In this document: positions 1 through 64,000 of the stretch, in pieces
Position numbering within the stretch: position 1 is the first letter of the stretch
How the letters are laid out: every line of letters starts with the position of its first letter
NCBI GenBank assembly: GCA_963749075.1
Contig: CAVVLJ010000021.1
Coordinates: forward strand, 512,001 to 576,000
DNA from: an uncultured Pseudomonadota bacterium
GTDB lineage: Bacteria > Pseudomonadota > Alphaproteobacteria > JACZXZ01
Length of the DNA stretch: 64,000 nucleotides
Direction: 5' to 3'
The notes under the pieces: generated by a model
Told to the model about the DNA's origin: nothing
Databases searched by the model: none
Seen by the model: only the letters and a program-made list of their open reading frames with translations
Made by a program: the position numbers and the translations under genes

Positions 1-588
1 AGGCGCGTCTGGCGCGGCATGATCGGCGACCTCTCCCAGCGCGAGGACGAGCTCGGCGGCAAGACGCTCGTCCTCGTCGGGCTCGGGCACATCGGAGGAC
101 GCCTGGCCGAGCTCGCCAAGGCCTTCGACATGCGCGTCATCGGCATCCGCCGCAATCCCGCGGCCGGCAGCGGCGGCGCCGACGAGGTGCACGGCACGGC
201 CGAGCTCAAGAGGCTCCTCCCGGAGGCCGACTTCGTGGCGCTCACCTGCGCGCTCACCAAGGAGACGGAGAAGCTGATCGACGCCGAGGCGCTCGCGCGC
301 ATGAAGCCCTCGGCCTTTCTCGTCAACGTGGCGCGCGGGCGCTGCGTCGACGAGCCGGCGCTCGTGAAGGCGCTTCAGGAGCGCCGCATCGCGGGCGCCG
401 GCATCGACGTGACGGTGGAGGAGCCGCTCCCCCCCGCCTCGCCGCTCTGGGGCCTCGAGAACGCCTTCATCACGCCGCACACCGCCGGCGAAACGCGGCG
501 CTACGAGGACAACGTCCTCGATCTCCTCATGGAGAACCTGGGCCGGTTGTGGCGCGGCGAGACGAGCTTGCGTAATCAGATCGTCTAG
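1..588 (+). CDS. D-2-hydroxyacid dehydrogenase (C-terminal part; gene starts before the window)
   Basis: GLGHIG Rossmann motif, LVNVARG, DV..EP and TPHTAG motifs; frame is open to the window edge. Confidence 0.9.
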   Translation, partial: RRVWRGMIGDLSQREDELGGKTLVLVGLGHIGGRLAELAKAFDMRVIGIRRNPAAGSGGADEVHGTAELKRLLPEADFVALTCALTKETEKLIDAEALARMKPSAFLVNVARGRCVDEPALVKALQERRIAGAGIDVTVEEPLPPASPLWGLENAFITPHTAGETRRYEDNVLDLLMENLGRLWRGETSLRNQIV

Positions 589-704
589 GGCCCGAAGCTC
601 TCCAGCAGGTCGCGCCACGGCGCGCCCGATCGCAAGAGCCAAAGGGCGCCGTTGAGAATGCGCCTGTCATCCACACGGGGAATACCGCGTGGCTTGTTTG
701 GCAG

Positions 705-891
705 CTTCGGCTTGATGGCACGCCAGTTATAGTCGGCGGGTTCGTGCCGCATGAGTCGATGCTCCTCCTTGGGAGCTTGAATCGCGGCCGGTGCGAAGCG
801 ATCAACAGCGAACCAGCATCTCCGAAGTCACCCGCTAACCGGACATGAGGCGGACATTGGCGAATCGACGCGAATGACCCCAATGAGACAT
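705..891 (+). repeat. Cassette-boundary element 1 (TGGCAC site ... middle site ... TGACCC site), longer and more degenerate than the others
   Basis: cttcggcttga-TGGCAC at 705-721; middle site with right arm ctaaccggaca at ~818-845; atcgacgcgaa-TGACCC-caatgagacat at 864-891. Confidence 0.6.
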
Positions 892-1017
892 TAGGCCGCA
901 CACGCTATCCGTACCCAAATAGACGGCTTCAAAACTCTTCAGATGTGCTAATTTTCGATTTGGTCGGGGTTTTGTCCTGACCTGAGAACAAACAATTTGT
1001 TGCAATGGAGGTTCCAA

Positions 1018-1305
1018 ATGCCCGTCGTCGTCGTTGTTCATCGTCTCAAAAATTTTGATGAGTGGATTAAGATATTCAAGGCCGACCCCCCACCAAAAAT
1101 TGGCCGTTGGCGACTGTTACGCGGAAGCGACGATCGCAACCGAGTTCACGTTGTCGGGGACGTGGCAGCGTCGGAAGTTGAGGCCGTTAAGGATTTTCTT
1201 GGGTCGCAACACATGCAAAATGTGTTTAAGCGTGTTAACGCAATGTCGACGGCGCCGCTCGAATTCATCTGGCTCGAAGAGCTAGGGTCTGGACTCACAA
1301 TTTGA
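1018..1305 (+). CDS. Small hypothetical protein (possible dimeric alpha-beta barrel/cyclase-like); last codons replaced by IS sequence
   Basis: GGAGG RBS before ATG 1018; VVHRLKNFDEW...GSDDRNRV pattern; AT-richer than host genes; IS inserted at CTAG 1282-1285. Confidence 0.6.
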   Translation: MPVVVVVHRLKNFDEWIKIFKADPPPKIGRWRLLRGSDDRNRVHVVGDVAASEVEAVKDFLGSQHMQNVFKRVNAMSTAPLEFIWLEELGSGLTI

Positions 1306-2107
1306 TCCAGTAGAGTGCGCCGACGAGGGCTGCGGCGGCAAGGAAGTTTCTGGCCAGCTTGTCGTATCGGGTTGCGATGCGCCGCCAATCCTTGATGCGG
1401 CAGAAGTAATTTTCGATCTTGTGCCGCCTGCGATAGATGCGCTTGGGACAATAGGCTTTCTTGGTGGCATTGCTGCGGCTGGGGATGACGGGCAAGGCAC
1501 CTTCGTCCCTGATCTGCTGGCGGACCTTTTGGCTGTCATAAGCCTTGTCGGCCGCGACGGCGAGGGGCGGCTTGGGCGTGTCCAGTACCGCTTCGACGAC
1601 TTGGCTGTCATGGACCTGTGCGCCCGTGACGATGAAGTTCAGCGGGCGGCCTTTGCCGTCGACGACCGCATGGATCTTCGTGCTGCGCCCGCCCCGGCTA
1701 ATACCGATCGCCTGATTTTTCTCCCCCCTTTTGCGCCGCTCGCCGCGCGATGCGCTTTCACGATGGTGCTGTCGATCAGATAGAGGCTATCGTGCGATGT
1801 CGCGGCCAGCGCGTCGAAAATCCGCTTCCAGATGCCGCGGCGAGACCAGCGGTTGAAGCGATTGTAGACCGTCGTGTAAGGCCCATAGCGCTCCGGCAAA
1901 TCTCGCCACGGCATGCCGGTGCGCAGCACGTAGAAGATGCCATTCATGATCCGGCGATCATCCTCTCGCGCCTTCTTGCGAAGGCCCGGCATCAACGGCT
2001 CCAGCACAGCCCATTCCTCGTCGCTCAAATCAAACCGCATGATCCACCTCCAACCACGGTGAATCACATTCGGACAACTTTTTCAAGACATTATGCGGGT
2101 ACAGACC
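1286..2107 (-). mobile_element. IS5-family insertion sequence (IS427-like group), about 822 bp, CTAG target duplication
   Basis: Imperfect terminal inverted repeats GGTCTGGACTCA (1286) and revcomp GGTCTGTACCCG (ending 2107); CTAG at 1282-1285 and 2108-2111; two-ORF transposase. Confidence 0.9.
1295..2040 (-). CDS. IS5-family transposase, orfA/orfB joined by a probable -1 programmed frameshift
   Basis: orfA MRFDLSDEEW...LRTGMPWRDLPERYGPYTTVYNRFNRW...IDSTIVKAH; orfB ...SRGGRSTKIHA...ADKAYDS...IENYFCRIKDWRRIATRYDK; slippery AAAAGGGGGG at 1732-1723. Confidence 0.88.
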
Positions 2108-2238
2108 CTAGCACTCTAGTTAGCTAGCGATACGAGGGGCATTATCTGCCCCGTATCACGCCGACGTGGACGGTAAGTTCACGCCGCGCGGCAGCGTTTA
2201 GACCTGGATAGAACGCGCGCAGAGGTGCCAGCAAGTCG

Positions 2239-2357
2239 ATGTTGCTTCTTGGCACCTTGCGGCGGTGCCGGCAGCATGCGGGCGCTTCCGGAGCTGAAGG
2301 AATAGCTGCCGCGCCACTGACATGGGCGGATGACTCAGGCTGACCCGAAGGCGACAT
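2239..2357 (+). repeat. Cassette-boundary element 2 (three sub-sites, cores at 2250, 2295, 2341)
   Basis: atgttgcttct-TGGCAC-cttgcggcggt ... TGAAGG ... atgactcaggc-TGACCC-gaaggcgacat; closely similar to 4191-4309 and 5447-5562. Confidence 0.85.
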
Positions 2358-2656
2358 TCAGTACTGCTGTCAATGGTACGTAACCAGAGGGGAAAGCCTA
2401 GTAGGTACTCACCGGGTTTAGCCCCGCGCCCCTCTATTCAATCAAGATCGGCGCAAGCTGCTTCCCTGGCTTGAGAGCCGCGGCGCGTGTCATGGCAGGG
2501 CAGAATAAGGCGCGCGATAGATGAAGCAGAGTAGTCCGCGCAATGGCCTGTTGCTTCCGCACGTCGCAAGGCGTATCAACCCAAATGGCTCCAATCGCCG
2601 CTGGATGAAACTTCAGTGGCATGTCAACTTGATCAGACAAATCAGCGTCAGGGAAG

Positions 2657-2881
2657 ATGATCGCCAGCGACGATAAGAAGGTTAAAACTAACCCCGCTCA
2701 AAAAAATGAGGCCCCTCCGAAGAGCAAGGGCACTTCAGGTGTAGACCTATCCAAGGCTAAGGGCGGCGAGATAGCTGCCGACTTACCCTCCGGCTATAGC
2801 AGGGGCGAGAGCCAGAAACCGGTTTCCCAAGCTTATAAAGATAACTGGAACGTGATTTTCGCGAAGAAAAGAAAGCGATAA
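2657..2881 (+). CDS. Small Lys-rich hypothetical protein
   Basis: 74-aa ORF after AGGGAAG; C-terminus YSRGESQKPVSQAYKDNWNVIFAKK looks protein-like; lies between two boundary elements. Confidence 0.55.
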   Translation: MIASDDKKVKTNPAQKNEAPPKSKGTSGVDLSKAKGGEIAADLPSGYSRGESQKPVSQAYKDNWNVIFAKKRKR

Positions 2882-2927
2882 TTCGCGTAATGGAGCAGGT
2901 GTAGCCGGTGTAGCAGTAGCTCGGCGC

Positions 2928-3047
2928 AGTCAAGCGCTCGGCCGCTTCTCCTCGTTCGCTGCGATGCATCAACACGGCCGCTATCGAAGGGTAACCCGAC
3001 GGTCTGCGTAAATTGCGGCACCGCGGCCCATGACCCAAAGCAGATAT
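2928..3047 (+). repeat. Cassette-boundary element 3 (divergent sequence, same spacing)
   Basis: Cores CGGCCG (2939), CGAAGG (2985) and TGACCC (3031) followed by aaagcagatat; 46/46-bp spacing versus 45/46 in elements 2 and 4. Confidence 0.65.
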
Positions 3048-3220
3048 TCTCCATCATGGCCCATATCTGAGTCAGCGCTGCCCAGGCCCGCGCTGGCGAC
3101 AGGTTCAGTTGGAATTTCTAAGGCGGCGCGGTGCGGATCAGCTCTCGCCAGCGCCGGTCTCGCGCGAAACATGCTCCGTCTGGACTACGCGGTACTGTAG
3201 GTCGATTTGCTCTGCTCGAG

Positions 3221-3703
3221 CTAACGCGGACCGACCTGCAACGGCGCAGGCAAGCTATCGGGGAGCTTGCCCAGCATCTGCAACGCCGCTTGCATACCGA
3301 TGATGTAGCCGTAATTCCCAAGTCCGCAGATGACCGCTCTAACGGCCGACGACAGTTTGGAATGCCGGTGCAGCTCATCGCGTGCGTGAATGTTCGATAT
3401 GTGGACCTCAATGATAGGACCTTCAAAAATCTTGAAGGCATCCAGCATCGCGATTGAGGTGAAAGAATATCCCGCTGGGTTGATGATGATCGCATCGGCG
3501 TCCTGGCGTGCAGATTGAATCAGGTCGACTAATACGCCCTCGTGGTTCGACTGATGAAACGCCAGGCGAGCGCCGGCGAATTTGGCGAATTCCTCGCAGC
3601 TTGCCTTGACGGTCTCGAGTGTCGTCCTGCCGTAAATGTCCGGCTCGCGGGTGCCAAGAAGGTTGAGGTTAGGCCCATTCAGAACCATCAGGCGTGCGGT
3701 CAT
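3221..3703 (-). CDS. aroQ: Type II 3-dehydroquinate dehydratase
   Basis: LNGPNLNLLGTREPDIYG, QSNHEG, IINPAGYS and EVHISNIHAR motifs. Confidence 0.93.
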   Translation of the reverse strand: MTARLMVLNGPNLNLLGTREPDIYGRTTLETVKASCEEFAKFAGARLAFHQSNHEGVLVDLIQSARQDADAIIINPAGYSFTSIAMLDAFKIFEGPIIEVHISNIHARDELHRHSKLSSAVRAVICGLGNYGYIIGMQAALQMLGKLPDSLPAPLQVGPR

Positions 3704-3751
3704 GGCTTTTCCTTTCGGGCCTTCAGTTTCTGGATTGTGAGACGGTCTAGC

Positions 3752-4072
3752 TTATTTTCCGTCATGGAACAGCGTCGCGAGCGCCTCGGTGGTCCGCACA
3801 AGGATGCCCGCGTCGACACCAACGGCCGTAAAGGTCGTGCCAAGTTCGATGCAACGAGCCGCAAATGCGGCGGCGGGTGTCAAGATGCCAGCGGGCTTGC
3901 CGCACGTGCGAATTCGCCTGATGGCATCTTCGATGATCATCTTGACCTTCGGATGGCCAGGTTCGCCAACGTGGCCGAGGCTCGCCGCCAGATCGGTCGG
4001 GCCGATGAACACACCATTGACACCGTCGATTGACGCAATCTGCTCCAGGCGATCGAGCGCCTCAGCTACTGA
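3752..4072 (-). pseudogene. 5'-truncated HpcH/HpaI (HpaI/GarL-type) aldolase fragment
   Basis: EALDRLEQIASIDGVNGVFIGPTDLAASLGHVG..HP...GKPAGIL is the C-terminal half only; in-frame TGA immediately upstream. Confidence 0.8.
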
Positions 4073-4190
4073 CGATCACCGCCCGATGATAGCACTCCGA
4101 AGGTACTCGAAGCCTCGATATCTTGCGCGCTGGCACGCCGAGGGTGCGACTTTCCATATCGGAATGACTGTCTGCCGGCGCCTATCGTGA

Positions 4191-4309
4191 AAGTCTGTTC
4201 GTGGCACCTTGCGGCGGTGCCGGCAGCGTGCGGGCGTGTCCGGGGTTGAAGGAATAACTGCCGCGCCGCCGACGTGGGCGCATGGCCCAGGATGACCCGA
4301 ACCAGACAG
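4191..4309 (+). repeat. Cassette-boundary element 4 (cores at 4202, 4247, 4293)
   Basis: aagtctgttcg-TGGCAC-cttgcggcggt ... gtgtccggggt-TGAAGG ... atggcccagga-TGACCC-gaaccagacag. Confidence 0.88.
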
Positions 4310-4462
4310 CCGCGATGATCCAGACCCGCACCGGCATCGTGGGTGCTTGCCCGACGTATCGAAACGGGGCAGATTTCCGTCCGGGCCAGAGAGCATCTGG
4401 GGCATGTAGGTCGCAAGGGGCCTCCGAGAGGATAGGTTTGGCCGAACGCACAGGAGCGAGCC

Positions 4463-4942
4463 ATGAGACAGGCAGGAAGAATTGCGGCGACGGCTGTTGG
4501 CGTCTTGCTCGCGCTGACTGCGGCGGCGCTACCGGCACGGGCTCAAGTCCCATGCTCGACCGTTTGCAGTAGGTACGATCAAGGTCAATGCGTTCAGTAC
4601 ACGCACTACGGCTGCGAGGGCGCGGCCCCGTCCGCCCCCGCCAACAGCTACGGCGCTATTGCCTTCGGCTCCAAGAGCAGGGCCTGGGGCGTGTCCTATC
4701 ATTGGGGCAGCGAGGCGAAAGCGGAGAGCGTTGCCATGCAAAGCTGCAAGCAGCACGGCGACGATTGCGAAGTGATGGTGTGGTTCGACCGCAAATGCGG
4801 AGCGGTGGTGGCGGCCGACGGTGCCGCCGCCTTTTGGGGGCTTGGCGACAGCGAAGCCGAGGCGCGCGCGGACGCCCAAACCAAATGCGAGCAAGGCGGC
4901 GGCAAGGGTTGCAAGGTGTGGGCTTATCAGTGTTCGAAGTGA
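4463..4942 (+). CDS. Secreted Cys-rich DUF4189-like protein
   Basis: AGGAG RBS; signal peptide; YGAIAF...AWGVSY...AESVAMQSC....C.VMVWF..CGA pattern. Confidence 0.75.
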   Translation: MRQAGRIAATAVGVLLALTAAALPARAQVPCSTVCSRYDQGQCVQYTHYGCEGAAPSAPANSYGAIAFGSKSRAWGVSYHWGSEAKAESVAMQSCKQHGDDCEVMVWFDRKCGAVVAADGAAAFWGLGDSEAEARADAQTKCEQGGGKGCKVWAYQCSK

Positions 4943-4968
4943 GGGTTTGGAAGTCTGACCGCGGGCGA

Positions 4969-5322
4969 GTGAGGGTGCCTCTCATCGTCAGCCTCCTCCT
5001 AATTTTCCTTCGTCCCGCAATCGCCGACTGTGTGACCGGCGAACATTTCGCCTGTGTGACGCTGGATGGATTTGACGAGGTGGCAGCGGCGCTGAAAGCG
5101 GGCAATCCAAACGTCATTCACACGCCGGGTTGCGATTATACGGAGCCGGGTCACAAAGTCGAAGTAATAGGACCGATGGCCGCTCTCGCCGAACCCATTG
5201 CCATATTCTATGGCGATTCGGCAGTCACCAGAGCGAGCGGCGTGCCCGATGTATTTCGATCATTGGCGCAGTCAGGATGGATCCACGTCTGGACGATCAA
5301 GGAGAACGTTGTATGCAATTGA
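4969..5322 (+). CDS. Hypothetical secreted protein
   Basis: GTG start, hydrophobic signal (VPLIVSLLLIFLRPAIA), four Cys; directly follows the DUF4189-like gene. Confidence 0.5.
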   Translation: MRVPLIVSLLLIFLRPAIADCVTGEHFACVTLDGFDEVAAALKAGNPNVIHTPGCDYTEPGHKVEVIGPMAALAEPIAIFYGDSAVTRASGVPDVFRSLAQSGWIHVWTIKENVVCN

Positions 5323-5446
5323 AGCACTATCCCTCTTTCGGCGGGGTTGCCGCGCTGTCGCTCTCTGGCTTAGTCACGATTTCTCTTGTTGCGTGCATGG
5401 GTTGCCTTCGATCGTTCAGATGAAGTCCGGTGTGCGGTCCGGCGCG

Positions 5447-5562
5447 ATGTCTGCTTATGGCACCTTGCGGCGGTGCCGGCAGCGTGCAGGCGTGTCCGGG
5501 GTTGAAGGAATAGCTGCCGCGCCGCTGACGTGGTCGGATGGCCCAGGATCTCGAGCGGACGC
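5447..5562 (+). repeat. Cassette-boundary element 5 (third core degenerate)
   Basis: atgtctgctta-TGGCAC-cttgcggcggt; body nearly identical to element 4; right end reads ggatctcgagcggacg instead of ggaTGACCCgaagcggaca. Confidence 0.82.
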
Positions 5563-5755
5563 CGGCATTCGTGCATCGTTTAGCGCGTGTACCTTCCTCG
5601 AAATTCATACGACGGCGCAATCGCCGCTTGCCGCACGGGCGTCGACACCATAACGAGCCGAACCGCGGGCCTGTTCAGGGCAAAGCGTTGCTCGCGACCG
5701 TGGTGCCGATGGCCTGAATCGGCAGCCCGCAAGACCGATCGTCGTGCCTCTTGAT

Positions 5756-6256
5756 CTATTTTGCGGCCCCGAAGAACTGATAGGTCGCGGAGTAGCGCAT
5801 TCGGGCCTGCTCGCCCAAGTGGCTTGCGTCGCAGCCGGTTGCAGGTGCCGCACCCCCCTTGGTGTCGGCCCGGCGGATCGTCGTGACCGCGGCGAGGCTC
5901 CCCGAACCCTCGTGGGTCTTGACCTCGAGGAGGAGCCAGGGAACAGCGCCAGGTTGAGGCGCCTCCGCCTTCGCGAAGATCGCGCCGGTGACCTCGGAGC
6001 CGTCGGCGAGCTTCCAGCCGGGGCCCGCGAAGTGGGTTCCGATCTGCCTTCCCTTAGCGTCGAAGAGATTGGCCTCGGGCGCCTTGAATACCCACTCCGG
6101 TCCCTTGTCCTTGGCCTCGCAGGAATAGATCTGAACTCCATCGGCCTCAGCCTCGGCCAGGAGCGGCGCACCCGCTGGCGGGGCCACCGCGGCCTGGCCG
6201 GCGAGCGCGGGCACTGTGCAGAGGATGAGCAAGGCGCCGGCGACACGAATGATCAT
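5756..6256 (-). CDS. DUF3455-family secreted protein
   Basis: Signal peptide; GVQIYSC...W.FKAPEA.L...GTHFAGP.W...AVPWLLL...DTKGG.AP...YSATY. Confidence 0.8.
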   Translation of the reverse strand: MIIRVAGALLILCTVPALAGQAAVAPPAGAPLLAEAEADGVQIYSCEAKDKGPEWVFKAPEANLFDAKGRQIGTHFAGPGWKLADGSEVTGAIFAKAEAPQPGAVPWLLLEVKTHEGSGSLAAVTTIRRADTKGGAAPATGCDASHLGEQARMRYSATYQFFGAAK

Positions 6257-6432
6257 GGCATTCTCTTCCCCGCGACCGCCCCGGGCGATCGCCGTCGTGG
6301 TTGCAGTTCCGGTCAATGCGTCATACCGGACGTTGACGAGCCGCTGCCGACCAACCTCGATTTATCAGTTCTCGCCCTAGCCTCCTCGTATCGTCTCCGG
6401 GTGCCTTGAGGCCGCCGCCGCCCCGCGCCGCC

Positions 6433-7257
6433 TCAATGCCCCTGCAGCACCAGCACCTCCGGCCTGCCGCGCGGCAGGGTGTCGCGCGAGACTTCGGCCG
6501 TGGCGCTCTCGCTGATCACGATGCTGTGCGTCTCGCGCATGCGCTCGAGGAAGCGCTCGAGCGTCGCCTCTGTGAAGAAGTGCATGGGGATGACGAGCGG
6601 GGCCGCGATCTCGCGCACCACCTCGATCATGTCGGGCTGGCTCATGGTATAGACGCCGTCCACGGGAACGAGGAGCACGTCGATCTGGCCGAGCTCGCTC
6701 AGATGCACGTCGGTCAGCGTATGGTGCAAATGGCCGAGGTGCGCCACGCAGAGATTGGCCGTCTCGAAGACGAAGATCGAGTTGCCGTTAAATCGCGTGC
6801 CGCCCTCGTCGCGCACGTTGGTCGGCACGTTGCGCACGCGCATGTCCTTGTAGAGGATGTTGTAGCGCGCGAGGCGGCCCGGCTCGTCCCAGCCGCGCAG
6901 CACGTATTTGATCTCGGGCTCGGGCGTGTCCGTATAGTGCATGGAATGCGCGTTGTTCATGGTCACGATGTCGGGAATATGCGGCGGCTTTATGATGCCG
7001 TTGTAGTCGGTCACCGCCGTCACGCCTTCGGGCGATTCGATGAGGAAGCTCGCGTGGCCGAGGTAGGTGAGCGAGACCGTGCCGGGTGCCAAGGCGAGCC
7101 GCGGGGCGACGCTCGCCGGCTGGAGGAGCCCGTGGCTCCCTTCGGCGATCGGCAGGCAGGCGGCCGCCGCGAGCGCCGGGAGTGCGAGGAGGGCGGCGAG
7201 CGCCAGCGCCGCAGCCTTAAGCCGAGGTGGCGCGCCCGAAGGCAGAGCCGGGACCAT
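6433..7257 (-). CDS. MBL-fold metallo-hydrolase
   Basis: YLGHASFLI, MNNAHSMH, HLGHLHH, PVDG.YTM and IPMHF motifs. Confidence 0.85.
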   Translation of the reverse strand: MVPALPSGAPPRLKAAALALAALLALPALAAAACLPIAEGSHGLLQPASVAPRLALAPGTVSLTYLGHASFLIESPEGVTAVTDYNGIIKPPHIPDIVTMNNAHSMHYTDTPEPEIKYVLRGWDEPGRLARYNILYKDMRVRNVPTNVRDEGGTRFNGNSIFVFETANLCVAHLGHLHHTLTDVHLSELGQIDVLLVPVDGVYTMSQPDMIEVVREIAAPLVIPMHFFTEATLERFLERMRETHSIVISESATAEVSRDTLPRGRPEVLVLQGH

Positions 7258-7396
7258 GACCGTCTCTCCAATCTGCAGGCACCGCCATCATAGCACGGCT
7301 GCGCCGACCTGCGAGCAATTCCCCTGTCAATCCCCGCTGCCGGCGATAAGCTCGAGGCCGGCGCGGGAAGGGCCGCGCAAGCGGAAGGAGTAGGCC

Positions 7397-8257
7397 ATGT
7401 CTGCGGTATCGAAGTTCCGCGCGCTCCTCGACGGGCCCGGCATCGTGGTGGCACCCGGCGTCTACGACGGCCTCTCGGCCAAGCTCGTCGAGCGCGCCGG
7501 CTTTGCCGCCGTCTATGCAAGCGGCGGCGCCATCGCGCGCAGCACGGGCGTTCCCGACCTCGGCCTCCTCGGCGCCGCCGAGATGGCGGCGCGCATCGCC
7601 GAGATCGCCGCGGCCACGCGGCTTCCCGTCATCGCCGACGCGGACACCGGCTACGGCAACGCGCTCAACGTGCAGCGCACGGTGCGCCAATACGCGCGCG
7701 CCGGGGCCGCCGCCCTCCATCTCGAGGATCAGCTCTTTCCCAAGCGCTGCGGCCATTACGAGGACAAGGCGCTGGAGCCGGCCGAGACCATGGTGCAGAA
7801 GATCCGCGCCGCGCGCGAGGCGGCCCAAGAGTCGGGCCTCGTCATCATCGCGCGCACCGACGCCATCGCGGTCGAGGGGCTCGAGGCGGCCCTCGCGCGC
7901 GCCCGCCGCTATGGCGAGGCGGGAGCCGACGTGCTCTTCGTCGAGGCGCCGCGCTCGCTCGCGGAGATCGGGCAAATCGCGGCGGCACTGCCGCAGCTCA
8001 AGCTCATCAACATGTTCCAGGGCGGCAAGACGCCGCTCGTCCCGATCGAGCGCTTGCACGAGCTCGGCTACAAGATCGTCATCATCCCCTCGGACCTGCA
8101 GCGCGCCGCCATCCATGCCATCGAGGAGACGCTCGCCGCGATCAAGACGCAGGGCAGCAGTGCTGCCGTGGCGGAGCGCCTCGCCTCCTTCGCGGCGCGC
8201 GAGGCGCTCGTCGGCCTCGGCGACTATGTGGCGCTCGAGAAACGCTTCGCCGGCTGA
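7397..8257 (+). CDS. Isocitrate lyase/PEP mutase family protein (PrpB-like)
   Basis: APGVYDGLSA, IADADTGYG, LEDQLFPKRCGH and IARTDA motifs. Confidence 0.9.
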   Translation: MSAVSKFRALLDGPGIVVAPGVYDGLSAKLVERAGFAAVYASGGAIARSTGVPDLGLLGAAEMAARIAEIAAATRLPVIADADTGYGNALNVQRTVRQYARAGAAALHLEDQLFPKRCGHYEDKALEPAETMVQKIRAAREAAQESGLVIIARTDAIAVEGLEAALARARRYGEAGADVLFVEAPRSLAEIGQIAAALPQLKLINMFQGGKTPLVPIERLHELGYKIVIIPSDLQRAAIHAIEETLAAIKTQGSSAAVAERLASFAAREALVGLGDYVALEKRFAG

Positions 8258-8275
8258 GCGCCGGGGGCTTGCGCG

Positions 8276-9343
8276 TCAGGCCGCCGCCTTCTTCCGGTTC
8301 GCATCGAGCCGCGCATCGACCAGGGCGACGATGGCGTCGATGACCGGATGGCTCAGGCCCTTCTCTTTGGCGATGAGCTGCACCAGCTTGTCGGCGCGCT
8401 CGATATTGGGCGCGCCGTTTTGCAGGGCGCGGGCGGCCGAAGCCGGACGCGTCAGGCTTTGAGCCGCGGCGGCGTATTTCTCGAACGGCACCAGGTCGCC
8501 CGGATCGGCGCCGAGCTTGACGCAGAGATCGTTGACGAAATTGTACACCGAGCGCGCGGTCTCGATGTCGCCGTGCACCGCCTCTTGCGCGGTGCGCATG
8601 CCGTCCTTGGTGACGCAGCGATAGTTGCCGGCGAGCAGCATCGCCCATTTGGCCAGCGGCACGAAGATCGAGTCGTGCACGCGCAGCTTCACGGGCAATT
8701 CGATCTCGCCTTCCGGCGTGGCGAAGCGCACCGCGTCGATGTCCTTTTCCAGCCGGCGCAGGATCGCGGTGCTGGCGTCGGAATCGAAACGCGCGACCTT
8801 GAAGTTGGTGGGCAGCGTCACTTGCAGCACGTTGACCTTCTCCTCCGGCGGGCGGATCGCCTGCGGGTCGGGGCTGCACAAGGTCAGGCAGCCGGGAGCG
8901 AAATTGTCCCACACGCTCGGGTCGGTATAGGCGGGCTTGAGCGTGTCCGCCTTCAGCCCCGGAATACGCTTCATGTAGGGCAGCGGCGGCATGTTCATGA
9001 TCGACATGCAGGGCTTCAGCGACCTGGCCACCGCGTCGAGCAGCTCGCGCACGCCGGGCGAGCGGTATTGCGGCTCCTGCATGGCGAGGCCGATGAGATC
9101 GAATTCCTTCGGATCGAAATCCTTGGTGCCGCCGGCGGAGACCTTGCCCGGCAGCTTCTGCGAATCGATCTCGATCGGCTCCTTGCGGCCCTTGACCGGC
9201 ATGCGCACGCGGAAGCCCTCGGCGTTGATCAGCTCGGCCTCCGCCGGCAGGCAGACGAGCTTCACGTTGTGCCCGCCGAACATCATCTTGGAGGCGAGCA
9301 GCGATCCGTAGGACGCGCCCATGATCAGGATGTTGTACGCCAT
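8276..9343 (-). CDS. Ketopantoate reductase-like NAD(P)-binding protein
   Basis: ILIMGASYGSLLA N-terminal Rossmann-like motif, LAMQEPQY; AGGGAG RBS. Confidence 0.65.
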   Translation of the reverse strand: MAYNILIMGASYGSLLASKMMFGGHNVKLVCLPAEAELINAEGFRVRMPVKGRKEPIEIDSQKLPGKVSAGGTKDFDPKEFDLIGLAMQEPQYRSPGVRELLDAVARSLKPCMSIMNMPPLPYMKRIPGLKADTLKPAYTDPSVWDNFAPGCLTLCSPDPQAIRPPEEKVNVLQVTLPTNFKVARFDSDASTAILRRLEKDIDAVRFATPEGEIELPVKLRVHDSIFVPLAKWAMLLAGNYRCVTKDGMRTAQEAVHGDIETARSVYNFVNDLCVKLGADPGDLVPFEKYAAAAQSLTRPASAARALQNGAPNIERADKLVQLIAKEKGLSHPVIDAIVALVDARLDANRKKAAA

Positions 9344-9542
9344 GGCCATCGACTCCCTTGTCGCTTCTGCGCAGACCTCGAGAAGGGCCGCTTTGTGCTC
9401 GGCCGTCGTCTTGTCGTCCACATAGACGGGCGCGCCCGAATTTCCCCTCCCACGGTTGCGCACGGACCGCGCGCCGTCGAGCGCCGGCCGCACTGCCAAC
9501 CCTACGCCGTTCGCTGGTTTGTGAACAGGCCCGCTCGAAAGG

Positions 9543-9578
9543 AAAAAGAAAACGGGCCGGGTGTCGCCACCCGGCCCG
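9543..9578 (-). terminator. Rho-independent terminator
   Basis: 11-bp stem cgggccgggtg/cacccggcccg with a 4-nt loop, followed on the minus strand by TTTTCTTTTT; downstream of the stop at 9601. Confidence 0.8.
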
Positions 9579-9600
9579 CGCGTCTCGCCGTATCGGCTGC

Positions 9601-10863
9601 TCAGCTCGCGGGCGCCTGCGGTGCTACGCCGATGTACTTGTACTGGTGGATGATGTCGTCGTCCTTATACTTCGGGTCGTGCCTGATCTGGAAGACGCTG
9701 ACCACCCGGCTGTTGATGTCGCCGTTCTGGTCGAACGAGATCTCGCCTTGGAGGGTCTTGACCTTGGAGGCCTGGATCGCGTCGCGGACGTTGGCGTGGG
9801 TCATCGGCTTGCCGCTTTCCGCCACGTGCTTGATGGCGTCGAGCACCACGGTCGCGGCGTCATAGGCCGTGATCGCGTAGTCGTCGGGCTGCGTGCCGTA
9901 CTTCTTGGCGAAGCGCTCCACCCAGCTCTGGACCGCGGGATCCTCGGTCACGTGCGGCGAGGCTTGCGTCGCGTAGAGACCCTCCGCCGCCGGGAAGCCG
10001 ACGGCCTTGAGATACTCGGGACCGAAGACCCCGTCACCGCCGGCCCGGATCATCTTCGGCATCACGTCGTAGGACTGCTTGACGAACTTGACCCCGGCAC
10101 CCGCGACGCCGCCGTAGTAGATGGCGTCCGGGTTCAGCGCCTTGATCTTGGTCAGCACCGTCGTGTAGTCCGCCTCCTTCGGGTTGAGCTGGTCGTGGCC
10201 CAGCACCTTGATGCCGATCTTCTTCGCCTGCCCCTCGAAGGCGTTGGCGATGCCGACCCCGTAGGCGCCCGAATCGTCCAGGATGTAGATCGTCTTCACA
10301 TGCAGCGCGTCGCGCATGTAGTTGGCCATGTTGGGGCCCTGGAAGGCGTCCGTCGTCACCGTGCGGAAATAGACCGCCTTGCCGGCCGGCCGGAACTGAC
10401 CGGCGAACTTCGGGTCGGTGATGTCCGGGTTGGTCGAGGACGGCGTCACCGTCGCCAGGTCGGCGGCGGAGAGGATCGGCGACATCGCCTTGCCCGAGCC
10501 GCTCATCTCCGGCCCCACGATCGCCACGACCTTCGGATCGGAGGCGAACTTCTTGGCATTCGTCGCGGCCTGGGCCGGATCGTACTGCCCCGCCGTCGCC
10601 GTGCCGTTGTCGAGCGTCATCATGTCGATCTTGTAGCCCGCCACGCCGCCCTTGGCATTGGCCTCGTCGATCGCCATCTCGGCGCCGTACTTGATGCGCG
10701 TCGCACCCTCCGCGTCGGCACCCGTGAGCGGCAGTGCGATGCCGATGGTGAGGCTCTTCTCCGCCGCTTGCGAGGGAACCGACCCCCCAAGCGCCGCCAT
10801 GGCCGCAAACAGGCCGGTGGCAACGGACGTTGCCATGAGCCTGCGACGATTTACGTGATGCAT
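9601..10863 (-). CDS. Branched-chain amino acid ABC transporter substrate-binding protein (Tat-like signal)
   Basis: NRRRLMA signal; IGIALPLTG, YFRTVTTDAFQG, DDSGAYGVG and DAIYYGG motifs. Confidence 0.9.
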   Translation of the reverse strand: MHHVNRRRLMATSVATGLFAAMAALGGSVPSQAAEKSLTIGIALPLTGADAEGATRIKYGAEMAIDEANAKGGVAGYKIDMMTLDNGTATAGQYDPAQAATNAKKFASDPKVVAIVGPEMSGSGKAMSPILSAADLATVTPSSTNPDITDPKFAGQFRPAGKAVYFRTVTTDAFQGPNMANYMRDALHVKTIYILDDSGAYGVGIANAFEGQAKKIGIKVLGHDQLNPKEADYTTVLTKIKALNPDAIYYGGVAGAGVKFVKQSYDVMPKMIRAGGDGVFGPEYLKAVGFPAAEGLYATQASPHVTEDPAVQSWVERFAKKYGTQPDDYAITAYDAATVVLDAIKHVAESGKPMTHANVRDAIQASKVKTLQGEISFDQNGDINSRVVSVFQIRHDPKYKDDDIIHQYKYIGVAPQAPAS

Positions 10864-11020
10864 GCTTGCTCCTCCCTCGCGAAAATCGATGATCGGTCGT
10901 TGCATTCCACTCGGGCCGCCCAAGGACGCGCGTCGGCATGCCCCTCGGCCGCCCGTTGCCGCCCATTCTGGCCAGGACGGAGGCGAGAGTCCAGCGCGGG
11001 TTGGCGGTTAGCCGGACTTC

Positions 11021-12010
11021 CTAGAGCCTGAAGATGCGCTCCGCATTGGCGCCCGCCACCGCCTTGCGCTGGCCCGCCGGCAGCGAGTTGACGCGGCCGA
11101 GGCAGCCCTTCATGTCGCCGATGTTGTGCGGCCAGTCGGAGCCGTACATGACGTTCGCCTCGCCGCCCACGTTGAGGCACATCGCGAGCGCCTCCTGCCG
11201 GTACACCACCGCATCGTAGTAGATGCGCGTCAGATACTCGCGCGGCGGCTCCGCGATCTTCTCGCGCACGGCGACCATGTTGTCGAAGCAGATGTCGAGG
11301 CGGCCCGCAAGATAGGGCAGCGCCGCACCGCCGTGCGACGCGATGATCTTGAGGGCGGGGTAGCGGTCGAGAAAGCCGTCGTAGATCATGCGCGCGATGG
11401 CGAGCGAGGTGTCGAACATGAAGCCGATCTGCGCCACCAGGTTGAAGCGCCGCATGTCGAGATGCTTGACGCCGGGAGGTGCCGTCGGATGCACCAGTAC
11501 GGGGAGCGCCCGGCGGTCGATCTCCTCCCAGATGGGGGCGAAGAGCGGGTCGGTCAGCGAGCGCTCGGCCACGTTGGCCAGCACGATCACGCCGACGGCA
11601 CCCTTGCGGCAGGCGCGCGTGAGCTCCCTGAGCGCCAGCTTCGGGTGCTCCCAGGGGAGCGAGGCGAGCCAGCGGATGCGCGCCGGATAGGCGGCTTGCG
11701 CCGCGGCCATGTCGTCGTTCACGAGCTGGGCCGCCTTGAGGCTGGTCTCGGCGTCGCCCCAATAGCAGTTGGGTGCGGTGAGCGAGACGATCGCCAGATC
11801 GACGCGCGCCGCGTCCATCTCCCTGATGCGCAGCTCGTAGTCGAAATGGCCGGGCTGCGGCGTCATGAAGGGCGCCCCGTCGGAATGGATGCCGAGGGGT
11901 GCCGGATAGTCCTTGCTGCGCTTCACCTCGAAGCGGGGCGCTCCCTTGGCCTTGATGAGCTCGAACCATGCCTGGCTCAGCATATGGGTGTGGACGTCGA
12001 TGACGCTCAT
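11021..12010 (-). CDS. Amidohydrolase_2 family protein (ACMSD-like decarboxylase)
   Basis: IDVHTH, LVHP, SHGGAALPYL, YYDAVVY and YGSDWPH motifs. Confidence 0.88.
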   Translation of the reverse strand: MSVIDVHTHMLSQAWFELIKAKGAPRFEVKRSKDYPAPLGIHSDGAPFMTPQPGHFDYELRIREMDAARVDLAIVSLTAPNCYWGDAETSLKAAQLVNDDMAAAQAAYPARIRWLASLPWEHPKLALRELTRACRKGAVGVIVLANVAERSLTDPLFAPIWEEIDRRALPVLVHPTAPPGVKHLDMRRFNLVAQIGFMFDTSLAIARMIYDGFLDRYPALKIIASHGGAALPYLAGRLDICFDNMVAVREKIAEPPREYLTRIYYDAVVYRQEALAMCLNVGGEANVMYGSDWPHNIGDMKGCLGRVNSLPAGQRKAVAGANAERIFRL

Positions 12011-12188
12011 GCGCTTCCTTCCCCTACGGCTTCGCGGCCGTTTCTTCCGGCCGGCGCCCGGCGCCGGCCTCACGGGCCGCAATTGTGGATGGCGGCAGCA
12101 TATCGCCCCGGCCCCGGCGCGGACAATCGCGATCGGCCGCAGCCCGGGCCGTGCTAAGCTCGAACGGGGGAGGGCGGAGGCGAGGCGG

Positions 12189-13208
12189 ATGCGGATTTGC
12201 GTCGTGGGGGCGGGCGCCATCGGCGGGGTGCTCGCGGTGCGCCTGGCGCTTGCCGGCGAGGAGGTGACGCTCCTCGTGCGCGGCGAAGCGCAGCGCAGCG
12301 CCATCTCCGAGGGCGGCCTCGCCCTCATCGAGGCCGACGGCAGCCGCCGCCTCGCCCGCGGCCTCGGCACCACGTGCGAGGCCGCAGAGGCGGGTCCCCA
12401 GGACGCCGTCATCCTCGCCGTCAAGGCGCATCACGTGGCTGCACTCGTCCCCGGCATCAGCAGCCTCTTCCACGCGGAGACCGTGGTGGTGACATTGCAG
12501 AACGGCATTCCCTGGTGGTATTTCCAGCGCTTGGACGGGCCGCACGCGGGCCTCAGGCTCGCCTCCCTCGACCCCGACGGCGCCATCGCCGCCGCGATCC
12601 CGCCCGAGCGCATCCTGGGTGCGGTGAGCTATATCGCGGCCGAGCGCCTGGAGCCGGCCTTAGTACGCCATGGCGGCGGCAACCGCCTTCCGCTCGGCGA
12701 GCTCGACGGCAGCCGAAGCGCGCGCGCCGAGCGCCTCGCGGCCACGCTCGCGCGCGCCGGCATCGCGGCACCGATCCTGCCCGACATTCGCGCCGAGCTC
12801 TGGCGCAAGCTGTGGGGCAACGCCTGCTTCAATCCGCTCGCGGCTCTTACCCATGCCACGATCGGGGGCATCACCAGCCATCCCGCGAGCCGGGCGCTCG
12901 TCGTCGCCATGATGGAGGAGCTCAGCACCCTTGCCGCCGGCCTTGGCGTCGATCTCGGCCAAACTGCCGCCGAACGCGTGGCGTCGGCCCTCGAGCGGGT
13001 GGCGCAGCACAAGCCCTCGATGCTGCAGGACGTGGAGGCCGGACGCGCGCTCGAGGTGGACGCCATCGCGGGCGCCGTCGTCGAGCTCGCCCATCTGACC
13101 GGCACGCCGCTGCCCCATTTCGCCGCCGTGCACGCCTGCGCGAAGCTGCTCGACGCCACCATTGCGGCGGAGCGCTGCGGCTTCGCACCGGTAGCTAGGA
13201 GCCATTGA
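12189..13208 (+). CDS. 2-dehydropantoate 2-reductase family protein
   Basis: VVGAGAIGG, LAVKAH, LQNGIPWW, WRKLWGN and KPSMLQD..AGRALEVDAI motifs. Confidence 0.9.
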   Translation: MRICVVGAGAIGGVLAVRLALAGEEVTLLVRGEAQRSAISEGGLALIEADGSRRLARGLGTTCEAAEAGPQDAVILAVKAHHVAALVPGISSLFHAETVVVTLQNGIPWWYFQRLDGPHAGLRLASLDPDGAIAAAIPPERILGAVSYIAAERLEPALVRHGGGNRLPLGELDGSRSARAERLAATLARAGIAAPILPDIRAELWRKLWGNACFNPLAALTHATIGGITSHPASRALVVAMMEELSTLAAGLGVDLGQTAAERVASALERVAQHKPSMLQDVEAGRALEVDAIAGAVVELAHLTGTPLPHFAAVHACAKLLDATIAAERCGFAPVARSH

Positions 13209-13217
13209 TGCGTAGCC

Positions 13218-13319
13218 CACCCCCCTCCCTAACCCTTCCCCTCAAGGGGGGAGGGGAAGTGCATAACATTGCCACAAGCTTCCCCCTCCCCCTCGAAGGG
13301 GGAGGGTGGGGAGGGGGTG
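13218..13319. repeat. REP-like inverted doublet (CCCTCCCCCTCAAGGGGGGAGGG type), copy 1
   Basis: Two inverted GC-rich hairpin units around a short spacer; same family at 28671 and 50535. Confidence 0.85.
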
Positions 13320-13443
13320 ACGCGCGCTTCACCGATGCTGAGCACTGCCCTGTGACTAGGCTCGCCTTAGGCCCGCCTTGAGATGGGACGGCAGGTGGCG
13401 GCCGATGCCGCCGGAGGGACGCGCCACGCGGATCGCGGGGGCC

Positions 13444-14124
13444 TCAGCTCTCGCTGCGCTCGCCCGCCTCGAAGAGCGAGAAGCGCACCGGGAGGACGGC
13501 GCGCATGCTGAGCTTGCCCTTGTCGTCCTTGGTGACGAGGGTGAGCTGCTGTGAATCGGCCATGCCCGCCGGAATCACCATGCGCCCGCCCGGCTTGAGC
13601 TGGGAGAGGAGCGGCGGCGGCACGAGCTCGGGTGCCGCGGTCACGATGATGCGCGAGAAGGGGCCGTGCTCCGGCCAGCCGTAATAGCCGTCGCCCAGCT
13701 TGAACTCGACGTTCCTGTAGCCGAGCCGCGCCAGGCGCGCGCGCGCCTCGCGCGCCAGCTCCTCGACGATCTCGACGGTATAGACGCGCTCGGCGAGCTC
13801 GGCCAGGACCGCCGCCTGGTAGCCGAGCCCGCTGCCGATCTCCAGCACCTTGTCGCCGCGCTGGACCTCGAGGAGATCGGTCATCAGCGCCACGATGAAG
13901 GGCTGCGAGATGGTCTTGCCATAGCCGATCGGGAGCGGCGAGTCGGCATAGGCGTATTGGCGCAGCTCGAGCGGCACGAAGTCGTGGCGCGGCACGCGGC
14001 CGAGCGCCGCCATCACCGCCGCATCGAGCGTCTCCTTGCCGATCTGCTCGCGGGCGAACTGGGCATGGGCCAGGATCTCCTGCACCATGACGGTCCGAAG
14101 GGCGTCGAATTGCGCATCGCTCAT
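13444..14124 (-). CDS. pcm: Protein-L-isoaspartate O-methyltransferase
   Basis: VPRHDFVP, LPIGYGKTISQP, LEIGSGLGYQAAVL, GDGYYGW and LKPGGRMVIP motifs. Confidence 0.93.
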   Translation of the reverse strand: MSDAQFDALRTVMVQEILAHAQFAREQIGKETLDAAVMAALGRVPRHDFVPLELRQYAYADSPLPIGYGKTISQPFIVALMTDLLEVQRGDKVLEIGSGLGYQAAVLAELAERVYTVEIVEELAREARARLARLGYRNVEFKLGDGYYGWPEHGPFSRIIVTAAPELVPPPLLSQLKPGGRMVIPAGMADSQQLTLVTKDDKGKLSMRAVLPVRFSLFEAGERSES

Positions 14125-14369
14125 GGGGACGGCCCTACCGCAGTCCGCGGCGCTCGTGCGCGCCGCACGCGCCGAGAGTTTAGGACGCCCGGCCATCGCT
14201 TTGCATCAGGAAAGCGCGGCCTCTCGGCGCGCGCCAAAGCGCCGCTCCCGCGCGATTGGGGCTTGAATTCCGCACGAGCTGCTTCCTACAAGTAGGCGAG
14301 GGCCCGAAGCCGATCCGACCTTGCCGCCCACTGGCGGCGATCCCGATGCACGCGCGGAAGGATGCGTGG

Positions 14370-17300
14370 ATGAGCGGTCTCAAGCTGGCGCACGGGATTA
14401 CCTTCGAGGCGCTCTACGCGCGCGAGGGCTGTCTTGCCCTCGACGAGCTCTTTTGCCGCCGGCTCGAGGCGGCCGATTTGACGCTTTTCAATCGGCTCAT
14501 GGCCGCGCGCGCGGCACCCGATGCGCTGGGCGACAAGGCCGAGGGCGATCTCGCGATCGCGCTGGCGCCGGAGCTCGAGGATTTCATCGCCGAGCTCTTC
14601 GGCATCGAGGCCGAACTGGCCCGCCTCGAGGCGGAGCATGAGCGCCTTGCCCCCCTCTATACCTGCAAGCGCCTCTTCGTGCAGCGCGACGCCGTGCGCG
14701 CCCACGGCGAGGCCCAGGCGGCGGCCTTCGACGGCGCCTCCTTGCGCGCCTCCCTCGACGCCCTCATCGGTTCCGGCTGGGACGAGCTCGTCTTTGCCAA
14801 AGCCGTGATGGCCTGGCGCGAGGACGAGACGGCCAACGCGGCACGTCTCGGCCTCGCGCGCCGCTATGCCGCCTGGGCGGTCTTCAGCGCCGAAGGCAAG
14901 GAGCGCTACCGAACGGGCGTCCTCTTCAAGGTGCCGCACAAGCTCGATTTCAACCGTCTCGTGCCGGTCGTGACCGAGAAACGCGACGGCTACGAGGCCA
15001 TGCGCGTCGATCTCCGCCACGCGCCGCGCCGCGAGGGCTTCGATCTCACGGACCATGGCGCCGACCTGACCCTCGGCCTCGACGACGCCAACTACTGCAT
15101 CTGGTGCCACAACCAGGGCAAGGACTCCTGCTCCAAGGGCCTCAAGGAGAAGCAGGGGCAAGGCTTCCGCAAGAGCGTCTTCGGCGTGACGCTGGCCGGC
15201 TGCCCGCTCGAGGAGAAGATCTCCGAGATGCACCTGCTCAAGGCGGAGGGCCATCCCTTGGGCGCCCTCGCCGTGGTCTGCGTCGACAACCCGCTCTGCG
15301 CGCTCACCGGCCACCGCGTGTGCAACGACTGCATGAAGTCCTGCGTCTACCAGCGCCAGGAGCCCGTGAACATTCCGCGCAGCGAGAGCCGCATCCTGGC
15401 CAACGTCCTGGCGTTGCCCTGGGGTGTGGAGATCTACGGCCTCCTCGGGCGCTGGAATCCGCTCGACCTGCGCCGGCCGGTGCCGAGGCCGGCAAGCGGC
15501 AAGAAGGTCCTCGTCGTCGGCCTGGGACCGGCGGGCTGCAACCTGGCGCACCATCTCATGAACGAGGGCCATACCGTCGCCGCCGTCGACGGGCTCAAGA
15601 TCGAGCCGCTCGAGCCGGCGCTTTCGGGCATCACGCAGGAAGGCGCGCGCGTGCCCTTTCAACCCGTCGAGCGCTTCGCCCAAATCCGCGAGCGCCTCGA
15701 CGAGCGCATCATGGCGGGCTTCGGCGGCCTCTCCGAGTACGGCATCACCGTGCGCTGGGACAAGAACTACCTCAAGGTCGCGCGCCTCCTCCTCGAGCGC
15801 CGCGCCGCCTTCCGCGCCTTCGGCGCCGTGCGCTTCGGCGGCACTCTCTCGGTCGGCGCGGCCTGGGCGCTCGGCTTCGACCACATAGCCCTCTGCGTCG
15901 GCGCCGGCCGGCCCACCATGCTCGAGGTGCCGAACGGCCTCGCGCGCGGCGTGCGCGCCGCCAACGACTTCCTCATGGGCCTGCAGCTCGGCGGGGCGGC
16001 GAAGCGGAACTCGCTCGCGGACCTCCAGCTCCGCCTCCCCGTGGTGGTGATCGGCGCCGGCCTCACCGCCGGCGACACGGCGACCGAATCGTTGGCCTAC
16101 TATCCGATCCAGGTGGAGAAGTTCCTCGCCCGCTACGAGGCGCTCTCGGCCGAAAGCGGCGAGGCGGCGCTCGCCGCCGCCTGGAGCGAGGAGGAGCGCG
16201 AGATCGCCCAAGAGTTCATGGCGCACGCGCGCGCCATCCGCGCCGAGCGCGAGGCGGCCGGGGTCGAGGGCCGGCCGGCGCGCATCCGCGAGCTTCTCGA
16301 CGCCTGGGGCGGCGTCACCATCGCCTACCGCCGCCGCCTCATCGATTCGCCGAGCTACACGCTCAACCACGAGGAGATCGAGAAGGCGCTCGAGGAGGGC
16401 GTCGCCTTCGCCGAATGCCTCCTGCCGCGCGCCGTCGAGCTCGACCGCCACGGCCACGCCAAGTCGATCCGCATGATGCGCATGGCGGCAGCCGCGGACG
16501 GCAAGCTCGCCGAGACGGGCGAGGAGGTGACGCTTCCTGCCAAGAGCATCCTCGTCGCCGCCGGGACCCGCCCCAACATCATGCTCGCCCACGAGGACGC
16601 CGCGCACTTCAAGCTCGACGGCCGCTATTTCCAGGCTCTCGACGAGGAGGGCCGGCCGGTCACCCCTGAGCGCGTCGCCAAGCCCGCGGTGGCGCAGGTG
16701 CTCGTGCACCTCGCCTCTGACGGCCGCGCCGTCAGCGCCTACGGCGACCTCCACGCCTCCTTCGCCGGCAACGTGGTGAAGGCGATGGCGAGCGCCAAGC
16801 GCGCCTATCCGCTCATCTCGCGCCTCCTCGCCAAGCGCCCGCCGTCCCGGATCGCCGAGGCGGATTTTTTCGCGCGGCTGAGCGAGGCCCTGCGCCAGCG
16901 CGTGGCAAGCGTGAGCCGGCTCGCCCCCGGCCTCGTCGAGCTCACCCTCGAGACACCCCTTGCGGCGCGAGCCTGGCGGCCGGGCCAGTTCTTCCGCCTG
17001 CAGAACTACGAGACGCTGGCACCACGGGCCGGAGAAACGCGCCTTGCCATGGAGGGCGTCGCGGCCTTTCCCTCGGCGGTCGACAAGGAGCGCGGCCTCG
17101 TCTCGCTCGTGCTCGCGACCGAGGGCGGCTCGAGCGTGCTCGCCGCCCTCCTCGAGCCGGCAGCACCCGTGGCCCTCATGGGCCCCAACGGCGCTCCGCT
17201 CGACCTGCCCGAGCGCGGCGCGGTGCTCCTCGCGGGAAGCGGCTTCGGCACGGCGGCCGTGATCCCGCTCGCGCGCGCCGCCAAGGAGCGCGGGCTCTCG

Positions 17301-17849
17301 ACGCTCGTCTTCGCGGGCTACGCCAGCGCCGATGGGCGCTTCATGGAGGCAGCGCTCGAGGCCCATGCCGATGCTGTGGTGTGGTGCAGCGAGAGCGGGC
17401 CGGCGGCACTACCCGGGCGCCCGTCGGACAAGAGCTTCGCGGGCGGCGTCGTCGACGCGATCCGCGCTTACGGCGAGGGCGTCCTCGGTGCCGCGGCACC
17501 GGCGCTCGGCGATATCGACCGCCTCATCGCACTTGGACCGGCAGCACTCTCGGCCTCCCTTGCCGCGGCGCGCGAGGGCGCTCTCGCTTCGCACTTCAAG
17601 CCCGACGCCATCCTCGTCGGCAGCATCGTCTCGCCCATGCAGTGCATGATGAAGGAGGTCTGCGGGCGCTGCCTGCAGCCGGTCAAGGACGCGGCGACGG
17701 GGGCGACGAGCCTCGTCTTCGCCTGCGTCGATGCCAACCTGCCGCTCGCACGCGTCGACACCGCCGCACTTGCCGAGCGGCTCGCCCAGAACGGCGTTGC
17801 GGAGAAGCTGACGCGGCGCTGGATCGCGCATTGCCTCGCGGCACCATGA
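14370..17849 (+). CDS. Large Fe-S flavoprotein: GltD/NfnB-like oxidoreductase fused to a PyrK/NfnA-like FAD/[2Fe-2S] domain
   Basis: CIWCH...CSKG...GCP and GHRVCNDCMKSC clusters; VVGLGPAG and VIGAGLTAGD; C-terminal PGQFFRLQ...MGPNG...SPMQCMMKEVCGRC...FAC. Confidence 0.85.
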   Translation: MSGLKLAHGITFEALYAREGCLALDELFCRRLEAADLTLFNRLMAARAAPDALGDKAEGDLAIALAPELEDFIAELFGIEAELARLEAEHERLAPLYTCKRLFVQRDAVRAHGEAQAAAFDGASLRASLDALIGSGWDELVFAKAVMAWREDETANAARLGLARRYAAWAVFSAEGKERYRTGVLFKVPHKLDFNRLVPVVTEKRDGYEAMRVDLRHAPRREGFDLTDHGADLTLGLDDANYCIWCHNQGKDSCSKGLKEKQGQGFRKSVFGVTLAGCPLEEKISEMHLLKAEGHPLGALAVVCVDNPLCALTGHRVCNDCMKSCVYQRQEPVNIPRSESRILANVLALPWGVEIYGLLGRWNPLDLRRPVPRPASGKKVLVVGLGPAGCNLAHHLMNEGHTVAAVDGLKIEPLEPALSGITQEGARVPFQPVERFAQIRERLDERIMAGFGGLSEYGITVRWDKNYLKVARLLLERRAAFRAFGAVRFGGTLSVGAAWALGFDHIALCVGAGRPTMLEVPNGLARGVRAANDFLMGLQLGGAAKRNSLADLQLRLPVVVIGAGLTAGDTATESLAYYPIQVEKFLARYEALSAESGEAALAAAWSEEEREIAQEFMAHARAIRAEREAAGVEGRPARIRELLDAWGGVTIAYRRRLIDSPSYTLNHEEIEKALEEGVAFAECLLPRAVELDRHGHAKSIRMMRMAAAADGKLAETGEEVTLPAKSILVAAGTRPNIMLAHEDAAHFKLDGRYFQALDEEGRPVTPERVAKPAVAQVLVHLASDGRAVSAYGDLHASFAGNVVKAMASAKRAYPLISRLLAKRPPSRIAEADFFARLSEALRQRVASVSRLAPGLVELTLETPLAARAWRPGQFFRLQNYETLAPRAGETRLAMEGVAAFPSAVDKERGLVSLVLATEGGSSVLAALLEPAAPVALMGPNGAPLDLPERGAVLLAGSGFGTAAVIPLARAAKERGLSTLVFAGYASADGRFMEAALEAHADAVVWCSESGPAALPGRPSDKSFAGGVVDAIRAYGEGVLGAAAPALGDIDRLIALGPAALSASLAAAREGALASHFKPDAILVGSIVSPMQCMMKEVCGRCLQPVKDAATGATSLVFACVDANLPLARVDTAALAERLAQNGVAEKLTRRWIAHCLAAP

Positions 17850-18703
17850 CTGCCCTCGCCCGACCGGCCATCGACGGCGACACGCTGATCTTCGCCACGC
17901 CCGGAGATCCGGTTTCCCAGCTGCGCCTCCCCCTCGTCATGGGCCCGGTCTTTGCGGCACTCGCCATCAACGCGGTCTGGCTGCCGCTTCACGTCGACCG
18001 CGCCGGCTTGGCACTCGTGCTGCAAGCGCTGCGCGCGGTGCGCAACTTCAAGGGCATCACCGTCGCCATCCCCTATAAGACGGCGATCGCGGGCATGGTC
18101 GACCGGCTCTCCAGCCGCGCCCGGGCGGCGGGAACGGTGAACCTCGTGCGGCTCGAGGCGGACGGCGGACTTTACGGCGACATGACGGACGGCGCCGGTT
18201 TCGTGCGCGGCCTCGACATCCAAGGCTATGCGCCGCGCGGGGCCAAGGCGTGGGTCGTCGGCGCCGGCGGGGCCGGGGCTGCCATCGCCTCGGCGCTCGC
18301 CGCGGCCGGGGTCGATCGGCTCTATCTCACCGAGGTCGACCCGGCGCGCGGTGCCGCCGTCGTCGAGCGCCTCGGCGCGCACCACCCCGGCGTGCCGGTC
18401 GCCCTTGTCGCGGCACCCCCCGAGCCCGTCGATCTCGCCGTCAATGCCACACCTTGCGGCCTCAAGGCGGACGATCCCCTGCCCTTCGACCCGGCAGCAC
18501 TCCCCGTCGAGGCGATGGTGTGCGACATCGTCATGAAGCCCAAGGAGACGGCCCTCTTGAGAGCGGCCAGGGCGCTCGGCCTCCGCATCCATCACGGCCA
18601 CCACACCCTCGACAGCCAGATTCCCATGTACCTGAGCTTTTTCGGCTTTCCCGTCGCGGACGAGCACGCCATGATCGCTCTCGCAAGCCGCATTGCGGCA
18701 TAG
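17846..18703 (+). CDS. Shikimate dehydrogenase family protein
   Basis: GITVAIPYK, AGTVN, DMTDG.GF, VGAGGAG and VNATP motifs. Confidence 0.85.
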   Translation: MTALARPAIDGDTLIFATPGDPVSQLRLPLVMGPVFAALAINAVWLPLHVDRAGLALVLQALRAVRNFKGITVAIPYKTAIAGMVDRLSSRARAAGTVNLVRLEADGGLYGDMTDGAGFVRGLDIQGYAPRGAKAWVVGAGGAGAAIASALAAAGVDRLYLTEVDPARGAAVVERLGAHHPGVPVALVAAPPEPVDLAVNATPCGLKADDPLPFDPAALPVEAMVCDIVMKPKETALLRAARALGLRIHHGHHTLDSQIPMYLSFFGFPVADEHAMIALASRIAA

Positions 18704-18774
18704 CGAGCGGGCGGCAGCCGGGCGCCGGCCGACGGGTACCAAGAGAATCCGGCGGGGAGGACTGCGACGGCGCC

Positions 18775-19653
18775 ATGGCCGGCCTGCTGCAATTGCTGAT
18801 CTCCGGCCTTGCCTCGGGCGCCATCTACGCGCTCGTGGCGATCGGCTTCACGCTCCTCTGGCAGACCTCCCAGACCATCAACTTCGCCCAGGGCGAGTTC
18901 GTCATGCTGCCGGCCTTCTTCGTGCTCGCCGCCATGAGGTTCCTCGGTCTCGGCCTGTGGACGGCGCTCGCCTTCGGGCTCGTCGTCTCGCTCGTCCTCC
19001 TCGGCGCCATCTTCAAGAAGCTCCTCGTCGACCCGCTCCTGCGCCACGGCGTGCTGCCGCTCGTCATCGCCACCATCGGCCTCTCGATCTTCTCCAAGGA
19101 GGCGGTCAAGACCTTCTACAGCGGCGAGGCGCAGCGCTTCCCCGAGCTCGTCTCGGCCGGCACGATGCACTTGGGCGGCGCCGTGCTCTCGCTGCAGGAC
19201 ATCCTGGTGCTAGCGGTCGCGGTCGCCGCCGTGATTTCCCTGCAGCTCTTCCTCGCGCGCACCGAGACCGGCCGCGCCATGCAGGCGACGGCGCAGAACC
19301 GCACCGTTGCCGCCATCCTCGGCATCGCGGTCGAGCGCATGATCCTCTATACCTTCCTCCTCAACGCAGCACTGGTCTTCCTGGCCTCGGTCCTCATCAG
19401 CCCGATCTATCTCGCGAAGTTCGACAACGGCGACACGCTCGGCCTCGTCGCCTTCACCGCGGCCATCATCGGCGGCTTCAACCAGGTGCGCGGCGCCATC
19501 GCCGGCGGCTTCATCATCGGCATCGCCGACAATCTCACGGCGGCCTACATCTCGACCCAGTACCGCACCGCGGTACCGCTCCTTCTCCTCGTCGCGGTGA
19601 TCATTTTGAGGCCGCGCGGCATCTTGGGCCGCGTCGAGGAGCGCGCGGCATGA
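18775..19653 (+). CDS. Branched-chain amino acid ABC permease (LivH-like)
   Basis: GAIYALVAIGFTL, INFAQGEF, GRAMQATAQN and RPRGILG motifs. Confidence 0.92.
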   Translation: MAGLLQLLISGLASGAIYALVAIGFTLLWQTSQTINFAQGEFVMLPAFFVLAAMRFLGLGLWTALAFGLVVSLVLLGAIFKKLLVDPLLRHGVLPLVIATIGLSIFSKEAVKTFYSGEAQRFPELVSAGTMHLGGAVLSLQDILVLAVAVAAVISLQLFLARTETGRAMQATAQNRTVAAILGIAVERMILYTFLLNAALVFLASVLISPIYLAKFDNGDTLGLVAFTAAIIGGFNQVRGAIAGGFIIGIADNLTAAYISTQYRTAVPLLLLVAVIILRPRGILGRVEERAA

Positions 19654-20642
19654 GCGGCCGCCGCCGCCTCTGGGCCGGCGCCGCGGGAGCGGCGGCGCTC
19701 GTCTTTCTCGTAGCGCTGCCCCACGCGCTCAAGCCTTACGGCATCTATCTCCTGAGCCGCTGGGCCGTGCTCGCCATCGCGGCGATCGGCCTCAACCTGA
19801 CGCTCGGCTATGCCGGCCAGGTGTCGCTCGCGCAAGGAGCCTTCGTCGGCATCGGCGCCTATACGACGGCGCTTCTCGTGACCCACGGCTGGCCCTTCTG
19901 GTCGGCGCTTGCCGCCTCGAGCGGCCTTGCCTTCGCCGTCGGCTGGGCGCTCGGCTACCCCGCGCTGCGCGTGCAGCACCATTATCTCGCCTTCGTGACG
20001 CTCGCCTTCACGACGCTCGCCTTCCTCGTCTTCCGCAACGAGAGCTGGCTCACCGGCGGCGTCTACGGCATCAGCCGCATCCCGCGGCCGAGCCTCTTAG
20101 GCTCGCCTCTGGACGCGCCGATCGCTTATTTCTATTTCTGCCTCGCGGCCCTTCTCGCCGTGCTTGCCGGCACCTGGTGGATGATCCGCTCGCCCTGGGG
20201 CCGCGCCTTCATCGCACTCCGGGAGAACGCGCGGCGGGCGATCAGCCTCGGCGTCGACACGCGCGCCTATACGCTGCTCTCCTTCGCCCTCGGTGCCGCC
20301 TTGGGCGGCGTCGCCGGCGCCTTCTATGCGCCGCTCGTGCAATTCATCGATCCCGCCTCCTTCACGCTTCAGCAGTCGCTCGAGCTTCTGCTGATGGTCG
20401 TGGTCGGCGGCTCCGGCTATTTCTTCGGCCCGCTCGTGGGCGCCATGGTCGCTGTCCTCTTGCCCGAATGGCTGCGCATCGCCGACAGCTACTATCTCAT
20501 GGCCTATGCCGGGCTCGTGATGCTCCTCATGGTGTTCTGCCCCTCCGGCATCCTCGGGCTCTTCGAGCGCGCGCTCCGCACCCTCGGCGGCGGCTTGCCC
20601 CCGGCCGGCGCCGCGGCGCTTCGAGGGGAGCCGCAGCCGTGA
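19650..20642 (+). CDS. Branched-chain amino acid ABC permease (LivM-like)
   Basis: GYAGQVSLAQGAFVGIGAY, SPWGRAFIALREN and VVGGSG motifs; ATGA overlap with the upstream gene. Confidence 0.92.
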   Translation: MSGRRRLWAGAAGAAALVFLVALPHALKPYGIYLLSRWAVLAIAAIGLNLTLGYAGQVSLAQGAFVGIGAYTTALLVTHGWPFWSALAASSGLAFAVGWALGYPALRVQHHYLAFVTLAFTTLAFLVFRNESWLTGGVYGISRIPRPSLLGSPLDAPIAYFYFCLAALLAVLAGTWWMIRSPWGRAFIALRENARRAISLGVDTRAYTLLSFALGAALGGVAGAFYAPLVQFIDPASFTLQQSLELLLMVVVGGSGYFFGPLVGAMVAVLLPEWLRIADSYYLMAYAGLVMLLMVFCPSGILGLFERALRTLGGGLPPAGAAALRGEPQP

Positions 20643-21382
20643 GCGCCGTCCTCGAGGTCAGGGGCTTGCGCAAGCGCTTCGGCGGAATTGCCGCCGTCGA
20701 CGGCGTCTCGCTCAGGGTCGAGGAGGGCGAGATCGTCGGCGTCATCGGGCCCAACGGCAGTGGCAAATCGACGCTCTTCGACTGCATCCTCGGCCAATTG
20801 AGCCCAAGTGAGGGCGAGGTGCGCATCGACGACCGCGACGTGACGGGCATGCGGCCCTGCGAGCTCAACCGCCTCGGCGTCAGCCGCACCTTCCAGATGC
20901 TGCAGGTCTTCCCGCAGCTGAGCGTGCGCGAGAACCTCATCCTCGCAGGGCAGGAGCACCGCGGCACCATGCTCTCGCGCCTGATCGGCGCGCGCGACGC
21001 GGGGCTCGGCGAGGCGGCCCAACGCATGATCGAATTCTTCCGCCTGGAGCGCGTCGCCCGCAACTTCGCAGGCGAGCTCAGCTACGGGCAGCAGAAGCTG
21101 CTCGACGTGGCCATGGCCTTCATGTCGGGGCCGCGGCTCGTGCTGCTCGACGAGCCGGCGAGCGGCGTCAACCTCACCATGCTGTCCGAAATGCGCGAGC
21201 GCCTCGGCGAGATCAACCGCGAGCGCCGCGCCACCTTCGTGGTGATCGAGCACAACATGGAGTTCGTCATGTCGCTCTGCTCGCGCCTCTTGGTATTGGC
21301 CGAGGGGCGCATCATCGCCGAGGGCGAGCCCGCCGCCATCCACGCGAACCCGCAGGTCATCGAGGCCTATCTTGGCCACTGA
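20639..21382 (+). CDS. ABC transporter ATP-binding protein (LivG-like)
   Basis: GPNGSGKST, LSYGQQK, LLDEP, IEHNM and VIEAYLG motifs. Confidence 0.93.
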   Translation: MSAVLEVRGLRKRFGGIAAVDGVSLRVEEGEIVGVIGPNGSGKSTLFDCILGQLSPSEGEVRIDDRDVTGMRPCELNRLGVSRTFQMLQVFPQLSVRENLILAGQEHRGTMLSRLIGARDAGLGEAAQRMIEFFRLERVARNFAGELSYGQQKLLDVAMAFMSGPRLVLLDEPASGVNLTMLSEMRERLGEINRERRATFVVIEHNMEFVMSLCSRLLVLAEGRIIAEGEPAAIHANPQVIEAYLGH

Positions 21383-22115
21383 CGCCATCCTCGAGTTGGC
21401 CGGCGTGGTCGCCGGCTACGGCCAGATGACGGTGCTCAACGGCACCTCGTTCCGCGTGCGGCGCGGGGCGATCACCACCATCATCGGCCCCAACGGCGCC
21501 GGCAAGTCGACGGTGTTCAAGGCGGTGTTCGGCCTGCTCAAGGTGGCAAGCGGCCGCGTCGCCTTCGCCGGCCGCGATATCACGAACAAGCGGCCGCGCG
21601 AGCTCCTCGGCCTCGGCATCGCCTACGTGCCGCAGGGTCGCAACATCTTCCCCGAGCTCTCGGTGCGCCACAACCTCGAGCTCGGCGGCGTCATGGCGCG
21701 CGACCGCACCAAGCTCCGCGCCCGCATCGAAGCGGCGCTCGAGCGCTTCCCGATGCTGCGCCGCAAGGCGGCCGCCCAGGCCTCGACCTTGAGCGGCGGC
21801 GAGCAGAAGCTCCTCGAGATCGCGCGCGGCCTCCTCCTCGAGCCCCAGCTCGTCCTCATCGACGAACCCTCGATCGGCCTCTCGCCCAAGCTCGTGGGCG
21901 AGGTGCTCGGCATCGTGCGGGACTTGCGCCGCTCCGGCGTCACCATCCTCATGGTCGAGCAGAACGCCAAGAGCGCCCTCGAGATCTCCGACGACGGCAT
22001 CGTGCTCGAGCTCGGCCGCGTCCGCCTCGAGGACGGCGCACGCGCCATCCTCCATGACCCGCGCATCGTCGACCTCTTCCTCGGCGGCACCACGCGCGAG
22101 GCGGGGGTGGGGTGA
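21372..22115 (+). CDS. ABC transporter ATP-binding protein (LivF-like)
   Basis: GPNGAGKST, VPQGRNIF, LSGGEQ, DEPSIGLSP and VEQN motifs. Confidence 0.93.
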   Translation: MATDAILELAGVVAGYGQMTVLNGTSFRVRRGAITTIIGPNGAGKSTVFKAVFGLLKVASGRVAFAGRDITNKRPRELLGLGIAYVPQGRNIFPELSVRHNLELGGVMARDRTKLRARIEAALERFPMLRRKAAAQASTLSGGEQKLLEIARGLLLEPQLVLIDEPSIGLSPKLVGEVLGIVRDLRRSGVTILMVEQNAKSALEISDDGIVLELGRVRLEDGARAILHDPRIVDLFLGGTTREAGVG

Positions 22116-22142
22116 GCGGGAGCCGGCCACGAGGTTGCGGCC

Positions 22143-22179
22143 TTGACGTTGCGGCAGTCGTACGGATATAGTCCGTACG
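22143..22179 (+). promoter_or_regulatory. Sigma70-type promoter with overlapping operator palindrome for the DUF1778-GNAT module
   Basis: TTGACG at 22143 and TATAGT at 22167 (18-bp spacer); perfect inverted repeat CGTACGGA-N5-TCCGTACG (22159-22179) straddling the -10. Confidence 0.7.
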
Positions 22180-22204
22180 CGCACACAGGATTACGGAGCC
22201 GGCC

Positions 22205-22483
22205 ATGTCGGTGACGGATGCGGCCCGCGGCGACCGGATCGAGTTGCGGGCGACGAAGGAGGAAAAGCGGATTCTGGCGGCGGCCGCAGCTTATGAGCGG
22301 CTGGATATGACCAGCTTCATCATGCGGAACGTGCTCCCTGCCGCGCGCGACGTGGTGGACCGTGCCGAGCGCATCGTGCTCTCGGCGCGCGACACGGCGC
22401 GCGTGCTGGCGTTGCTCGAGAATCCGCCCAAGCCGCCGCCTGCTCTCATGGCTGCCGCGCGCCGGCGTCACGCCCGGGGGTGA
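22205..22483 (+). CDS. DUF1778 RHH antitoxin (TacA/AtaR-like)
   Basis: RIELRAT.EEK..L..AA......TSFI...ERIVLS......LLENPPKP..AL pattern. Confidence 0.88.
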   Translation: MSVTDAARGDRIELRATKEEKRILAAAAAYERLDMTSFIMRNVLPAARDVVDRAERIVLSARDTARVLALLENPPKPPPALMAAARRRHARG

Positions 22484-23016
22484 TCTCCCTGCCGCCTTGG
22501 CGGGAGGAGCCCATCGCGCGGCATCATGACCGCAAGGCCTTCGATTGCGGCTCGCGCGAGCTCAATGACTATCTCGAGCGCTATGCCCGGCAGAATCACG
22601 AGTTCGGCGGCGCCAAGACCTTTGTAGCGGCGTCCGCGGCCGAGCCGTCTCGCATCCTCGGCTTCTATTCGATCAGCCCCGGCGCCGTCGAGTTTGCCCG
22701 CGTGCCGGCGAAACTGACCAGGAAGCTCGGCCGCTACGATGTGCCGGTCTTTCGCCTCGCACGGCTGGCGATCGATCTGGCCGTACAGGGCCGCGGGCTT
22801 GGCGGCGATCTGCTGCTGGCGGCCGGCGAGCGGGCATTGGCCGTCTCGGCCGAGGTCGGCGGCATCGCACTTGCCATCGACGCGAAGGACGGCAATGCCG
22901 TACGCTGGTACGAGCGCTTCGGCGCTCTCCCGCTTCTGGACGACCCGCTCAAGCTGATCCTTCCGCTCGGCATCATCGCCGATGCGATCAGGACGGCCGG
23001 GAAGCGGCAACGCTGA
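22480..23016 (+). CDS. GNAT acetyltransferase toxin (TacT/AtaT-like)
   Basis: HDRKAFDCG..ELNDYL, GFYSI, LARLAID...QGRGLG and IDAKD.....WYERFG motifs; GTGA overlap with the antitoxin. Confidence 0.9.
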   Translation: MISLPPWREEPIARHHDRKAFDCGSRELNDYLERYARQNHEFGGAKTFVAASAAEPSRILGFYSISPGAVEFARVPAKLTRKLGRYDVPVFRLARLAIDLAVQGRGLGGDLLLAAGERALAVSAEVGGIALAIDAKDGNAVRWYERFGALPLLDDPLKLILPLGIIADAIRTAGKRQR

Positions 23017-23049
23017 AGCGATGGCTCCTTGGCGCGCTGCCTCGCCGTT

Positions 23050-24198
23050 TCACTTGATCGGCCCGGAGAGCGGCGGCAGCGTGCGGAAGATCACCTGCTT
23101 GCCGCCCTTGACCTCGACCATGTAGCTCTCGCGGTCGACGTCGCCGTTCTGGTCGTAGGCGGTGTCGACGAGGAGGCCGGGATAGGTCTTGGTCGAGAGC
23201 CGCGCGCCGCGCAGCGTCGCGGCGAAGAGCTTGCGGTCGAACTTGCCCATCTTCTCGGTGATGACCTTGATGAGCTGGATCGCGTAATAGCCCTTGATGC
23301 CGTTGTGGTCGGTCTCGAAGCCGTATTCCTTCTTGAATTTCGCGGCAAAGGCTTTGATCAGCGGGTTCGGCACGTCGGCGCTGAGCCCGACATGTCCGAT
23401 GGCGCCCTCGGCCGCCGGTCCCGCGAGCTGGATCACCTTGGCGCTGATCAGCACGGTCTCGCCGAAGCGCGGCTTGTCGTAGCCCTGCTTCTTGAGCTCG
23501 GTCAGGAGGCGCGCCAATTCCTCCTCGTTGAGGTAGGAGAAGACCGCGTCGGCGCCCGACTTGATGACCGCGAGGGCCACGTTCGAGAAGTCGAGCTGGC
23601 CCTGCTCGGTCGAGATGTCGGCAAGCACCTTGATGCCGTCCTTGGCGAGTGCCGGAAGCATGATGTCCTGGCTGTCGCGGCCGTAGTCGTTGTTGACCCA
23701 CACGACCGCGATGGTCTTGAGCTTCACGTCCTTGGCGAAATAGGCGGCGAGCGGGGGCAGGCCCGCGGCCTGGCTGAGCGAGGTGCGGAAGGTATAATGA
23801 TAGCCCTGCTTGGTGAGCGGCGCCGCCTCCCCGCCCATGATCTGCGGGATCTGGGCCTGCTCGACCTCGGGCATGGTCACCATCACGTCGCCCGAGAAGA
23901 TCGGCCCGATGATCGCGTAGGGATCCTCGTCGATGGCCTTGGCGACCACGGCCTTGGCGACGCCGGCGTTGCTCTGGTTGTCGATGTGGGTGAGGTTGAT
24001 CTTGCGGCCGAGGATGCCGCCCTGGGCGTTGATCTCGGCCACCGCCATATCGGCGCCCTTCTGCCAGTTGAGGCCGGAGGCAGCGCCGGGGCCCGAGAGC
24101 TCGACGGTATCGATGATCTTGACCTCTTGCTGGGCAAGAGCAGGCGCCGCCGCGGCGGCGAGGGCAGCCGCAACGAGGAAAGCCAGGCTACGGTTCAT
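23050..24198 (-). CDS. ABC transporter substrate-binding protein (LivK/J family)
   Basis: Signal peptide; EINAQGGILGRKI, YTFRTS and NNDYGR motifs; GGGAGG RBS. Confidence 0.9.
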   Translation of the reverse strand: MNRSLAFLVAAALAAAAAPALAQQEVKIIDTVELSGPGAASGLNWQKGADMAVAEINAQGGILGRKINLTHIDNQSNAGVAKAVVAKAIDEDPYAIIGPIFSGDVMVTMPEVEQAQIPQIMGGEAAPLTKQGYHYTFRTSLSQAAGLPPLAAYFAKDVKLKTIAVVWVNNDYGRDSQDIMLPALAKDGIKVLADISTEQGQLDFSNVALAVIKSGADAVFSYLNEEELARLLTELKKQGYDKPRFGETVLISAKVIQLAGPAAEGAIGHVGLSADVPNPLIKAFAAKFKKEYGFETDHNGIKGYYAIQLIKVITEKMGKFDRKLFAATLRGARLSTKTYPGLLVDTAYDQNGDVDRESYMVEVKGGKQVIFRTLPPLSGPIK

Positions 24199-24309
24199 CG
24201 CATCCTCCCGATGTGGAGCGAGGCTGCCCCGGAATCGGCGGAGACGCCCGTCGCTCTTTTGGCGAGCCCTTCGCGGCTCGCATTCATTCAAGCCTAGCAC
24301 CTGTGATCC

Positions 24310-24337
24310 GCTTTCGGAAGGTGCCCTACGCCGACAC
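24310..24337 (-). repeat. Single 28-bp cassette-type site just downstream of vapC
   Basis: Minus strand gtgtcggcgta-GGGCAC-cttccgaaagc, resembling atgtctgctta-TGGCAC-cttgcggcggt; 7 bp from the vapC stop. Confidence 0.5.
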
Positions 24338-24344
24338 TCCTGCG

Positions 24345-24791
24345 TCACGTGTGCCCGCCACCGATCAGCGGGTTCACCACCGCGAGCCCCGAAAAACGGC
24401 TGAAGTCTCGATCTGCAGACCATAGCTCGCGCACGCCATGCTGCCGGCAGAGCGCCGCAACCCGCGCGTCATGGACCTGTGCTCCGGCAACGCGGCCGCC
24501 CATGAGCAGCGCGCGCAACGTCGTCCAGTGCGCCGTCGACTCGGCCAAGAGCGCCAGCGTCGGCGATTCAAGCCATGCTTCCACCTGGTCCAGGGCCTTG
24601 GCCAGCGGTGTGGGCGGCGCGTAAATGCGTGGATGCGTCACAATGGCGAGGAACTCATGCAGGCACGGCCAGGGAATGGCCCAGCTCGCCGGCCCTTCGG
24701 CAAGCTCCGCCACGCGCCGGAAGGCCACGTCGTGGAACGGCGAATCTTCGCGATGCGCGTAGACGAGAACGTTGGTGTCGACGGCGATCAC
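24345..24791 (-). CDS. vapC: VapC-family PIN-domain toxin
   Basis: IAVDTNVLVYAH...EFLAIVTHPRI...VHDARVAA...SADRDFSRF. Confidence 0.9.
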   Translation of the reverse strand: MIAVDTNVLVYAHREDSPFHDVAFRRVAELAEGPASWAIPWPCLHEFLAIVTHPRIYAPPTPLAKALDQVEAWLESPTLALLAESTAHWTTLRALLMGGRVAGAQVHDARVAALCRQHGVRELWSADRDFSRFSGLAVVNPLIGGGHT

Positions 24792-25033
24792 GCGCCGCGG
24801 CCCTCGTAGGCAAGCTCGCGCACCTTCTCCCATGACGCCTCGCCGAGAGCCGCCTGCCGCCCCTTGCCCTTGAAGCTGGCCCGGCGCAGCTTGAACGGCG
24901 GGCCGCGCTTCGTCTCGGCGACGACCCGATGAAGCCCGCGTTCCACCAGCGTGCGCAGCGTAACGCCTTCGCGGGCCGCGATCTTGCGGGCCTCGCGCAA
25001 CAGCGAATCGGAAATCTCCACGGTTGTCTTCAC
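24788..25033 (-). CDS. vapB: VapB-family antitoxin
   Basis: KTTVEISDSLLREARKIA..EG.TLR.LVERGL (RHH-like); overlaps the vapC start. Confidence 0.85.
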   Translation of the reverse strand: MKTTVEISDSLLREARKIAAREGVTLRTLVERGLHRVVAETKRGPPFKLRRASFKGKGRQAALGEASWEKVRELAYEGRGA

Positions 25034-25109
25034 GGGACCCATCCTTATGGGAGCCTGAATACGGCTCCCCATATATAAATCGGAAACCGCTGCAGGACAA
25101 GCCCAAACG

Positions 25110-25275
25110 GCCGCGCGCCGCGCCTGGGAAAAATCTCGAGTGCCATGCAGGCGGCCTCGATCCGGTCGATCTAGGCTCCGGCAGCCTCGCCGCCCGCTTG
25201 CCCTGCGATATAGCGATAGAGCTCGAAGAGATCGGCTTCCGCGAGCGGACGAAAGCTAACGTTGAACCTCTTCAC
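25110..25275 (-). pseudogene. ParE/RelE toxin remnant (internal TAG, 3' truncated)
   Basis: VKRFNVSFRPLAEADLFELYRYIA...AGA*IDRIEAACMALEIFPRRG, after which family similarity stops; TAG at 25173-25171. Confidence 0.75.
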
Positions 25276-25542
25276 TCGGCCGACTCTTCGTCCGTTCCGC
25301 ATGATGCTTGCGCAAACGCTTGAAGACATCGCGGGCGGGCACATTCGGCCGGGGGCGGCGAAAGCTTCATCGACGCGGCGTCGCCGCGACTCGTTCAGCG
25401 CCGCCTCCTCGCGCTCAAGCGCGCGTACCGCCGCGCGCATGACCTCGCTTGTCGAGGTGTAAGCGCCGGACTTCACGCGGGCCTCCACGCGCTCCTGGAG
25501 GTCGCCGAGGGTGACGGTGATCGGGCGGCTCGTGCGAGGCAT
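25256..25542 (-). pseudogene. ParD antitoxin with a 1-nt frameshift near 25353
   Basis: MPRTSRPITVTLGDLQERVEARVKSGAYTSTSEVMRAAVRALERE; restoring one base gives ...PRPNVPARDVFKRLRKHH...* overlapping the parE start. Confidence 0.75.
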
Positions 25543-25794
25543 GGGGCGCGTCCTTCCGGTTGGCGCGGGAGACGATATGACAGTGTTATACAAGCGTTCC
25601 CGGGCACGCTCGGCAAGGGCGCCGCTTGTGGCGTGTCTATGCTAAGAGGATCACCGCCTCCCAAGGATTCTGGCTCAACTTCCCGTGGGGCCGCCGCTCC
25701 CGCGCAAGCTGTAGACACCGAATCCCGCCGTTGCTGCGCTTGATGCGGCGACCAGCGTACAACGCCGTTCGCTTTTCGAACGGATGAAGCGAAT

Positions 25795-26154
25795 TCACAC
25801 CGACCGCAGGGAGCGAGAACGGAACCGAGACTCTTCGACGACCGTATAGCGTCCAAAGAGGCTGTCGCCGAAGCGCTCAATGGCGGCCAGCAGTCGCGCC
25901 CCTTTGCGCGAGCGTAGCACCGGGTCGATGCGCAGAAGCACGATGCCGGGAATCGTCCTTGCTTGCCGGAAGACCAGGTCGCCGAAGTCCTTGTCTTCCG
26001 TCAGCAGCAGCCGGCCTTCGTCGTCAGCGCGCTTCAGGACCTCCACGTCGGTGGCGCGCGGCGCGATGTCCGACATGTAGACAACATCGTGCCCGGCCTC
26101 GCGTAGCCGCGCGGCCAGCGCCGCATCCACGCATTCATCAATCAGCCATCGCAC
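25795..26154 (-). CDS. DUF5615 PIN-like toxin (VapC45-like)
   Basis: MRWLIDECV...LREAGHDV...D..VL..A..EGR.LLTEDKDFGDL. Confidence 0.88.
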   Translation of the reverse strand: MRWLIDECVDAALAARLREAGHDVVYMSDIAPRATDVEVLKRADDEGRLLLTEDKDFGDLVFRQARTIPGIVLLRIDPVLRSRKGARLLAAIERFGDSLFGRYTVVEESRFRSRSLRSV

Positions 26155-26160
26155 GCTGCT

Positions 26161-26382
26161 TCAGCCATAGACGACAGCTTCATCGGCCAGATAGTCCGCG
26201 GCGAAGGCTTGCGCTGCGCGAATGTCGTCGAGCGTCAGCCGCGGATGCTCGCCGACGATCGCATCGGGGGCCATGCCGGCTCCGAGTTTGCGCAGAATGG
26301 TCTCGACCGGCACGCGCGTTCCACGGATCACCGGCTTGCCGCCCATGATCTCGGGATTTATCTCGATCCGCTCGTGCGTCAT
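26161..26382 (-). CDS. DUF433 antitoxin
   Basis: RIEINPEIMGGKPVIRGTRVPV..IL..L..G......HP.LT.DDIRAA. Confidence 0.9.
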   Translation of the reverse strand: MTHERIEINPEIMGGKPVIRGTRVPVETILRKLGAGMAPDAIVGEHPRLTLDDIRAAQAFAADYLADEAVVYG

Positions 26383-26491
26383 GGCTGGCTCCATCGCATG
26401 TCCCGCCGACGTGAAATGCGCGACCCGCTCTGAAACTAGGCAGGCTACGCCCCGCGGGTCCGTCGTTCAAGTCCGCCGCTGCAGCGCCTTC

Positions 26492-27718
26492 TCAAGCGCC
26501 CTCGAACTGCAGGATGTTGAGCCCCGCGTTGGTGTCGGTCACGTACATGATGCCGTTCTTGTCGACGTAGCAGTCGCAGGACTGGATGACCTGCGGCCGG
26601 TTGGGCCGCGGGTCCATCATGCGCGCGGGCTTCTCCGGCACGTAATAGGCGACCTCGCGCGGCTGGAACGGGTTCTCGATGTCGTAGACGCGCACGCCCG
26701 CGTTGTAGTAGGTGGCGAAGATGTAGCGCGAGCTCTGGAACGCGCCGGGGCGGTTCTCGTGCAGATTATGCGGGCCGAAATTGCCGCCCTTGGCGCAGTA
26801 GTCGGCCTCCGACGGCTGCGGCATGGTGGCGAAGCTCACGGGATTGCCGGGCTCGCGCACGTCGAAGAGCCAGATGTAGCGCAGTCCCTGGCTGCAATTG
26901 GCGAAGGTGGCCTCGTCCGCCAGCACGAGGAGGTTGCGCTCGGGAAGCGGCAGCGGCGAATGGGTGCCGCCGCCGAAGGGCGGGTCGAGATTGCGGTGGC
27001 AGAGGAGTTTCGGTGCCGCCGGGTCGCTCACGTCGTGCACGGTCAAGCCGCCGTCGCGCCAGGCGCCATAGGCGAGGTTGCCGGCCACGAGCGCGTGGTG
27101 GAGGGCAAAGCGCCGGCCCTTGCGCCAAGTCGGCGTCTCGCCGCCGGCCCGCCACATGCCCGGCAGCCACCATTTACCGGCGACCGCGGGCTTCGTCGGA
27201 TCCTTGAGATCGACGGTGGCGAGGATATGGTCCGTGAAGTCGGCGAAGTGGGCGGAGATGTAGGCGTAGCGGCCGCCCGCGTACCAGATGCGATGGGGGC
27301 CGATGCCGTCGATCGGCATGAAGGAGATCTCGCGCGGCTCGGCGGGCTTGGAGATGTCGTAGAGGCGGAGGCCCGCGGTGAAGTCCCCGGCGCGCTCGCG
27401 GAGCTTGTCGGCGGGCGAGCTCGAGAAATAGTCCTGCTCGCTCAGCGCCTGCATGGTCCACACGCTGGGTAGGTTGGTGGCGATCAGGAGATCGTCGTGG
27501 GTTTGGAGGTGGATCGGCCGCGTGTTGGGCGGGCAGGGGAGGAAATTGACCGCCTTCGGACGCTTGGGGTCGCGCACGTCGAGCACGGTGATGCCCATGC
27601 TGAAGGAATTGCCGATGTAGGCGTAGCCGCGGTGGACCATGATCTGCACGCCATCGGCGCGCCCGCCCTGGTCCGAGTGGCTGATGAACTTGATGTTGCG
27701 CTGCGCGTCGGCGGCCAT
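26492..27718 (-). CDS. LVIVD-repeat (beta-propeller) protein
   Basis: Repeated GITVLDVRDP / GLRLYDISKP / GLTVHDVSDP / GVRVYDIENP units. Confidence 0.8.
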   Translation of the reverse strand: MAADAQRNIKFISHSDQGGRADGVQIMVHRGYAYIGNSFSMGITVLDVRDPKRPKAVNFLPCPPNTRPIHLQTHDDLLIATNLPSVWTMQALSEQDYFSSSPADKLRERAGDFTAGLRLYDISKPAEPREISFMPIDGIGPHRIWYAGGRYAYISAHFADFTDHILATVDLKDPTKPAVAGKWWLPGMWRAGGETPTWRKGRRFALHHALVAGNLAYGAWRDGGLTVHDVSDPAAPKLLCHRNLDPPFGGGTHSPLPLPERNLLVLADEATFANCSQGLRYIWLFDVREPGNPVSFATMPQPSEADYCAKGGNFGPHNLHENRPGAFQSSRYIFATYYNAGVRVYDIENPFQPREVAYYVPEKPARMMDPRPNRPQVIQSCDCYVDKNGIMYVTDTNAGLNILQFEGA

Positions 27719-27824
27719 TCTGCGTTTCCTCCACCTGCGGTTCATGCGTCCGGCCGTCCCGGATCGGCGCCGGATCGGCGCCGGATCGCGGCGGATGATA
27801 GCGGCTCGCCCGCCGGCCGGGAAG

Positions 27825-28610
27825 CTAGCGCGGCGCGTAGCGCCGGCGCATGTGCCGTCCCGCCATCGCGACGACGATTGCGCGCGGCGAGCGCTGGGCG
27901 AGGAAGGCGCCGAGGCGGTTGAGCGCGCCGACCACATGGACCGGCTTCTTCCCGAGCGCGGCCAGCCCCTCGCGCGCCACGCGCTCAGGCGAGGCGGCAT
28001 GGCCGGGCAGCTCGCCGCGGAAGCCGGCGCGCCCGAGGAATGACGTCGCGGTGACGCCGGGGCAGAGCGCCAGCACGTCGACCGGCTCGCCCTTGAGCTC
28101 GCCCGCGAGCGCCTCGGCGTAGAAGAGATCGAAGGCCTTGGTGGCGCAATAGGTGGCGAGATAGGGCACCGGCTGGAAGGAGGCGGTGCTGCCCACGATG
28201 ACGATGCCGGCGCGCCTGCCGTCCGCCGCGGCGCGCGCCAGCATGGCGGGCAGCAGTGCTCTGGTGAGCGTCACCACCGCCACCACGTTGACCTCCACCA
28301 TCTCGCGCTCGCGCTCTTCCGGGCCGTCGACGACGCGGCCGAAGTGCCCGAGCCCGGCATTGTTGACGAGAAGGTCGAGCGGAAGTGCCGCGGCAGCCGC
28401 AAGGAAATCGCGCCGCCCGCCCTCGCTCGCGAGGTCCGCCGCGACCGTCTCGACGCGCCGGCCGCCCGAGCCGAGCTCGGCCTTGGCCGCGGCGAGCTTG
28501 CCCTGGTCGCGCCCGCTGAGCAGGAGACTCGTCTCGCGCGGCAGGGCACGGGCGAAGGCGGCGCCGATGCCGCTCGTGGCACCGGTGATCGCGGCGAACT
28601 GGTAGGCCAT
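27825..28610 (-). CDS. Short-chain dehydrogenase/reductase
   Basis: ITGATSGIG, LVNNAG, YCATK (YxxxK) and LCPGVT motifs. Confidence 0.92.
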   Translation of the reverse strand: MAYQFAAITGATSGIGAAFARALPRETSLLLSGRDQGKLAAAKAELGSGGRRVETVAADLASEGGRRDFLAAAAALPLDLLVNNAGLGHFGRVVDGPEEREREMVEVNVVAVVTLTRALLPAMLARAAADGRRAGIVIVGSTASFQPVPYLATYCATKAFDLFYAEALAGELKGEPVDVLALCPGVTATSFLGRAGFRGELPGHAASPERVAREGLAALGKKPVHVVGALNRLGAFLAQRSPRAIVVAMAGRHMRRRYAPR

Positions 28611-28670
28611 GATGCAACGCCTCCTCGGGCGGGACGGAGAGCGCGAGTATAACCGCTCTTGCGGCATGTG

Positions 28671-28770
28671 CCCCCCACCCCAACCCTCCCCCTCAAGGGG
28701 GGAGGGGGAAGTTTTCGTGGCACCTTGCGCACTTGCCCTCCCCCCTTGAGGGGGAGGGTAGGGTGGGGGG
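28671..28770. repeat. REP-like inverted doublet, copy 2
   Basis: ccccccaccccaaccctccccctcaaggggggagggg ... ccctcccccttgagggggagggtagggtgggggg. Confidence 0.85.
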
Positions 28771-28827
28771 TATAACCGCAGCTCGACCATGGCGCGGCGT
28801 TAGCCTGCCGATAACGAGAAGGCGATC

Positions 28828-30036
28828 ATGACCGCATTCCCGACCCTCGACGATCTCGACGTGCGCGGCAGGCGCGTGCTGCTGCGCGCCGATCTCAATG
28901 TGCCGATGCAGGACGGCAAGGTGAGCGACGCGACGCGGCTCGAACGGCTGGCGCCCACCATCGCCGAGCTCGCGTCTAAGGGCGCGCGCGTGATCGTCCT
29001 CTCCCATTTCGGCCGCCCCAAAGGCAGGCCCGATCCGGCCTACTCGCTCGCAGCCATAGCCGAGCCGCTCGGCAAGGCGCTCGGCGGACGACGGGTGCGT
29101 TTTGCCGCCGATTGCGTCGGTCCGGCGGCGAAGGCGGCCGCCGCCTCGCTCAAGGACGGCGAGGTGGCGCTCCTCGAGAACCTGCGCTTCGATCCCCGCG
29201 AGGAGGCGAACGACGCCGGCTTCGCGAAAGAACTCGCGGCCCTGGGCGAGCTCTACGTGGACGACGCCTTCTCGTGCGCGCACCGCGCCCATGCCTCGGT
29301 CGAGGCGCTGGCGCATCTCCTGCCGGCCGCGGCCGGGCGGCTCATGGAGGCGGAGCTCAGCCATCTCGAGCGCGCGCTCGAGAAGCCGCGGCACCCGCTT
29401 GCCGCACTCGTCGGCGGCGCCAAGGTGTCGAGCAAGCTCGCCCTTCTCGGCAACCTGGTCGCCAAGGTGGACCTCCTCGTCATCGGCGGCGGCATGGCCA
29501 ATAGCTTCCTCGCCGCCAAGGGCATCGCGGTCGGCAAATCCATTTGCGAGCATGAGCTCGGCGATGTCGCCCGCGGCATCCTCGCCAAGGCGGCGGCGCG
29601 CAAATGCGCCGTCCTCCTGCCGGAGGACGTGGTCATAGCAGCCAGGCTTGCGGCCGGCGTCGCGTCCCGTGCCGTCGAGGTGGATGCCGTGCCGGCCGGT
29701 GCCATGATCCTCGACATCGGCCCGAGGACGGCCGCAGCGCTCGCCAAGCGCCTCGCCGGCTGCCGCACGCTCCTGTGGAACGGGCCGCTCGGCGCCTTCG
29801 AGACGCCGCCCTTCGATGCCGGCACCAACGAGGTGGCACGAGCGGCGGCGGCGCTCACCAGGTCGGGCAGCCTCGTCAGCATCGCGGGCGGCGGCGACAC
29901 GGTCGCGGCCCTTAATCACGCGGGCGTCGCTGGCGATTTCACCTATGTCTCGACCGCGGGTGGTGCCTTTCTCGAGTGGCTGGAGGGAAAGGAGCTGCCC
30001 GGCTTAGCCGCCCTCAAGGCCGCGGCCAAGGGCTGA
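28828..30036 (+). CDS. pgk: Phosphoglycerate kinase
   Basis: RADLNVP, SHFGRPKG, LLENLRF, DAFSCAHRAHAS, WNGPLGAFE and STAGGAFLEWLEG motifs. Confidence 0.97.
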   Translation: MTAFPTLDDLDVRGRRVLLRADLNVPMQDGKVSDATRLERLAPTIAELASKGARVIVLSHFGRPKGRPDPAYSLAAIAEPLGKALGGRRVRFAADCVGPAAKAAAASLKDGEVALLENLRFDPREEANDAGFAKELAALGELYVDDAFSCAHRAHASVEALAHLLPAAAGRLMEAELSHLERALEKPRHPLAALVGGAKVSSKLALLGNLVAKVDLLVIGGGMANSFLAAKGIAVGKSICEHELGDVARGILAKAAARKCAVLLPEDVVIAARLAAGVASRAVEVDAVPAGAMILDIGPRTAAALAKRLAGCRTLLWNGPLGAFETPPFDAGTNEVARAAAALTRSGSLVSIAGGGDTVAALNHAGVAGDFTYVSTAGGAFLEWLEGKELPGLAALKAAAKG

Positions 30037-30139
30037 GACCAAGGTCTGAGGCCTGCGATGTGCTATCGCCGGGGCTGGTCCGGCAGGGCGGCGCGCGCCA
30101 TATAATCGGGCACGCTCTTGCCCTCTTCACAGGCCCAGC

Positions 30140-31369
30140 ATGCGTCACCCCCTTGCAACGATCGCCGTCCTCGCTTCAGCACTTTCCCTTGCCGCCGGTG
30201 CCGCCCATGCCATCGAGGAGGTCGGCCAAAGCAACCAGGTCTCGCCTGCCCAGCTGCCGCCGCCCTATGCGACGCCCGCGGTCGCCAATCCGCCGCGCGT
30301 GGTGCGCCGCGCGCCCGACCAGCTGCCCCAGGTCCCGCCCGGCTTTCACGCCGCGCTCTTCGCGGGCGGGCTCAGCCACGCGCGCTGGCTCGCCGTGGCG
30401 CAGAACGGCAACGTCTTCCTGGCCGAGCCGGACGCGGGCAAAGTGACGCTGCTGCGCGACGAGCGCGGCGAGGGCAAGGCGAGCCTCGTCACCACCTTTG
30501 CCCAAGGCTTCGACCGGCCGCACGGCATGGCCTTCCACGGTGGTTATCTCTATGTCGCGGACGTGCGCCGCGTCTGGCGCATCCCCTATCGCGACGGCGA
30601 CAGCAAGGCGGCAGGCCCGCCCGAGCCGGTGACCGCACCCGGCGCCATCGGCACCGGCTCCGGCCACTGGACGCGCAACATCGTCTTCAGCCCGGACGGC
30701 GCCCGCTTCTTCGTCACCGTGGGCTCTGCCGACAATATCGGCGAGGACCCGCTGCCGCGCGCCAGCATCCAGGAGTTCAATGCCGACGGCAGCGGCCAGC
30801 GCACCTACGCCTCGGGCCTGCGCAACGCGGTCGGCATCGAGTTCCGTCCGGGCACGGGCGAGCTCTTCGTGGTGGTGAACGAGCGCGACGGCATGGGCGA
30901 CGAGCTGCCGCCCGACTATCTCACCCACCTCGTCGAGGGCGGCTTCTACGGCTGGCCCTATGCCTATCTCGGCCGCCATCCCCAACCGGGCTACGGCGAC
31001 AAGCGGCCCGATCTCGTGGCCAGGACCATCGCCCCCGATCTCCTTATTCGCACCCACTCGGCACCCTTGGGCCTCGCCTTCTATACGGGGAGCCAGTTCC
31101 CCGCACGCTATCGCGGCGGCGCCTTCGTGGCGCTTCACGGCTCGTGGAACGCGGCACGTCCGCGCGGCTACGAGGTCGTGCATGTGCCGTTCAAGGACGG
31201 CCGTCCGACCGGCGCTTACGAGAACTTCGCGGCCGGCTTCTGGTTCGCAGGGACCGAGCGCGCGGAAGTGTGGGGCCGCCCCGTCGGCCTCGCCATCGCC
31301 AAGGACGGCAGCCTGCTTATAGCCGACGACATGAGCCAGTCGGTGTGGCGGGTGAGCTACAAGCCCTGA
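30140..31369 (+). CDS. Sorbosone/PQQ-dependent sugar dehydrogenase family protein
   Basis: Signal peptide; HWTR, GLRNAVG, NERDGMGD, GFYGWPY, HSAPLG and HGSWN motifs. Confidence 0.88.
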   Translation: MRHPLATIAVLASALSLAAGAAHAIEEVGQSNQVSPAQLPPPYATPAVANPPRVVRRAPDQLPQVPPGFHAALFAGGLSHARWLAVAQNGNVFLAEPDAGKVTLLRDERGEGKASLVTTFAQGFDRPHGMAFHGGYLYVADVRRVWRIPYRDGDSKAAGPPEPVTAPGAIGTGSGHWTRNIVFSPDGARFFVTVGSADNIGEDPLPRASIQEFNADGSGQRTYASGLRNAVGIEFRPGTGELFVVVNERDGMGDELPPDYLTHLVEGGFYGWPYAYLGRHPQPGYGDKRPDLVARTIAPDLLIRTHSAPLGLAFYTGSQFPARYRGGAFVALHGSWNAARPRGYEVVHVPFKDGRPTGAYENFAAGFWFAGTERAEVWGRPVGLAIAKDGSLLIADDMSQSVWRVSYKP

Positions 31370-31461
31370 GTGCGGCGCGGGCCGGCCTCGCGTGACCGGG
31401 ATCACTGTATCGCCGGCGGGTTTGCTTGTAAGATCGAGGAGCGAATGATCGGGAGGCAACC

Positions 31462-33159
31462 ATGTGGTTGCATCGCTTGATCGGTCCTCGATTGCCACAA
31501 CCGCCTGGAGAGGCGGGACCGGCAGCGGCCGGGAGCGCATCCCGGCTGCGAGCGGGCGCTGCGGTTGCCGCCGCAGCTGCGGCATCTCCGCTCGTCGCCC
31601 TCGCGGTCGCGCTCCTGGTCTCTTTGCCGTCGGGCGGCCCATCCGTTGCCGCTACGCCGGAGCGGCGCATCGCGCTTGTCATCGGCAACAGCCAATATGT
31701 CAACGTGCCGCGGCTCGCCAACACGGCGAACGATGCGCGGCTTATCGGCGAGACTTTGCAGGGCCTCGGCTTTACGCTGGTGGGCGGCAAGGTGCTCGTC
31801 GACCTCGACCGGGCCGGCTTCCAGAAGGCCATCCGCAGCTTCGGCGACCAGCTCAGCAGTGCTGCGGTCGGTCTCTTCTATTACGGCGGTCACGGCCTGC
31901 AGGTGGACGGGGTCAACTATCTCGTCCCGGTCGAGGCCAACCCGTCGAAATCGTCTGATGTCGACTTCGAGCTGATCGATGCCAACCTCGTTCTCAAGGT
32001 GATGGAGGGGGCGAGCTCGAAACTCAACATGGTCATCCTGGACGCCTGCCGCAACAATCCGTTCGGCGGCCGCGGACTCCGCGAAATCGGCGGCGGCCTG
32101 GCGCAAATGAAGGCGCCGCGGGGAACGCTGATCTCTTACGCGACCCAGCCGGGCAACGTGGCGAGCGACGGCGGCATCGGGAGCCGTAACAGTCCCTATG
32201 CGACAGCCCTTGCCGAAACCTTGAAGACGCCCGGCCTTGGGCTCTTCGAGGTGTTCAACCGGGTGGGCCTGGCCGTCGATCGGCAGACGAAAGGCGTGCA
32301 GCAGCCATGGGTATCGAACTCTCCCATCGACGGGCAATTCTATTTCGCCGCCTTGCCGCCGCCGCCCGAAGAGGCCAAACCGGCCGCACCGGTGCCACCC
32401 GCCATCGATAAGGATGCCCTGTTCTGGCAGTCGATGAAGGACAGCAAAAACCCCGCGGACTTCGAGGCATACCTAAAGCAGTTTCCCAAGGGTGAATTTC
32501 AAGAATTGGCGCAGCATCGGCTGGAGGCATTGAAGGCGCAGCAGCAGGCCGCGCCGTCCGCGGCTTCGCCGGCGTCCGATCCGGAAATCTCGCTCTTGCA
32601 GTCGATCAAGGACAGTAACGAGGCGGCGGACTTCGAAGCGTAGCTGAAGCGGTTTCCGAATGGCGTCTTCGCGGCACTCGTCCGGGCACGGATCGAATCG
32701 CTTAACCAGGCAAAAGCCGCCGCAAATCGGGCCGCGCCCAGCGCCGCGCCACAGCAACAGACCGCCGTCGCCGGCTCGGTTCCGGCGGCCCCGGCTGCCG
32801 CACCTCAGCAGCAGGCCATGGTTCCTCCCAACGCGAACCTGCCGTCGGCGAGTGCCGATTCGACGGGCGGCCGTTTCAACGGAGACTGGAAGGGGCAGGC
32901 CGGCACCAACCACAAGGGGTGCCTCAAATTTCTGGACACCGAGATTCGCGTCGCCGGCAGCCATGCCTCCGGTCAAATGTCGTTTATCAGCGCCTACGGC
33001 AAGGTCCCTATTGCCGGAACAATCAGCGGCGACGGTTCCATGGCCGGAACGCTGGGAGGGGCGGTGTTTTCCGGTCGCTTTGAGGGCGACCATTTTAAGG
33101 GCGCTTGGCTCGGCGGGACCTGTGGGGGTGGTTTCGTCCAGCTCGATCGGGTCAAGTGA
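31462..33159 (+). pseudogene. Caspase-like (peptidase C14) protein with YL..FP repeats, interrupted by an in-frame TAG at 32641-32643
   Basis: RIALVIGNS.Y, FYYGGHG (His) and ILDACRNNP (Cys); repeat 1 DFEAYLKQFPKG, repeat 2 DFEA*LKRFPNG; the same frame stays open to 33159. Confidence 0.75.
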
Positions 33160-33162
33160 CGC

Positions 33163-33870
33163 ATGAGATGCATGGCCGCCAGCGGTTTGATTCTCGCGGG
33201 GGGCATGGCTCTCAACGCAGCTGCCTTCGCTGCCGATCCGGTGGCGCTCGTGGAGGACGTGTCGGACGCCGCCGCCGGCGTCGCCGCCTTCGATTATCTC
33301 CCGACCGGGAAGGTCGTCGAGCTCGGGCGCGACGGCCGCCTGGTCGTCGATTACCTGCGCTCGTGCGCGCACGAGACCATCGTGGGCGGCATCGTCACCA
33401 TCGGCATCGATCACAGCCTGGCGACGGGAGGCTCGTTCAAGAGCGAGAAGGTCGAGTGCCATGGCACAAGCTTCCGGCTCACGACCGAACAGGCGGCCAG
33501 GGCCGGAGTCCTCGTTCTCCGCGACATGCCGCTCAAGCAGGAAGCCGCCGACGGCGCCCGGCGGATCGATCAGACGATCTACGGCTCCTCGCCGCTCATC
33601 GACATGAGCGGCGCGCTTCGGCCCGAGCGCAGCGGCAAGGTCCGGCTCGTCGTCGAGCGCCTGGACGTGCCCGGCGAGCGCGTGGCCCTCGATATCGCAC
33701 CCGAAGCACTCGTGCGCGGCGCCTTCTACGACTTCGCCGCGGCCGGCCGCGCGCTTCAGCCGGATGGCATCTACCGTCTGGCCGTGGGCAAGATCAGCGT
33801 CGTCCTCAAGGTCGACCGCTTCGCCGCCGCCGGCCACGGCCCCGTGCTCGGCCGGCTCGTGCGGCTTTGA
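33163..33870 (+). CDS. Hypothetical secreted protein
   Basis: Signal peptide, host-like codon usage, immediately after the caspase-like gene. Confidence 0.7.
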   Translation: MRCMAASGLILAGGMALNAAAFAADPVALVEDVSDAAAGVAAFDYLPTGKVVELGRDGRLVVDYLRSCAHETIVGGIVTIGIDHSLATGGSFKSEKVECHGTSFRLTTEQAARAGVLVLRDMPLKQEAADGARRIDQTIYGSSPLIDMSGALRPERSGKVRLVVERLDVPGERVALDIAPEALVRGAFYDFAAAGRALQPDGIYRLAVGKISVVLKVDRFAAAGHGPVLGRLVRL

Positions 33871-33974
33871 GCGGTCGCCGCAACGGCGCCGGCCCGTAGC
33901 GGCCCTCGTCGCTGCGATGGGCCCGGCACTGCATGCCTTGTCTCCCATCCCTCGATGGTCCAGAGTCGCCGATC

Positions 33975-34535
33975 ATGTCGGACATGAACAGGCCCGAGGG
34001 AGTGCGGCCGAAGGGCCCGAGCGTGCGGGCGGTGCCGGAGGGCGACAACCGCGAGCGGCTCATGTGCCCCGACTGCGGCTTCGTCCATTACGACAATCCC
34101 AAGGTCGTGGTCGGCTCGGTGGTGCTGTGGCAGGAGCGCATCCTCCTCTGCAAGCGCGCGATCAACCCGCGGCTCGGCTATTGGACGCTGCCGGCGGGCT
34201 ATCTCGAGCTCAACGAGACGACGGGCGAGGGAGCCTTGCGCGAGGCCTTCGAGGAGGCGTGCGCCAGGATCGCGTTGGACGGCCTGCTCGCGGTCTACAA
34301 CATCCCGCGGCTCAGCCAGGTGCAGCTCATCTACCGCGCACGCCTCATCTCGCCCGAGGTGTCCGCCGGACACGAGACCGAGGCCGTCGGCCTCTTCGCC
34401 TGGGAGGAGATCCCGTGGCCGGACCTCGCCTTTCCCTCGGTCGGCTGGGCGCTCCACCATGCGCGGGAGGTGTGGGGGAGCGAGGTCTTCGCCGTGCGCG
34501 GCAATCCCGCGGGCGAGCGCGGCGACTTGCGCTGA
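33975..34535 (+). CDS. NUDIX hydrolase with N-terminal Zn ribbon
   Basis: CPDCGFVHYDNPK; Nudix box PAGYLELNETTGEGALREAFEE. Confidence 0.92.
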   Translation: MSDMNRPEGVRPKGPSVRAVPEGDNRERLMCPDCGFVHYDNPKVVVGSVVLWQERILLCKRAINPRLGYWTLPAGYLELNETTGEGALREAFEEACARIALDGLLAVYNIPRLSQVQLIYRARLISPEVSAGHETEAVGLFAWEEIPWPDLAFPSVGWALHHAREVWGSEVFAVRGNPAGERGDLR

Positions 34536-34538
34536 GCG

Positions 34539-35393
34539 TCAGCCGGCCGCCTCGAGGAGGATGATGCCGGCCGCGACGGTGGCGGCGGCGAGGATGCGGC
34601 GGCGTCCGAAAGGCTCGCCGAGGAAGAGGCTGCCGATCACGGCGGCGAAGATGACGCCCGTCTCGCGCAGTGCCGCCACCTGCGCCATGGCACCGAGCGA
34701 GAGCGCCCAGATCGCGATGCCGTAGCTCGCAAACGAGAGCAAGCCGCCGATCATCGGCACCAGCCAGTTGCTGTGGAAATAGGCGAGCAGATCGCGCCGC
34801 CGCCAGGCCCAAGTGGCGGCGATGAAGGGAATGCCGTCGATGGTGAAGAGCCAGGCGATGTAGCCGAGCGGTGCGCCGGAGCGGCGCACGCCGAGGCCGT
34901 CCACGACCGTGTAGGCGGTGATGGTGAGGGCGGTGAAGAGGGCCCAGAGGATCGAGCGGCGCTGCTCGCCGCGCGGCCGGCCGCGCTCAAAGGCGAGACT
35001 CGCCGTGCCGAGGGAGACGAGTGCGACGCCGATGAAGCCGCCTGGCGCCAGAAGCTCGCCCGCGGCGAGGGCCGAGACGAGCGCCACCAGCACGGGCGCC
35101 GAGCCGCGCGCCAAGGGATAGACCTGGCTCAGATCGCCGTAGCGATAGGCTTTGACGAGCCCCGTGTAGTAGCCGATGTGGATGAGCATCGAGCCCACGA
35201 GGAAGGGCCAGCTCGCGGGCGCCGGGGCGGGCAGCCAGAAAAGCGCCGCGGCGAGCGCCGGCAGCATCGGCCAGAAGGCCATGAAGGACATGGCGAGGAG
35301 GCGGTCGCCCGCACCCTTGACGAGGCCGTTCCAGCTCGCGTGCATGAGGGCTGCGGCCAGCACGAGGAGCGCTGCGGGAAGCTCGAGCGGCAT
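34539..35393 (-). CDS. EamA/DMT family transporter
   Basis: AALMHASWN, AYRYGDLSQVYPLARG, YTVVDG and ALRETGVIF motifs. Confidence 0.9.
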   Translation of the reverse strand: MPLELPAALLVLAAALMHASWNGLVKGAGDRLLAMSFMAFWPMLPALAAALFWLPAPAPASWPFLVGSMLIHIGYYTGLVKAYRYGDLSQVYPLARGSAPVLVALVSALAAGELLAPGGFIGVALVSLGTASLAFERGRPRGEQRRSILWALFTALTITAYTVVDGLGVRRSGAPLGYIAWLFTIDGIPFIAATWAWRRRDLLAYFHSNWLVPMIGGLLSFASYGIAIWALSLGAMAQVAALRETGVIFAAVIGSLFLGEPFGRRRILAAATVAAGIILLEAAG

Positions 35394-35489
35394 AGGCGAG
35401 GTCTGCTCCGCCGGAAGGACGCGTCACGAAACCGTCACGAGCCTTGTGGCGCCGAGCCTGGCCGGCGTCAAATCAAATGACGCCGGCGA

Positions 35490-35546
35490 TTGACACTGCG
35501 TCCGCGCCATCTTAGGTTAGCGTTGTGCACATGTGCACAACGCTAA
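35490..35546 (+). promoter_or_regulatory. Promoter and perfect 30-bp palindromic operator upstream of the MNT-HEPN module
   Basis: TTGACA at 35490, 17-bp spacer, TAGGTT at 35513; TTAGCGTTGTGCACATGTGCACAACGCTAA at 35517-35546. Confidence 0.7.
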
Positions 35547-35559
35547 TAGGCCCGCGAAT

Positions 35560-35994
35560 ATGGCCTTTTTGTCATTCCGCATTTCCGATGTGAGACGCAG
35601 GCGACTCAAGCGTTTGGCGGCCGAGCGCGGCGAGAGCGTGCAGGCGGTGATGGGTCGGCAGGTCGAGCGGCTCCTGAGAGAGGAGGATCACCAAGTGCCG
35701 ACGCTGGTCGGCGTCTTGCATGCGCTCCGCAGGCACAAGGCGGCGCTGCATGCGCGCGATGTGGCCAAGCTCTGGGTCTTCGGCTCGGTCGCGCGCGACG
35801 CGGCGCGGCCGGATAGCGACATCGACCTCATCGTGGAGTTCGCCCCGGACGCACGGGTGTCGTTGACCGGCTTCGCGCGGCTTGGCGAGGAGCTCTCGGA
35901 TATTGTCGATGCCCGCGTCGATCTCGCGGAGTGGCGCACCCTCAGCCCCCACGCGCGCGAGAGCGCCGAGCGCGATGCCGTGGCCGTGTTTTGA
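35560..35994 (+). CDS. Minimal nucleotidyltransferase (MNT) antitoxin with an N-terminal RHH-like DNA-binding domain
   Basis: FGSVARDAARPDSDIDL (GSx10DxD); N-terminal LSFRISD..RRRLKRLAAERGESV. Confidence 0.85.
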   Translation: MAFLSFRISDVRRRRLKRLAAERGESVQAVMGRQVERLLREEDHQVPTLVGVLHALRRHKAALHARDVAKLWVFGSVARDAARPDSDIDLIVEFAPDARVSLTGFARLGEELSDIVDARVDLAEWRTLSPHARESAERDAVAVF

Positions 35995-36365
35995 TGCCGC
36001 CTCGGCCGGCCGAGGATCGACTGCGCGATATCGTCTCGGCCATCGAGGACATCCAGGCATTCATGCGCGGAATGGCGCCCGAGACCTTCCTCGCCTTGCC
36101 GGCCAATGACCGCAGGACCTATCGCGCGCTCATGAACGCGATCGCCGAGATCGGGGAGGCCATCAAGGACCTGCCTGACGCACTCACCGCGCGCCACCCG
36201 GCGATCGACTGGCGCGGTTTCGCCGCCCTGCGCAATATCGTTGCACATCGGTACTTCATCGTCGATCTGCCGCGCCTCAGGCCGGTACTCATCGACGAGC
36301 TGCCCGCCCTCCTGCGGGTGGTCATGCGCGAGCTGGGCGGCGAACCGCCGCCGCAGAGCCAATAG
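35994..36365 (+). CDS. HEPN/DUF86 (HepT-like) RNase toxin
   Basis: IGEAIK.LP...IDWRGFAALRNIVAHRY (Rx4HxY); start overlaps the MNT stop. Confidence 0.88.
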   Translation: MPPRPAEDRLRDIVSAIEDIQAFMRGMAPETFLALPANDRRTYRALMNAIAEIGEAIKDLPDALTARHPAIDWRGFAALRNIVAHRYFIVDLPRLRPVLIDELPALLRVVMRELGGEPPPQSQ

Positions 36366-36414
36366 GGCGCTGACGGAAATAACACGGGGACCCAAGGAAA
36401 GCCGGCGTTACGGG

Positions 36415-37356
36415 TCATTCCAGCCCCAGGAGGCTCCTCGCGAAGTCGCGCGCGTCGAAGGGGCGGAGGTCGTCGGCGCCCTCGCCTATGCCGATGGCAT
36501 AGACCGGCAGCCCGAAGCGCTCGGCGAGCGCCACCAAGACGCCGCCGCGCGCGGTGCCGTCGAGCTTGGTCACGACGAGGCCGCTCACCTCGGTCATGGC
36601 GAGGTAGGTCTCGACCTGGGCGTGGGCGTTCTGGCCGGTGGTGGCGTCGAGCACGAGGAGCACCGCATGGGGGGCTGCGGGATCGAGCTTCTGCAGCACC
36701 CGCCGCATCTTCTGCAGCTCGGCCATGAGGTCGGCGCGGTTGTGGAGGCGGCCGGCAGTATCGATGAGGAGAAGGTCGGCGCCCCTCGCGCGCGCCTCCT
36801 TGAGCGCATCGAAGGCGAGCCCGGCGGCGTCTTCGCCTTGCGCGCGCGCGATCACCGGCACGCCAACGCGCTCCCCCCAGATGCGCAGCTGCTCGATCGC
36901 GGCGGCGCGGAAGGTGTCGCCCGCGCACAGCATCACGTCCAGGCCCGCTTCCTTGTAGAGCCGCGCGAGCTTGCCGATCGTCGTGGTCTTGCCGGTGCCG
37001 TTGACGCCGACCACGAGCACGACGAAAGGCTTTATTTCGCCAGCGATGACGAGCGGCTTGGCTACCGGCTCCAGCGCCAGTGCGATCGCCTCGGCCAGCG
37101 TCTCGCGCACCAGTGCCGGCGTCGCGTCGTCCGCGAAGCGCTCGCCGGCAAGCCGGCTCACCAGCTTCGCCGCCATGGCGGGCCCGAGATCCGCGGCGAT
37201 GAGCAGCTCCTCGATCTCGGCGAGTGCGGCGGCGTCGAGCTTGCGTCTGGTGAGGATGCCGGCAATGCCGTCCGAGAGCCGGCTCGAGGTGCGGCTGAGC
37301 CCCGCCTTGAGGCGGCTTAGCCAGCCGCGCCGCGGCGCGCCGCCCTCCTCGCTCAT
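36415..37356 (-). CDS. ftsY: SRP receptor FtsY
   Basis: GVNGTGKTTTIGKLA, DTFRAAA, DTAGRLHN and TKLDGTARGG motifs. Confidence 0.97.
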   Translation of the reverse strand: MSEEGGAPRRGWLSRLKAGLSRTSSRLSDGIAGILTRRKLDAAALAEIEELLIAADLGPAMAAKLVSRLAGERFADDATPALVRETLAEAIALALEPVAKPLVIAGEIKPFVVLVVGVNGTGKTTTIGKLARLYKEAGLDVMLCAGDTFRAAAIEQLRIWGERVGVPVIARAQGEDAAGLAFDALKEARARGADLLLIDTAGRLHNRADLMAELQKMRRVLQKLDPAAPHAVLLVLDATTGQNAHAQVETYLAMTEVSGLVVTKLDGTARGGVLVALAERFGLPVYAIGIGEGADDLRPFDARDFARSLLGLE

Positions 37357-37371
37357 GGCCCGGGCCGCCCT

Positions 37372-38610
37372 TTAGAGGACGCGCGCAACGAGTTCCAAGC
37401 CGTCCGCGGCGGTGACGGCCGCGCGCGCGACGCTGCCGGGGGCGGCCTCGCCCGCCAGGCGCACCGCGGCATAATGCTCGCTGCGCCCGCGCCCGGGCTT
37501 CTCGACGAGGACCGCGGCCGTGTGACCGACGCGGCTCGCGAGGAAGCCCGCGAGGGCGGCATCGCCTGCCGCGCGCAGGCGGGCCGCGCGCGACTTGCGC
37601 ACGGGCTTGGGCAGCTGCGGCATGCGCGCCGCGGGCGTGCCCTCGCGCGCCGAATAGGGGAAGACGTGGAGGAAGGCAAGGCCGCAGGCCTCGACGAGGG
37701 AAAGGGTCTCTTCGAACATCGCCTCCGTCTCGGTCGGAAAGCCGGCGATGAGGTCGGCGCCGAGCGCCAGTCCCGGACGCAGGCGGCCGAGCCGCTCGGC
37801 AACCGCGATCGCCTGCGCCCGGCTATGGCGGCGGCGCATGCGCTTGAGCGTGAGATCGGCGCCCGCCTGCAGGCTCAAATGGAGATGCGGCATGAGCCGC
37901 GGCTCCTCGGCGACGAGGCGGAAGAGCTCCTCGTCGATCTCGACCGGATCGAGGGAGGAGAGTCTCAAGCGCGCGAGCTCGGGCACCGCGGCAAGGAGGC
38001 GGCGCACCAACTGGCCGAGCGTCGGCCGACCCGGCAGCTCCTTGCCGTAGTCGGTGATGTCGACGCCGGTCAGCACCAGCTCCTTGACGCCGCGCGCGAC
38101 GAGGCTCCGCACCTCCTCGACGATGCGGCCCAAGGGTACGCTGCGGCTCGGGCCGCGGCCGTAAGGGATGATGCAGAAGGTGCAGCGGTGGTCGCAGCCC
38201 TGCTGAACCTGCACGAAGGCGCGGGCGCGCGCGGCCGCACCCTCGAGGAGATGCGCCGCGGTCTCGCCGGGCGCCTCCCGGCCCCCGGCATCGACGCCTG
38301 CGCCGCCGCCGTAGGAGCGGGCCTCGAGCTTCTCGCGGTTGCCGATGACCTGGTCGACCTCGGCCATGGCGGCGTAGCGCTCGGGTGCGATCTCGGCGGC
38401 GCAGCCGGTCACGATGATGCGGGCATGGGGACGCGCGCGCCGCGCCTTGCGGATCGCCTGGCGCGCCTGGCGCTCGGCCTCGGCGGTGACGGCGCAGGTG
38501 TTGACGATGACCGCATCGGTGAGCCCGGCCTCGCCGGCGCGCGCGCGGATGAGCTGGGATTCGTAGGCGTTGAGGCGGCAGCCGAAGGTGACGATGTCGA
38601 GGCCGGACAT
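37372..38610 (-). CDS. mtaB: tRNA methylthiotransferase MtaB
   Basis: TFGCRLNAYES, NTCAVT, radical SAM motif GCDHRCTFCIIP; alphaproteobacterial dapF-mtaB-ftsY order. Confidence 0.93.
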   Translation of the reverse strand: MSGLDIVTFGCRLNAYESQLIRARAGEAGLTDAVIVNTCAVTAEAERQARQAIRKARRARPHARIIVTGCAAEIAPERYAAMAEVDQVIGNREKLEARSYGGGAGVDAGGREAPGETAAHLLEGAAARARAFVQVQQGCDHRCTFCIIPYGRGPSRSVPLGRIVEEVRSLVARGVKELVLTGVDITDYGKELPGRPTLGQLVRRLLAAVPELARLRLSSLDPVEIDEELFRLVAEEPRLMPHLHLSLQAGADLTLKRMRRRHSRAQAIAVAERLGRLRPGLALGADLIAGFPTETEAMFEETLSLVEACGLAFLHVFPYSAREGTPAARMPQLPKPVRKSRAARLRAAGDAALAGFLASRVGHTAAVLVEKPGRGRSEHYAAVRLAGEAAPGSVARAAVTAADGLELVARVL

Positions 38611-38617
38611 GTTGGCC

Positions 38618-39448
38618 TCAGGCGAGGAGCGAGGGGTCGAGCCGGCCCGAGAAGCTGGTCGCGGCCGGGCCGGTCATGACCACGTGGTTGTCGCGCGCGC
38701 GCCATTCGACGAGGAGCGGGCCGCCGTCGAGCACGACGGTCGCCTGGCGCGGCGCGAGCCCGCGGCGGTGGGCGGCCACGAGGGCGGCACAGGCGCCGGT
38801 GCCGCAGGCCCGCGTGATGCCGACCCCGCGCTCCCACACGCGCATGCGCAAGGCGCCGTCGCCGCGGCGCTGGACGACCTCGACGTTGGTGCGCTCCGGG
38901 AACAGCGGGTGACGCTCGATCTCGGGTCCCAGCCGCTCGAGGGCCACGGCCTCGGCGTCGGCCACGAAGAAGACCGCGTGGGGATTGCCGACGTTGACCG
39001 CGGCGGGATCGCCGAGCGGGCCCATGCCGAGCTCGAGGTGCAGCGTATCCATCGCGCGCGCGAGCGGTATCTGCTGCCACTCCAGGCGCACCTCGCCCAT
39101 GTCCACGGCGATGAGGCCGTCGCTCCGCCGCTCGGCCTCGATGACGCCCGCCGCCGTCTCGATCGCCACGCGCTCGCGCGCGAGCTCGGCCATGAGGAGG
39201 GTGGCGATGCAGCGCGCCGCATTGCCGCAGGCCTCGACCTCGCCGCCGTCGGCGTTGCGGATGCGCATGAAGGCGGCGGCGCGGCGGTCGCGCGGCGCCT
39301 CGAGGGTGATGAGCTGGTCGCAGCCGACCCCCGTCCTGCGGTCGGCGATGGCGCGCGTCCTTCTCTCGTCGAGCACAAGCGGCGCCGCGCGCGCGTCGAG
39401 CACGACGAAATCGTTGCCCAGCCCATGCATCTTGACGAAATCGCGCAT
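38618..39448 (-). CDS. dapF: Diaminopimelate epimerase
   Basis: [29 protein letters not shown] and [14 protein letters not shown] motifs. Confidence 0.96.
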
Positions 39449-39563
39449 CGTCGCGGACTCGGGCGGGCGCGCGCTCAGGATCTCGGACATGGCGCTGGTT
39501 ATATGACCCGCGCCGCGGCCAAGTCCAACGCTTTTGCCGCCGCCGCGCGTGCGCCGCCGCCGC

Positions 39564-40013
39564 TCAGCCGCGCGCGGCGCGGCGCTTGCGCGGCCGGGCC
39601 GGCTTGCCCGATTTGGCAAGCGCCCCCAGCATCTGCCTTACCCCCTTGCGCACCTGGGGGTCGGCAACCCCGCTATAGGCCTTGACCAGCTCCATGGTCT
39701 CGCGGTCGGAGAGCAGCTCGGCGTCGTAGCCCGCCTTCTCCTGCTCGGCGAGACCGCCGAGTGCCGCCGGTCCCCGCCCGCGCCTGCTCAGCCCGTCGAA
39801 GAAATACGCCGGCTGGACGTTGAGCACGTCGCTCAAGAGCCACAGCATGCTGGCGCCGATGCGGTTGGTGCCTCGCTCGTACTTCTGGATTTGCTGGTAG
39901 CTGACGCCCGTGACCCCGCTCAGCTTCTGTTGGCTCATTCCGAGCTCGATCCGGCGCTGGCGCAGACGCTTGCCGACGTGCGCGTCGATCGATTCCACCT
40001 TCGCCAACCTCAT
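39564..40013 (-). CDS. XRE-family HTH transcriptional regulator
   Basis: [13 protein letters not shown]...MSQQKL...[16 protein letters not shown]. Confidence 0.9.
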
Positions 40014-40147
40014 CCCCCTATCCTTCTAGGTTTTTTTGAAGGGCTTTCCCCGTTCAGGCCAAGCGCGCGCGATCATCCGCCCTCCAGTTGGTGACCATCA
40101 TTTATCGTCAACTGGCGCGACTTTAGCAAGCCGATTCCGTGCCCCAG

Positions 40148-40226
40148 GCATGCATCGCCGGCACGCGTCGCCGGCACGCATCGCCCGCACGCATCGCCCG
40201 CACGCATCGCCCCGCGCGCATCGCCC
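40148..40226. repeat. 13-bp tandem repeat (GCACGCATCGCCC), about 6 copies
   Basis: Units start at 40148, 40161, 40174, 40187, 40200 and 40214. Confidence 0.85.
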
Positions 40227-40261
40227 CTATGCGCAAGGCGCCTTCGCGGCGCGTCCCGCGG

Positions 40262-40675
40262 CTAATGCCGCCGGTTATTGCCGGCGTGGGCGATCTGGCG
40301 GATGAAATCGATGAAGTGCCGGCGCAGCTCGGGATCGTCGACCTTGTGATAGGCGCGCAGGAGATCGAGCGTCTCGCGGCGGTCGACGAGCGTGGCACTA
40401 TCCGCCTCGTAGCCGTCGAGCTGCCGCTTGGGCAGCCCGTCGAAGAAGAAGGAGATCGGCACGTTGAGCGCCTCGGCCACGACGAAGAGCGTGCTCGCGG
40501 CGATGCGGTTGGTGCCCTTCTCGTATTTCTGGACCTGCTGCGGCGTGAGTGCTATGGCGTCGCCGAGCTGCTTCTGGCTCAGCCCGAGCATGGCGCGGCG
40601 GAGCCGGATGCGGCTGCCGATCTCGAGATCGACCTCTGAGAGAATGGTGGCGGCCACGTCGGTCCTCCCTGTCAC
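40262..40675 (-). CDS. XRE-family HTH transcriptional regulator (paralog of 39564-40013)
   Basis: VDLEIGSRIRLRR..LGLSQKQL...LTPQQVQKYEKGTNRI...FFFDGL...RETLDL. Confidence 0.88.
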   Translation of the reverse strand: MTGRTDVAATILSEVDLEIGSRIRLRRAMLGLSQKQLGDAIALTPQQVQKYEKGTNRIAASTLFVVAEALNVPISFFFDGLPKRQLDGYEADSATLVDRRETLDLLRAYHKVDDPELRRHFIDFIRQIAHAGNNRRH

Positions 40676-40920
40676 GCCCGCCCGCTCGAGCGGAGACGCA
40701 AGACGATGTCATTTTTCACCTCCCAGTAGCAATCGTCAAGGTTGCTTATTGACCTTTACATCTGTATTGGAACGAGCGTCCTGCCGGAGCTTGACTTGGC
40801 GCGCGAGGGTCCCTTAGAGTGCCCCCCGTCAAGGAGTAGTCCGAGCGCTTGCGCTCCCTCAGGGGGTCCGCCAGTCCGCGAGTGTCGCGCACTGGCGCGC
40901 GCGGTTTTGTCGAGGCGAGG

Positions 40921-42292
40921 ATGTTCGACGGTTTGACCAGCAAGCTCGGCCTGGTGCTCGACCGCCTGCGCGGGCGGGCGGCGCTCAGCGAGGCGGACGT
41001 CGATGCCGCACTGCGCGAGGTGCGGATCGCCCTCCTCGAGGCCGACGTGGCGCTGCCGGTGGTCAAGGATTCTGGTTGCCGCCGTCAAGGCGAAGGCGGT
41101 CGGCGGCGAGGTGCTCAAGAGTGTCACGCCCGGCCAGATGGTGGTCAAGATCGTGCACGACCAGCTGGTCGAGATGCTGGGCGCCGAGACGGCCGAGCTC
41201 GATCTCCGGACCGAGCCGCCGGCGGTCATCCTCATGGTGGGCCTGCAAGGCTCGGGCAAGACCACGACGAGCGCCAAGCTCGCCCTCAGCTTGCGCACGC
41301 GCGAGCGCAAGAAGGTGCTGATGGCCTCCCTCGACACGCGGCGGCCGGCGGCCCAGGAGCAGCTCGCCATCCTCGGGCTCGAGGCCGAGGTCGACACGCT
41401 GCCGCTGGTTCCCGGCGAGCCGCCGCTGGCGATTGCCAGGCGCTCGCTGCAGAAGGCGCGGCTCGAGGGCTACGACGTGGTCATCCTGGATACCGCCGGC
41501 CGGCTCCACATCGACGAGGAGCTGATGGCCGAGGCGGCGGCCGTCAGCCAGGCGACGCGGCCGAGCGAGACCCTCCTCGTGGCCGACGCCATGACCGGGC
41601 AGGACGCGGTCCAGGTGGCGGACGCCTTCGAGAAGCGCCTCGGCGTCACCGGCATCGTGCTGACAAGGGTGGACGGCGATGCCCGCGGCGGTGCGGCGCT
41701 CAGCATGCGCGCGGTCACCGGCCGCCCCATCAAGCTCATCGGCGTGGGCGAGAAGCTCGACGCGCTCGAGACCTTCCACCCCGCGCGCATCGCCGGCCGC
41801 ATCCTCGGCATGGGCGACGTGGTCTCCCTCGTCGAGAAGGCGGCGGCGACCATCGAGGAGGAGGAGGCCGAGCGCCTCGCCCGCAAGATCGAGAAGGGCA
41901 AGTTCGACCTCGACGATATGGCCCAGCAGCTGCGCCAGCTGCGCAAGATGGGCGGCATGGAGGGCCTGCTCGGCATGCTGCCGGGCATAGCCAAGGTGAA
42001 GCGGCAGCTCGCCGAGCAGCGCATCGACGCCGGCATCTTGAAGCGCCAGGAGGCCATCATCGGCTCGATGACCAAGGGCGAGCGGCGCAATCCCCAGCTC
42101 ATCCACGCCTCGCGCAAGCGCCGCATAGCACAGGGCTCCGGCACCTCCGTGCAGGACGTGAACAAGCTCCTGAAGCAATTCATGGAGATGAGCCGCATGA
42201 TGAAGCAGGTCACGAAGCTCGGCGAGAAAGGCCTGATGCGCTCGGGCTTCCTCGCGCCGAAGGGCCTGCCGCCGGGCGTGCCGCGGCATTAG
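40921..42292 (+). CDS. ffh: Signal recognition particle protein Ffh (apparent +1 frameshift at ~41071)
   Basis: MFDGLTSKL...REVRIALLEADVALPVVKD in one frame, LVAAVK...GLQGSGKTTT...DTAGR...SRKRRIAQGSG in the next; removing one T joins them. Confidence 0.93.
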
Positions 42293-42338
42293 CGCGCTGC
42301 GGGCTTTCACGATGTCCAACTAAGGAGCCACCAAGAGC

Positions 42339-42704
42339 ATGTCTTTGAAAATTCGACTGGCGCGGGCAGGCGCCAAGAAGCGCCCCTTCTACCGCATCGT
42401 CATCGCCGACAGCCGCTCGCCGCGCGACGGCCGCTTCGTCGAGCGCATCGGCAGCTACAACCCGATGGTCGCCAAGGACCACCCCGAGCGCATCGTGCTC
42501 GACGCCGAGCGCGCCAAGCACTGGCTCGCCAAGGGCGCCCAGCCGACCGAGCGCGTGGCGCGCTTCTTGGGCCGCCTCGAGCTCGGACCGGTGCCCGCCA
42601 TGCCGGCGCAGACCAAGAAGCACCTGCCCAAGGCCAAGGCGCAGGAGCGCGCCAAGGCGGCGGCAAGTGGCGAGGCGGCGCCCGCCGAGGCGCCGGCCGA
42701 GTGA
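42339..42704 (+). CDS. rpsP: 30S ribosomal protein S16
   Basis: [31 protein letters not shown]. Confidence 0.98.
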
Positions 42705-42770
42705 GCATGCGGGAGGGGCCGGCCGCGCTGCGGCACCCCTCGGGAGTCGAATGCCGGTGAGCCAAGCGAA

Positions 42771-43346
42771 GTGAGCCAAGCGAAGCACATGATCTGTCTC
42801 GGGCGGATCGCCGGTGCCCACGGCGTGCGCGGCGAGGTGCGCCTCGAGAGCTTCACCGCGGACGCCGCCGCCATCGCAGCCTACGGCCCGCTCAGCGACG
42901 AGGCGGGCCGCTTCCGCTTCACGCTCGCCCTCGTGGGCGAGGCGCGCGGCCGGCTCATCGCCCGCATCGAAGGCATAGGCGACCGCGACGCGGCCGAGGC
43001 GCTCGCCGGCACGCGGCTTTATGTCGAGCGCGCAGCACTCCCAGCACCCGCCGCGGACGAATATTACCACAGCGATCTCCTGGGCCTCGCCTGCGTGCTC
43101 GCGGACGGCGCTCCCTTCGGAACCGTCAAGGCGCTCTTCGACTTCGGCGCCGGCCCGGTGCTCGAGGTCGAGCGCCCGGACGGCGCGCGCGTCATGCTTC
43201 CCTTCACGCGCAGCGTCGTCCCGCTCGTCGATGTCGCCGCCGGACGCCTCGTGGTCGAGCCGCCGGCCGAGATCGACGCTGCCGCGGCGGCAGAGACGGC
43301 CGCAGGCGAGAGCGGCCGCGAGGAGCGCCCCGGAGGGCCGCCATGA
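42771..43346 (+). CDS. rimM: Ribosome maturation factor RimM
   Basis: [27 protein letters not shown] and FGAG motifs; operon position. Confidence 0.95.
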
Positions 43347-44068
43347 GCGCCCAGCACTTGCGTCCCTGGGCCGTCAAGGTGCTGACCATCTTCCCGGAGA
43401 TGTTCCCCGGGCCGCTCGGCCATTCGCTCGCCGGGCGGGCGCTCGCCTCCGGCCTGTGGTCGCTCGAGACGGTGGACATCCGCGCCTTCGCAAGCGATAA
43501 ACACCGCACCGTGGATGACGCGCCCTTCGGCGGCGGACCGGGCATGGTGATGCGCCCGGACGTGCTGGACGCGGCGATCGCGGCTTCGTGCGCCGGCGGC
43601 GGCCCGCTCGTCTATCTCTCGCCGCGCGGCCGTCTCATCGATCAGGCACGCGTGGAAGCACTCGCCATGGGGCCGTCGCTCGCCGTCATCTGCGGCCGTT
43701 TTGAGGGGCTGGACGAGCGGGTGCTCGAGGCCCATGACGTAGCGGAGCTGAGCCTCGGCGACTTCGTGCTGTCGGGCGGCGAGCCGGCGGCGACCTGCCT
43801 CATCGATGCCTGCGTGCGCCTGCGGCCGGGCGTGCTCGGGCGCGAGGCCTCGCTCGAGGAGGAGAGTTTTTCGCGGGGGCTCCTGGAATACCCGCACTAC
43901 ACCAGGCCGCAGTGCTGGCAGGGCCGCGAGGTCCCCGAGGTGCTCTTGAGCGGCCATCACGAGCGCATCAGGTCCTGGCGCAGGGACCAGGCGGAACGTA
44001 TCACGCGCGAGCGGCGGCCGGACCTGTGGGCCCGCTACGTCGCTTCGGGTCAAAGAGATCAAGGGTGA
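43343..44068 (+). CDS. trmD: tRNA (guanine-N1)-methyltransferase
   Basis: [34 protein letters not shown] and LEYPHYTRP motifs. Confidence 0.97.
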
Positions 44069-44073
44069 CAGCC

Positions 44074-44607
44074 ATGAACATCATCGAAGAGCTCGAGCGC
44101 GAGCAGATCGCCAAGCGCACCGCCAAGGGCGCTGTGCCGAGCTTTGCACCGGGCGACACGCTGCGCGTCCACGTCAAGGTGGTCGAGGGCGAGCGCGTGC
44201 GCACCCAGGTCTTCGAGGGGGTGTGCATCGGGCGCAAGAACTCGGGCCTCAATTCGGCCTTCACGGTGCGCAAAATCAGCTACGGCGAGGGGGTCGAGCG
44301 CGTCTTCCCGCTCTATAGCCCGCTCGTCGACCGCATCGAGGTGGTGCGCCGCGGCCGCGTGCGCCGCGCCAAGCTCTATTATCTGCGCGGTCGCACCGGC
44401 AAGGCGGCGCGCATCGCCGAGAAGACCTCGGGCGGGGCCGCGGCCTTGGGCGAGGTGGCGAGCGCCGCCGAGCTCGATGCCGAGACGCTGGCCGCCGATC
44501 TCGCCGCCGCACCCGCGGAGGGCGGCGGCACGGGCGAGGCCGCGAGCGCCAAGGCGGCCAAGAACAAGAAGAAGAAAGCCGCCAAGGCCGAGGCCGCGGG
44601 CGCCTGA
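44074..44607 (+). CDS. rplS: 50S ribosomal protein L19 (Ala/Lys-rich C-terminal extension)
   Basis: [25 protein letters not shown] and [12 protein letters not shown] motifs. Confidence 0.97.
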
Positions 44608-44654
44608 GCGGCCCGGCAAGGGCCGCGGCAAGGGACGGAAAGGGACGAGCGACG

Positions 44655-46064
44655 ATGGCTGCACCGCGCACGCTCTTCGACAAGATCTGGCAGAGCCACC
44701 TGGTCGAGCGCCAAGAGGACGGCACCTGCATTCTCTACATCGACTGCCACCTGGTGCATGAGGTGACGAGCCCGCAGGCCTTCGAGGGCCTGCGCCTGGC
44801 CGGGCGCAAGGTGCGCCGGCCCAAGGCCGCCATCGCGGTCGCGGACCACAACGTGCCGACCCTCGACCGCGCGGGCGGCATCAAGGACGCGGAGTCGCGC
44901 CTCCAGGTCGAAACACTCGAGGCCAACTGCAAGGAGTTCGGCATCCCCTACATCCCCGTGGCCGACGTGCGCCAGGGCATCGTGCACATCATCGGCCCCG
45001 AGCAGGGCTTCACGCAGCCGGGCATGACCATCGTGTGCGGCGACAGCCATACCTCGACCCACGGCGCCTTCGGCGCCCTTGCCTTCGGCATCGGCACGAG
45101 CGAGGTCGAGCACGTGCTGGCGACCCAGACCCTGGTGATGAAGCCCGCGAGGAACATGCGCGTGAGCGTCTCGGGCCGGCTCGCCCCCGGCTGCACGTCG
45201 AAGGATCTGGCACTCGCCATCATCGGCAAGATCGGCACGGCCGGCGGCACCGGCCACGTCATCGAATATTGCGGCGAGGCGGTGCGCACTCTCTCCATGG
45301 AGGCGCGCATGACCTTGTGCAACATGACGATCGAGGGCGGCGCCCGCGCCGGCCTCGTCGCCCCCGACGAGGTCACCTTCGAGTACCTCAAGGGCCGGGC
45401 CATGGCGCCCAAGGCGGGCCAGTGGGAGCAGGCGGTGGCCTTCTGGCGCACGCTGCCCTCGGATGCCGGTGCGGCCTACGACAAGGAAGCGGCGCTCGAT
45501 GCCGCGGCAATCGCCCCCCACGTCACGTGGGGCACCTCGCCTCAGCAGGTGCAGCCGATCACCGGCCGCGTGCCCGATCCCAAGGAGGCGCCCGACGAAG
45601 GGACGCGCGAGAACTGGACGCGGGCGCTCGACTATATGGGCCTCGCACCCGGCACCCCGCTCGCCGAGATCAAGGTGGACACGGTCTTCATCGGCTCCTG
45701 CACCAACGGGCGCATCGAGGATCTGCGCGCCGCGGCGGCCGTCGCCAAGGGCCGCCGCGTGGCCGCGGGCGTGCGCGCCCTCGTGGTGCCCGGCTCCGGC
45801 CTCGTCAAGGAGCAGGCCGAGGCGGAGGGCCTCGACGCCGTCTTTCGCGAGGCGGGCTTCGAGTGGCGCGAGCCGGGCTGCTCCATGTGCCTCGCCATGA
45901 ACGCCGACCGCCTGCAGCCGGGCGAGCGCTGCGCCTCGACCTCGAACCGCAACTTCGAGGGCCGCCAGGGCCGCGGCGGGCGCACCCATCTCGTGAGCCC
46001 GGCGATGGCGGCGGCGGCGGCGGTGAACGGCAAGCTGAGCGACGTGCGCGAGTTGCTGGCTTAG
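44655..46064 (+). CDS. leuC: 3-isopropylmalate dehydratase large subunit
   Basis: [34 protein letters not shown] and GCSMCLAMN motifs. Confidence 0.97.
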
Positions 46065-46102
46065 CGTCTTGGGCAGAGGGTTTTGGCGGAGGGCCTAGCG
46101 AG

Positions 46103-46709
46103 ATGCAGAAATTCGTCACCTTGACCGGCGTCGCGGCACCGCTCCCCATGGTCAATGTCGATACCGACATGATCATCCCGAAGAACTTCCTCAAGACGAT
46201 CAAGCGGAGCGGCCTCGGCAAGGCGCTCTTCTACGAGAAGCGCTACGACGAGGAGGGGCGCGAGCGCCCGGACTTCGTGCTCAACCAGGCGCCTTGGCGC
46301 GAGGCCAAGATACTCGTCGCCGGCGAGAACTTCGGCTGCGGCTCGAGCCGCGAGCACGCGCCCTGGGCGCTCTCGGACTTCGGCATCCGCGCGGTGATCT
46401 CGACGAGCTTCGCCGACATCTTCCACAACAACTGCTTCAAGAACGGCATGCTGCCCCTAACGCTGCCCGCGGCCGAGGTGGCGCTGCTTGATGGAGGACG
46501 CCAAGCGCGGCGAGACGCTCACCGTCGATCTGCCGGCCCAGCTCGTCCGGCGCGCGGACGGCAGCACGATCCGCTTCGAGATCGACCCCGCCCTCAAGAG
46601 CTCCCTCATTGAGGGCCTCGACGAGATCGGCCTCACGCTGCAGAAGGGCCCCTTCGTCGCGAGCTTCGAGGCGAAGCAGCGCTTGAGCCAGCCGTGGCTC
46701 TGGCGCTGA
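46103..46709 (+). CDS. leuD: 3-isopropylmalate dehydratase small subunit (apparent +1 frameshift at ~46489)
   Basis: [25 protein letters not shown] and [13 protein letters not shown]; C-terminus LTVDL...GLDEIGLTL lies in another frame. Confidence 0.93.
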
Positions 46710-46789
46710 GCCGCCGCGCGCGCAAACCCACGAGGGCTGCGGCGAGCGCCGCGAGGCCGGAGAAGGACATGACCGCAGGAGACCGCCGC

Positions 46790-47902
46790 ATGACCGCCAA
46801 CAAGTCGCTTCTGATTCTGCCCGGCGACGGCATCGGACCCGAGGTGATACGTCAGGCCCGCCGCGTGATCGACTGGTTCGAGCGTCGGCGCGCGCTGCGC
46901 TTCGAGCTCAAGGAGGGGCTGATCGGCGGCGCCTCCATCGAGGCGCACGGCACGCCGCTCAGCGACGAGACGCTGCAAGAGGCGCTCGCCGCCGATGCGG
47001 TGCTGCTGGGTGCCGTCGGCGGCCCGAAATGGGACAAGCTCGAGTTCGCCAGGCGGCCCGAGCGCGGCCTCCTCAAGTTGAGGAAGGCGATGGAGCTCTA
47101 TGCCAACCTGCGCCCCTCGATCGTCTTCGATTCGCTCGCCGCCGCCTCGACGCTCAAGCCCGAGGTGGTCGCCGGCCTCGACCTCATGATCGTGCGCGAG
47201 CTCACGGGCGGCATCTATTTCGGCGAGCCGCGCGGCATCGAGGAGCTCGGCCACGGCGAGCGCCGCGGCGTCAACACCGAGGTCTACACCTCGAGCGAGA
47301 TCCGGCGCGTCGCCCGCGTCGCCTTCGAGCTCGCCCGCGGGCGCAAGAAGCACGTCACCTCGATCGACAAGGCGAACGTGCTCGAATCAAGCGTGCTGTG
47401 GCGCGAGGAGGTCCAGAAGCTGCGCGACAAGGAGTTCAAGGACGTGGAGCTCGACCACATGTACGTGGACAACGCCGCCATGCAGCTCCTGCGCGATCCC
47501 AAGCGCTTCGACGTGATCGTCACCTCCAACCTCTTCGGCGACATCCTCTCGGACGAGGCCTCGATGCTCGCGGGCTCGCTCGGCATGCTGCCCTCCGCCT
47601 CGCTCGGCGCCTCGGACAAGGACGGCCGGCGCAAGGCACTCTACGAGCCGGTGCACGGCAGCGCACCCGACATCGCCGGGCGCGACATCGCCAACCCGCT
47701 CGGCGCCATCCTCTCCTTCGCCATGCTGCTGCGCCACTCCTTCGACATGACGGAGGAGGCCGGGCTCGTCGAGACCGCGGTCAAGAACGTGCTGACGAGC
47801 GGCCTGCGCACCGCCGACGTGATGCAGCCCGGCAAGGGTCGCGTCTCGACCACGGTGATGGGCGATTCGATCGTCCGCGAGCTCGACAAGCGCGCGGCGT
47901 AA
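46790..47902 (+). CDS. leuB: 3-isopropylmalate dehydrogenase
   Basis: [32 protein letters not shown] and [12 protein letters not shown] motifs. Confidence 0.97.
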
Positions 47903-47904
47903 GC

Positions 47905-48876
47905 TCAAGGCCGCTTGCGCCGGGCCGGGGACGATCTCCGCCGAGCAAGCGCGCCGCGCCCGCGGCTATCCTGCAGCATGACTGTGCGGATGGCGCCGCC
48001 GAGCTGCCGCACCGCCAGCACGTTGAGCGGGAATTCCAGCACGACGTGGATCAGGCTGAGGGCGAGCAGGATGCTGAACCCGAAGGCATAATCGTAGAAG
48101 TAGAGGCCGGTCGAGGCGGCGCTGACGGCGCCGACTAGCGCCAGCCGCCGGGGCTCCATGTCGGTCCAGCGAATGACCTCCGCTTTGATGAACCAATTGA
48201 GATAATGATAGGTGTAGACGAAGGCCAAAAGGCCGGTCAGCCGTGCGTCCAAGGTGAGGTGGGGAATGCCGAACAGCCGGCCGAGCGCCGGCGCCACGTT
48301 GCCGAAATACTCGCGGCCGGCCGCGGCGAATTCGGGCACCACCGTCGATGCCGAGGGCGGCACGACGAGGATGAGCCCGACCGCCATCGCGTAGACGGCG
48401 ATCAGGGCCGCCTGCACAGCACTCCGCGAGCGATAGGCGCCCAATGTCATGAAGACGAGCGTAAACAGCGACACGTGGATCAGGGTCGGAAGGAGAATTC
48501 CAAGGACCGCCAGCGACGGCGCATGCGTGTACATGACGGCCGTCAATCCGGTCGCGGCGATCACGAGGAGGACGCCTTGCGCGCCGCTGGACGCGGCCGA
48601 GACCAGCGCGCACGCCACGAGCGCACTCCACATCGCGAAACCGAACCACGATGCGCTGTCGATCAGCGCAGCGCCGATGGCCACCATGGCCAAGGCCAGC
48701 GCTACGCCGCGATGGGGTAGGAAATAATTGCGGTCATGCAGCCAGGAAATCTCGGTGGTGTAATGCACCGGGCCCAAGATGACGTATGACAGCAAGAGGA
48801 GCTCGAATGGCACGACGTAGGTCAGGCCAAGGGCCGAGAGCATCAGGCCGAGATGCACGGCGTCGGTGCGGCGCAT
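47905..48876 (-). CDS. Hypothetical integral membrane protein with His motifs
   Basis: About 9 hydrophobic segments; LGPVHYTTEISWLH, TLIHV, YTYHYLNWF and IHVVLEFPLN. Confidence 0.75.
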   Translation of the reverse strand: MRRTDAVHLGLMLSALGLTYVVPFELLLLSYVILGPVHYTTEISWLHDRNYFLPHRGVALALAMVAIGAALIDSASWFGFAMWSALVACALVSAASSGAQGVLLVIAATGLTAVMYTHAPSLAVLGILLPTLIHVSLFTLVFMTLGAYRSRSAVQAALIAVYAMAVGLILVVPPSASTVVPEFAAAGREYFGNVAPALGRLFGIPHLTLDARLTGLLAFVYTYHYLNWFIKAEVIRWTDMEPRRLALVGAVSAASTGLYFYDYAFGFSILLALSLIHVVLEFPLNVLAVRQLGGAIRTVMLQDSRGRGALARRRSSPARRKRP

Positions 48877-49062
48877 GGCGCATGATACCATCTCGGCCGA
48901 TGCCCTAAGCCGACATCTGCCCGATGACCAGGAAGCGGCGTGAACGATAGCATTCCGCTCGGGCAGCCGGAAGCCGAAAGGCAGCGTCCGCATGAGACTT
49001 CCGAGATTATGGGCGGGAGCAGGAAGCTGAAGGCGGACGGCGCTGCCGGCGAAGGAGCGTCC

Positions 49063-49392
49063 CTATTCGCCGCGCTGGCGCCTGCGCTCCGCCTCGAGCC
49101 TGCCGGCGAGGAAGAGCCCGAGCATGCGGAAGTCGCTCGCGAAGGACCAGAGGGGATAGCGCAGGGTCGCCGGGCGGTTGCGCTCGAAGACGAGGTGGCC
49201 GAGCCAGGCCAGGCCGTAGCCGGCGAGGAGGGCCGCCGGCAGCAGGCGCCAGTCCGCGGTGGCGATGGCGAGGGCCAGGAGGAGCATGCCGAGCATCGTG
49301 CCCGCATAGTGGCAGACCCGCGTCGCCGGCGACATGTGCTCGGCGAGGTAATAGGGCCAGAACTCGGCGTAGGTCGTGGGGCGCTTGCTCAT
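49063..49392 (-). CDS. DUF962/Mpo1-like membrane protein
   Basis: FWPYYLAEH....R..HYAGT...GYGLAWLGH..FERNRPAT..YPLWS. Confidence 0.88.
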   Translation of the reverse strand: MSKRPTTYAEFWPYYLAEHMSPATRVCHYAGTMLGMLLLALAIATADWRLLPAALLAGYGLAWLGHLVFERNRPATLRYPLWSFASDFRMLGLFLAGRLEAERRRQRGE

Positions 49393-49482
49393 GGCTTCCG
49401 GCGCTCGCTCGTCTTGAAAATGCCGGCCGATCGGCGTAAGTCAAGCCCTGCTGCAACCCTAACGTCAGGCTGGTCAGGTGTC

Positions 49483-50508
49483 ATGGGATATAGAGTGGCG
49501 GTGGTGGGTGCTTCCGGCAACGTCGGCCGCGAGATGCTGACGACGCTCGCCGAGCGCCAATTCCCCGTGGACGAGGTGGTGGCGCTCGCCTCCGAGCGCT
49601 CGGTCGGCAACGAGGTCTCCTTCGGCAACGAGGAGACGCTCAAGGTCCGCGATCTCGCCAAGTTCGACTTCAAAGGCATCGACATCGTGCTCTCCTCGCC
49701 GGGCGCCAAGGTCTCGGCCGAGCACAGCCCGCGCGCCGCCGAGGCCGGTGCCGTCGTCATCGACAACACCTCCTATTTCCGCATGGACCCGGACGTGCCC
49801 CTCGTGGTGCCCGAGGTCAACGCCCACGCGATTGGGGGCTACAGCAAGAAGCGCATCATCGCCAATCCCAACTGCTCGACCATCCAGATGGTGGTGGCCT
49901 TGAAGCCGCTCCACGATCTCGCGCGCATCAAGCGCGTGGTGGTCGCGACCTACCAGTCGGTCTCGGGCGCCGGCAAGGACGCCATGGACGAGCTCTTCGA
50001 GCAGACGCGCGGCATCTACGTCGGCGACCAGCCGCAGAAGCGCAAGTTCACCAAGCAGATCGCCTTCAACGTCATTCCCCACATCGACGTCTTCATGGAT
50101 GACGGCTCGACCAAGGAGGAGTGGAAGATGCGGGTCGAGACCAACAAGATACTCGATCCCGACATCGCGGTCTCGGCAACTTGCGTGCGCGTGCCGGTCT
50201 TCATCGGCCACGGCGAGGCGCTCTCCGTCGAGTTCGAGAAGCCGATCGCGGTCGAGGAGGCGCGCGCCGCCCTCAAGGCGGCACCCGGCTTGGCCGTCGT
50301 CGACTACCGCATGGACGAGGGCTATGTGACGCCGGTCGAGTGCGCCGGCGAGGACAGCGTCTTCGTGAGCCGCATCCGCCGCGACCCGACCGTCAAGCAC
50401 GGCCTCAGCCTGTGGGTCGTGGCCGACAACCTGCGCAAGGGAGCGGCGCTCAACGCGGTGCAGATCGCCGAGGAGCTGGTGCGCACCCACATGAGGAAGG
50501 CGGCCTAG
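49483..50508 (+). CDS. asd: Aspartate-semialdehyde dehydrogenase
   Basis: VVGASGNVG, IANPNCST, YQSVSGAG, CVRVPV and DNLRKGAALNAVQIAE motifs. Confidence 0.97.
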   Translation: MGYRVAVVGASGNVGREMLTTLAERQFPVDEVVALASERSVGNEVSFGNEETLKVRDLAKFDFKGIDIVLSSPGAKVSAEHSPRAAEAGAVVIDNTSYFRMDPDVPLVVPEVNAHAIGGYSKKRIIANPNCSTIQMVVALKPLHDLARIKRVVVATYQSVSGAGKDAMDELFEQTRGIYVGDQPQKRKFTKQIAFNVIPHIDVFMDDGSTKEEWKMRVETNKILDPDIAVSATCVRVPVFIGHGEALSVEFEKPIAVEEARAALKAAPGLAVVDYRMDEGYVTPVECAGEDSVFVSRIRRDPTVKHGLSLWVVADNLRKGAALNAVQIAEELVRTHMRKAA

Positions 50509-50534
50509 CGCGCCTCTTCCGGCGCCTTTAGTCT

Positions 50535-50637
50535 ACCCCCCACCCCAACCCTCCCCCTCAAGGGGGGAGGGGGCTCTCGCGGTGGCAACGCTGATATCTT
50601 CCCCTCCCCCCTTGAGGGGGAGGGCAGGGAGGGGGGT
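50535..50637. repeat. REP-like inverted doublet, copy 3
   Basis: accccccaccccaaccctccccctcaaggggggaggg ... ccctccccccttgagggggagggcagggaggggggt. Confidence 0.85.
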
Positions 50638-50655
50638 GCTGCGAGGGAGAACGCC

Positions 50656-51825
50656 ATGCCCGTCGTCGAGCGCATCAACGCCTACCACGCGGAGCTCGGG
50701 CGCATCCGGCGCGACATCCACGCCCATCCCGAGCTCGGCTACAAGGAGCTGCGCACCTCCGAGCTCGTCGCCCGCGAGCTTGCCGCCTACGGCGTCGAGG
50801 TGCACCGCGGCCTGGCCGGGACCGGCGTCGTCGGCCGCCTCAAGGCCGGGCGCGCCAACCGCGCGATCGGGCTCAGGGCCAACATGGATGCGCTCCCCAT
50901 CCACGAGAAGAACGACTTCGCCCACCGCTCGGCGAACGACGGCGTGATGCACGCCTGCGGCCACGACGGCCACACGACGATGCTCTTGGGTGCGGCGCGC
51001 TATCTCGCCGAGACGCGCAACTTCGACGGCACCGTGCATTTCATCTTCCAGCCGGCCGAGGAGGGCGGCGGAGGTGCCCGCGTGATGATCGAGGAGGGGC
51101 TCTTCGAGAAGTTCCCCTGCGATGCGGTCTACGGCATGCACAATTGGGCGACCGCACCGGCCGGCACCTTCGGCATCCGCGCGGGTCCCACCATGGCGGC
51201 CTCGGGCAACTTCGATCTCGTGGTAGAGGGCCGCGGCGCCCATGCGGCGCGGCCCGAATCCGGCGTCGATCCGGTGGTGGTGGCCGCCAACATGGTGATG
51301 GCGATCCAGACGGTGGCGAGCCGCAACGTGAGCGCCATCGACGCGGTCGTCGTCAGCGTGACGCAAGTGCACGGCGGCCATGCCTATAACGTCATCCCCG
51401 ACGAGGTGACGCTCAAGGGCAACGTGCGCGCCTACCGGCCCGAGGTGATCGCCAAGATAGGCCCCGCGCTCGCGCGCATCGCCGACGGCGTCGCCGCCAC
51501 CTACGGCGCCAAGGCGAAGCTCGACTTCCGCATGCTCTACCCGCCGCTCGTCAACCACGCCGAGGAGGCGCGCCTCGCGGGCGACGCCGCGGCCGAGGTG
51601 GTGGGCGAGGCGAATGTGAACCGCGACATGCCGCCGCGCACGGCGTCCGAGGACTTCTCCTACATGCTCGAGGCCCGGCCCGGCGCCTTCATCTTCATCG
51701 GCAACGGCAAGGCCGGGGGCGCCTCAGACGTGCACAACCCGCACTACGATTTCAACGACGACATCATCCCGCTCGGCGCGAGCTTCTTCGTGCGCCTCAT
51801 CGAGAAGAACCTGCCGAAGCGGTGA
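50656..51825 (+). CDS. M20D amidohydrolase (hippurate hydrolase-like)
   Basis: HAHPELG, MHACGHDGH, FQPAEEG, ASEDF and HNPHYDFND motifs. Confidence 0.92.
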   Translation: MPVVERINAYHAELGRIRRDIHAHPELGYKELRTSELVARELAAYGVEVHRGLAGTGVVGRLKAGRANRAIGLRANMDALPIHEKNDFAHRSANDGVMHACGHDGHTTMLLGAARYLAETRNFDGTVHFIFQPAEEGGGGARVMIEEGLFEKFPCDAVYGMHNWATAPAGTFGIRAGPTMAASGNFDLVVEGRGAHAARPESGVDPVVVAANMVMAIQTVASRNVSAIDAVVVSVTQVHGGHAYNVIPDEVTLKGNVRAYRPEVIAKIGPALARIADGVAATYGAKAKLDFRMLYPPLVNHAEEARLAGDAAAEVVGEANVNRDMPPRTASEDFSYMLEARPGAFIFIGNGKAGGASDVHNPHYDFNDDIIPLGASFFVRLIEKNLPKR

Positions 51826-51837
51826 AGACAGGCCGGC

Positions 51838-51911
51838 AACCACGAAGACACAAAGACACGAAGGTGGATACCGTCTCTTCGCGTGCTTCGTGCCTTTGTG
51901 GCTTCGTGGTT
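51838..51911. repeat. 26-bp inverted repeat built from 8-nt CACRAAGA units, between convergent genes
   Basis: AACCACGAAGACACAAAGACACGAAG (51838-51863) and CTTCGTGCCTTTGTGGCTTCGTGGTT (51886-51911), 2 mismatches. Confidence 0.8.
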
Positions 51912-51924
51912 TCTCTTGCTTTCC

Positions 51925-52644
51925 TTAGCATCCCAGCCGGTCCGCGAGGGCCTCGAAGTCCGCGGCCACGAAGTCCCAGGCTTGCGAGGGCTCGAGGTCC
52001 GGCTTGCCGGCGGGGCCGTGCTCCTTGGGCCGCGGCACGAAGGCGGTGCGCAGACCTTGGGCCGCCGCCGCCTTGAGGTCGCCGTTGTGCGCCGCGACCA
52101 TCGCGCATTCCGCTGGCTTGAGACGCAGGAACTCGACGGATTTGCGGTAGGCCTCGGGGCAGGGCTTGTAGTGCCGTGCGAGCTCGGCGCCGAGCACCAT
52201 GTCCCACGGCAGGCGGCCGTATTTGGCGAGGTTGACCATGAGCGCCACATTGCCGTTCGAGCAGGTGGCGATGATGTATTTGCGCTTGAGCCGCGCAAGA
52301 CCGGGAACGGCGTCCGGCCAGGGGTCGAGGCGGTGCCAGGAGCGGTTGAAACGGTCGAGCGCTGGCTCGGGGATGCCGCCGAGATGGCGCTCGGCGAGCA
52401 GGCGGTCGAGGCTCGCCCGATGGAGATCGTCGAGCGGCTGCCAGGCGATGGCACCCTTGCGCACCTTCTCGAGGGTCGGCTGGTAGAGCCCGCGCCAGGC
52501 GTCGGCGAAGGCGGCCCAATCGATGCCGGCGATGCCGTTCTCGCGCCCGAAGGCCTCGCCCTCGCGGATGATGCTGGTGCGCCAATCCACCACCGTGCCG
52601 AACACGTCGAAGAGGAGCGCCTTAAGGGCGGGCGGGCCAGCCAT
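51925..52644 (-). CDS. Haloacid dehalogenase type II
   Basis: FDVFGTVVDWR, SNGN, YKP.PEAY and MVAAHNGDL motifs. Confidence 0.92.
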   Translation of the reverse strand: MAGPPALKALLFDVFGTVVDWRTSIIREGEAFGRENGIAGIDWAAFADAWRGLYQPTLEKVRKGAIAWQPLDDLHRASLDRLLAERHLGGIPEPALDRFNRSWHRLDPWPDAVPGLARLKRKYIIATCSNGNVALMVNLAKYGRLPWDMVLGAELARHYKPCPEAYRKSVEFLRLKPAECAMVAAHNGDLKAAAAQGLRTAFVPRPKEHGPAGKPDLEPSQAWDFVAADFEALADRLGC

Positions 52645-52845
52645 GGGAATCTCCGCGTGTGGATGCGGGTACACGGCACGAAAATCCGACAACTCATTCC
52701 GTGCGCCAATCGTTGCCGCCAATATATGGCCGATAGCGAAATATCGACAACAGTGGAGGTGATCGCCGGACGTCGTCGTTGCGGCGATTTCTGGATCGGC
52801 GCATAGTGGCAAAGGTCGTCGCTTCCCGAGATGGGCCGCCCAGTC

Positions 52846-53070
52846 ATGAAACAGTTCACGGTCCGCGCGCATTTCGATCCCGAGACGAAAGTCTGGTGGG
52901 GATCGAACGAGGAGTTGCCGCTGACCACGGAAGCTCCCACGCTCGATCAGCTCTTCGCCCGCGCAGTCGAGATTGCGCCCGAGATCGCCGTCATGAACGG
53001 CCTGGCGGAGCACGGCGAGCAGGTCACTATTCAGATCACGGCAGATCGGGTGGCGACCGTCGACGGATAA
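52846..53070 (+). CDS. DUF1902/HicB-like antitoxin
   Basis: VRAHFDPETKVWW......L.TEAPTLD.L.......APE pattern; stop overlaps the hicA start. Confidence 0.75.
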   Translation: MKQFTVRAHFDPETKVWWGSNEELPLTTEAPTLDQLFARAVEIAPEIAVMNGLAEHGEQVTIQITADRVATVDG

Positions 53071-53265
53071 TGGCCGCCGCCTTAGATCGGGATTTGCTGC
53101 GTCTTCTTAAGCAGGCCGGATGCCGGTTTGTACGAGCGGGCAAGGGAAGCCATCAAATCTGGTATAGCCCCCTCACGAGGCGGAACTTCGCGGTTCCGAC
53201 CGGAATCGTCAGCCGGCACTGCGAATTCGGTGCTGAAGGATGCGGGTTTGCCGAAGGCGTTCTGA
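53070..53265 (+). pseudogene. hicA: HicA-family toxin with a frameshift near 53219
   Basis: LLKQAGC.FVRAGKGSHQIWYSP....FAVP; the expected C-terminus (T)ANSVLKDAGLPKAF* is in another frame. Confidence 0.8.
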
Positions 53266-53343
53266 CGTTTATGGTCGCGACGCAATGGCGCATCGGCAGC
53301 GCCGGCTTCCGAGAAGCCATCCTCAGCTCGTCGAAGGGGAACC

Positions 53344-53961
53344 TCAGGTGAAGATATGGATGAGCACGCCCGAGCCGAAGGCGAGCATGACGAAGCCCGA
53401 GGTGCGGTGAACGCGGCGGAGGAAGACGTGGGACATCACGTTGCGGAAGATGCTCACGCCCGTGCAGAGGACGATCCACCAGAGCGCCGAGCCGAGATAG
53501 ACGCCGGCGGTCACGAGCGCGCCGCCGAGAAGCGTCTCGGTGCCCCTGGCGATGCCGACGGCGACGAAGACCGCGGTCAGCGAGAAGATGGTGAGCGGGT
53601 TGGAGATGGTGAGGAGGAAGGTGGTGGCCGAATCTTGGGCGAGGCTGCCAGCCTCGGCGGCGCTCCCCGGCGGGCGCCACTTGGCGAGGATCATATGGAG
53701 GCCGAGCGCCATGAGAAGGCTGCCGCCGCCGAGCTGGAACCAATACTGCTCGCGCTCGAGGAATTGCGCGGCGAAGCTCACGCCGAAGGCGGCGGCGGCA
53801 CCGAAGAGCGCGTCCGCCGCCGCGGCTCCCATGCCCGAGGCCAGGCCGTAGAGTGCCCCCTTGGTGAGCGAGCGCTGCATGCAGAGAACGCCGACCGGGC
53901 CGAGCGGCGAGCCGATGACGACGCCGACGGCAAAGCCCTTGATGAAGAGGATGAGCTGCAT
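53344..53961 (-). CDS. LysE-family translocator
   Basis: PLGPVGVLC...G.GAAAAD...FLLTISNPLTI...GVYLGSALWW. Confidence 0.9.
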   Translation of the reverse strand: MQLILFIKGFAVGVVIGSPLGPVGVLCMQRSLTKGALYGLASGMGAAAADALFGAAAAFGVSFAAQFLEREQYWFQLGGGSLLMALGLHMILAKWRPPGSAAEAGSLAQDSATTFLLTISNPLTIFSLTAVFVAVGIARGTETLLGGALVTAGVYLGSALWWIVLCTGVSIFRNVMSHVFLRRVHRTSGFVMLAFGSGVLIHIFT

Positions 53962-54095
53962 GTGGCCAAGCTTCGAGGTGCGCCGCCGCCCCGCCGGCCG
54001 AAAGGACGCGCATGCCGCTCCCAAGCGCACGAGGGGAATCGTCCGCCTTTGCGGGGCGCCTTGTGCCTCCCCCCAATCCGCCGTGGCAGCCCCCT

Positions 54096-54947
54096 TTAGC
54101 CTATCTTGCCGGCTTTGAACAGGCGCTTGGGCGCCAGCAGGGACTCTTGCGCCGCGACGAGCGCAAGCTCGCGCGCGCCGAGTGCTGCGGTCTTGCTCAG
54201 CACGGCATGGATGGCGGAGACGGCATGGCCGAGTGCCGCCGGCACGCTGCGGCGCTTGAGCAGATGGCCGAGGAAAAGGGCCGCGAAGCAGTCGCCGGCC
54301 CCGCTCGCGGGTGCCTCCAAGAGCGGCGTTTCGGCGAGCCAGGCGGCATGGGCGGAGACCGCAAGGGCGGCGATCCTCTCCCGCCCACGGTGCCGCCGGC
54401 AGAGGCCCTTGGCCACGACGAGGCGCGGGCCCCGGCCAAGGAGGCTGCGTGCGGCCGCGAGCGCCTCGGCGAGGCCGTCGACGCGGCGCTCGGAGAGGAG
54501 GCCGAGCTCGAAGAGATTGGGCATGAGGATATCGGCACGCGTGAGCGCACGCTCGCGAAAGAACTGAGGTATGCCCGGCCGCACATAGAGGCCCTTCGCA
54601 TCGTCGCCCATCACCGGGTCGCAGAGGTAGAGCGCCTTTGGGTTGGCGGCCTTGGCGCGCGCCACGGCGTCGAGGAGCGGGGTGCCCAGGCTCGCGTCGC
54701 CGAGATAGCCCGAGAGCACCGCAGCGCAGCGCTCGAAGGCCCGGCACTCGGCAAGCCCGGCGATGAGCGTCGCGAGCTCTGCGGCGGTTGCGACGCGGCC
54801 GTGCCAGCCGCCGTAGCCCGGATGGTGGGCGAGCGTCGCCGTGTCGATGGCCCACACCTCGTGGCCCAGGCGCTCGAGGGCGAGGCGTGCGGCGCTGTTG
54901 CCGACGTGGCCGTAGGCGACCGCGGATTGGATGGAGAGCACGTTCAT
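54096..54947 (-). CDS. pdxY: Pyridoxal kinase
   Basis: LSIQSAVAYGHVGNSAA, LSGYLG, CDPVMGD, PNLFEL and GAGD motifs. Confidence 0.92.
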   Translation of the reverse strand: MNVLSIQSAVAYGHVGNSAARLALERLGHEVWAIDTATLAHHPGYGGWHGRVATAAELATLIAGLAECRAFERCAAVLSGYLGDASLGTPLLDAVARAKAANPKALYLCDPVMGDDAKGLYVRPGIPQFFRERALTRADILMPNLFELGLLSERRVDGLAEALAAARSLLGRGPRLVVAKGLCRRHRGRERIAALAVSAHAAWLAETPLLEAPASGAGDCFAALFLGHLLKRRSVPAALGHAVSAIHAVLSKTAALGARELALVAAQESLLAPKRLFKAGKIG

Positions 54948-55023
54948 GGGCGGCCGAGCTTGCCATAGCGCCGCCCGGTCCCGCCAGCGCCCGAATTCTG
55001 GCGGCACCGTCCCGGTTTGACCG

Positions 55024-55051
55024 GAGTCCGCTTTGTGCCAAGGGAGACACT
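55024..55051 (-). repeat. Single 28-bp cassette-type site (TGGCAC core)
   Basis: Minus strand agtgtctccct-TGGCAC-aaagcggactc; 54 bp downstream of the stop of the SnoaL-like gene. Confidence 0.75.
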
Positions 55052-55105
55052 CGGCGGCGGTTACCGACAGGATGAGTGGCGTTCATCACGCCGCCGCAGC
55101 CAGCC

Positions 55106-55528
55106 TTACTTAATTGGCGGTGGGCTCGTCCAGTGCTCCTGCGCAAGGGCATCTGTCCACGCCGAGCCCAGTGGCTGCAACACCAGCCAAGTCTCCGCGA
55201 GCTTGCCTGCTTCGATCCGGTAGGACTGCATGCCCGCCCGGCTGCGCGGCTCGCCGGTCTTGGCATCATGCCACTTGAACGCAAAGCGAAACCACGCACG
55301 GTCGCCTACGAATGAGTGATCGTACACAACAACACGTATATCCGGCCGCTCATTCCGGGTCTTGGTGATCTCCGCCGCATAGGCCTCCCGTGTTACTGTC
55401 CGATCGCCCCCTTCATCATGTCGGATGTAATTGTCCGCGACGCAGCCCGGTACCAGGCCGTATTGGCCTTCATGCCAAACCCGCTCCCATCGGTCGAATA
55501 GGTCGCGCATCGCAGACTCGTCTGACAT
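55106..55528 (-). CDS. SnoaL-like/ester cyclase (NTF2-fold) protein
   Basis: AGGAG RBS; F.RWERVW.EG....V..CVA..YIRHD...PDIR...GDRAWFRF...YRIEAGKLAETW. Confidence 0.8.
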   Translation of the reverse strand: MSDESAMRDLFDRWERVWHEGQYGLVPGCVADNYIRHDEGGDRTVTREAYAAEITKTRNERPDIRVVVYDHSFVGDRAWFRFAFKWHDAKTGEPRSRAGMQSYRIEAGKLAETWLVLQPLGSAWTDALAQEHWTSPPPIK

Positions 55529-55790
55529 CGAAGAACTCCTTCCTGCCCGTGGCTCACTTGGAGCTGGCGTTTTGTCAGCTGCGCGAGAGGCGCTACAGCG
55601 CGCTCCCAAAAACGCAATTAGAAGCATAAAGCGGGCGCTTCGCTTCATTTTCTTCACCTGATACTGGCGGAACGTACGGCCATGGGCGGCAGCATGACAA
55701 CCACAAGCGGGGTTGTCGGGGGTTAAACGCCCTCGCATGGAGGAGGTATGGTGCGGAATTCGTGATTTTTGCACAAGTGAGGGATGGCGA

Positions 55791-55805
55791 ATGACCGGTT
55801 TGGGT
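55791..55805. repeat. Left part of a 28-bp TGACCC-type site split by the intron (right part 56530-56542)
   Basis: atgaccggttt-GGGT plus CA-atccgagacat rebuilds arm-GGGTCA-arm (reverse complement of TGACCC). Confidence 0.75.
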
Positions 55806-56529
55806 GTGCGCCGTGACAAGGCGGCGCTTTCCAGTGGGTGCAAGGCCCACCCGGCAAGCGCTCCAGCCGGAAGCAATCGGAGCAGTCATGGAGGCAACGA
55901 AATGGCTGAAGCCTTCGGATAGCGGGTCACGAATTGGTGACAGCGCGAGTGTGCAGGCCGCAACGCGAGTGAACGCCGAGCAAGCCTCGAAAAGGACGAT
56001 GTGCAGGCCGACCCGACGACCCTTTCGGGGAAGGCTGATACGCCTGGGTGAATGAGCGAAACCTACGGCCAGGCGCTGCACCGGGGTAGTGGCGGCAGCA
56101 TGTACACAAGGAAAGCGTACGCAACACGGGAAGCTCCAAGGCGTGGTCAGGGATGACCAACCGGACGCCCGCGAGGGACAGGCCGGGCGCCGTGGGGTGG
56201 CGGAGAGGTTCGTAGTACCGCTGAAGCCGGGTAACGCCGGTGGAGGGAAGGGGCCTCAGTTCAAGACAGACGCAATACGCGGTGAGGGACCTGGAGATTG
56301 GGCAACCTATCAACTCCGAAGAGTGTTCAGAAACTGCAGATGGTGTTGCACGCGAACTGTGAAGGCGTGAGGTCTTGTCCGAGAGCCGGATGCGGGAGAT
56401 CCGCACGTCCGGTTCGATGAGCGGGGTGTGGAAACGGAGCCAGGGTCGAACCAGTGAGGCACCGCCAGACGAAAGGGGCGGGAACAGATATGTTCGGCCT
56501 ACAGCCACCGCGCCACACCTCGACTCTAC
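55806..56529 (+). mobile_element. Group II intron, 724 nt, reverse transcriptase ORF deleted
   Basis: 5' GTGCG; domain V GAGCCGGATGCGGGAGATCCGCACGTCCGGTTC at 56383-56415; 3' end CGACTCTAC; IEP start remnant TTG-GNLSTPKSVQKLQMVLHA at 56298 joined directly to ...AAGGCGTGA. Confidence 0.9.
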
Positions 56530-56633
56530 CAATCCGAGACATTGACGATCCCGCCGCCGTCTTGCCCCGCCACCTGAAATCTTGCTAGGGTCGCTCGTTG
56601 CCGAGACATCTGCTGCCCTGGAGGCATGGCGTC

Positions 56634-57527
56634 ATGAGCCCGACTGCGAGGCCCCGCCGCAGCCTCCTCTACATGCCGGGCTCGAACGCGCGCGCGCTCG
56701 AGAAGGCGCGTACGCTGGCAGCCGACGGGCTCATCCTCGACCTCGAGGACGCGGTGGCGCCCGACGCCAAGGCCGCGGCGCGCGCGCAAGTTGCGGCGGC
56801 GCTCGAGGCCGGCGGCTATGGCGGGCGCGAGCTCGTGGTGCGCGTGAACGGGCTCGAGACACCCTGGGGTGCGGAGGACCTCGCTGCCGCGGCGCGGCTT
56901 CCCGCCCATGCGGTGCTGGTGCCCAAGGTCGAGAGTGCCGAGATGGTGGCGGAGGTCGAAGGGCGGCTCGCCGCCGCAGGTGCCTCCGCCGAGCTCGCTA
57001 TCTGGTGCATGATGGAGACGCCGCTCGGCATCCTCCATGCCGAGGCGATCGCGGCCTCCTCGAAGCGCGTCGGCTGCCTCGTCATGGGCACCTCGGACCT
57101 CGCCAAGGACCTCCATGCCGCGCACACGCGCATACGCCTGCCCATGCTGACGAGCCTCGGGCTCGCGATCCTCGCCGCGCGCGCCCACGGCCTCGCCATT
57201 CTCGACGGCGTGCATCTCGATCTCGCCGACGACGAGGGCTTCGCCGCGAGCTGCCGGCAGGGGAAGGAGCTCGGCTTCGACGGCAAGACGCTCATCCATC
57301 CGAAGACGATCGCGGCGGCCAACGAGATCTTCGGCCCCACGGCCGCGGAGGTCGCCTGCGCCGAGCGCATCATCGCCGCCCATGCCGAGGCCGCCCGCGC
57401 CGGCAAGGGCGTCGTGCTCGTCGACGGCAAGCTCATCGAGAACCTGCACGTCGAGAATGCCGAGCGCCTGGTGGCGCTCGCCGAGGCGATTCTGCGCCTC
57501 GAGACCGCCGCCGGCGCAGCCGGGTAG
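56634..57527 (+). CDS. CoA ester lyase, CitE family (malyl-CoA thioesterase/lyase-like)
   Basis: RPRRSLLYMPGSN, DLEDAVAP, VRVNG, MMETP and GFDGKTLIHP motifs. Confidence 0.9.
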   Translation: MSPTARPRRSLLYMPGSNARALEKARTLAADGLILDLEDAVAPDAKAAARAQVAAALEAGGYGGRELVVRVNGLETPWGAEDLAAAARLPAHAVLVPKVESAEMVAEVEGRLAAAGASAELAIWCMMETPLGILHAEAIAASSKRVGCLVMGTSDLAKDLHAAHTRIRLPMLTSLGLAILAARAHGLAILDGVHLDLADDEGFAASCRQGKELGFDGKTLIHPKTIAAANEIFGPTAAEVACAERIIAAHAEAARAGKGVVLVDGKLIENLHVENAERLVALAEAILRLETAAGAAG

Positions 57528-57537
57528 GGGCCATGCC

Positions 57538-58614
57538 GTGGCGCGGAGCAAGACCAGCGCCGGCAACTTCTTCGAGGATTTCCGCCTCGGCCAGGAGCTC
57601 GTGCACGCGACCCCGCGCACGGTGACGACGGGCGACGTAGCCCTTTATACGGCGCTCACGGGAACGCGCTTTGCACTTCAGTCCTCGGACGTCTTCGCCC
57701 GCGCCCGCGGTCTCCCGGCGGCACCCATCGACGATCTCCTCGCCTTCCACATCGTCTTCGGCAAGACCGTGCCCAACGTCTCGCTCAACGCCGTCGCCAA
57801 CCTCGGTTATGCGGAATGCCGCTTCCTGGCACCGGTCTTTCCGGGCGACACGCTCTCGGCCAAGAGCCGCGTCATCGGCCTGCGCGAGAACGCCAACGGC
57901 AAGAGCGGCATCGTCTATGTGCGCTCGATCGGCAGCAAGGCGAGCGGCGCCAAGGCGAGCGGCGAGATCGTGCTCGACTATGTGCGCTGGGTGATGGTGA
58001 GGAAGCGGAACGAGTGGGCGCCCGCACCGCAGGCCGTGGTGCCGAGCCTCGGCCAGGCGGTGCCGGCGACCTCGCTCGCCGTGCCGGCGGGGCTCTCGCT
58101 CGCGGGTTACGACTACGCGCTCGCCGGCTCGCCCTCGTCCTGGGAGGATTACGCGGCGGGCGAGCGCATCGACCACGTCGACGGCGTCACCATCGAGGAG
58201 GCCGAGCACATGATGGCGACGCGGCTCTACCAGAACACCGCGCGCGTCCACTTCAACCAGCACGTCCAGGCCGCCGACCGCTTCGGCCGCCGCCTCGTCT
58301 ACGGCGGCCACGTCATGAGCCTGGCGCGCGCCTTGAGCTTCAACGGCCTCGGCAATGCGCTGACGATCGCCGCGATCAACGGCGGCCGGCACGTCGGCCC
58401 CGTCTTCGCCGGCGACACCATCTATGCCTGGAGCGAGGTGCTGGCGCGCTGGGAGATCGCCGGCCGCCGCGACCTCGGCGCCTTGCGCCTGCGCACGGTC
58501 GCCGTCAAGGACCGCAGCTCGGCCAACTTTCCCGACAAGGACGCCCAGGGCAAACCTGATCCCTCGGTGGTGCTCGAGCTCGATTATACGGTGCTGATCC
58601 CGCGGCGCGGCTGA
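57538..58614 (+). CDS. Double hot-dog MaoC-family dehydratase (mesaconyl-CoA hydratase-like)
   Basis: GNFFEDF.LGQ...HATPRT, FHIVFGKTVP, ANLGYA and YQNTARVHFN motifs; next to a CitE-family gene. Confidence 0.85.
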   Translation: MARSKTSAGNFFEDFRLGQELVHATPRTVTTGDVALYTALTGTRFALQSSDVFARARGLPAAPIDDLLAFHIVFGKTVPNVSLNAVANLGYAECRFLAPVFPGDTLSAKSRVIGLRENANGKSGIVYVRSIGSKASGAKASGEIVLDYVRWVMVRKRNEWAPAPQAVVPSLGQAVPATSLAVPAGLSLAGYDYALAGSPSSWEDYAAGERIDHVDGVTIEEAEHMMATRLYQNTARVHFNQHVQAADRFGRRLVYGGHVMSLARALSFNGLGNALTIAAINGGRHVGPVFAGDTIYAWSEVLARWEIAGRRDLGALRLRTVAVKDRSSANFPDKDAQGKPDPSVVLELDYTVLIPRRG

Positions 58615-58722
58615 CGCCCGTCGTTGTCAAGCGTCAGGGCGAGCGTTATCCTCCACTCGCGTCGGCGCCGCGCAAATGGGGCCGACAAGAAGCCGCCAGG
58701 AAGCGCAATTTGGGAGGAGAGG

Positions 58723-60012
58723 ATGACACTCTCGCGCCGCACCCTCGGCAAGTCGGCGCTGGCCCTCGTGGGCGGCGCTTTCCTCGGGATGCCGCAGCGC
58801 GCGGCACTCGCCGCCGAGGATGTCCAACTGCGCATGAGCTGGTGGGGCGGCCAGGACCGCGCGCGGCGGACGAACGCCGCCCTCAGGCTCTTCGAAAGCT
58901 CCCACCCGGGCGTGCACATCCTCGGCGAGAGCGTCGGCTGGGGCGACTATTGGCCGAAGCTCGCGACCCTCGTCGCAGGCGGCAACGGGCCCGACATCAT
59001 CCAGCAGGACTACCGCTTTCTTGCCGAATATGCCCGCCGCGGAGCACTCTTGCCGCTCGACGGCTTCATGCCGAAGCCCCTCGATCTCGCCGACTTCGCG
59101 CCCGGCGCCGAGGACGCCGGCCGCGTCGACGGCAAGCTCTATGGCGTGAGCCTCGGCCTCAACTCGACGGCCACGATCTATGACGCCGAGTTGCTCGGCT
59201 CGCTCAAGCTCCCCGAGCCCGACTATCGCTGGAGCTGGGACGAGTTCGCCCGGCTCGCCGTCGAGATCGGCCAAGCGAGCAAGGGGAGCGTCGCCGGCAC
59301 GGGCAACCACGGCGGCTTCGAGCCGGCCTTCGAGGTCTACGTGCGCCAGCGCGGCAAGGCGCTCTATACCGCCGACGGCAAACTCGCCTTTGCCCCCGAG
59401 GACGCGGCCGAGTGGTTCGCCTTCTGGGACAAGCTGCGCCGCGCGGGCGGGACGGTGACGCCCAACGTCCAGGCGCTCGACAAGGGCAGCGTCGACACGA
59501 GCCCGCTCACCCTCAAGAAGGCGGCGATCGTGATGAGCCATTCCAACCTGCTGCTCGCCTACCAGAGCGTCAACAAGCACCGCCTCGGCATCACCATGAA
59601 CCCGTGGGGGGCGCCGGGCACGCGGCCGGGGCAATATCTCAAGCAGGCCATGATGGCGAGCGCCTATGCCAAGACCAAGTCGCCCGAGCTCGCGGCGGCG
59701 GTCATCGATTTTCTCATCCGCGACCCCGCGGCGATCGCCGTGCTGGAGATCGAGCGCGGCGTGCCGGCCGCGGCGGCGGCCCGCGAGGCCGTGGCCGGCA
59801 AGCTCGACGACGTCGATCGCCGTCAGCTGGACTACATCACCCTCGCGCGCGATCATATGTCGCCGCTGCCCCCGACGCCGCCCAAGGGCGCCGGCGAGAT
59901 CGAGGACGCGCTCACCCGCACCAACGACGCCGTCTCCTTCGAACGCCTTGCGGTGAAGGACGCCGCCCGGCAATTCTGCGACGAGGCCAGGCAGATCCTG
60001 ACGCGAAGCTGA
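58723..60012 (+). CDS. Sugar ABC transporter substrate-binding protein (Tat signal)
   Basis: SRRTLG signal; LRMSWWGGQDR, YWPKLAT and DGKLYGVSLG motifs. Confidence 0.9.
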   Translation: MTLSRRTLGKSALALVGGAFLGMPQRAALAAEDVQLRMSWWGGQDRARRTNAALRLFESSHPGVHILGESVGWGDYWPKLATLVAGGNGPDIIQQDYRFLAEYARRGALLPLDGFMPKPLDLADFAPGAEDAGRVDGKLYGVSLGLNSTATIYDAELLGSLKLPEPDYRWSWDEFARLAVEIGQASKGSVAGTGNHGGFEPAFEVYVRQRGKALYTADGKLAFAPEDAAEWFAFWDKLRRAGGTVTPNVQALDKGSVDTSPLTLKKAAIVMSHSNLLLAYQSVNKHRLGITMNPWGAPGTRPGQYLKQAMMASAYAKTKSPELAAAVIDFLIRDPAAIAVLEIERGVPAAAAAREAVAGKLDDVDRRQLDYITLARDHMSPLPPTPPKGAGEIEDALTRTNDAVSFERLAVKDAARQFCDEARQILTRS

Positions 60013-60014
60013 GC

Positions 60015-60962
60015 ATGCCGGCGTCGCTTCTCACCCGGCGAAAGGCGGCGCCCGACGGCGCGCGGCGTGCGCGGGCGCTCGGCGGCGGCACCGCTTCGGC
60101 CTATCTCTTTCTGGCGCCCTGGCTGCTCGGCTTCACGGCACTGACGCTCGGGCCGATGCTGGCCTCGCTCTACCTCTCCTTCACCGATTTCAACCTGCTC
60201 GAGCCGCCGCGCTGGGCCGGCCTCGACAACTACGTGCGGATGGCGACGGCGGATCCGCGCTATTGGACCGCCGTGCGCGTGACGCTGTTCTACGTGGCGC
60301 TCTCGGTGCCGGCCAAGCTGGCGGCAGCGCTGGCGCTGGCGCTGGCGCTCGACAAGGGCATCCGCGGCTTGAGCCTCTACCGCGCCGTCTTCTACCTGCC
60401 CTCCCTCTTCGGCGCGAGCGTCGCCATCGCCGTGATGTGGCGGCAGCTCTTCGGCGTGGACGGCCTCTTCAACCACGTGCTCGGCTGGTTCGGCGCCGCG
60501 GGGCCGAGCTGGGTCTCCGATCCCGATACCGCCATCTACACGCTGGTGGCGCTGAGCGTGTGGCAGTTCGGCTCGCCGATGATCATCTTCCTCGCCGGGC
60601 TCCGCCAGATCCCGACGGAGGTCTACGATGCGGCCGCGATCGACGGCGCCGGAGCCGTGCGGAAGTTCCTCCACGTCACCCTGCCGCTCCTCGGCCCGAT
60701 CATCTTCTTCAACCTCGTGCTGCAGTCGATCGAGGCGTTCAAGGCCTTCACCCAGGCCTTCATCGTGAGCGGCGGCACCGGCGGTCCGATCGACTCGACG
60801 CTCTTCTACACGCTCTATCTCTACGACGAGGCCTTCAACCATTTCCGCATGGGCTACGCCTCCGCCATGGCATGGGTGCTGCTCGCCGCCATCGCGGTCT
60901 TCACGGCTTGCGCCTTCGCGAGCCAGCGGCTCTGGGTGTTCTATGAAAACGACGCAAGCTAG
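60015..60962 (+). CDS. Sugar ABC transporter permease
   Basis: YLFLAPWLLG, SFTDFNL; EAA loop YDAAAIDGA. Confidence 0.92.
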   Translation: MPASLLTRRKAAPDGARRARALGGGTASAYLFLAPWLLGFTALTLGPMLASLYLSFTDFNLLEPPRWAGLDNYVRMATADPRYWTAVRVTLFYVALSVPAKLAAALALALALDKGIRGLSLYRAVFYLPSLFGASVAIAVMWRQLFGVDGLFNHVLGWFGAAGPSWVSDPDTAIYTLVALSVWQFGSPMIIFLAGLRQIPTEVYDAAAIDGAGAVRKFLHVTLPLLGPIIFFNLVLQSIEAFKAFTQAFIVSGGTGGPIDSTLFYTLYLYDEAFNHFRMGYASAMAWVLLAAIAVFTACAFASQRLWVFYENDAS

Positions 60963-61788
60963 GCGCTGGCGCGCTGCCGGGCTCAAGCACCTGCCCTTGG
61001 CGCTCGCGGCGCTCGTCATGCTCTATCCGCTCTTGTGGATGGTCTCCGGCTCGCTCAAGACGCCGGACAGCGTGCTGACCGACATGGGTCTCGTGCCGCA
61101 GCACTGGGATTTCGACAATTACCGGCGAGGCTGGCATGGGCTTGCCGTGCCCTTCTCGGCGTTCTTCGCCAATTCGCTGCTCATCGCAGCACTCGCGGTG
61201 GCCGGCAACCTCTTCGCCTGCTCGCTCAGCGCCTTCGCCTTCGCCCGCCTGCGCTTCCCCTTCAGGCGAGCGCTCTTCGCCCTCATGCTCGGCACCCTCA
61301 TGCTGCCCTATCACGTGACGCTCATCCCCCAATATGTGCTGTTCCTCCATCTCGGCTGGGTCAATACGGTGCTGCCGCTCGTCGTCCCGAAGTTCCTCGC
61401 CGGCGACGCCTTCTTCATCTTCCTCATGGTGCAGTTCTTCCGCGGTCTGCCGCGCGAGCTCGACGAGGCGGCAATGCTCGACGGCTGCGGCCCCTTCCGC
61501 ATCTATTGGCGGATCGTGCTGCCGCTCTCGCTCCCGGTGCTCGCCACCACCGCCATCTTCTCGTTCATCTGGAGCTGGGACGATTTCTTTGCACCGCTCA
61601 TCTACCTGAGCGATCAGCAGCGCTACACCGTGCCCTTGGCGCTGCGCAGCTTCGTCGATTCGGCCGGGGTCTCGGACTGGGGGCCGCTCTTCGCCATGTC
61701 GACGCTGTCGGTGGCGCCCGTGTTCCTCCTCTTCCTCTTCTTCCAGCGCTTCCTCATCCAGGGCATCGCCATGACCGGGCTCAAGTAG
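60943..61788 (+). CDS. Sugar ABC transporter permease
   Basis: AFAFARLRF, ELDEAAMLDG and WDDFFAPLIYL motifs. Confidence 0.92.
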   Translation: MKTTQARRWRAAGLKHLPLALAALVMLYPLLWMVSGSLKTPDSVLTDMGLVPQHWDFDNYRRGWHGLAVPFSAFFANSLLIAALAVAGNLFACSLSAFAFARLRFPFRRALFALMLGTLMLPYHVTLIPQYVLFLHLGWVNTVLPLVVPKFLAGDAFFIFLMVQFFRGLPRELDEAAMLDGCGPFRIYWRIVLPLSLPVLATTAIFSFIWSWDDFFAPLIYLSDQQRYTVPLALRSFVDSAGVSDWGPLFAMSTLSVAPVFLLFLFFQRFLIQGIAMTGLK

Positions 61789-61813
61789 CGGGCCCGCCAC
61801 GAGAGAACGCGAG

Positions 61814-62854
61814 GTGAAGACCATGCCAACGGACGGTACGGTGCGCTTCGGCGTCATCGGCCTCGATCACCCGCACATCTACCAGCAGTGCGAGGCGCTC
61901 GTGCGCGGCGGCGCCGAGTTCGCCCTCTTTCAGTCCGACGAGCCGGCGCTCGCCCCGCCCTTCGCGGCCCGCTTCCCCATGGCGCGCCAGGTGAGCGATG
62001 CCCGCGCGATCCTCGAGGCGCCGGACATCGCCCTCGTGGCGAGTGCCGCGGTGCCGGGCAAGCGCGCCGGGATCGGCATCGCCGCGATGCGGCACGGCAA
62101 GGACTTCCTCTCCGACAAGCCCGCCTTCACCACCCTCGAGGCGCTCGCCGAGGCGCGCCGGGTCCAGGCCGAGACCGGGCGCATCTTCGCCGTGCTCTTC
62201 GGCGAGCGCTTCGAGAGTGCCGCCACCGTGCGGGCGCTCGAGCTGGCCCGCGCCGGCGCCATCGGCCGCGTCGTGCAGACCATCGGCCTCGGCCCCCACC
62301 GGCTCAACGCGCCGGCCCGGCCGCCGTGGTTCTTCCGCCGCGCGCTCAACGGCGGCATCCTCAACGACATCGCCTCGCACCAGATCGACCAGTTCCTCGT
62401 CTTCACCGGCTCGACGAACGCCACCATCGCCCTCGCCCGCACCGCCAACCGCGCGCATCCGCAATTCCCCGAGTTCGACGATTTCGGCGAGCTCCTCATC
62501 GACGGCCGGGCGGGGACGAGCGGCTACGTGCGGGTCGACTGGTTCACGCCGGACGGTCTCTCGACCTGGGGCGACGGACGGCTGACCGTGCTCGGGACCG
62601 AGGGCTTCATCGAGGTGAGGAAATACTGCGACCTCGCCGGCCGACCCGGCGCCGATCATCTTTTCCTCGTCGACGGGCGGGAGACCCGCTACATCGACTG
62701 CGCGCGCGTGGCGCTGCCCTTCGGGCCGGCCTTGGTGCGCGACGTGCGCGAGCGCAGCGAGACCGCGGTGCCCCAGGCCCATACCTTCCTCGTCTCCGAG
62801 CTCGCCGTGAAGGCAGAGCTCGCGGCCGCGCGGCTCGAGCCGCTCGGAGCATAG
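61814..62854 (+). CDS. Gfo/Idh/MocA family oxidoreductase
   Basis: GLDHPHIY, GKDFLSDKP and GGILNDIASHQIDQ motifs. Confidence 0.88.
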   Translation: MKTMPTDGTVRFGVIGLDHPHIYQQCEALVRGGAEFALFQSDEPALAPPFAARFPMARQVSDARAILEAPDIALVASAAVPGKRAGIGIAAMRHGKDFLSDKPAFTTLEALAEARRVQAETGRIFAVLFGERFESAATVRALELARAGAIGRVVQTIGLGPHRLNAPARPPWFFRRALNGGILNDIASHQIDQFLVFTGSTNATIALARTANRAHPQFPEFDDFGELLIDGRAGTSGYVRVDWFTPDGLSTWGDGRLTVLGTEGFIEVRKYCDLAGRPGADHLFLVDGRETRYIDCARVALPFGPALVRDVRERSETAVPQAHTFLVSELAVKAELAAARLEPLGA

Positions 62855-62860
62855 CCGGCC

Positions 62861-63943
62861 ATGCTTCCGCTCGGCGTCGCCGTCATCGGCATGGGCATCG
62901 GGGGCCGCCACGTCGAAGCCTTCAAGGCGCTGCCGCGGCAATTCACGATTGCCGCCCTCTGCGACCTCGATGCGGCGCGCGCGCGCCAGGTGGCCGAAGC
63001 GAACGGCGTCGCCCGCGTCACGACCGACGTGGAGACGCTCTTCGACGATCCGGCGATCGCGGTGATCGACATCTGCACGCCGCCCGCCAGCCATCGCGGG
63101 CTCATCGAGCGCGCGCTCGCCGCGGGTAAGCTGGTGATCTGCGAGAAGCCGCTCGTCGGCTCGCTCGCCGAGATCGACGAGCTCATGCGCTTCGAGGCGG
63201 CGCACGGCGCGCGCATCCTGCCGGTCTTCCAGTACCGCTACGGCCAGGAGCTGCAGAAGCTCAAGCATCTCGTCGAGCTCGGCATCGCGCGGCGCCACTA
63301 CCTCACGACGGTGGAGCTCGCCTGGAGGCGGGGGCCCGACTATTACGCGACGCCCTGGCGCGGCAAGTGGCGGAGCGAGCTCGGCGGCGTGCTCGTGACG
63401 CAGGCGATCCACTTCCTCAACGTCCTCGCCTACATCCTCGGCCCGGTGCGGCGCGTCTTCGCCTCGACCGCGACCCGCGTCAACGCGATCGAGGTAGAGG
63501 ATTGCGCCGCCGCCGTGCTCGAGTTCGCGGATGGCTCGCTTGCCACGCTCGCCGCGACCTTGGGCTCGGCGCACGAGACGACGCGCCTGCGCTTCTGCTT
63601 CGACGGGCTCTCGGCGGAAAGCGGCGCCGATCCCTATAACCCGGGGACCGCACCGTGGCGCTTCGTGGCGGCGCCGGAGCTGGCGCCCCGCATGGGTGCG
63701 TGCCTTGCGGATTTCACACCCGCAGCCGACGGCTTCGCCGGCCTCTTCGCGCGCTTTGCCACGGCGCTCGAGACGGGTGCGCCGTGGCCGCTCGGCTTGA
63801 GCGATGCGCGCCGCGCCATCGAGCTCATCACGGCGCTCTATCTCTCCGCCGAGAGCGGCCGTGCGGTGCCCCTGCCCTTGCCGCCCGGCTCTGCGAAATA
63901 CGCCGGCTGGACGCCTTCCTATGCGCGCAGCACCGGCGGTTAG
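62861..63943 (+). CDS. Gfo/Idh/MocA family oxidoreductase
   Basis: VIGMGIG, ICTPP..H, CEKP and GGVLVTQAIH motifs. Confidence 0.9.
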   Translation: MLPLGVAVIGMGIGGRHVEAFKALPRQFTIAALCDLDAARARQVAEANGVARVTTDVETLFDDPAIAVIDICTPPASHRGLIERALAAGKLVICEKPLVGSLAEIDELMRFEAAHGARILPVFQYRYGQELQKLKHLVELGIARRHYLTTVELAWRRGPDYYATPWRGKWRSELGGVLVTQAIHFLNVLAYILGPVRRVFASTATRVNAIEVEDCAAAVLEFADGSLATLAATLGSAHETTRLRFCFDGLSAESGADPYNPGTAPWRFVAAPELAPRMGACLADFTPAADGFAGLFARFATALETGAPWPLGLSDARRAIELITALYLSAESGRAVPLPLPPGSAKYAGWTPSYARSTGG

Positions 63944-63953
63944 CGCATAAACG

Positions 63954-63987
63954 AAAGGCCGCGGGGTGCTGAGGCACCTCCGCGGCC
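63954..63987. terminator. GC-rich hairpin, probable terminator
   Basis: ggccgcggggtgc-tgag-gcacctccgcggcc just after the stop at 63943, with a short A-run on its left. Confidence 0.55.
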
Positions 63988-64000
63988 CATCGGCGGGCGA

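Follow-up and report, generated by a model that had tools for sequence, protein, structure and literature searches.

The window, by which we mean the whole 64,000-nucleotide stretch of alphaproteobacterial DNA that was analysed, carries between positions 705 and 5562 a real alternation of short elements (e1 to e5) and blocks of unrelated genes (Table 1). The blocks lie in a low-GC island running from about 600 to 5700, and their GC3 of 0.57-0.73, against 0.81-0.95 in the flanking genes, agrees with the foreign codon style ascribed to them in the initial annotation. Its gene calls of aroQ, a C-terminal HpcH/HpaI aldolase fragment and a DUF4189 gene were reproduced with Pfam; the small gene that it called barrel-like, the 95-aa ORF of block 1, belongs to no Pfam family. 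The layout of four blocks also stands, except that block 4 probably comprises two modules, since homology to other genomes stops at 4945-4965, and that block 1 holds an IS of 832 bp which had gone unmentioned. This IS, with inverted ends at 1278-1299 and 2094-2115, interrupts the block at the end of the 95-aa ORF. The insertion is recent, and contigs of runs X1 and X3 connect 1281 to 2108 in an IS-free allele, the only trustworthy joint that the contigs yielded, with no circular junction, empty site or excision joint among them. A Logan contig of run X1 (2891-4231) spans e3 and the aroQ block, and the region of block 2 from 2593 to 3047 is covered by one contig of run X2 at ~95% identity.

Table 1. 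Features of the array and its upstream edge, in window coordinates
Feature	Position	Strand	Remarks
IS5-family transposase start	585-752	-	55 codons (DUF4096); PF13340, E = 1.6e-13
e1-like segment	801-880	+	Array start; two direct CGGACAT motifs, then ATGACCC core (875-880)
Block 1	881-2346	+	N4-GAGACAT start (881-891), 95-aa ORF from 1018, IS, then e2
IS5-family (IS427-like) IS, 832 bp	1283-2114	-	Two overlapping transposase frames; DUF4096, DDE_Tnp_1
e2 (R copy, ends block 1)	2233-2359	+	Left site 2239-2255; core TGACCC 2341-2346
Block 2	2347-3036	+	N4-GCGACAT start, 74-aa ORF (2657-2881), then e3
e3 (non-R type)	2928-3047		AGTCAAG-CGCT-CGGCCG 2928-2944; core TGACCC 3031-3036
Block 3	3037-4298	+	N4-CAGATAT start, aroQ, aldolase fragment, then e4
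aroQ	3221-3703	-	PF01220
HpcH/HpaI aldolase fragment, C-terminal	3752-4012	-	Pfam
e4 (R copy, ends block 3)	4185-4311	+	Left site 4191-4207; core 4293-4298
Block 4a	4299-4965	+	N4-CAGACAG start, conserved 165-nt upstream region, DUF4189 gene 4463-4942 (Pfam)
Block 4b	4969-5549	+	117-aa ORF 4969-5322 with signal-like N-terminus; e5
e5 (R copy of block 4b)	5445-5570	+	Left site 5447-5463; R homology stops near 5549

All five elements had been taken to be related. This holds for e2, e4 and e5, which are copies of one repeat of ~115 nt, here called R, are 78-92% identical and, as had been noted, share one orientation with unrelated genes between them. The similarity of e3 to R is undetectable except in the end motifs, although e3 is nevertheless located at a proven block junction, and e1 is a distinct repeat abutting an IS5-family transposase fragment. 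The TGACCC core is absent from e5; as the R homology stops without it, e5 would be the final element of the array. We found 54 unique copies of R in the genus of the host genome (G000) and in soil and peat metagenomes. The elements span 100-135 nt and are conserved at their ends, the order being a left site (GTCYG-N4-TGGCAC), a variable centre of 70-100 nt and a right site in which the core TGACCC is followed, past the break, by N4-CRGAC. Conservation is highest at the cores and outer motifs, with exact TGACCC at 33 of the 46 assessable right ends. The N4 spacers are hypervariable (31 distinct among 46 on the left, 32 among 43 on the right) and the right outer motif is only loosely conserved: in 21 of 43 copies NRGAC lies 4-6 nt past the core. 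In an 11-6-11 reading the site has 28 nt, and a 'minimal' form of 28 nt occurs in L060 and one of 27 nt in G003:C149. A second, C149-type element of 108 nt is 76% identical between G003 and G004, the homology spanning exactly the left outer motif to TGACCC.

There are just six matches to R in the host genome of about 5.5 Mb, so the three lying within 3.3 kb are far from chance (simulated P = 2.5e-5), and thus also from the random scatter that the initial annotation had named as contrary to its interpretation. Adjacent R pairs were co-oriented in 19 of 19 cases from 13 non-redundant arrays, despite flanking genes on either strand (upstream, 21 on the same strand as R and 14 opposite; downstream, 13 and 15). 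The short right-site motif by itself is not enriched in the genome, with 22 matches against a control median of 27; of the 401 genomes of the class that were scanned, 3 have the strict two-ended site pattern, and the reversed control gave 0 matches. One of these three, G254, belongs to another alphaproteobacterial family and has four co-oriented right sites between accessory genes, one of them again DUF4189.

Breakpoints within the cores had been proposed as a test, and blocks are indeed exchanged between genomes with homology starting or stopping abruptly at the 6-nt core in eight comparisons. The aroQ block (3031-4298) is 95.4% identical to positions 2239-3506 of metagenome contig L079, where it has other neighbours on both sides and another element type upstream; both edges are at the core, with identity rising from 25/60 before it to 57/60 after it on the left and falling from 55/60 to 18/60 on the right. 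The corresponding values before and after the core are 58/60 and 19/60 for L093 against L096, 53/60 and 60/60 for L087 against L097, 18/60 and 57/60 for L087 against L060, 20-21/60 and 40-42/60 for the DUF4189 module against two other contexts, and 29/60 and 45/60 for an e1-like element of G002 against an R copy of the same genome. In each of four contexts (the window, G002:C55, G003:C149 and G004:C345) the DUF4189 module begins at the core, with unrelated upstream DNA in the latter three, and some breaks fall at the left core TGGCAC. Pairs of elements preceding one and the same block were e3 and R, an e1-like element and R, and the 28-nt minimal form and R, and two more element types precede the DUF4189 module. 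Nothing but the core is common to the upstream elements in five of these comparisons, which excludes homologous recombination between repeats as the cause of the junction. The evidence is assembly-based, every sequence compared being a MAG or metagenome contig, and a 115-nt repeat may create chimeric joins that weaken individual R-to-R neighbour calls; such joins do not account for junctions with non-R elements, and e3 and the aroQ block stand together in the Logan contig of run X1.

These data bear on the proposal that the elements are intergenic repeats without dedicated mobility, REP-like or regulatory in nature, such as elements at the 3' ends of expanded paralogue families; the apparent shuffling would then stem from co-duplication of gene and element, from general recombination and from misassembly at repeats. 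Such repeats would fit the position of R, commonly 10-100 nt from a gene end and often right behind the stop codon of a PF04392 (ABC_sub_bind) gene, and the dominance of paralogue families in its neighbourhood (Guanylate_cyc in 9 of 122 ORFs, ABC_sub_bind in 4 of 122 and 7 of 78 in two Pfam tallies), as well as the PF04392 paralogues, merely 70-80% identical, that bear differing element types at the same position; that all the data are assemblies also suits them. We nevertheless consider this account improbable, because the differing element types at junctions share only 6-17 nt, too short for homologous recombination or repeat chimeras, a 95% identical block is flanked on both sides by unrelated DNA, co-orientation within arrays is strict, and neither a conserved fold nor an Rfam match was found.

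An ~80-90-nt segment of e1 (801-891) was found at seven further places (G003:C2, after tRNA-Phe; G001:C337; G002:C263, orthologous to G003:C14; and, in the host genome, C16:132918, C16:604268 and, in a shorter form, C22:60951). The transposase fragment beside e1 is truncated at its junction with the stop codon of a dehydrogenase gene (1-588), and is 47% identical to the IS of block 1 and to the 7 other copies of that IS in the host genome. A match to a known IS end or RNA family would have spoken against the initial annotation; Rfam gave none, and e1 alone matches an IS-associated repeat. The e1-like segment lies beside N-terminal (start-codon end) IS5-family remnants in the window, G003:C2 and G001:C337, and beside a C-terminal fragment in G002:C263/G003:C14, and the IS427-like IS of the window terminates in ...CAGACCC, resembling the R core, so that a transposase origin of the core is conceivable. 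The elements could then be non-autonomous IS derivatives (MITEs or solo ends), with a DDE transposase acting in trans that joins units of element plus adjacent DNA beside resident elements, as IS26 does, the core being an IS terminus. The breaks coincide exactly with the element end, as they would with the terminus of a transposon, the outer motifs form TGTC...GACA, ends typical of DDE transposons, and IS26 arrays are likewise directly oriented with elements shared between units. We judge this explanation to be rather unlikely, given that no intact e1-type IS was found in 11 genomes of the order and that a query with the window DNA did not find the IS427-like IS in G002, G004 and G005, of which G002 and G005 carry R. 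Moreover, the two ends of R match as inverted repeats only in GTCYG, inspection by eye showed no target duplications around R, and the conserved N4-CRGAC falls outside the supposed terminus.

The initial annotation had placed the recombinase outside the window, and no recombinase gene lies within it, but none recurs near the 13 arrays either, among the 25 commonest Pfam families listed per tally, a cut that could hide single weak recombinase matches, and no enzyme was found elsewhere whose presence tracks the sites. PF00589 had no match on array contigs G003:C28, G003:C2 and G254:C6 or in the window, and a tblastn search of the window and 273 kb of array loci with the 11 recombinases of the host genome yielded one match. 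XerC/D-like genes occur in all six genomes checked, which would account for the want of a dedicated enzyme if the sites were diverged Xer (dif-like) sites and the blocks dif modules moved by housekeeping XerC and XerD; XerC/XerD-mediated movement has been proposed for the pdif modules of Acinetobacter plasmids. The 11-6-11 reading, with its 28-nt and 27-nt forms, and the blocks between inverted half-sites, as in dif modules, are consistent with this. It is nonetheless very improbable: the canonical dif-like candidate of the host genome (G000:C16:1180755, with an inner CATAA-N6-TTATG palindrome) bears no resemblance to the sites, as had been claimed; variation is greatest at the four bases beside the core, where Xer sites are best conserved; and the strict pattern occurs in only those 3 of 401 genomes, while Xer enzymes are, to our knowledge, near universal.

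A gene-site-gene layout, elements of this length whose ends are conserved around a variable centre, and modules that carry the element at their own end and are marked at the start by a short motif only would also be expected if the elements were true attC sites and the array a CALIN, an attC cluster without integrase. That we hold to be extremely improbable. In accordance with the initial annotation, none of the five elements contains an RYYYAAC/GTTRRRY box, and there are no box pairs in 600-5700; R has no conserved fold (consensus energy -10.5 kcal/mol, covariation term -0.04), single copies fold no better than shuffled sequences (z-scores -1.5 to +1.4), and Rfam gave 0 matches for the elements. 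Without boxes and fold, attC identity was rejected. None of five genomes has an integron integrase meeting the TIGR02249 cut-off, and blocks contain several genes, located on both strands. Across the arrays a module of 0.7-5 kb contains 1-5 genes, which lie on either strand and have upstream regions of their own, so that the arrays are not promoter-driven stacks as in integrons.

On balance we lean, with modest confidence, towards a system for the site-specific exchange of cassettes by an enzyme acting in trans. If so, the region would be an array of mobile gene modules, each consisting of an N4-CRGAC(AT) start, one or a few genes and its own junction element (GTCYG-N4-TGGCAC, the variable 70-100-nt centre, TGACCC). 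Modules may be cut and joined at or inside the 6-nt core, the variable N4 and everything downstream belonging to the next module. A recombinase or transposase encoded elsewhere in the cell would recognise the double-stranded end motifs and join a module, possibly in a circular form, beside the core of a resident element, and the e1-like segment could be the entry site. Such head-to-tail insertion would lead to arrays with every element in the same direction. The separate cassette-shuffling system of the initial annotation is therefore partly supported, in that the breakpoints are at cores and the sites are neither attC nor dif-like, but no dedicated recombinase was found.

Several known systems resemble these arrays in part. 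The res sites of serine resolvases are also ~120 nt long with three motif-bearing sub-sites, the resolvase half-site consensus resembles the outer motif TGTCYG, and one R copy lies 20 nt downstream of a 184-aa resolvase/invertase gene; here, however, there are many sites per genome, in arrays, the sub-sites have no clear dyads, a search of G001 and G002, both carriers of R, found no small serine recombinases, and the homologues in G000 and G003 have no such sites nearby. MITEs, REP/BIME and REPIN are likewise short, non-coding and intergenic, form families and subfamilies and are often at gene ends, but R has a low copy number (about 6 in 5.5 Mb), occurs in tight clusters with strict shared orientation, lacks target duplications and a stable hairpin, and shows breaks in block homology inside the element, past TGACCC, instead of at its outer ends. 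As in IS26 arrays, unrelated DNA separates direct copies of one element, each unit comprises a single element with the DNA beside it, and junctions are exactly at element ends, but the element here is 115 nt long, non-coding and without the usual terminal inverted repeats, and no cognate transposase was found.

With pdif/dif modules the arrays share short bounding sites readable as 11-6-11, inverted half-sites flanking each gene block and no dedicated recombinase gene nearby, but they differ in a sequence unrelated to the genome's own dif candidate, variable core-adjacent positions, a 70-100-nt centre between two half-sites and a chromosomal location in an uncultured soil lineage. Integrons and CALINs also form co-oriented arrays of unrelated gene modules, with a recombination element of 100-135 nt at the module end that has conserved ends and a variable centre, a module start that is just a short conserved motif, a crossover point fixed at one element end and, in CALINs, no integrase near the arrays. 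The present elements differ in having no R''/R' boxes, conserved single-strand fold or IntI, in a crossover between inner core and spacer and not within the outer box, and in modules of 1-5 genes on either strand with own upstream regions and lengths of 0.7-5 kb. A published survey (PMC4889954) reports no integrons, In0 or CALIN in 243 alphaproteobacterial genomes. The swapping of whole blocks exactly at a six-base core in related genomes points to integron-like gene shuffling, and if this reading is true, the array would represent an integron-like system of a new kind, in a class without integrons in the surveyed genomes.

The initial annotation described five related elements in the array, and this description holds in part: e2, e4 and e5 are copies of a single repeat of ~115 nt, called R here (78–92% identical), whereas e3 resembles R at its ends only and e1 is a different repeat. 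In an alignment of 44 full-length R copies, the information was high at the left outer motif GTCYG, at TGGCAC, over the whole centre and at TGACCC, and weaker at the right outer motif CRGAC(AT), while both 4-nt spacers held almost none. Duplicate removal left 54 unique R copies, in which TGGCAC was exact in 37 of the 48 assessable left ends and TGACCC in 33 of the 46 assessable right ends, 43 of which had at most one mismatch. The right outer motif is loose (NRGAC lies 4–6 nt past the core in 21/43 R copies), and there are 31 distinct spacers among 46 left and 32 among 43 right sites of the unique copies. GTCYG and CRGAC are inverted relative to each other, and the inner motifs, TGGCAC and the complement of TGACCC, are unlike each other. 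Other element types keep the end motifs around unrelated centres, and two "minimal" sites consist of both outer motifs around one hybrid core, TGGCCC(C). There is also a sub-variant of R in which the arms GGCAC/GTGCC are unchanged and the loop CTTGCGGC is swapped for GAAACCGC or GAAGCCGC. The short right-site motif by itself was not enriched in the source genome. TGGCAC-N-TTGC was considered as a sigma-54 promoter and rejected because its spacing, judged by eye, is wrong.

The source genome is metagenome-assembled (5.49 Mb, 68% GC, 23 contigs, completeness 96%, contamination 5%) and belongs to a GTDB order of just 11 genomes. Within the window, which corresponds to C21:512001–576000 of this genome, a low-GC island (49–64% GC) extends over approximately 600–5700, and the GC3 of its ORFs is 0.57–0.73. 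The calls of aroQ, an aldolase fragment and a DUF4189 gene were borne out by Pfam, and the 95-aa, 74-aa and 117-aa ORFs of the island matched no Pfam family. As the same aldolase fragment accompanies aroQ in L079, a locus with related sites, the truncation predates the exchange. The IS427-like IS inside block 1 has 8 copies in the source genome by tblastn, and contigs of the public runs X1 and X3 represent an allele without it, in which 1281 is joined to 2108.

Features of the array, its flanks and related loci (positions without a contig are those of the window; G000, source genome; G001–G005, other genomes of the genus; G254, alphaproteobacterium of another family; C, contig; L, locus or contig with related sites)
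Feature	Location	Strand	Remarks
D-2-hydroxyacid-dehydrogenase-like gene	1-588		left flank of island; GC3 0.95
IS5-family (IS427-like) IS	1283-2114		832 bp, inside block 1; two overlapping transposase frames; ends GGGTCTG.../...CAGACCC
R copy e2	2233-2359		profile positions
e3			other element type; R-like ends, unrelated centre
HpcH/HpaI aldolase gene fragment	3752-4012	-	only the C-terminal ~70 residues remain; covers 148-219 of the 221 profile positions
R copy e4	4185-4311		profile positions
R copy e5	5445-5570		profile positions
DUF3455 gene	5756-6256		right flank of island; GC3 0.81
R hit	G000:C16:332046		beyond the window
R hit	G000:C4:167230		beyond the window
R hit	G000:C22:71579		beyond the window; partial
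Other element type	G000:C4:163432-163550
C149-type element	G003 and G004		108 nt; common to both genomes
Element types upstream of DUF4189	G002 and G004
Short forms			further element type; ends kept
R copies with loop sub-variant	L079:2133, L097:1098, L034:11498, L031:4400
R-flanked cyclase modules	L029:11529-13271, L083:8466-10226, L087:5717-7477, L085:3274-5049
Co-oriented right sites	G254:C6: 3760, 5144, 9219, ~12160
184-aa resolvase/invertase	L091:6026-6577	-	PF00239 E = 2.8e-46, plus HTH_7
Candidate chromosomal dif	G000:C16:1180755		inner palindrome CATAA-N6-TTATG

All comparison data were assembled MAG and metagenome contigs, and the public runs were likewise used as assembled contigs. 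The proposal of the initial annotation that blocks are exchanged with breakpoints in the 6-bp cores withstood these comparisons, homology switching at the core in eight junction comparisons. The segment 3031–4298, which comprises aroQ, the aldolase fragment and e4, shares 95.4% identity with L079:2239–3506. At its left edge, homology with L079 runs from TGACCC (25/60 before the core, 57/60 after), and upstream there is the e3 centre in the window versus an R centre in L079; at its right edge, identity stops directly after TGACCC (55/60 before, 18/60 after), and there follows DUF4189 in the window versus the end of a PF04392 gene in L079. The DUF4189 module includes a 165-nt upstream region and starts at the core in four contexts whose upstream DNA is unrelated. 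In G003 and G004 the C149-type element comes next, with homology exactly from its left outer motif to TGACCC. Switches at the core were also seen between L093 and L096, between L087 and L097, between L087 and the minimal site of L060, and between an e1-like segment and an R copy of G002. In recently shared blocks the spacer accompanies the downstream block. Because two pairs (L030 versus L098, L029 versus L083) break at the left site instead, the left core, which had also been proposed as an exchange point, may be a second one. Homologous recombination or repeat-induced chimeras cannot explain several of the junctions, since the differing element types share only 6–17 nt. Together the junctions show that modules are both bounded and exchanged at the core, and the arrays are co-oriented.

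The source genome contains six R hits, three of which lie within 3.3 kb (simulated chance 2.5e-5), as well as two or more additional arrays in which other element types occur (C4:163.4–167.4 kb and C22:58–61 kb). Four of the five other genus genomes carried R, which was present in 0/55 further genomes drawn from the family and class, and one scan of metagenome contigs gave 40 profile hits on 26 contigs. Adjacent R pairs, 0.7–5 kb apart in 13 non-redundant arrays, point in the same direction in 19 of 19 cases; a further R copy in G003:C28 lies 12.5 kb off on the opposite strand. It is distinctly unlikely that R represents passive REP-like repeats that were arranged by duplication and artefact, given so few copies in the source genome, half of them in a single cluster, and the lack of a stable fold. 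No Rfam family matched positions 1–8000 of the window at E ≤ 1. The elements do not behave as dispersed REP or MITE sequences.

A strict two-ended pattern matched 3/401 genomes of the class, against 0 in the reversed control. Of these three, G254 is a member of another family, in which it was the only one of six genomes with a match. The genes between the co-oriented sites of its contig C6 encode SpoIIAA-like proteins, small proteins without a known family, a Cache-domain fragment, a cation-efflux protein, a protoglobin-MCP and a hemerythrin-domain protein, and just ahead of the first site are a DUF4189 gene (26–652) and an IS3-family IS (839–1992). The compared sites show ends that are kept across element types and across the two families, with centres and spacers that vary.

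The element e1 is a repeat of ~80–90 nt with two direct CGGACAT motifs and a terminal ATGACCC, and is present in seven other places; in the window it is preceded, on the opposite strand, by the initial 55 codons of a transposase gene of the IS5 family. Three arrays start with an e1-like segment, namely that of the window, that of G003:C2 and the C22:58–61 kb array of the source genome, where it is short; such segments also occur at several boundaries of core genes with low-GC DNA. At G003:C2:1957–2032 (L031), the array begins ~250 nt past a tRNA-Phe gene, and tRNA genes are classic insertion points of islands; no integrase was found on this 11-kb contig. The e1-like segment could be an attI-like entry site, or it could be a plain IS end whose terminal GACCC serves as a secondary site. 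That e1-like segments often adjoin IS5-family fragments would suit a transposase-driven origin, in which a non-coding element is arrayed in the manner of IS26, yet we consider this rather unlikely. The inner motifs of R are not inverted, no target-site duplications were seen in the flanks of R, and neither a close relative of the 55-aa transposase fragment nor an intact parent IS was found in the 11 genomes of the order. L055 and L056, which are orthologous loci, yielded no inverted copy of the end of e1.

No circle, empty site or reliable excision joint was found in the assembled contigs. The singleton R copy on C16 of the source genome had no clean empty site among five relatives, because synteny sets in no earlier than the acyl-CoA dehydrogenase gene downstream. 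The blocks are unevenly covered by contigs of runs X2, X3 and X5; X2 contigs, for instance, have depth on 2340–3035 and 4428–4949 and about none on 3036–4079 and 4950–5297. Missing cover does not mean that the DNA is missing. Four joints (2111>4206, 2338>4259, 2343>5453 and 4297>5470), with sides of only 29–50 letters, were set aside because they most likely derive from other R copies or other organisms.

Searches for a recombinase recurring near the arrays, by profiles, Pfam tallies and tblastn, found none. Tyrosine recombinases (PF00589) were absent from the window, G003:C28, G003:C2 and G254:C6, and small serine recombinases (PF00239) were not found in G001 or G002. The only recombinase among the 25 commonest families tallied, beyond which single weak hits may be hidden, was a housekeeping-looking Xer gene on G003:C149. 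When the 9 tyrosine and 2 serine recombinases of the source genome were compared by tblastn with 273 kb of array loci and the window, one gene matched, the resolvase/invertase of L091, which is the sole recombinase adjoining any R copy; its stop codon is ~20 nt ahead of an R copy (5898–6006, minus strand) that lacks the left outer motif. No such sites lie close to the homologues of this gene in G000 and G003, and it was retained as a lead only. Other candidate enzymes are XerC and XerD of the genus, an IS5-family transposase and a tyrosine recombinase of ~500 aa (G000:C21:601930) that the genus conserves. Three adjacent tyrosine-recombinase genes occur on C2, C4, C17 and C18 of G254 (several copies) and at G003:C186:823–3147, and these sets look like "recombinase in trio" elements. 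They were rejected as the source of the enzyme, being neither near the arrays nor in the source genome.

The reading that we favour, with moderate confidence, is a site-specific exchange of modules by an enzyme made elsewhere, giving head-to-tail arrays. A recombining enzyme encoded in trans would recognise the double-stranded end motifs and cut at or within the core, and a module, probably a circle carrying one complete site, would be joined beside the core of an element already in place or beside that of an e1-like or minimal site. Head-to-tail arrays would result from such joining. Among 200 ORFs around R (sets of 122 and 78, with the 25 commonest families of each), the Pfam tallies were led by Guanylate_cyc, ABC_sub_bind, TPR, DUF4189 and GGDEF/EAL. 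Adenylate/guanylate cyclase genes of ~580–590 aa recur as R-flanked modules, and genes for PF04392 binding proteins often end 13–20 nt from a right site.

The sites were weighed against the known platforms. The attC boxes RYYYAAC and GTTRRRY number 0 in e1–e5 on either strand, as the initial annotation had stated, and 0 pairs spaced 40–130 nt occur in 600–5700. DNA folds of e2–e5, within a set of seven sequences of which one (L050:1609–1735) is not an element, had z-scores between -1.5 and +1.4 relative to shuffled sequences. For 33 R copies, the consensus fold (-10.5 kcal/mol) showed no covariation (term, -0.04), and the 16 pairs in it leave the ends unjoined. IntI (TIGR02249) reached the cut-off in 0/5 genus genomes, the best score being 96.7 bits versus 265. 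With boxes, fold, covariation and IntI all lacking, it is exceedingly improbable that these are true attC sites. Xer sites are very improbable as well, since the four core-adjacent positions carry almost no information in the array sites, and these, as had been claimed, do not resemble the host dif candidate, which is canonical and the sole strong match in the genome.

The literature, searched in full text, yielded papers on integrons and dif modules only and none describing these sites, which is no proof that these are unpublished. As a tentative proposal, to be taken with all of its parts together, the arrays may belong to a third, independent gene-capture platform beside integrons and Xer dif modules, with a bipartite double-stranded site and head-to-tail insertion at a 6-nt core, and with a recombinase family that has no known link to cassette capture; it would work in Alphaproteobacteria, spread between families, and help to expand paralogues of adenylate cyclases, PF04392, DUF4189 and GGDEF/EAL proteins in signalling and transport. 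If so, it would offer a new pair of recombination site and enzyme for the toolbox and a concrete mechanism for the large adenylate cyclase and PF04392 expansions of soil Alphaproteobacteria. This can now be tested directly, as the site is known to the base and several natural "before and after" junctions are available. Compared with integron cassettes, the modules here contain 1–5 genes on either strand with their own upstream regions, and flanking genes lie on the same strand as R in 21 cases versus 14 opposite upstream, and in 13 versus 15 downstream. One survey (PMC4889954) reports no integrons, In0 or CALIN in 243 alphaproteobacterial genomes and calls this "extremely puzzling". If the proposal is true, this class has its own solution to the problem that integrons solve elsewhere, one that relies on another site and, presumably, another enzyme.

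Follow-up and report, generated by a model that had tools for sequence, protein, structure and literature searches.

The REP and BIME repeats of Enterobacteria and Pseudomonas are composite extragenic elements in which short palindromic units stand at regular spacing at the 3′ ends of genes. They are linked to IS insertion and to genome rearrangement, and their family content differs sharply between related lineages; the element reported here resembles them in each of these respects. The REPs of BIMEs are described as lying in alternating orientation (PMC2817692). For Br-REP1 of Bradyrhizobium japonicum, the published account describes three palindromes that give three stem-loops in the 3′-UTRs of convergent genes, and an abundance that shifts fast among related Alphaproteobacteria (Hahn et al. 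2016, PMC5082802). The CGTC-tagged REP families, as characterised in their report, are mostly alphaproteobacterial and carry a tag that is often TGTC, stems of 8-9 bp, loops of 4-5 nt and an unpaired CCA tail; they form mostly head-to-head dimers, and the report describes them as having no linked transposase genes (Di Nocera et al. 2013, PMC3733652). The spread and persistence of REP-type repeats in the absence of a RAYT transposase is a standing question.

Two kinds of recombination site are also relevant. The attC sites of Vibrio chromosomal integrons are imperfect palindromes of ~120 bp, co-oriented, which lie between gene units of 0.5-3 kb whose content varies by strain; their R''/R' boxes read RYYYAAC ... 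GTTRRRY. The dif/Xer sites measure 28 bp, laid out as 11+6+11, and a dif site occurs once, at the terminus.

Here we describe a 119-bp repeat present in three copies in a 64,000-nt stretch of alphaproteobacterial DNA, hereafter the window. We think it likely, at a probability of roughly 0.6, that this element is a genus-specific, non-coding interspersed repeat of the REP/BIME kind, which would extrude hairpins and serve as an enzyme-cut joint between gene blocks. It is best filed with the REP/BIME-type repeats as a new tripartite variant.

Three copies and two solo half-sites in the window

The repeat occupies 2239-2357, 4191-4309 and 5447-5560 of the window. These copies and the features around them are as follows.

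585-874, − strand: second IS5-like transposase gene fragment (55 codons) with its upstream region
875-891, + strand: solo half-site, TGACCC (875-880), CAAT, GAGACAT; abuts the truncated IS5-like transposase gene region at 585-874
1286-2107, − strand: IS5-family insertion sequence of 822 bp with a DUF4096 N-terminal ORF; CTAG duplication at 1282-1285 / 2108-2111
2239-2357, + strand: copy 1 of the 119-bp element (left arm 2239-2249; TGGCAC 2250-2255; TGAAGG 2295-2300; TGACCC 2341-2346; right arm 2347-2357)
3031-3047, + strand: solo half-site, TGACCC (3031-3036), AAAG, CAGATAT
3037-4292: gene block between hexamers, with a dehydroquinase and a truncated aldolase
3221-3703, − strand: type II dehydroquinase
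3752-4060, − strand: HpcH/HpaI aldolase, truncated (profile positions 131-219 only)
4191-4309, + strand: copy 2 of the 119-bp element (left arm 4191-4201; TGGCAC 4202-4207; TGAAGG 4247-4252; TGACCC 4293-4298; right arm 4299-4309)
4299-5446: gene block with a DUF4189 gene (4463-4942, + strand)
5447-5560, + strand: copy 3 of the repeat (left arm 5447-5457; TGGCAC 5458-5463; TGAAGG 5503-5508; third hexamer gone, GGAT and then CTCGAG in its place; right arm GAGCGGAC, 5553-5560)

The hexamers that the original prediction placed at 2250/2295/2341 and 4202/4247/4293 can be read directly in the window sequence as TGGCAC/TGAAGG/TGACCC, at a pitch of 45 and then 46 bp. Repeat finding gave identities of 85% and 78% over 111 nt for the window copies, and one 24-mer of the repeat occurs three times in the window against zero expected. 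All three copies lie between ORFs with family matches. Two reading frames that overlap the element were rejected as genes. The 18-codon ORF that runs from NTG-GCA-CC to the TAG of GGAATAG suffers a 1-nt deletion in one copy and non-conservative changes, and the minus-strand ORF at 2142-2357 is an open frame of GC-rich DNA.

A further copy had been proposed at 2939-3047, where the family profile finds no match even at E<=10. Only the half-site at 3031-3047 stands there; the stretch to its left, 2939-3030, holds no detectable copy of the element. The 91 nt upstream of 3031 agree with the consensus at 39/91 positions, which ranks 13 of 1544 genomic TGACCC sites and is at most a hint of very distant relatedness.

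Extent and consensus of the repeat family

The source genome (G000, 96% complete) contains six matches to the repeat. It is present in four of the five other genomes of the genus, at about 1-10 copies per genome within the genus, and absent from all 55 searched genomes of other genera. Scanning metagenome contigs for the pattern yielded 50 stretches, 32 of which contained profile matches (46 matches in total). After removal of duplicates, the copy set comprised 41 full and 17 partial copies, drawn from four genus genomes and the metagenomes.

The 41 full copies align over a conserved core of 97 nt that runs from TGGCAC to TGACCC. TGGCAC and TGAAGG are each retained in 37/41 copies and TGACCC in 34/41. 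The arms outside the core are semi-conserved: the left one reads (A)TGTCYG-N4 and the right one N4-CRGACA(T). The predicted 45-46-bp spacing is borne out, in that the hexamers are near-fixed across these copies and an identical pitch is found in a second, canonical family described below. Partial copies are cut at many and varied points, as expected of decaying repeats. In four public soil and peat runs, contig depth was 140-172 on the elements vs about 10-25 beside them. The plasmid collection had no match to the window's family nor to the canonical one, and simple GTCYG...CRGAC palindromes were not enriched in the source genome at any spacing from 0 to 30.

Several loci depart from this consensus. 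The same left arm and TGGCAC precede unrelated interiors at L082:2265-2390, at about 560 and 5650 in L035 and about 5110 in L134, and in the source genome at C22:58224 (− strand) and C2:74427; one such divergent sequence terminates in GATTGACCC plus a complementary right arm. Thus, several "core" families seem to have common ends. An internally deleted short element, TGGCACC, 16 nt and TGACCC, lies at C4:165056-165095 of the source genome, within locus L031 (C4:165040-165110). Many ABC_sub_bind paralogues (L031, L015, L111, L113, L009) carry, 11-14 nt past the stop codon, ATGTCCGG-N4-GGGTC, which is the right half-site on the strand of the ABC_sub_bind gene.

Relatives with three palindromes in other lineages

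Of 301 genomes sampled across the class, 13 carry the 24-nt pattern GTCCG-N4-TGACCC-N4-CGGAC, at up to 30 per genome; a reversed-pattern control gave 0 in all genomes, and the palindrome itself gave 0 in the 11 genomes of the window's own order. In four of these 13 genomes, a 28-bp unit, ATGTCCG-N14-CGGACAT, occurs 20, 10, 4 and 3 times per strand, with centres that are mostly TGACCC or TGGCTA. In two genomes of another alphaproteobacterial family (G232 and G060), these units are grouped in threes that span 119 nt in all. Their order is a TGGCTA unit, a unit with a GC-rich 7-nt centre and a TGACCC unit, and successive hexamers start at intervals of 45 and 46 bp. Matches to this canonical composite element number at least 42 in G232 and 18 in G060. 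Its palindromes are 11+6(7)+11, in units of 28-29 bp, and units 1 and 3 form on average 7.3-7.9 Watson-Crick pairs of 11. On some G232 contigs (C137 and C169; L164 and L165), a canonical element occupies nearly each intergenic gap, every 1-3 kb, and the elements there are co-oriented by hexamer order.

The window's element and the canonical one agree in length, pitch and unit order, and their outer hexamers are almost alike. The consensus of the window's family and that of the canonical element are identical, ungapped, at 60/119 positions. With the outer arms and two outer hexamers left aside, 37/93 positions still agree (expected 23 ± 4), a value reached by 0/92 circular shifts and 1/5000 shuffles. 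Profile searches between the two families were not significant (best E 0.5-4), so homology rests on the architecture and on the ungapped consensus test. From these comparisons, the window's element appears to descend from, or share ancestry with, the tripartite element of other alphaproteobacterial lineages, and we treat its family as a diverged relative without claiming proven descent.

The sequences show which parts were kept. In the window's genus, units 1 and 3 each retain their outer arm and none of the three centres has been lost, whereas the inner arms have decayed, with other local hairpins in their place. The original prediction had three inverted-repeat sub-sites of 11+6+11 in the window's family itself. 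Their arms form on average 3.8, 2.8 and 4.2 Watson-Crick pairs of 11; the overall pairing of 54.2% is at shuffle level (255/500 shuffles as high), and the sub-sites are not dyad-symmetric. The predicted geometry with two hexamer types is genuine in the relatives; in the window's genus the sub-sites are not palindromic.

Copies at synteny breaks

Relatives differ in gene order at the places where copies are located, and reshuffled gene blocks are joined at the elements. Homology between related loci begins or ends exactly at TGACCC or TGGCAC. Metagenome contig L098 shares copy 2 and its left flank with the window and diverges right after GACCC. To the right of 3031, it is 95% identical to the window, starting exactly at TGACCC; at the 3031 position it has a full copy of the element, and the sequence left of there is unrelated to the window. 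The block 3037-4292 is thus common to both, with different neighbours on either side. On the right of copy 2, the block with the DUF4189 gene has a homologue in G003:C149 that starts at a simple, core-less unit, GTCGG-AGCT-TGGCCC-GAAC-CAGAC. The 5′ region of the truncated IS5-like transposase gene terminates at TGACCC in five loci, with a different right arm each time. In contigs of the soil and peat runs, the sequences of other copies depart from the window sequence at 2250 and right after 4298. The missing 5′ part of the aldolase gene would fall where the left flank of copy 2 begins.

We compared the flanks of 42 distinct copies that had at least 100 nt on either side. None of the 861 pairs has both flanks in common; 3 pairs agree on the left side only and 11 on the right side only, and most of these 11 involve 3′ ends of paralogous ABC_sub_bind genes. 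Where copies are neighbours on a contig, at distances of 0.7-5.1 kb, they are co-oriented in 21/21 pairs, a count that, like those for flanks, is not fully independent because some contigs may stem from overlapping populations. One pair 12.6 kb apart (G003:C28) is in opposite orientation. GC skew was too weak for use in a comparison with orientation (|skew| <= 0.013).

Such a pattern could arise if a gene-cassette system used the elements for site-specific recombination, either in the manner of attC or in that of dif, with 11-bp arms for binding and a 6-bp crossover. A tyrosine recombinase encoded elsewhere would move blocks between co-oriented elements, crossing over in TGGCAC/TGACCC. Excision and re-insertion of whole blocks would account for the lack of any two copies with both flanks in common, and the co-orientation of adjacent copies, the shared block with unlike neighbours in L098, the exact breaks at hexamers where one partner is without the core, and the 11+6+11 geometry of the relatives all fit. 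So do two core-less sites whose hexamer, TGGCCC, looks like a hybrid of TGGCAC and TGACCC (L082:1492-1515 and L052, about 2793-2820). At both, the right flank is also found beside a full copy elsewhere, but these are two cases only, and chance matches dominate a wider scan for such sites.

Other observations weigh against recombination by cassette exchange, and we consider it unlikely. In the source genome, the best match to the integron integrase model TIGR02249 scores 78 bits, below the cut-off of 265, and no tyrosine-recombinase-like match comes closer than 32 kb to a copy. What separates the copies is a set of ordinary genes for metabolism or regulation, which run in both directions and some of which have upstream regions of their own: dehydroquinase, an aldolase fragment, DUF4189, malic enzyme, amidohydrolase, methyltransferase, GGDEF and EAL proteins and ABC_sub_bind binding proteins. 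RYYYAAC/GTTRRRY boxes are absent, the ends of the 41 copies being ATGTCYG-N4 and N4-CRGACAT. Nor was a circular or excised form seen. The element is thus like an integron attC site in its length of ~120 bp and in separating gene units as a co-oriented site, and unlike it in having no IntI, no R/L boxes and genes in both orientations that include housekeeping-type enzymes. The wider proposal, that soil Alphaproteobacteria have an unrecognised gene-cassette system which recombines at the tripartite 119-bp elements, seems to us distinctly doubtful. Each 28-bp unit would then bind the recombinase, with crossover in the hexamer, and TGGCAC/TGGCTA vs TGACCC would give direction.

In run X5, one contig joins 4298 back to 4202 (97 back, with 51 nt on the shorter side). 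Such a joint of the 97-nt core would be head-to-tail, as in a tandem dimer or a circle junction; no head-to-tail core dimers occur in the loci examined. No empty site was found among all loci examined either, so insertion itself was not seen.

The original prediction also likened the sub-sites to Xer/dif-type or serine-resolvase res sites, a membership that the analysis does not support. Canonical relatives are like dif/Xer sites in their 11+6+11 layout, but are set apart by copy number and symmetry, being multi-copy, near-perfect hairpin palindromes of the REP kind; we know of no Xer dependence for these elements. No recombinase gene adjoins any copy examined. A res site has three dimer sub-sites beside a resolvase gene, whereas the two PF00239 serine recombinase genes of the source genome (C16:1.20 Mb and C21:658 kb) are far from the copies, either 141 kb or more along the contig or on a different one, and the sub-sites of the window's family have no dyad symmetry. 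The source genome has no IS110-type DEDD enzyme and 0 matches to the Y1 transposase (PF01797), for which the control was positive in 6/14 genomes; the Y1 transposase is present in 1/5 genomes rich in canonical units.

Arm pairing, covariation and folding

The outermost arms had been described as complementary within an element and as varying together. Complementarity holds within copies 1 and 2, and these two happen to rank among the best-paired; as a general rule, co-variation is weak. Over the 11 positions of the outer arms, own-copy pairing averages 5.51 vs 5.16 for arms from different copies (68/2000 permutations as high). For the four arm bases adjoining the core, the two figures are 1.56 and 1.16 of 4 (3/2000 permutations). 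Given this weak difference, the outer arms are for the most part an inverted repeat of fixed sequence (ATGTCYG / CRGACAT). On the alignment, covariation scores 0.128 vs 0.109 in shuffles (4/500), and the outer helix together with the local hairpins is 78.9% paired vs 77.1 ± 0.6 (1/500), although related sequences can surpass such shuffles without any structure.

Conservation for an RNA fold would make the element act mainly as RNA, whether as a 3′-UTR terminator, a 3′-exonuclease stabiliser or a source of small RNA. We judge this improbable. Copies are intergenic and often lie just past stop codons, and REPs and Br-REP1 are described as acting or being transcribed in 3′-UTRs (PMC5082802). An ABC_sub_bind-type stop lies within 45 nt of 8/46 copies. 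The element faces that gene either way, however, with 2 on the same strand and 6 on the opposite one. Stop-to-stop frames proved unreliable as a measure of proximity to ORF ends in this GC-rich DNA. Local hairpins inside the element are 81-92% paired across copies, and a mutual-information scan found only one clean Watson-Crick covarying pair, a compensatory change in one tiny hairpin (columns 34:39; CG 26, GC 6, UG 4). Against these, the RNAalifold consensus has only 11 pairs (−7.2 kcal/mol) and no compensatory pair, and RNA fold energies of the window copies equal those of shuffles on both strands (z −0.15 to +0.70). Comparison with the curated covariance models of Rfam gave no match to the element at gathering score, nor at E<=10 over 2000-5800. 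The truncation of many copies at varied points is likewise what decaying DNA repeats would give.

Folded as DNA, the window copies do no better than shuffles (z −1.55, +0.34 and +1.31), whereas the canonical element outdoes its shuffles by a wide margin (z −4.3). Extrusion of hairpins is accordingly less plausible in the window's family than in the canonical element.

Insertion sequences near the copies

The site of the 822-bp insertion sequence at 1286-2107 is uninterrupted, with a single CTAG, in contigs of runs X3 and X5, and the genome holds at least 8 copies of this insertion sequence. The last ~75-160 nt of the 585-874 block recur in four other genus loci, always up to TGACCC and then with a different right arm.

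It is very improbable that the element is a MITE left by an internally deleted IS5-family IS (end ...ATGACCC) and moved by a resident transposase: the IS5-like 5′ region does terminate in ...GCGAATGACCC at five loci with a different right arm after each, its last 28 nt and those of the element agree at about 19/28 and IS5-family copies are numerous in the genome, but the arms have a 7-bp inverted consensus while the bases that flank them are not direct repeats and show no target-site duplication, the 97-nt core lacks inverted repeats at its two ends (TGGCAC... and ...TGACCC), a full-length copy of that IS is absent from 6 genus genomes (55-aa query), the intact IS of the window has different ends and a CTAG duplication, and the tripartite palindromic relatives explain the ends better.

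A tripartite repeat of the REP/BIME kind

We return to the REP/BIME-type repeat as the preferred reading. REP and BIME units are short imperfect palindromes of 20-40 bp, repeated and extragenic; here the units measure 28-29 bp in the relatives, and in the window's family only the outermost arms pair (mean 5.5/11). Spacing is regular, at 45 and 46 bp in both families. REP/BIME repeats reach high copy number (>100 per genome), compared with 6 in the source genome, 1-10 in congeners and at least 42 in G232; at some 5-10 copies per genome, the window's family is sparse beside classical REPs, and the cognate RAYT (Y1 HUH transposase) of REPs and REPINs has no counterpart in the source genome. Unlike REP/BIME elements, those described here have three units with 11-bp stems and 6-7-nt loops in one fixed order, the inner ones decayed in the window's genus.

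Br-REP1 and the tripartite element both have three palindromes, but the published central palindrome of Br-REP1, by which alone the two were compared, is unrelated. By their published description, the CGTC-tagged REPs differ from the present elements, which have 11-bp stems, 6-7-nt loops and three tandem units. TGTC is present in the arm ATGTCYG of the window's family, but is paired there with GACA. In the full texts searched, unit strings of 15-19 letters had no occurrence, and strings of 10 letters led to unrelated papers only.

How such a repeat might work can be outlined from its architecture. The terminal palindromes would extrude from the DNA as hairpins or cruciforms, and a host or mobile-element enzyme may cut or join at or beside the hexamer loop. 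With cutting or joining there, the elements would be both insertion targets and recombination joints that shuffle the intervening gene blocks. Where transcribed, the palindromes may form 3′-end stem-loops, as with REPs elsewhere, probably as a by-product and not as the reason for the architecture.

What is new is the definition of a tripartite element with a fixed 45/46-bp pitch, common to at least two distant alphaproteobacterial lineages; a decayed variant that reveals the kept parts, namely the outer arms and three hexamers; and copies that stand at synteny breaks, with the break ends on the hexamers. These findings jointly supply a concrete, testable site for the putative cutting or joining activity. 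On the practical side, the repeats break metagenome assemblies, with depth spikes and contig ends, and give spurious ORFs. Elsewhere in the window, Rfam identified group II intron RNA domains at 55832-56529 (RF02003, 99.5 bits; RF00029, 44.4 bits).

Follow-up and report, generated by a model that had tools for sequence, protein, structure and literature searches.

An ORF-less IIB-like group II intron in an uncultured alphaproteobacterium and the sequence motif that recurs at its insertion sites

Introduction

The 64,000-nucleotide stretch of alphaproteobacterial DNA analysed here (hereinafter the window) contains a short group II intron inserted in what an initial annotation took for the 6-bp core of a hairpin-forming cassette site. 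The locus thus raises the question whether this intron lineage is specialised on a new kind of recombination site, in the manner of the IIC-attC introns of integrons, or is an ordinary mobile intron with a target of its own. As laid out below, the window copy is probably a non-autonomous, ORF-deleted form of a mobile IIB-like intron with features of the IIE/IIF type that was placed by ordinary retrohoming or retrotransposition.

Identity and boundaries of the intron

Group II introns are defined by a GUGYG 5' end, an AY 3' end, a domain V with the catalytic AGC and a structured domain I. The window copy starts with GTGCG, ends with TAC and matches the Rfam families RF02003 (D1-D4-4; positions 55832-55968, 99.5 bits, cut-off 49) and RF00029 (domains V and VI; 56381-56529, 44.4 bits, cut-off 40), which bears out the initial call of a group II intron on the plus strand. 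The intron and its parts are:

55806..56529, plus strand: ORF-less group II intron, 724 nt, GTGCG to CTCTAC (Rfam and comparison of copies)
55859..55863, plus strand: alpha, CGCTC, within the first hairpin loop of domain I, pairing with 56054-56058
56041..56075, plus strand: hairpin (stem 56041-56047 / 56069-56075) with alpha' (GAGCG, 56054-56058) in its terminal loop
56340..56372, plus strand: domain-IV remnant, with the start codon of the intron-encoded protein (56340) and a few further codons joined to the last codons and the stop of the ORF
56383..56415, plus strand: domain V, closed by a terminal loop of 5 nt, GAGAU (Rfam alignments)
56417..56529, plus strand: long domain VI region, up to the 3' end (in the RF00029 alignment, domain VI holds a large insertion)

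The alpha-alpha' pairing is backed by two compensatory changes among related copies, one in L047 and one in L091/L092. The branch-point A, judged from its position, is likely to be at 56523.

Both boundaries, as well as the flanking letters given in the initial annotation, hold up. The four exon bases that precede GTGCG at 55806 covary with intron positions 214-217 among 64 related copies; the alternative 5' boundary, GTGTG at 55804, which had been named as a possible refutation, was rejected, there being no GT at that place in the subgroups whose exon ends in TTGC, CCAC, ACCC or ACGT. At the 3' end, the sequences diverge immediately beyond CTCTAC (56529) in all five copies of the genome, and exon position +1 covaries with intron position 284. 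Joins of 56529 to 55806 are present in RNA-library contigs of two studies (one contig each). The contigs of all four RNA runs compared come from other organisms and contain the intron only, with no exon covered, and so have no bearing on splicing at this locus. The intron is intergenic, approximately 100 nt upstream of a gene for a HpcH/citrate-lyase-like protein and in the same orientation. No orthologous empty site was found in five genomes of the same genus, whose alignment with the window begins only at about 56585 and in which another gene lies upstream.

Copies of the intron and the origin of the ORF-less form

The genome carries five copies of the intron, three without an ORF (on contigs C21, the window copy, C2 and C4) and two full-length ones (C17 and C22). 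Direct comparison of the two forms places the deletion junction in domain IV near 56356/56357, identical in the three ORF-less copies and corresponding to a loss of about 1.26 kb. The window copy accordingly contains no reading frame for a reverse transcriptase/maturase; only the copy on C17 encodes an intact protein (429 aa), the frame on C22 being closed by a stop after 132 aa. The C17 protein contains the RVT_1 and GIIM domains and a YADD motif, matches TIGR04416 with 333.8 bits (cut-off 300) and has no endonuclease domain. Its best relatives of solved structure are IIC reverse transcriptases (7uim, 2e-47; 6ar1, 1.1e-46), a similarity that does not settle the class.

The ribozyme of the window copy is 98.7% (5' 553 nt) and 99.4% (3' 160 nt) identical to that of the full-length copy. 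The same ORF-less form at three loci implies that it moved after the deletion. Relatives were also found in Microvirga, Paraburkholderia and Sphingobium plasmids, and the family is widespread in soil alphaproteobacteria.

Pairing between intron and target

For the analysis of target recognition, 53 insertion sites were compared: four in this genome and 49 from a set of 80 related loci, which encode proteins with 87-95% identity to the present one. The exon-binding sites EBS1, EBS2 and EBS3 were all located by covariation:

55802..55805, plus strand: IBS1, GGGT (exon -4 to -1), pairing with intron 214-217
56012..56029, plus strand: EBS1 hairpin (CCCGA / UCGGG stem, 8-nt loop), with EBS1, ACCC, at 56019-56022 (covariation)
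55792..55796, plus strand: IBS2, TGACC (exon -14 to -10); an A-A mismatch at -12 leaves four of five bases paired with EBS2
55994..55998, plus strand: EBS2, GGACG, intron 189-193 (covariation and register test)
56530, plus strand: IBS3, C at +1 (logo and covariation)
56089, plus strand: EBS3, G, intron 284 (covariation with +1)

The mutual information between exon and intron is maximal for exon positions -1 to -4 and intron 214-217. All four EBS1/IBS1 pairs form in 56 of the 64 copies, in 53 of these exclusively as Watson-Crick pairs, compared with 16.8 copies on average and 26 at most when the partners were shuffled 1000 times, and the copies comprise seven complementary pair types. The initial annotation had proposed ACCUA (56061-56065) in the loop of the cgcctgg/ccaggcg stem as EBS1; the stem exists, but its loop carries alpha'. 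EBS2 was missed by mutual information because IBS2 is nearly invariant; it is identified by the register test (4.09 of five pairs on average, as opposed to 1.23-2.66 after sliding the register) and by a base swap, with A at intron 191 facing T at exon -12 in 38 copies and T at 191 facing A in seven and G in two. Candidates for EBS2 picked by plain complementarity (the 5' hairpin loop, a CAAGC loop and AGCGGGT at intron 116) either show no covariation or lie within stems. EBS3 and IBS3 are complementary in 49 of 50 copies (C at +1 with G in 44, G with C in five, one exception). In two related copies, L056 and L073, EBS1 and EBS2 fail to fit their own exons.

A conserved motif at the insertion sites

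Comparison of the joined exons of the collected relatives, the check that the initial annotation had called for, shows that the lineage is site-specific: the 53 sites share a 5' motif, AATGTCCGCTTT (-16 to -5), followed by the 4-nt IBS1 and C at +1. The logo has A at -15 in 36 sites, G at -13 in 44, C at -11 in 50, G at -9 in 48 and C at +1 in 48. The window contains one occupied and four look-alike sites:

55790..55801, plus strand: distal 5'-exon motif (-16 to -5), AATGACCGGTTT, with 10 of 12 bases as in the family consensus
3031..3048, minus strand: unoccupied look-alike target site, 13.9 bits, the best of the genome in the scan with the position weight matrix
2341..2358, minus strand: look-alike site, 10.3 bits, a D1 right terminus (see below)
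875..892, minus strand: look-alike site, 7.8 bits
4293..4310, minus strand: look-alike site, 4.6 bits, a D1 right terminus

The occupied site scores 14.9 bits with a matrix trained only on other genomes, against 7.2 bits for the 99.9th percentile of the background. One part of the initial interpretation holds here: the other sites that it had listed in 875-4310 carry the same motif. Across the whole genome, empty target-like sites are not enriched over the reversed control (five versus three at 10 bits or more, 11 versus 10 at 8 bits or more). Apart from chance matches, no exact or near copies of either exon half were detected elsewhere in the window.

In the proposed architecture of two arms around GGGT/CA, the left arm corresponds to the conserved motif with IBS2, and GGGT/C to IBS1/IBS3; the sixth base does not belong to a core (A at +2 in only 10 of the 53 sites), and the right arm is not conserved, information past +1 being low. 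Beyond these elements, the flanks of the introns are unrelated (only five similar pairs of 3' exons and seven of 5' exons among 49 loci). Reading the site as a hairpin did not stand: joined exons fold no better than shuffled sequences (-9.58 versus -9.23 kcal/mol, Wilcoxon p=0.57, n=53), and for the joined 40-mer of the window site (-8.6 kcal/mol) the hairpin is trivial. Two of the four scorable copies of the genome, C2 (0.5 bits) and C4 (2.1 bits), are located at poor distal motifs, so the motif is not obligatory; strong local hairpins adjoin both (-18.2 and -15.9 kcal/mol, respectively). No pairing partner in the intron was found for the conserved bases at -9 to -5 (GCTTT) or at -16/-15 (AA).

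The D1 repeat

Three of the four look-alike sites in the window are termini of D1, a genus-specific repeat of about 125 nt with inverted ends and two internal local hairpins. The ends of D1 carry the distal motif read inward. Of 19 left ends, 14 score above the 99th percentile of the background, as do 10 of 13 right ends with GGGTCA; one right end is the exact consensus (19.0 bits). Occurrence of the motif at both ends is not explained by recognition purely intrinsic to the intron. D1 is present in four of five sister genomes of the genus and in none of five genomes from other genera of the family; the intron is found in one of those five sister genomes, as fragments only. An Rfam search of window positions 600-6000 at a loose threshold gave nothing credible for D1. 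The CGTC/TGTC-tagged alphaproteobacterial REPs are described as carrying an unpaired tag and a CCA tail, with a stem of 8-9 bp that begins with AT and a loop of 4-5 nt (PMC3733652); by these textual criteria alone, D1 shows no obvious fit.

Alternative explanations

An attC site has end boxes with an inverse-complementary consensus, forms an imperfect hairpin and has the IntI integrase as its partner. The initial interpretation, in which the lineage is an IIC-attC-like specialist on new cassette sites, either a parasite or a helper in cassette building, could draw on the four motif-bearing sites on one strand within 3.5 kb of the window, three of which come after a 111-nt repeat, on the same-strand D1 arrays with 0.5-2.7 kb spacing in the genus, on the short, IIC-like IBS1 and on the structural relatives of the encoded protein. 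It is nevertheless highly improbable. No attC consensus was seen when the sites were read for it, the inverted ends of D1 being a different sequence. A PF00589 (tyrosine) recombinase is absent from within 30 kb of C21:512-518k, the nearest match being 30 kb from the D1 cluster with none near the intron, and from the contigs with D1 arrays in two related genomes (G007 and G006), so that neither the attC array nor the nearby integrase of an integron accompanies the intron. A D1 terminus is occupied by none of the four genome copies with a known 5' flank, and a D1-like 3' exon occurs at none of the 49 related sites in other genomes. Group IIC introns, moreover, have a reduced domain I and a ribozyme of about 400 nt; they are described as devoid of EBS2 altogether (PMC3753933) and as targeting DNA stem-loops, of terminators or attC sites (PMC4424553, PMC3753933), whereas this intron has an EBS2, a ribozyme of about 700 nt and a conserved 12-nt sequence motif in targets with neither a stem-loop signal nor a conserved 3' exon. 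The ribozyme is IIB-like with IIE/IIF traits, and not IIC; nothing in the evidence bears on cassette formation, and the claim of a new cassette-targeting intron is withdrawn.

Two further readings concern the history of the copy and of the motif. The window copy could be an inert relic that no longer splices or moves, its match to the site being merely historical; the missing reading frame, the single intact encoded protein in the assembly, the imperfect IBS2 pairing and the foreign origin of the RNA contigs are compatible with this, but the near identity of its ribozyme to the full-length copy, the domain V, EBS1 and EBS3 sequences shared with the family and the movement of the ORF-less form after the deletion make it unlikely. 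Somewhat less unlikely, albeit still improbable, is the possibility that the motif is conserved because the natural targets are the inverted termini of small MITE- or REPIN-like elements, D1 here and small AATGTC...GACATT palindromes elsewhere, with the intron adapted to such harmless places. Apart from the D1 ends, this accords with a 3.2-fold enrichment of GACAT in the 105 nt on the downstream side of insertion sites (14 occurrences in 5087 nt versus 0.87 per kb), clustered at +19-21 and +54-57, with 82 occurrences of ATGTCCGCTT against 26 of a control word in five genomes, and with the window site itself, a mini-palindrome AATGAC...GACATT. Against it, the genome as a whole shows no excess of empty sites, each of five genomes contains just 0-2 exact ATGTCCGC..GCGGACAT palindromes, inward ATGTC..GACAT pairs barely exceed outward ones (429 versus 382), D1 was found only in this genus, of whose five sister genomes one has the intron, in fragments, and most flanks are unique sequence. 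Listing all occurrences of ATGTCCGC and pairing motif hits without the core yielded only noise. It is likewise doubtful that the distal motif also serves small elements with inverted ends (D1 arrays in this genus, mini-palindromes elsewhere) as their pair of terminal half-sites. If it did, the intron and the elements would share or compete for one DNA signal; the element ends would be safe landing pads for the intron, or the enzyme mobilising the elements would read the same motif, and the D1 arrays between gene-sized segments would represent an undescribed cassette-like system open to intron invasion.

The non-autonomous mobile intron remains the best explanation. Against it weigh the short EBS2 pairing (just 4-5 bp), the central A-A mismatch at the site in the window, the conserved exon bases for which no partner was found, the poor distal motifs of C2 and C4, the ill-fitting EBS1 and EBS2 of L056 and L073 and the presence of the motif at both ends of D1. 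Under this scenario, the intron would have landed in intergenic DNA by retrohoming or retrotransposition, at a site chosen through three RNA-DNA pairings, EBS1-IBS1, EBS2-IBS2 (4/5) and EBS3 with the first base of the 3' exon; the exon bases at -16, -15 and -9 to -5 are probably read by the intron-encoded protein, and the full-length copy on C17 would provide the reverse transcriptase/maturase in trans. Sub-lineages of the family exchange the four bases of EBS1 while keeping the distal motif, which opens new sites. Splicing and mobility of the window locus are predictions from sequence.

These results map EBS1, EBS2, EBS3 and alpha-alpha', with covariation as support, in an intron family widespread among soil alphaproteobacteria, in which a conserved 12-nt distal motif is combined with at least seven variants of a 4-nt EBS1. 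They also add a second case from nature in which the ORF was lost once and the shortened intron then spread.

Relationship to known introns

The closest likeness is to the bacterial IIE and IIF introns, which are IIB-like and have no endonuclease domain. As described for these classes, alpha' is in the terminal loop of the Id3 stem-loop (a IIE/IIF trait; PMC3753933), the loop of domain V has 5 nt, EBS1 and EBS2 are both in domain Id, the protein consists of RT and X only and the ribozyme without the ORF is about 700 nt long; the long domain VI is stated for IIF (PMC3753933, PMC3552965). The EBS1 of only 4 nt differs, and the likeness is one of the traits described for these classes, whose named members include the Nitrobacter introns listed under class F. 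With IIC and IIC-attC introns, such as S.ma.I2, this family shares the absence of an endonuclease domain, the combination of a short IBS1 with one IBS3 and, for some copies (here C2 and C4), a location near inverted repeats, and it differs in the presence of EBS2, in targets without a stem-loop signal and in the lack of an integron (PMC4424553, PMC3753933). Non-IIC introns next to cassette arrays are exemplified by the group IIB introns in integrons and CALINs of halophiles, some of which encode class E proteins; Integron Finder identified those arrays, attC sites included (PMC7923331), whereas neither an attC consensus nor an integrase was found at the present locus.

For the spread of ORF-less copies, the precedent is TeI3/TeI4 of Thermosynechococcus elongatus, where copies with a common deletion breakpoint are mobilised by the protein of a related copy and the families have diverged in target, as we infer from sequence for the present family; the T. 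elongatus introns, however, are CL/IIB with an endonuclease domain, number 28 copies as against five, and their mobility is documented by experiment (PMC2882425). RmInt1 and its Sinorhizobium relatives (class D, no endonuclease domain) are, similarly, multi-copy alphaproteobacterial introns that home outside genes (PMC4181065, PMC4615759), although they belong to another class and the home of RmInt1 is a specific insertion sequence; for that group, target divergence has been proposed as an escape from the saturation of sites (PMC4181065, PMC4615759).

Intron identity, copies and encoded protein

The group II intron proposed in the initial annotation, with the same ends, is borne out by matches to two Rfam models, by five copies in the source genome and by the GTGCG start of its relatives. 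The domain I-IV model RF02003 matches 55832-55968 (99.5 bits; cut-off 49) and the domain V/VI model RF00029 matches 56381-56529 (44.4 bits; cut-off 40).

The intron and its neighbourhood
55806-56529, forward strand: group II intron (RF02003 and RF00029)
upstream of the intron, reverse strand: LysE-type translocator
downstream, start near 56598-56636, forward strand: HpcH/HpaI-family lyase
downstream, forward strand: MaoC/mesaconyl-CoA hydratase

In the five sister genomes, the upstream neighbor is different and the alignment begins only at about 56585, so that there is no empty allele for comparison. The source assembly (G000; 5.49 Mb, G+C 68%; the window is C21:512001-576000) carries three short copies of 724-725 nt, on contigs C21 (the window copy), C2 and C4, and two long copies of 1983 nt, on C17 and C22, in which domain IV is about 1.26 kb longer. 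The protein encoded by the C17 copy (429 aa) consists of RVT_1 and GIIM domains (TIGR04416, 333.8 bits; cut-off 300) and includes a YADD motif; no endonuclease domain was found in it by domain search. The C22 copy (C22:5-1987), which begins 4 nt from the contig end, differs from the C17 copy at 8 positions, one of which introduces a stop behind codon 132, so that its reverse transcriptase frame ends after 132 aa, leaving C17 as the single intact protein source in the assembly. All three short copies share an identical deletion junction, with the start codon and a few further codons retained, followed by the last codons and the stop. Hence one ORF-less progenitor reached at least three loci, and the protein must have come in trans. 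The same ORF-less pattern is described, with experimental proof, for Thermosynechococcus elongatus (PMC2882425). The ORF-less copies C2:107651-108375 and C4:504791-505515 are 99.3% alike.

In all five genome copies, GGGT precedes GTGCG and C follows CTCTAC, the flanks being otherwise different. A 5' end at 55804 is excluded because relatives with the exon ends TTGC, CCAC, ACCC, ACGT or TGGC still start with GTGCG. Contigs with at least 90% likeness from four RNA libraries (soil, rhizosphere and peat), which come from relatives and are uninformative on splicing at the window locus, cover only the 55805-56542 bins. One contig from each of two studies (runs X3 and X15, likewise RNA of relatives) joins 56529 to 55806, which fits either a full-length intron circle or a tandem DNA copy.

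Insertion sites and target pairing

One genome per species was scanned, which yielded 537 stretches encoding a relative of the intron protein, and the best 80 of these (87-95% identity), mostly from Bradyrhizobium or uncultured Alphaproteobacteria and often with several copies per genome, were retained. Both ends were exact, with a 30-nt flank on either side, in 49 of the 80 loci; those dropped lay near a contig end (6), had an overlong span (3) or lacked a terminal match at one end (22). Together with four copies of the source genome, these loci make up a set of 53 sites. The logo of the joined exons shows the lineage to be site-specific, as had been proposed: a 5'-exon motif is conserved at positions -16 to -5 (consensus AATGTCCGCTTT; -15 A in 36 sites, -13 G in 44, -11 C in 50, -9 G in 48), followed by the four-base IBS1 (GGGT 25, ACGT 6, CCAC 5, TTGC 5, TGGC 3, ACCC 2 and seven singletons) and by C at +1 (48 of 53; G in the other 5). 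All-against-all BLAST of the 300-nt flanks of the 49 loci found only 5 similar pairs of 3' exons and 7 of 5' exons, indicating that the flanks outside the motif are unrelated. Downstream of +1 there is almost no information, with A at +2 in only 10 of 53 sites, and the 6-bp core GGGT|CA claimed for the target was accordingly overstated. So was the hairpin: over the 53 sites, the folding energy of the joined exons does not improve on that of shuffles (-9.58 against -9.23 kcal/mol, p=0.57). The C2 and C4 sites match the distal motif poorly (0.5 and 2.1 bits) but have strong local inverted repeats; at the C4 site, the insertion divides a perfect 9-bp palindrome.

Pairing elements of the intron, all on the forward strand
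55859-55863: alpha, CGCTC, pairs with alpha'
55994-55998 (intron 189-193): EBS2, GGACG, pairs with exon -14 to -10
56019-56022 (intron 214-217): EBS1, ACCC, covaries with the four bases before the intron
56054-56058: alpha', GAGCG, tip of the hairpin 56041-56075, pairs with alpha
56089 (intron 284): EBS3, covaries with the +1 base

EBS1 sits in a small hairpin, within its 8-nt loop. After 9 of 73 aligned rows with truncated or misaligned 5' ends had been left out beforehand, all four EBS1/IBS1 positions pair in 56 of 64 copies, purely by Watson-Crick pairs in 53 of the 56 and with seven complementary pair types; 1000 shuffles of the partners gave 16.8 such copies on average and at most 26. The candidate EBS1 of the initial annotation (56061-56065) is wrong; that loop belongs to the hairpin whose tip is alpha'. 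The alpha-alpha' pairing is supported by compensatory changes in locus L047 and in two distantly related copies on plasmids, L091 and L092. For EBS3 (n=50), C at +1 goes with G at intron 284 in 44 copies and G with C in 5, with one exception. EBS2 forms a mean of 4.09 of 5 pairs in register, compared with 1.23-2.66 in six slid registers. Exon -12 is T opposite intron 191 A in 38 copies, and intron 191 T faces A in 7 copies and G in 2; the 17 non-pairing combinations are partly due to 1-nt exon offsets. The window site pairs at 4 of 5 EBS2 positions, the one exception being an A-A mismatch at -12. A search for RNA partners of exon -16/-15 and -9 to -5 found none, and we infer that these positions are contacted by the encoded protein.

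The plasmid loci L091 (Buttiauxella) and L092 (Xenorhabdus), with proteins 59% identical and A/T-rich EBS1/IBS1, have another 5' exon, common to both (..CTTAACGTA..); each lineage thus has its own distal motif. In the subgroup with TTGC exon ends, EBS3 is C and the target +1 is G, the first base of the intron, so that insertion recreates the target at the intron's own 5' junction; in L039 (2941-2960), a member of this subgroup, two copies stand in tandem, the 3' end of the first directly adjoining the 5' end of the second. Loci L056 and L073 combine a TTGC-type EBS1 (GCAA) with a GGTC EBS2, yet have the exons ACGT and GTCC; recombination between sub-lineages or ectopic insertion may account for them.

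Target-like sites and the D1 repeat

The initial annotation regarded the target as one of a set of new cassette sites, most likely the four reverse-strand sites listed here, scored with a matrix trained only on insertion sites of other genomes.

Target-like sites (reverse strand) and D1 copies in the window
875-892, reverse: 7.8 bits
2341-2358, reverse: 10.3 bits
3031-3048, reverse: 13.9 bits
4293-4310, reverse: 4.6 bits
2246-2356: D1
4198-4308: D1
5454-5564: D1

All four exceed the 99th background percentile (2.5 bits; 99.9th, 7.2 bits), so the resemblance to the intron target is real; the occupied site scores 14.9 bits. Two of the four, together with a degenerate third, form the right termini of a genus-specific 111-nt repeat, D1, which also occurs elsewhere in the genome (C4:167230-167335, C16:332057-332147, C22:71579-71621) and in four of five sister genomes (as many as 11 matches, in G007), partly in same-strand arrays in which the copies are spaced 0.5-2.7 kb apart and small, unrelated genes (DHquinase II, DUF4189) lie between them; it was found in none of five genomes from other genera of the family. 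In an alignment of 19 copies, the element spans about 125 nt and contains two internal hairpins; its inverted ends both bear the intron motif read inward, with the core TGGC on the left and GGGTCA on the right. The 99th percentile is exceeded by 14 of 19 left ends and by 10 of the 13 right ends with GGGTCA, one right end being the exact consensus. Neither an Rfam match nor a nearby recombinase was found for D1, which could be a MITE- or REPIN-like element. An IS4/IS5-family transposase (DUF4096) split between two reading frames (1282-2067, reverse strand) adjoins the first copy.

The evidence counts against a cassette or attC reading of these sites. No tyrosine recombinase was found within 30 kb of the D1 cluster, nor, in two sister genomes, on the contigs that carry D1 arrays; the D1 ends, on reading, are unlike the attC consensus; and none of the four source-genome introns with a known 5' flank lies in a D1 end. 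Across the genome, there is no enrichment of empty target-like sites (5 at 10 bits or more against 3 in the reversed control; 11 against 10 at 8 bits or more). The intron was not found in four of the five sister genomes and is fragmentary in the fifth; it thus arrived recently in a genus already having D1. The motif common to intron targets and D1 ends is a loose end worth a look. GACAT is 3.2-fold enriched 3' of insertion sites, at +19-21 and +54-57, and the 10-mer ATGTCCGCTT occurs 82 times in five genomes against 26 for a control word, which hints at a link between the intron family and small palindromic elements elsewhere.

Two further repeats were observed. A C/G-tract palindrome of about 105 nt (CCCCTC...GAGGGG type; 13213-13318, 28664-28771, 50529-50637) looks REP-like, and a 53-nt inverted pair of the GATTTCCTCATCC... 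unit, present at about 20 places in the genome (e.g. C20:30887-30939, C4:116282-116334), is another small palindromic repeat family.

Comparison with known intron classes

Ordinary homing through EBS1, EBS2 and EBS3, by an ORF-less member of a multi-copy IIE/IIF-like family, is in our assessment the probable account of this insertion. Group IIC introns are described as lacking EBS2 and as targeting terminator or attC stem-loops (PMC3753933, PMC4424553); the window intron differs in having EBS2 and in target sites without a stem-loop signal, and these differences, with the missing recombinase, undo the proposed IIC-attC-like tie to cassette sites. The best-scoring solved structures for the protein are IIC reverse transcriptases (2e-47, compared with 4.8e-39 for a IIB one), a ranking not decisive for class. 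The presence of EBS2, the ORF-less length of 724 nt, alpha' in a terminal loop, the 5-nt domain V loop GAGAU, the 113 nt from domain V to the 3' end and a protein without endonuclease domain fit the traits of IIE/IIF introns as described in PMC3753933 and PMC3552965, a likeness drawn from these descriptions.
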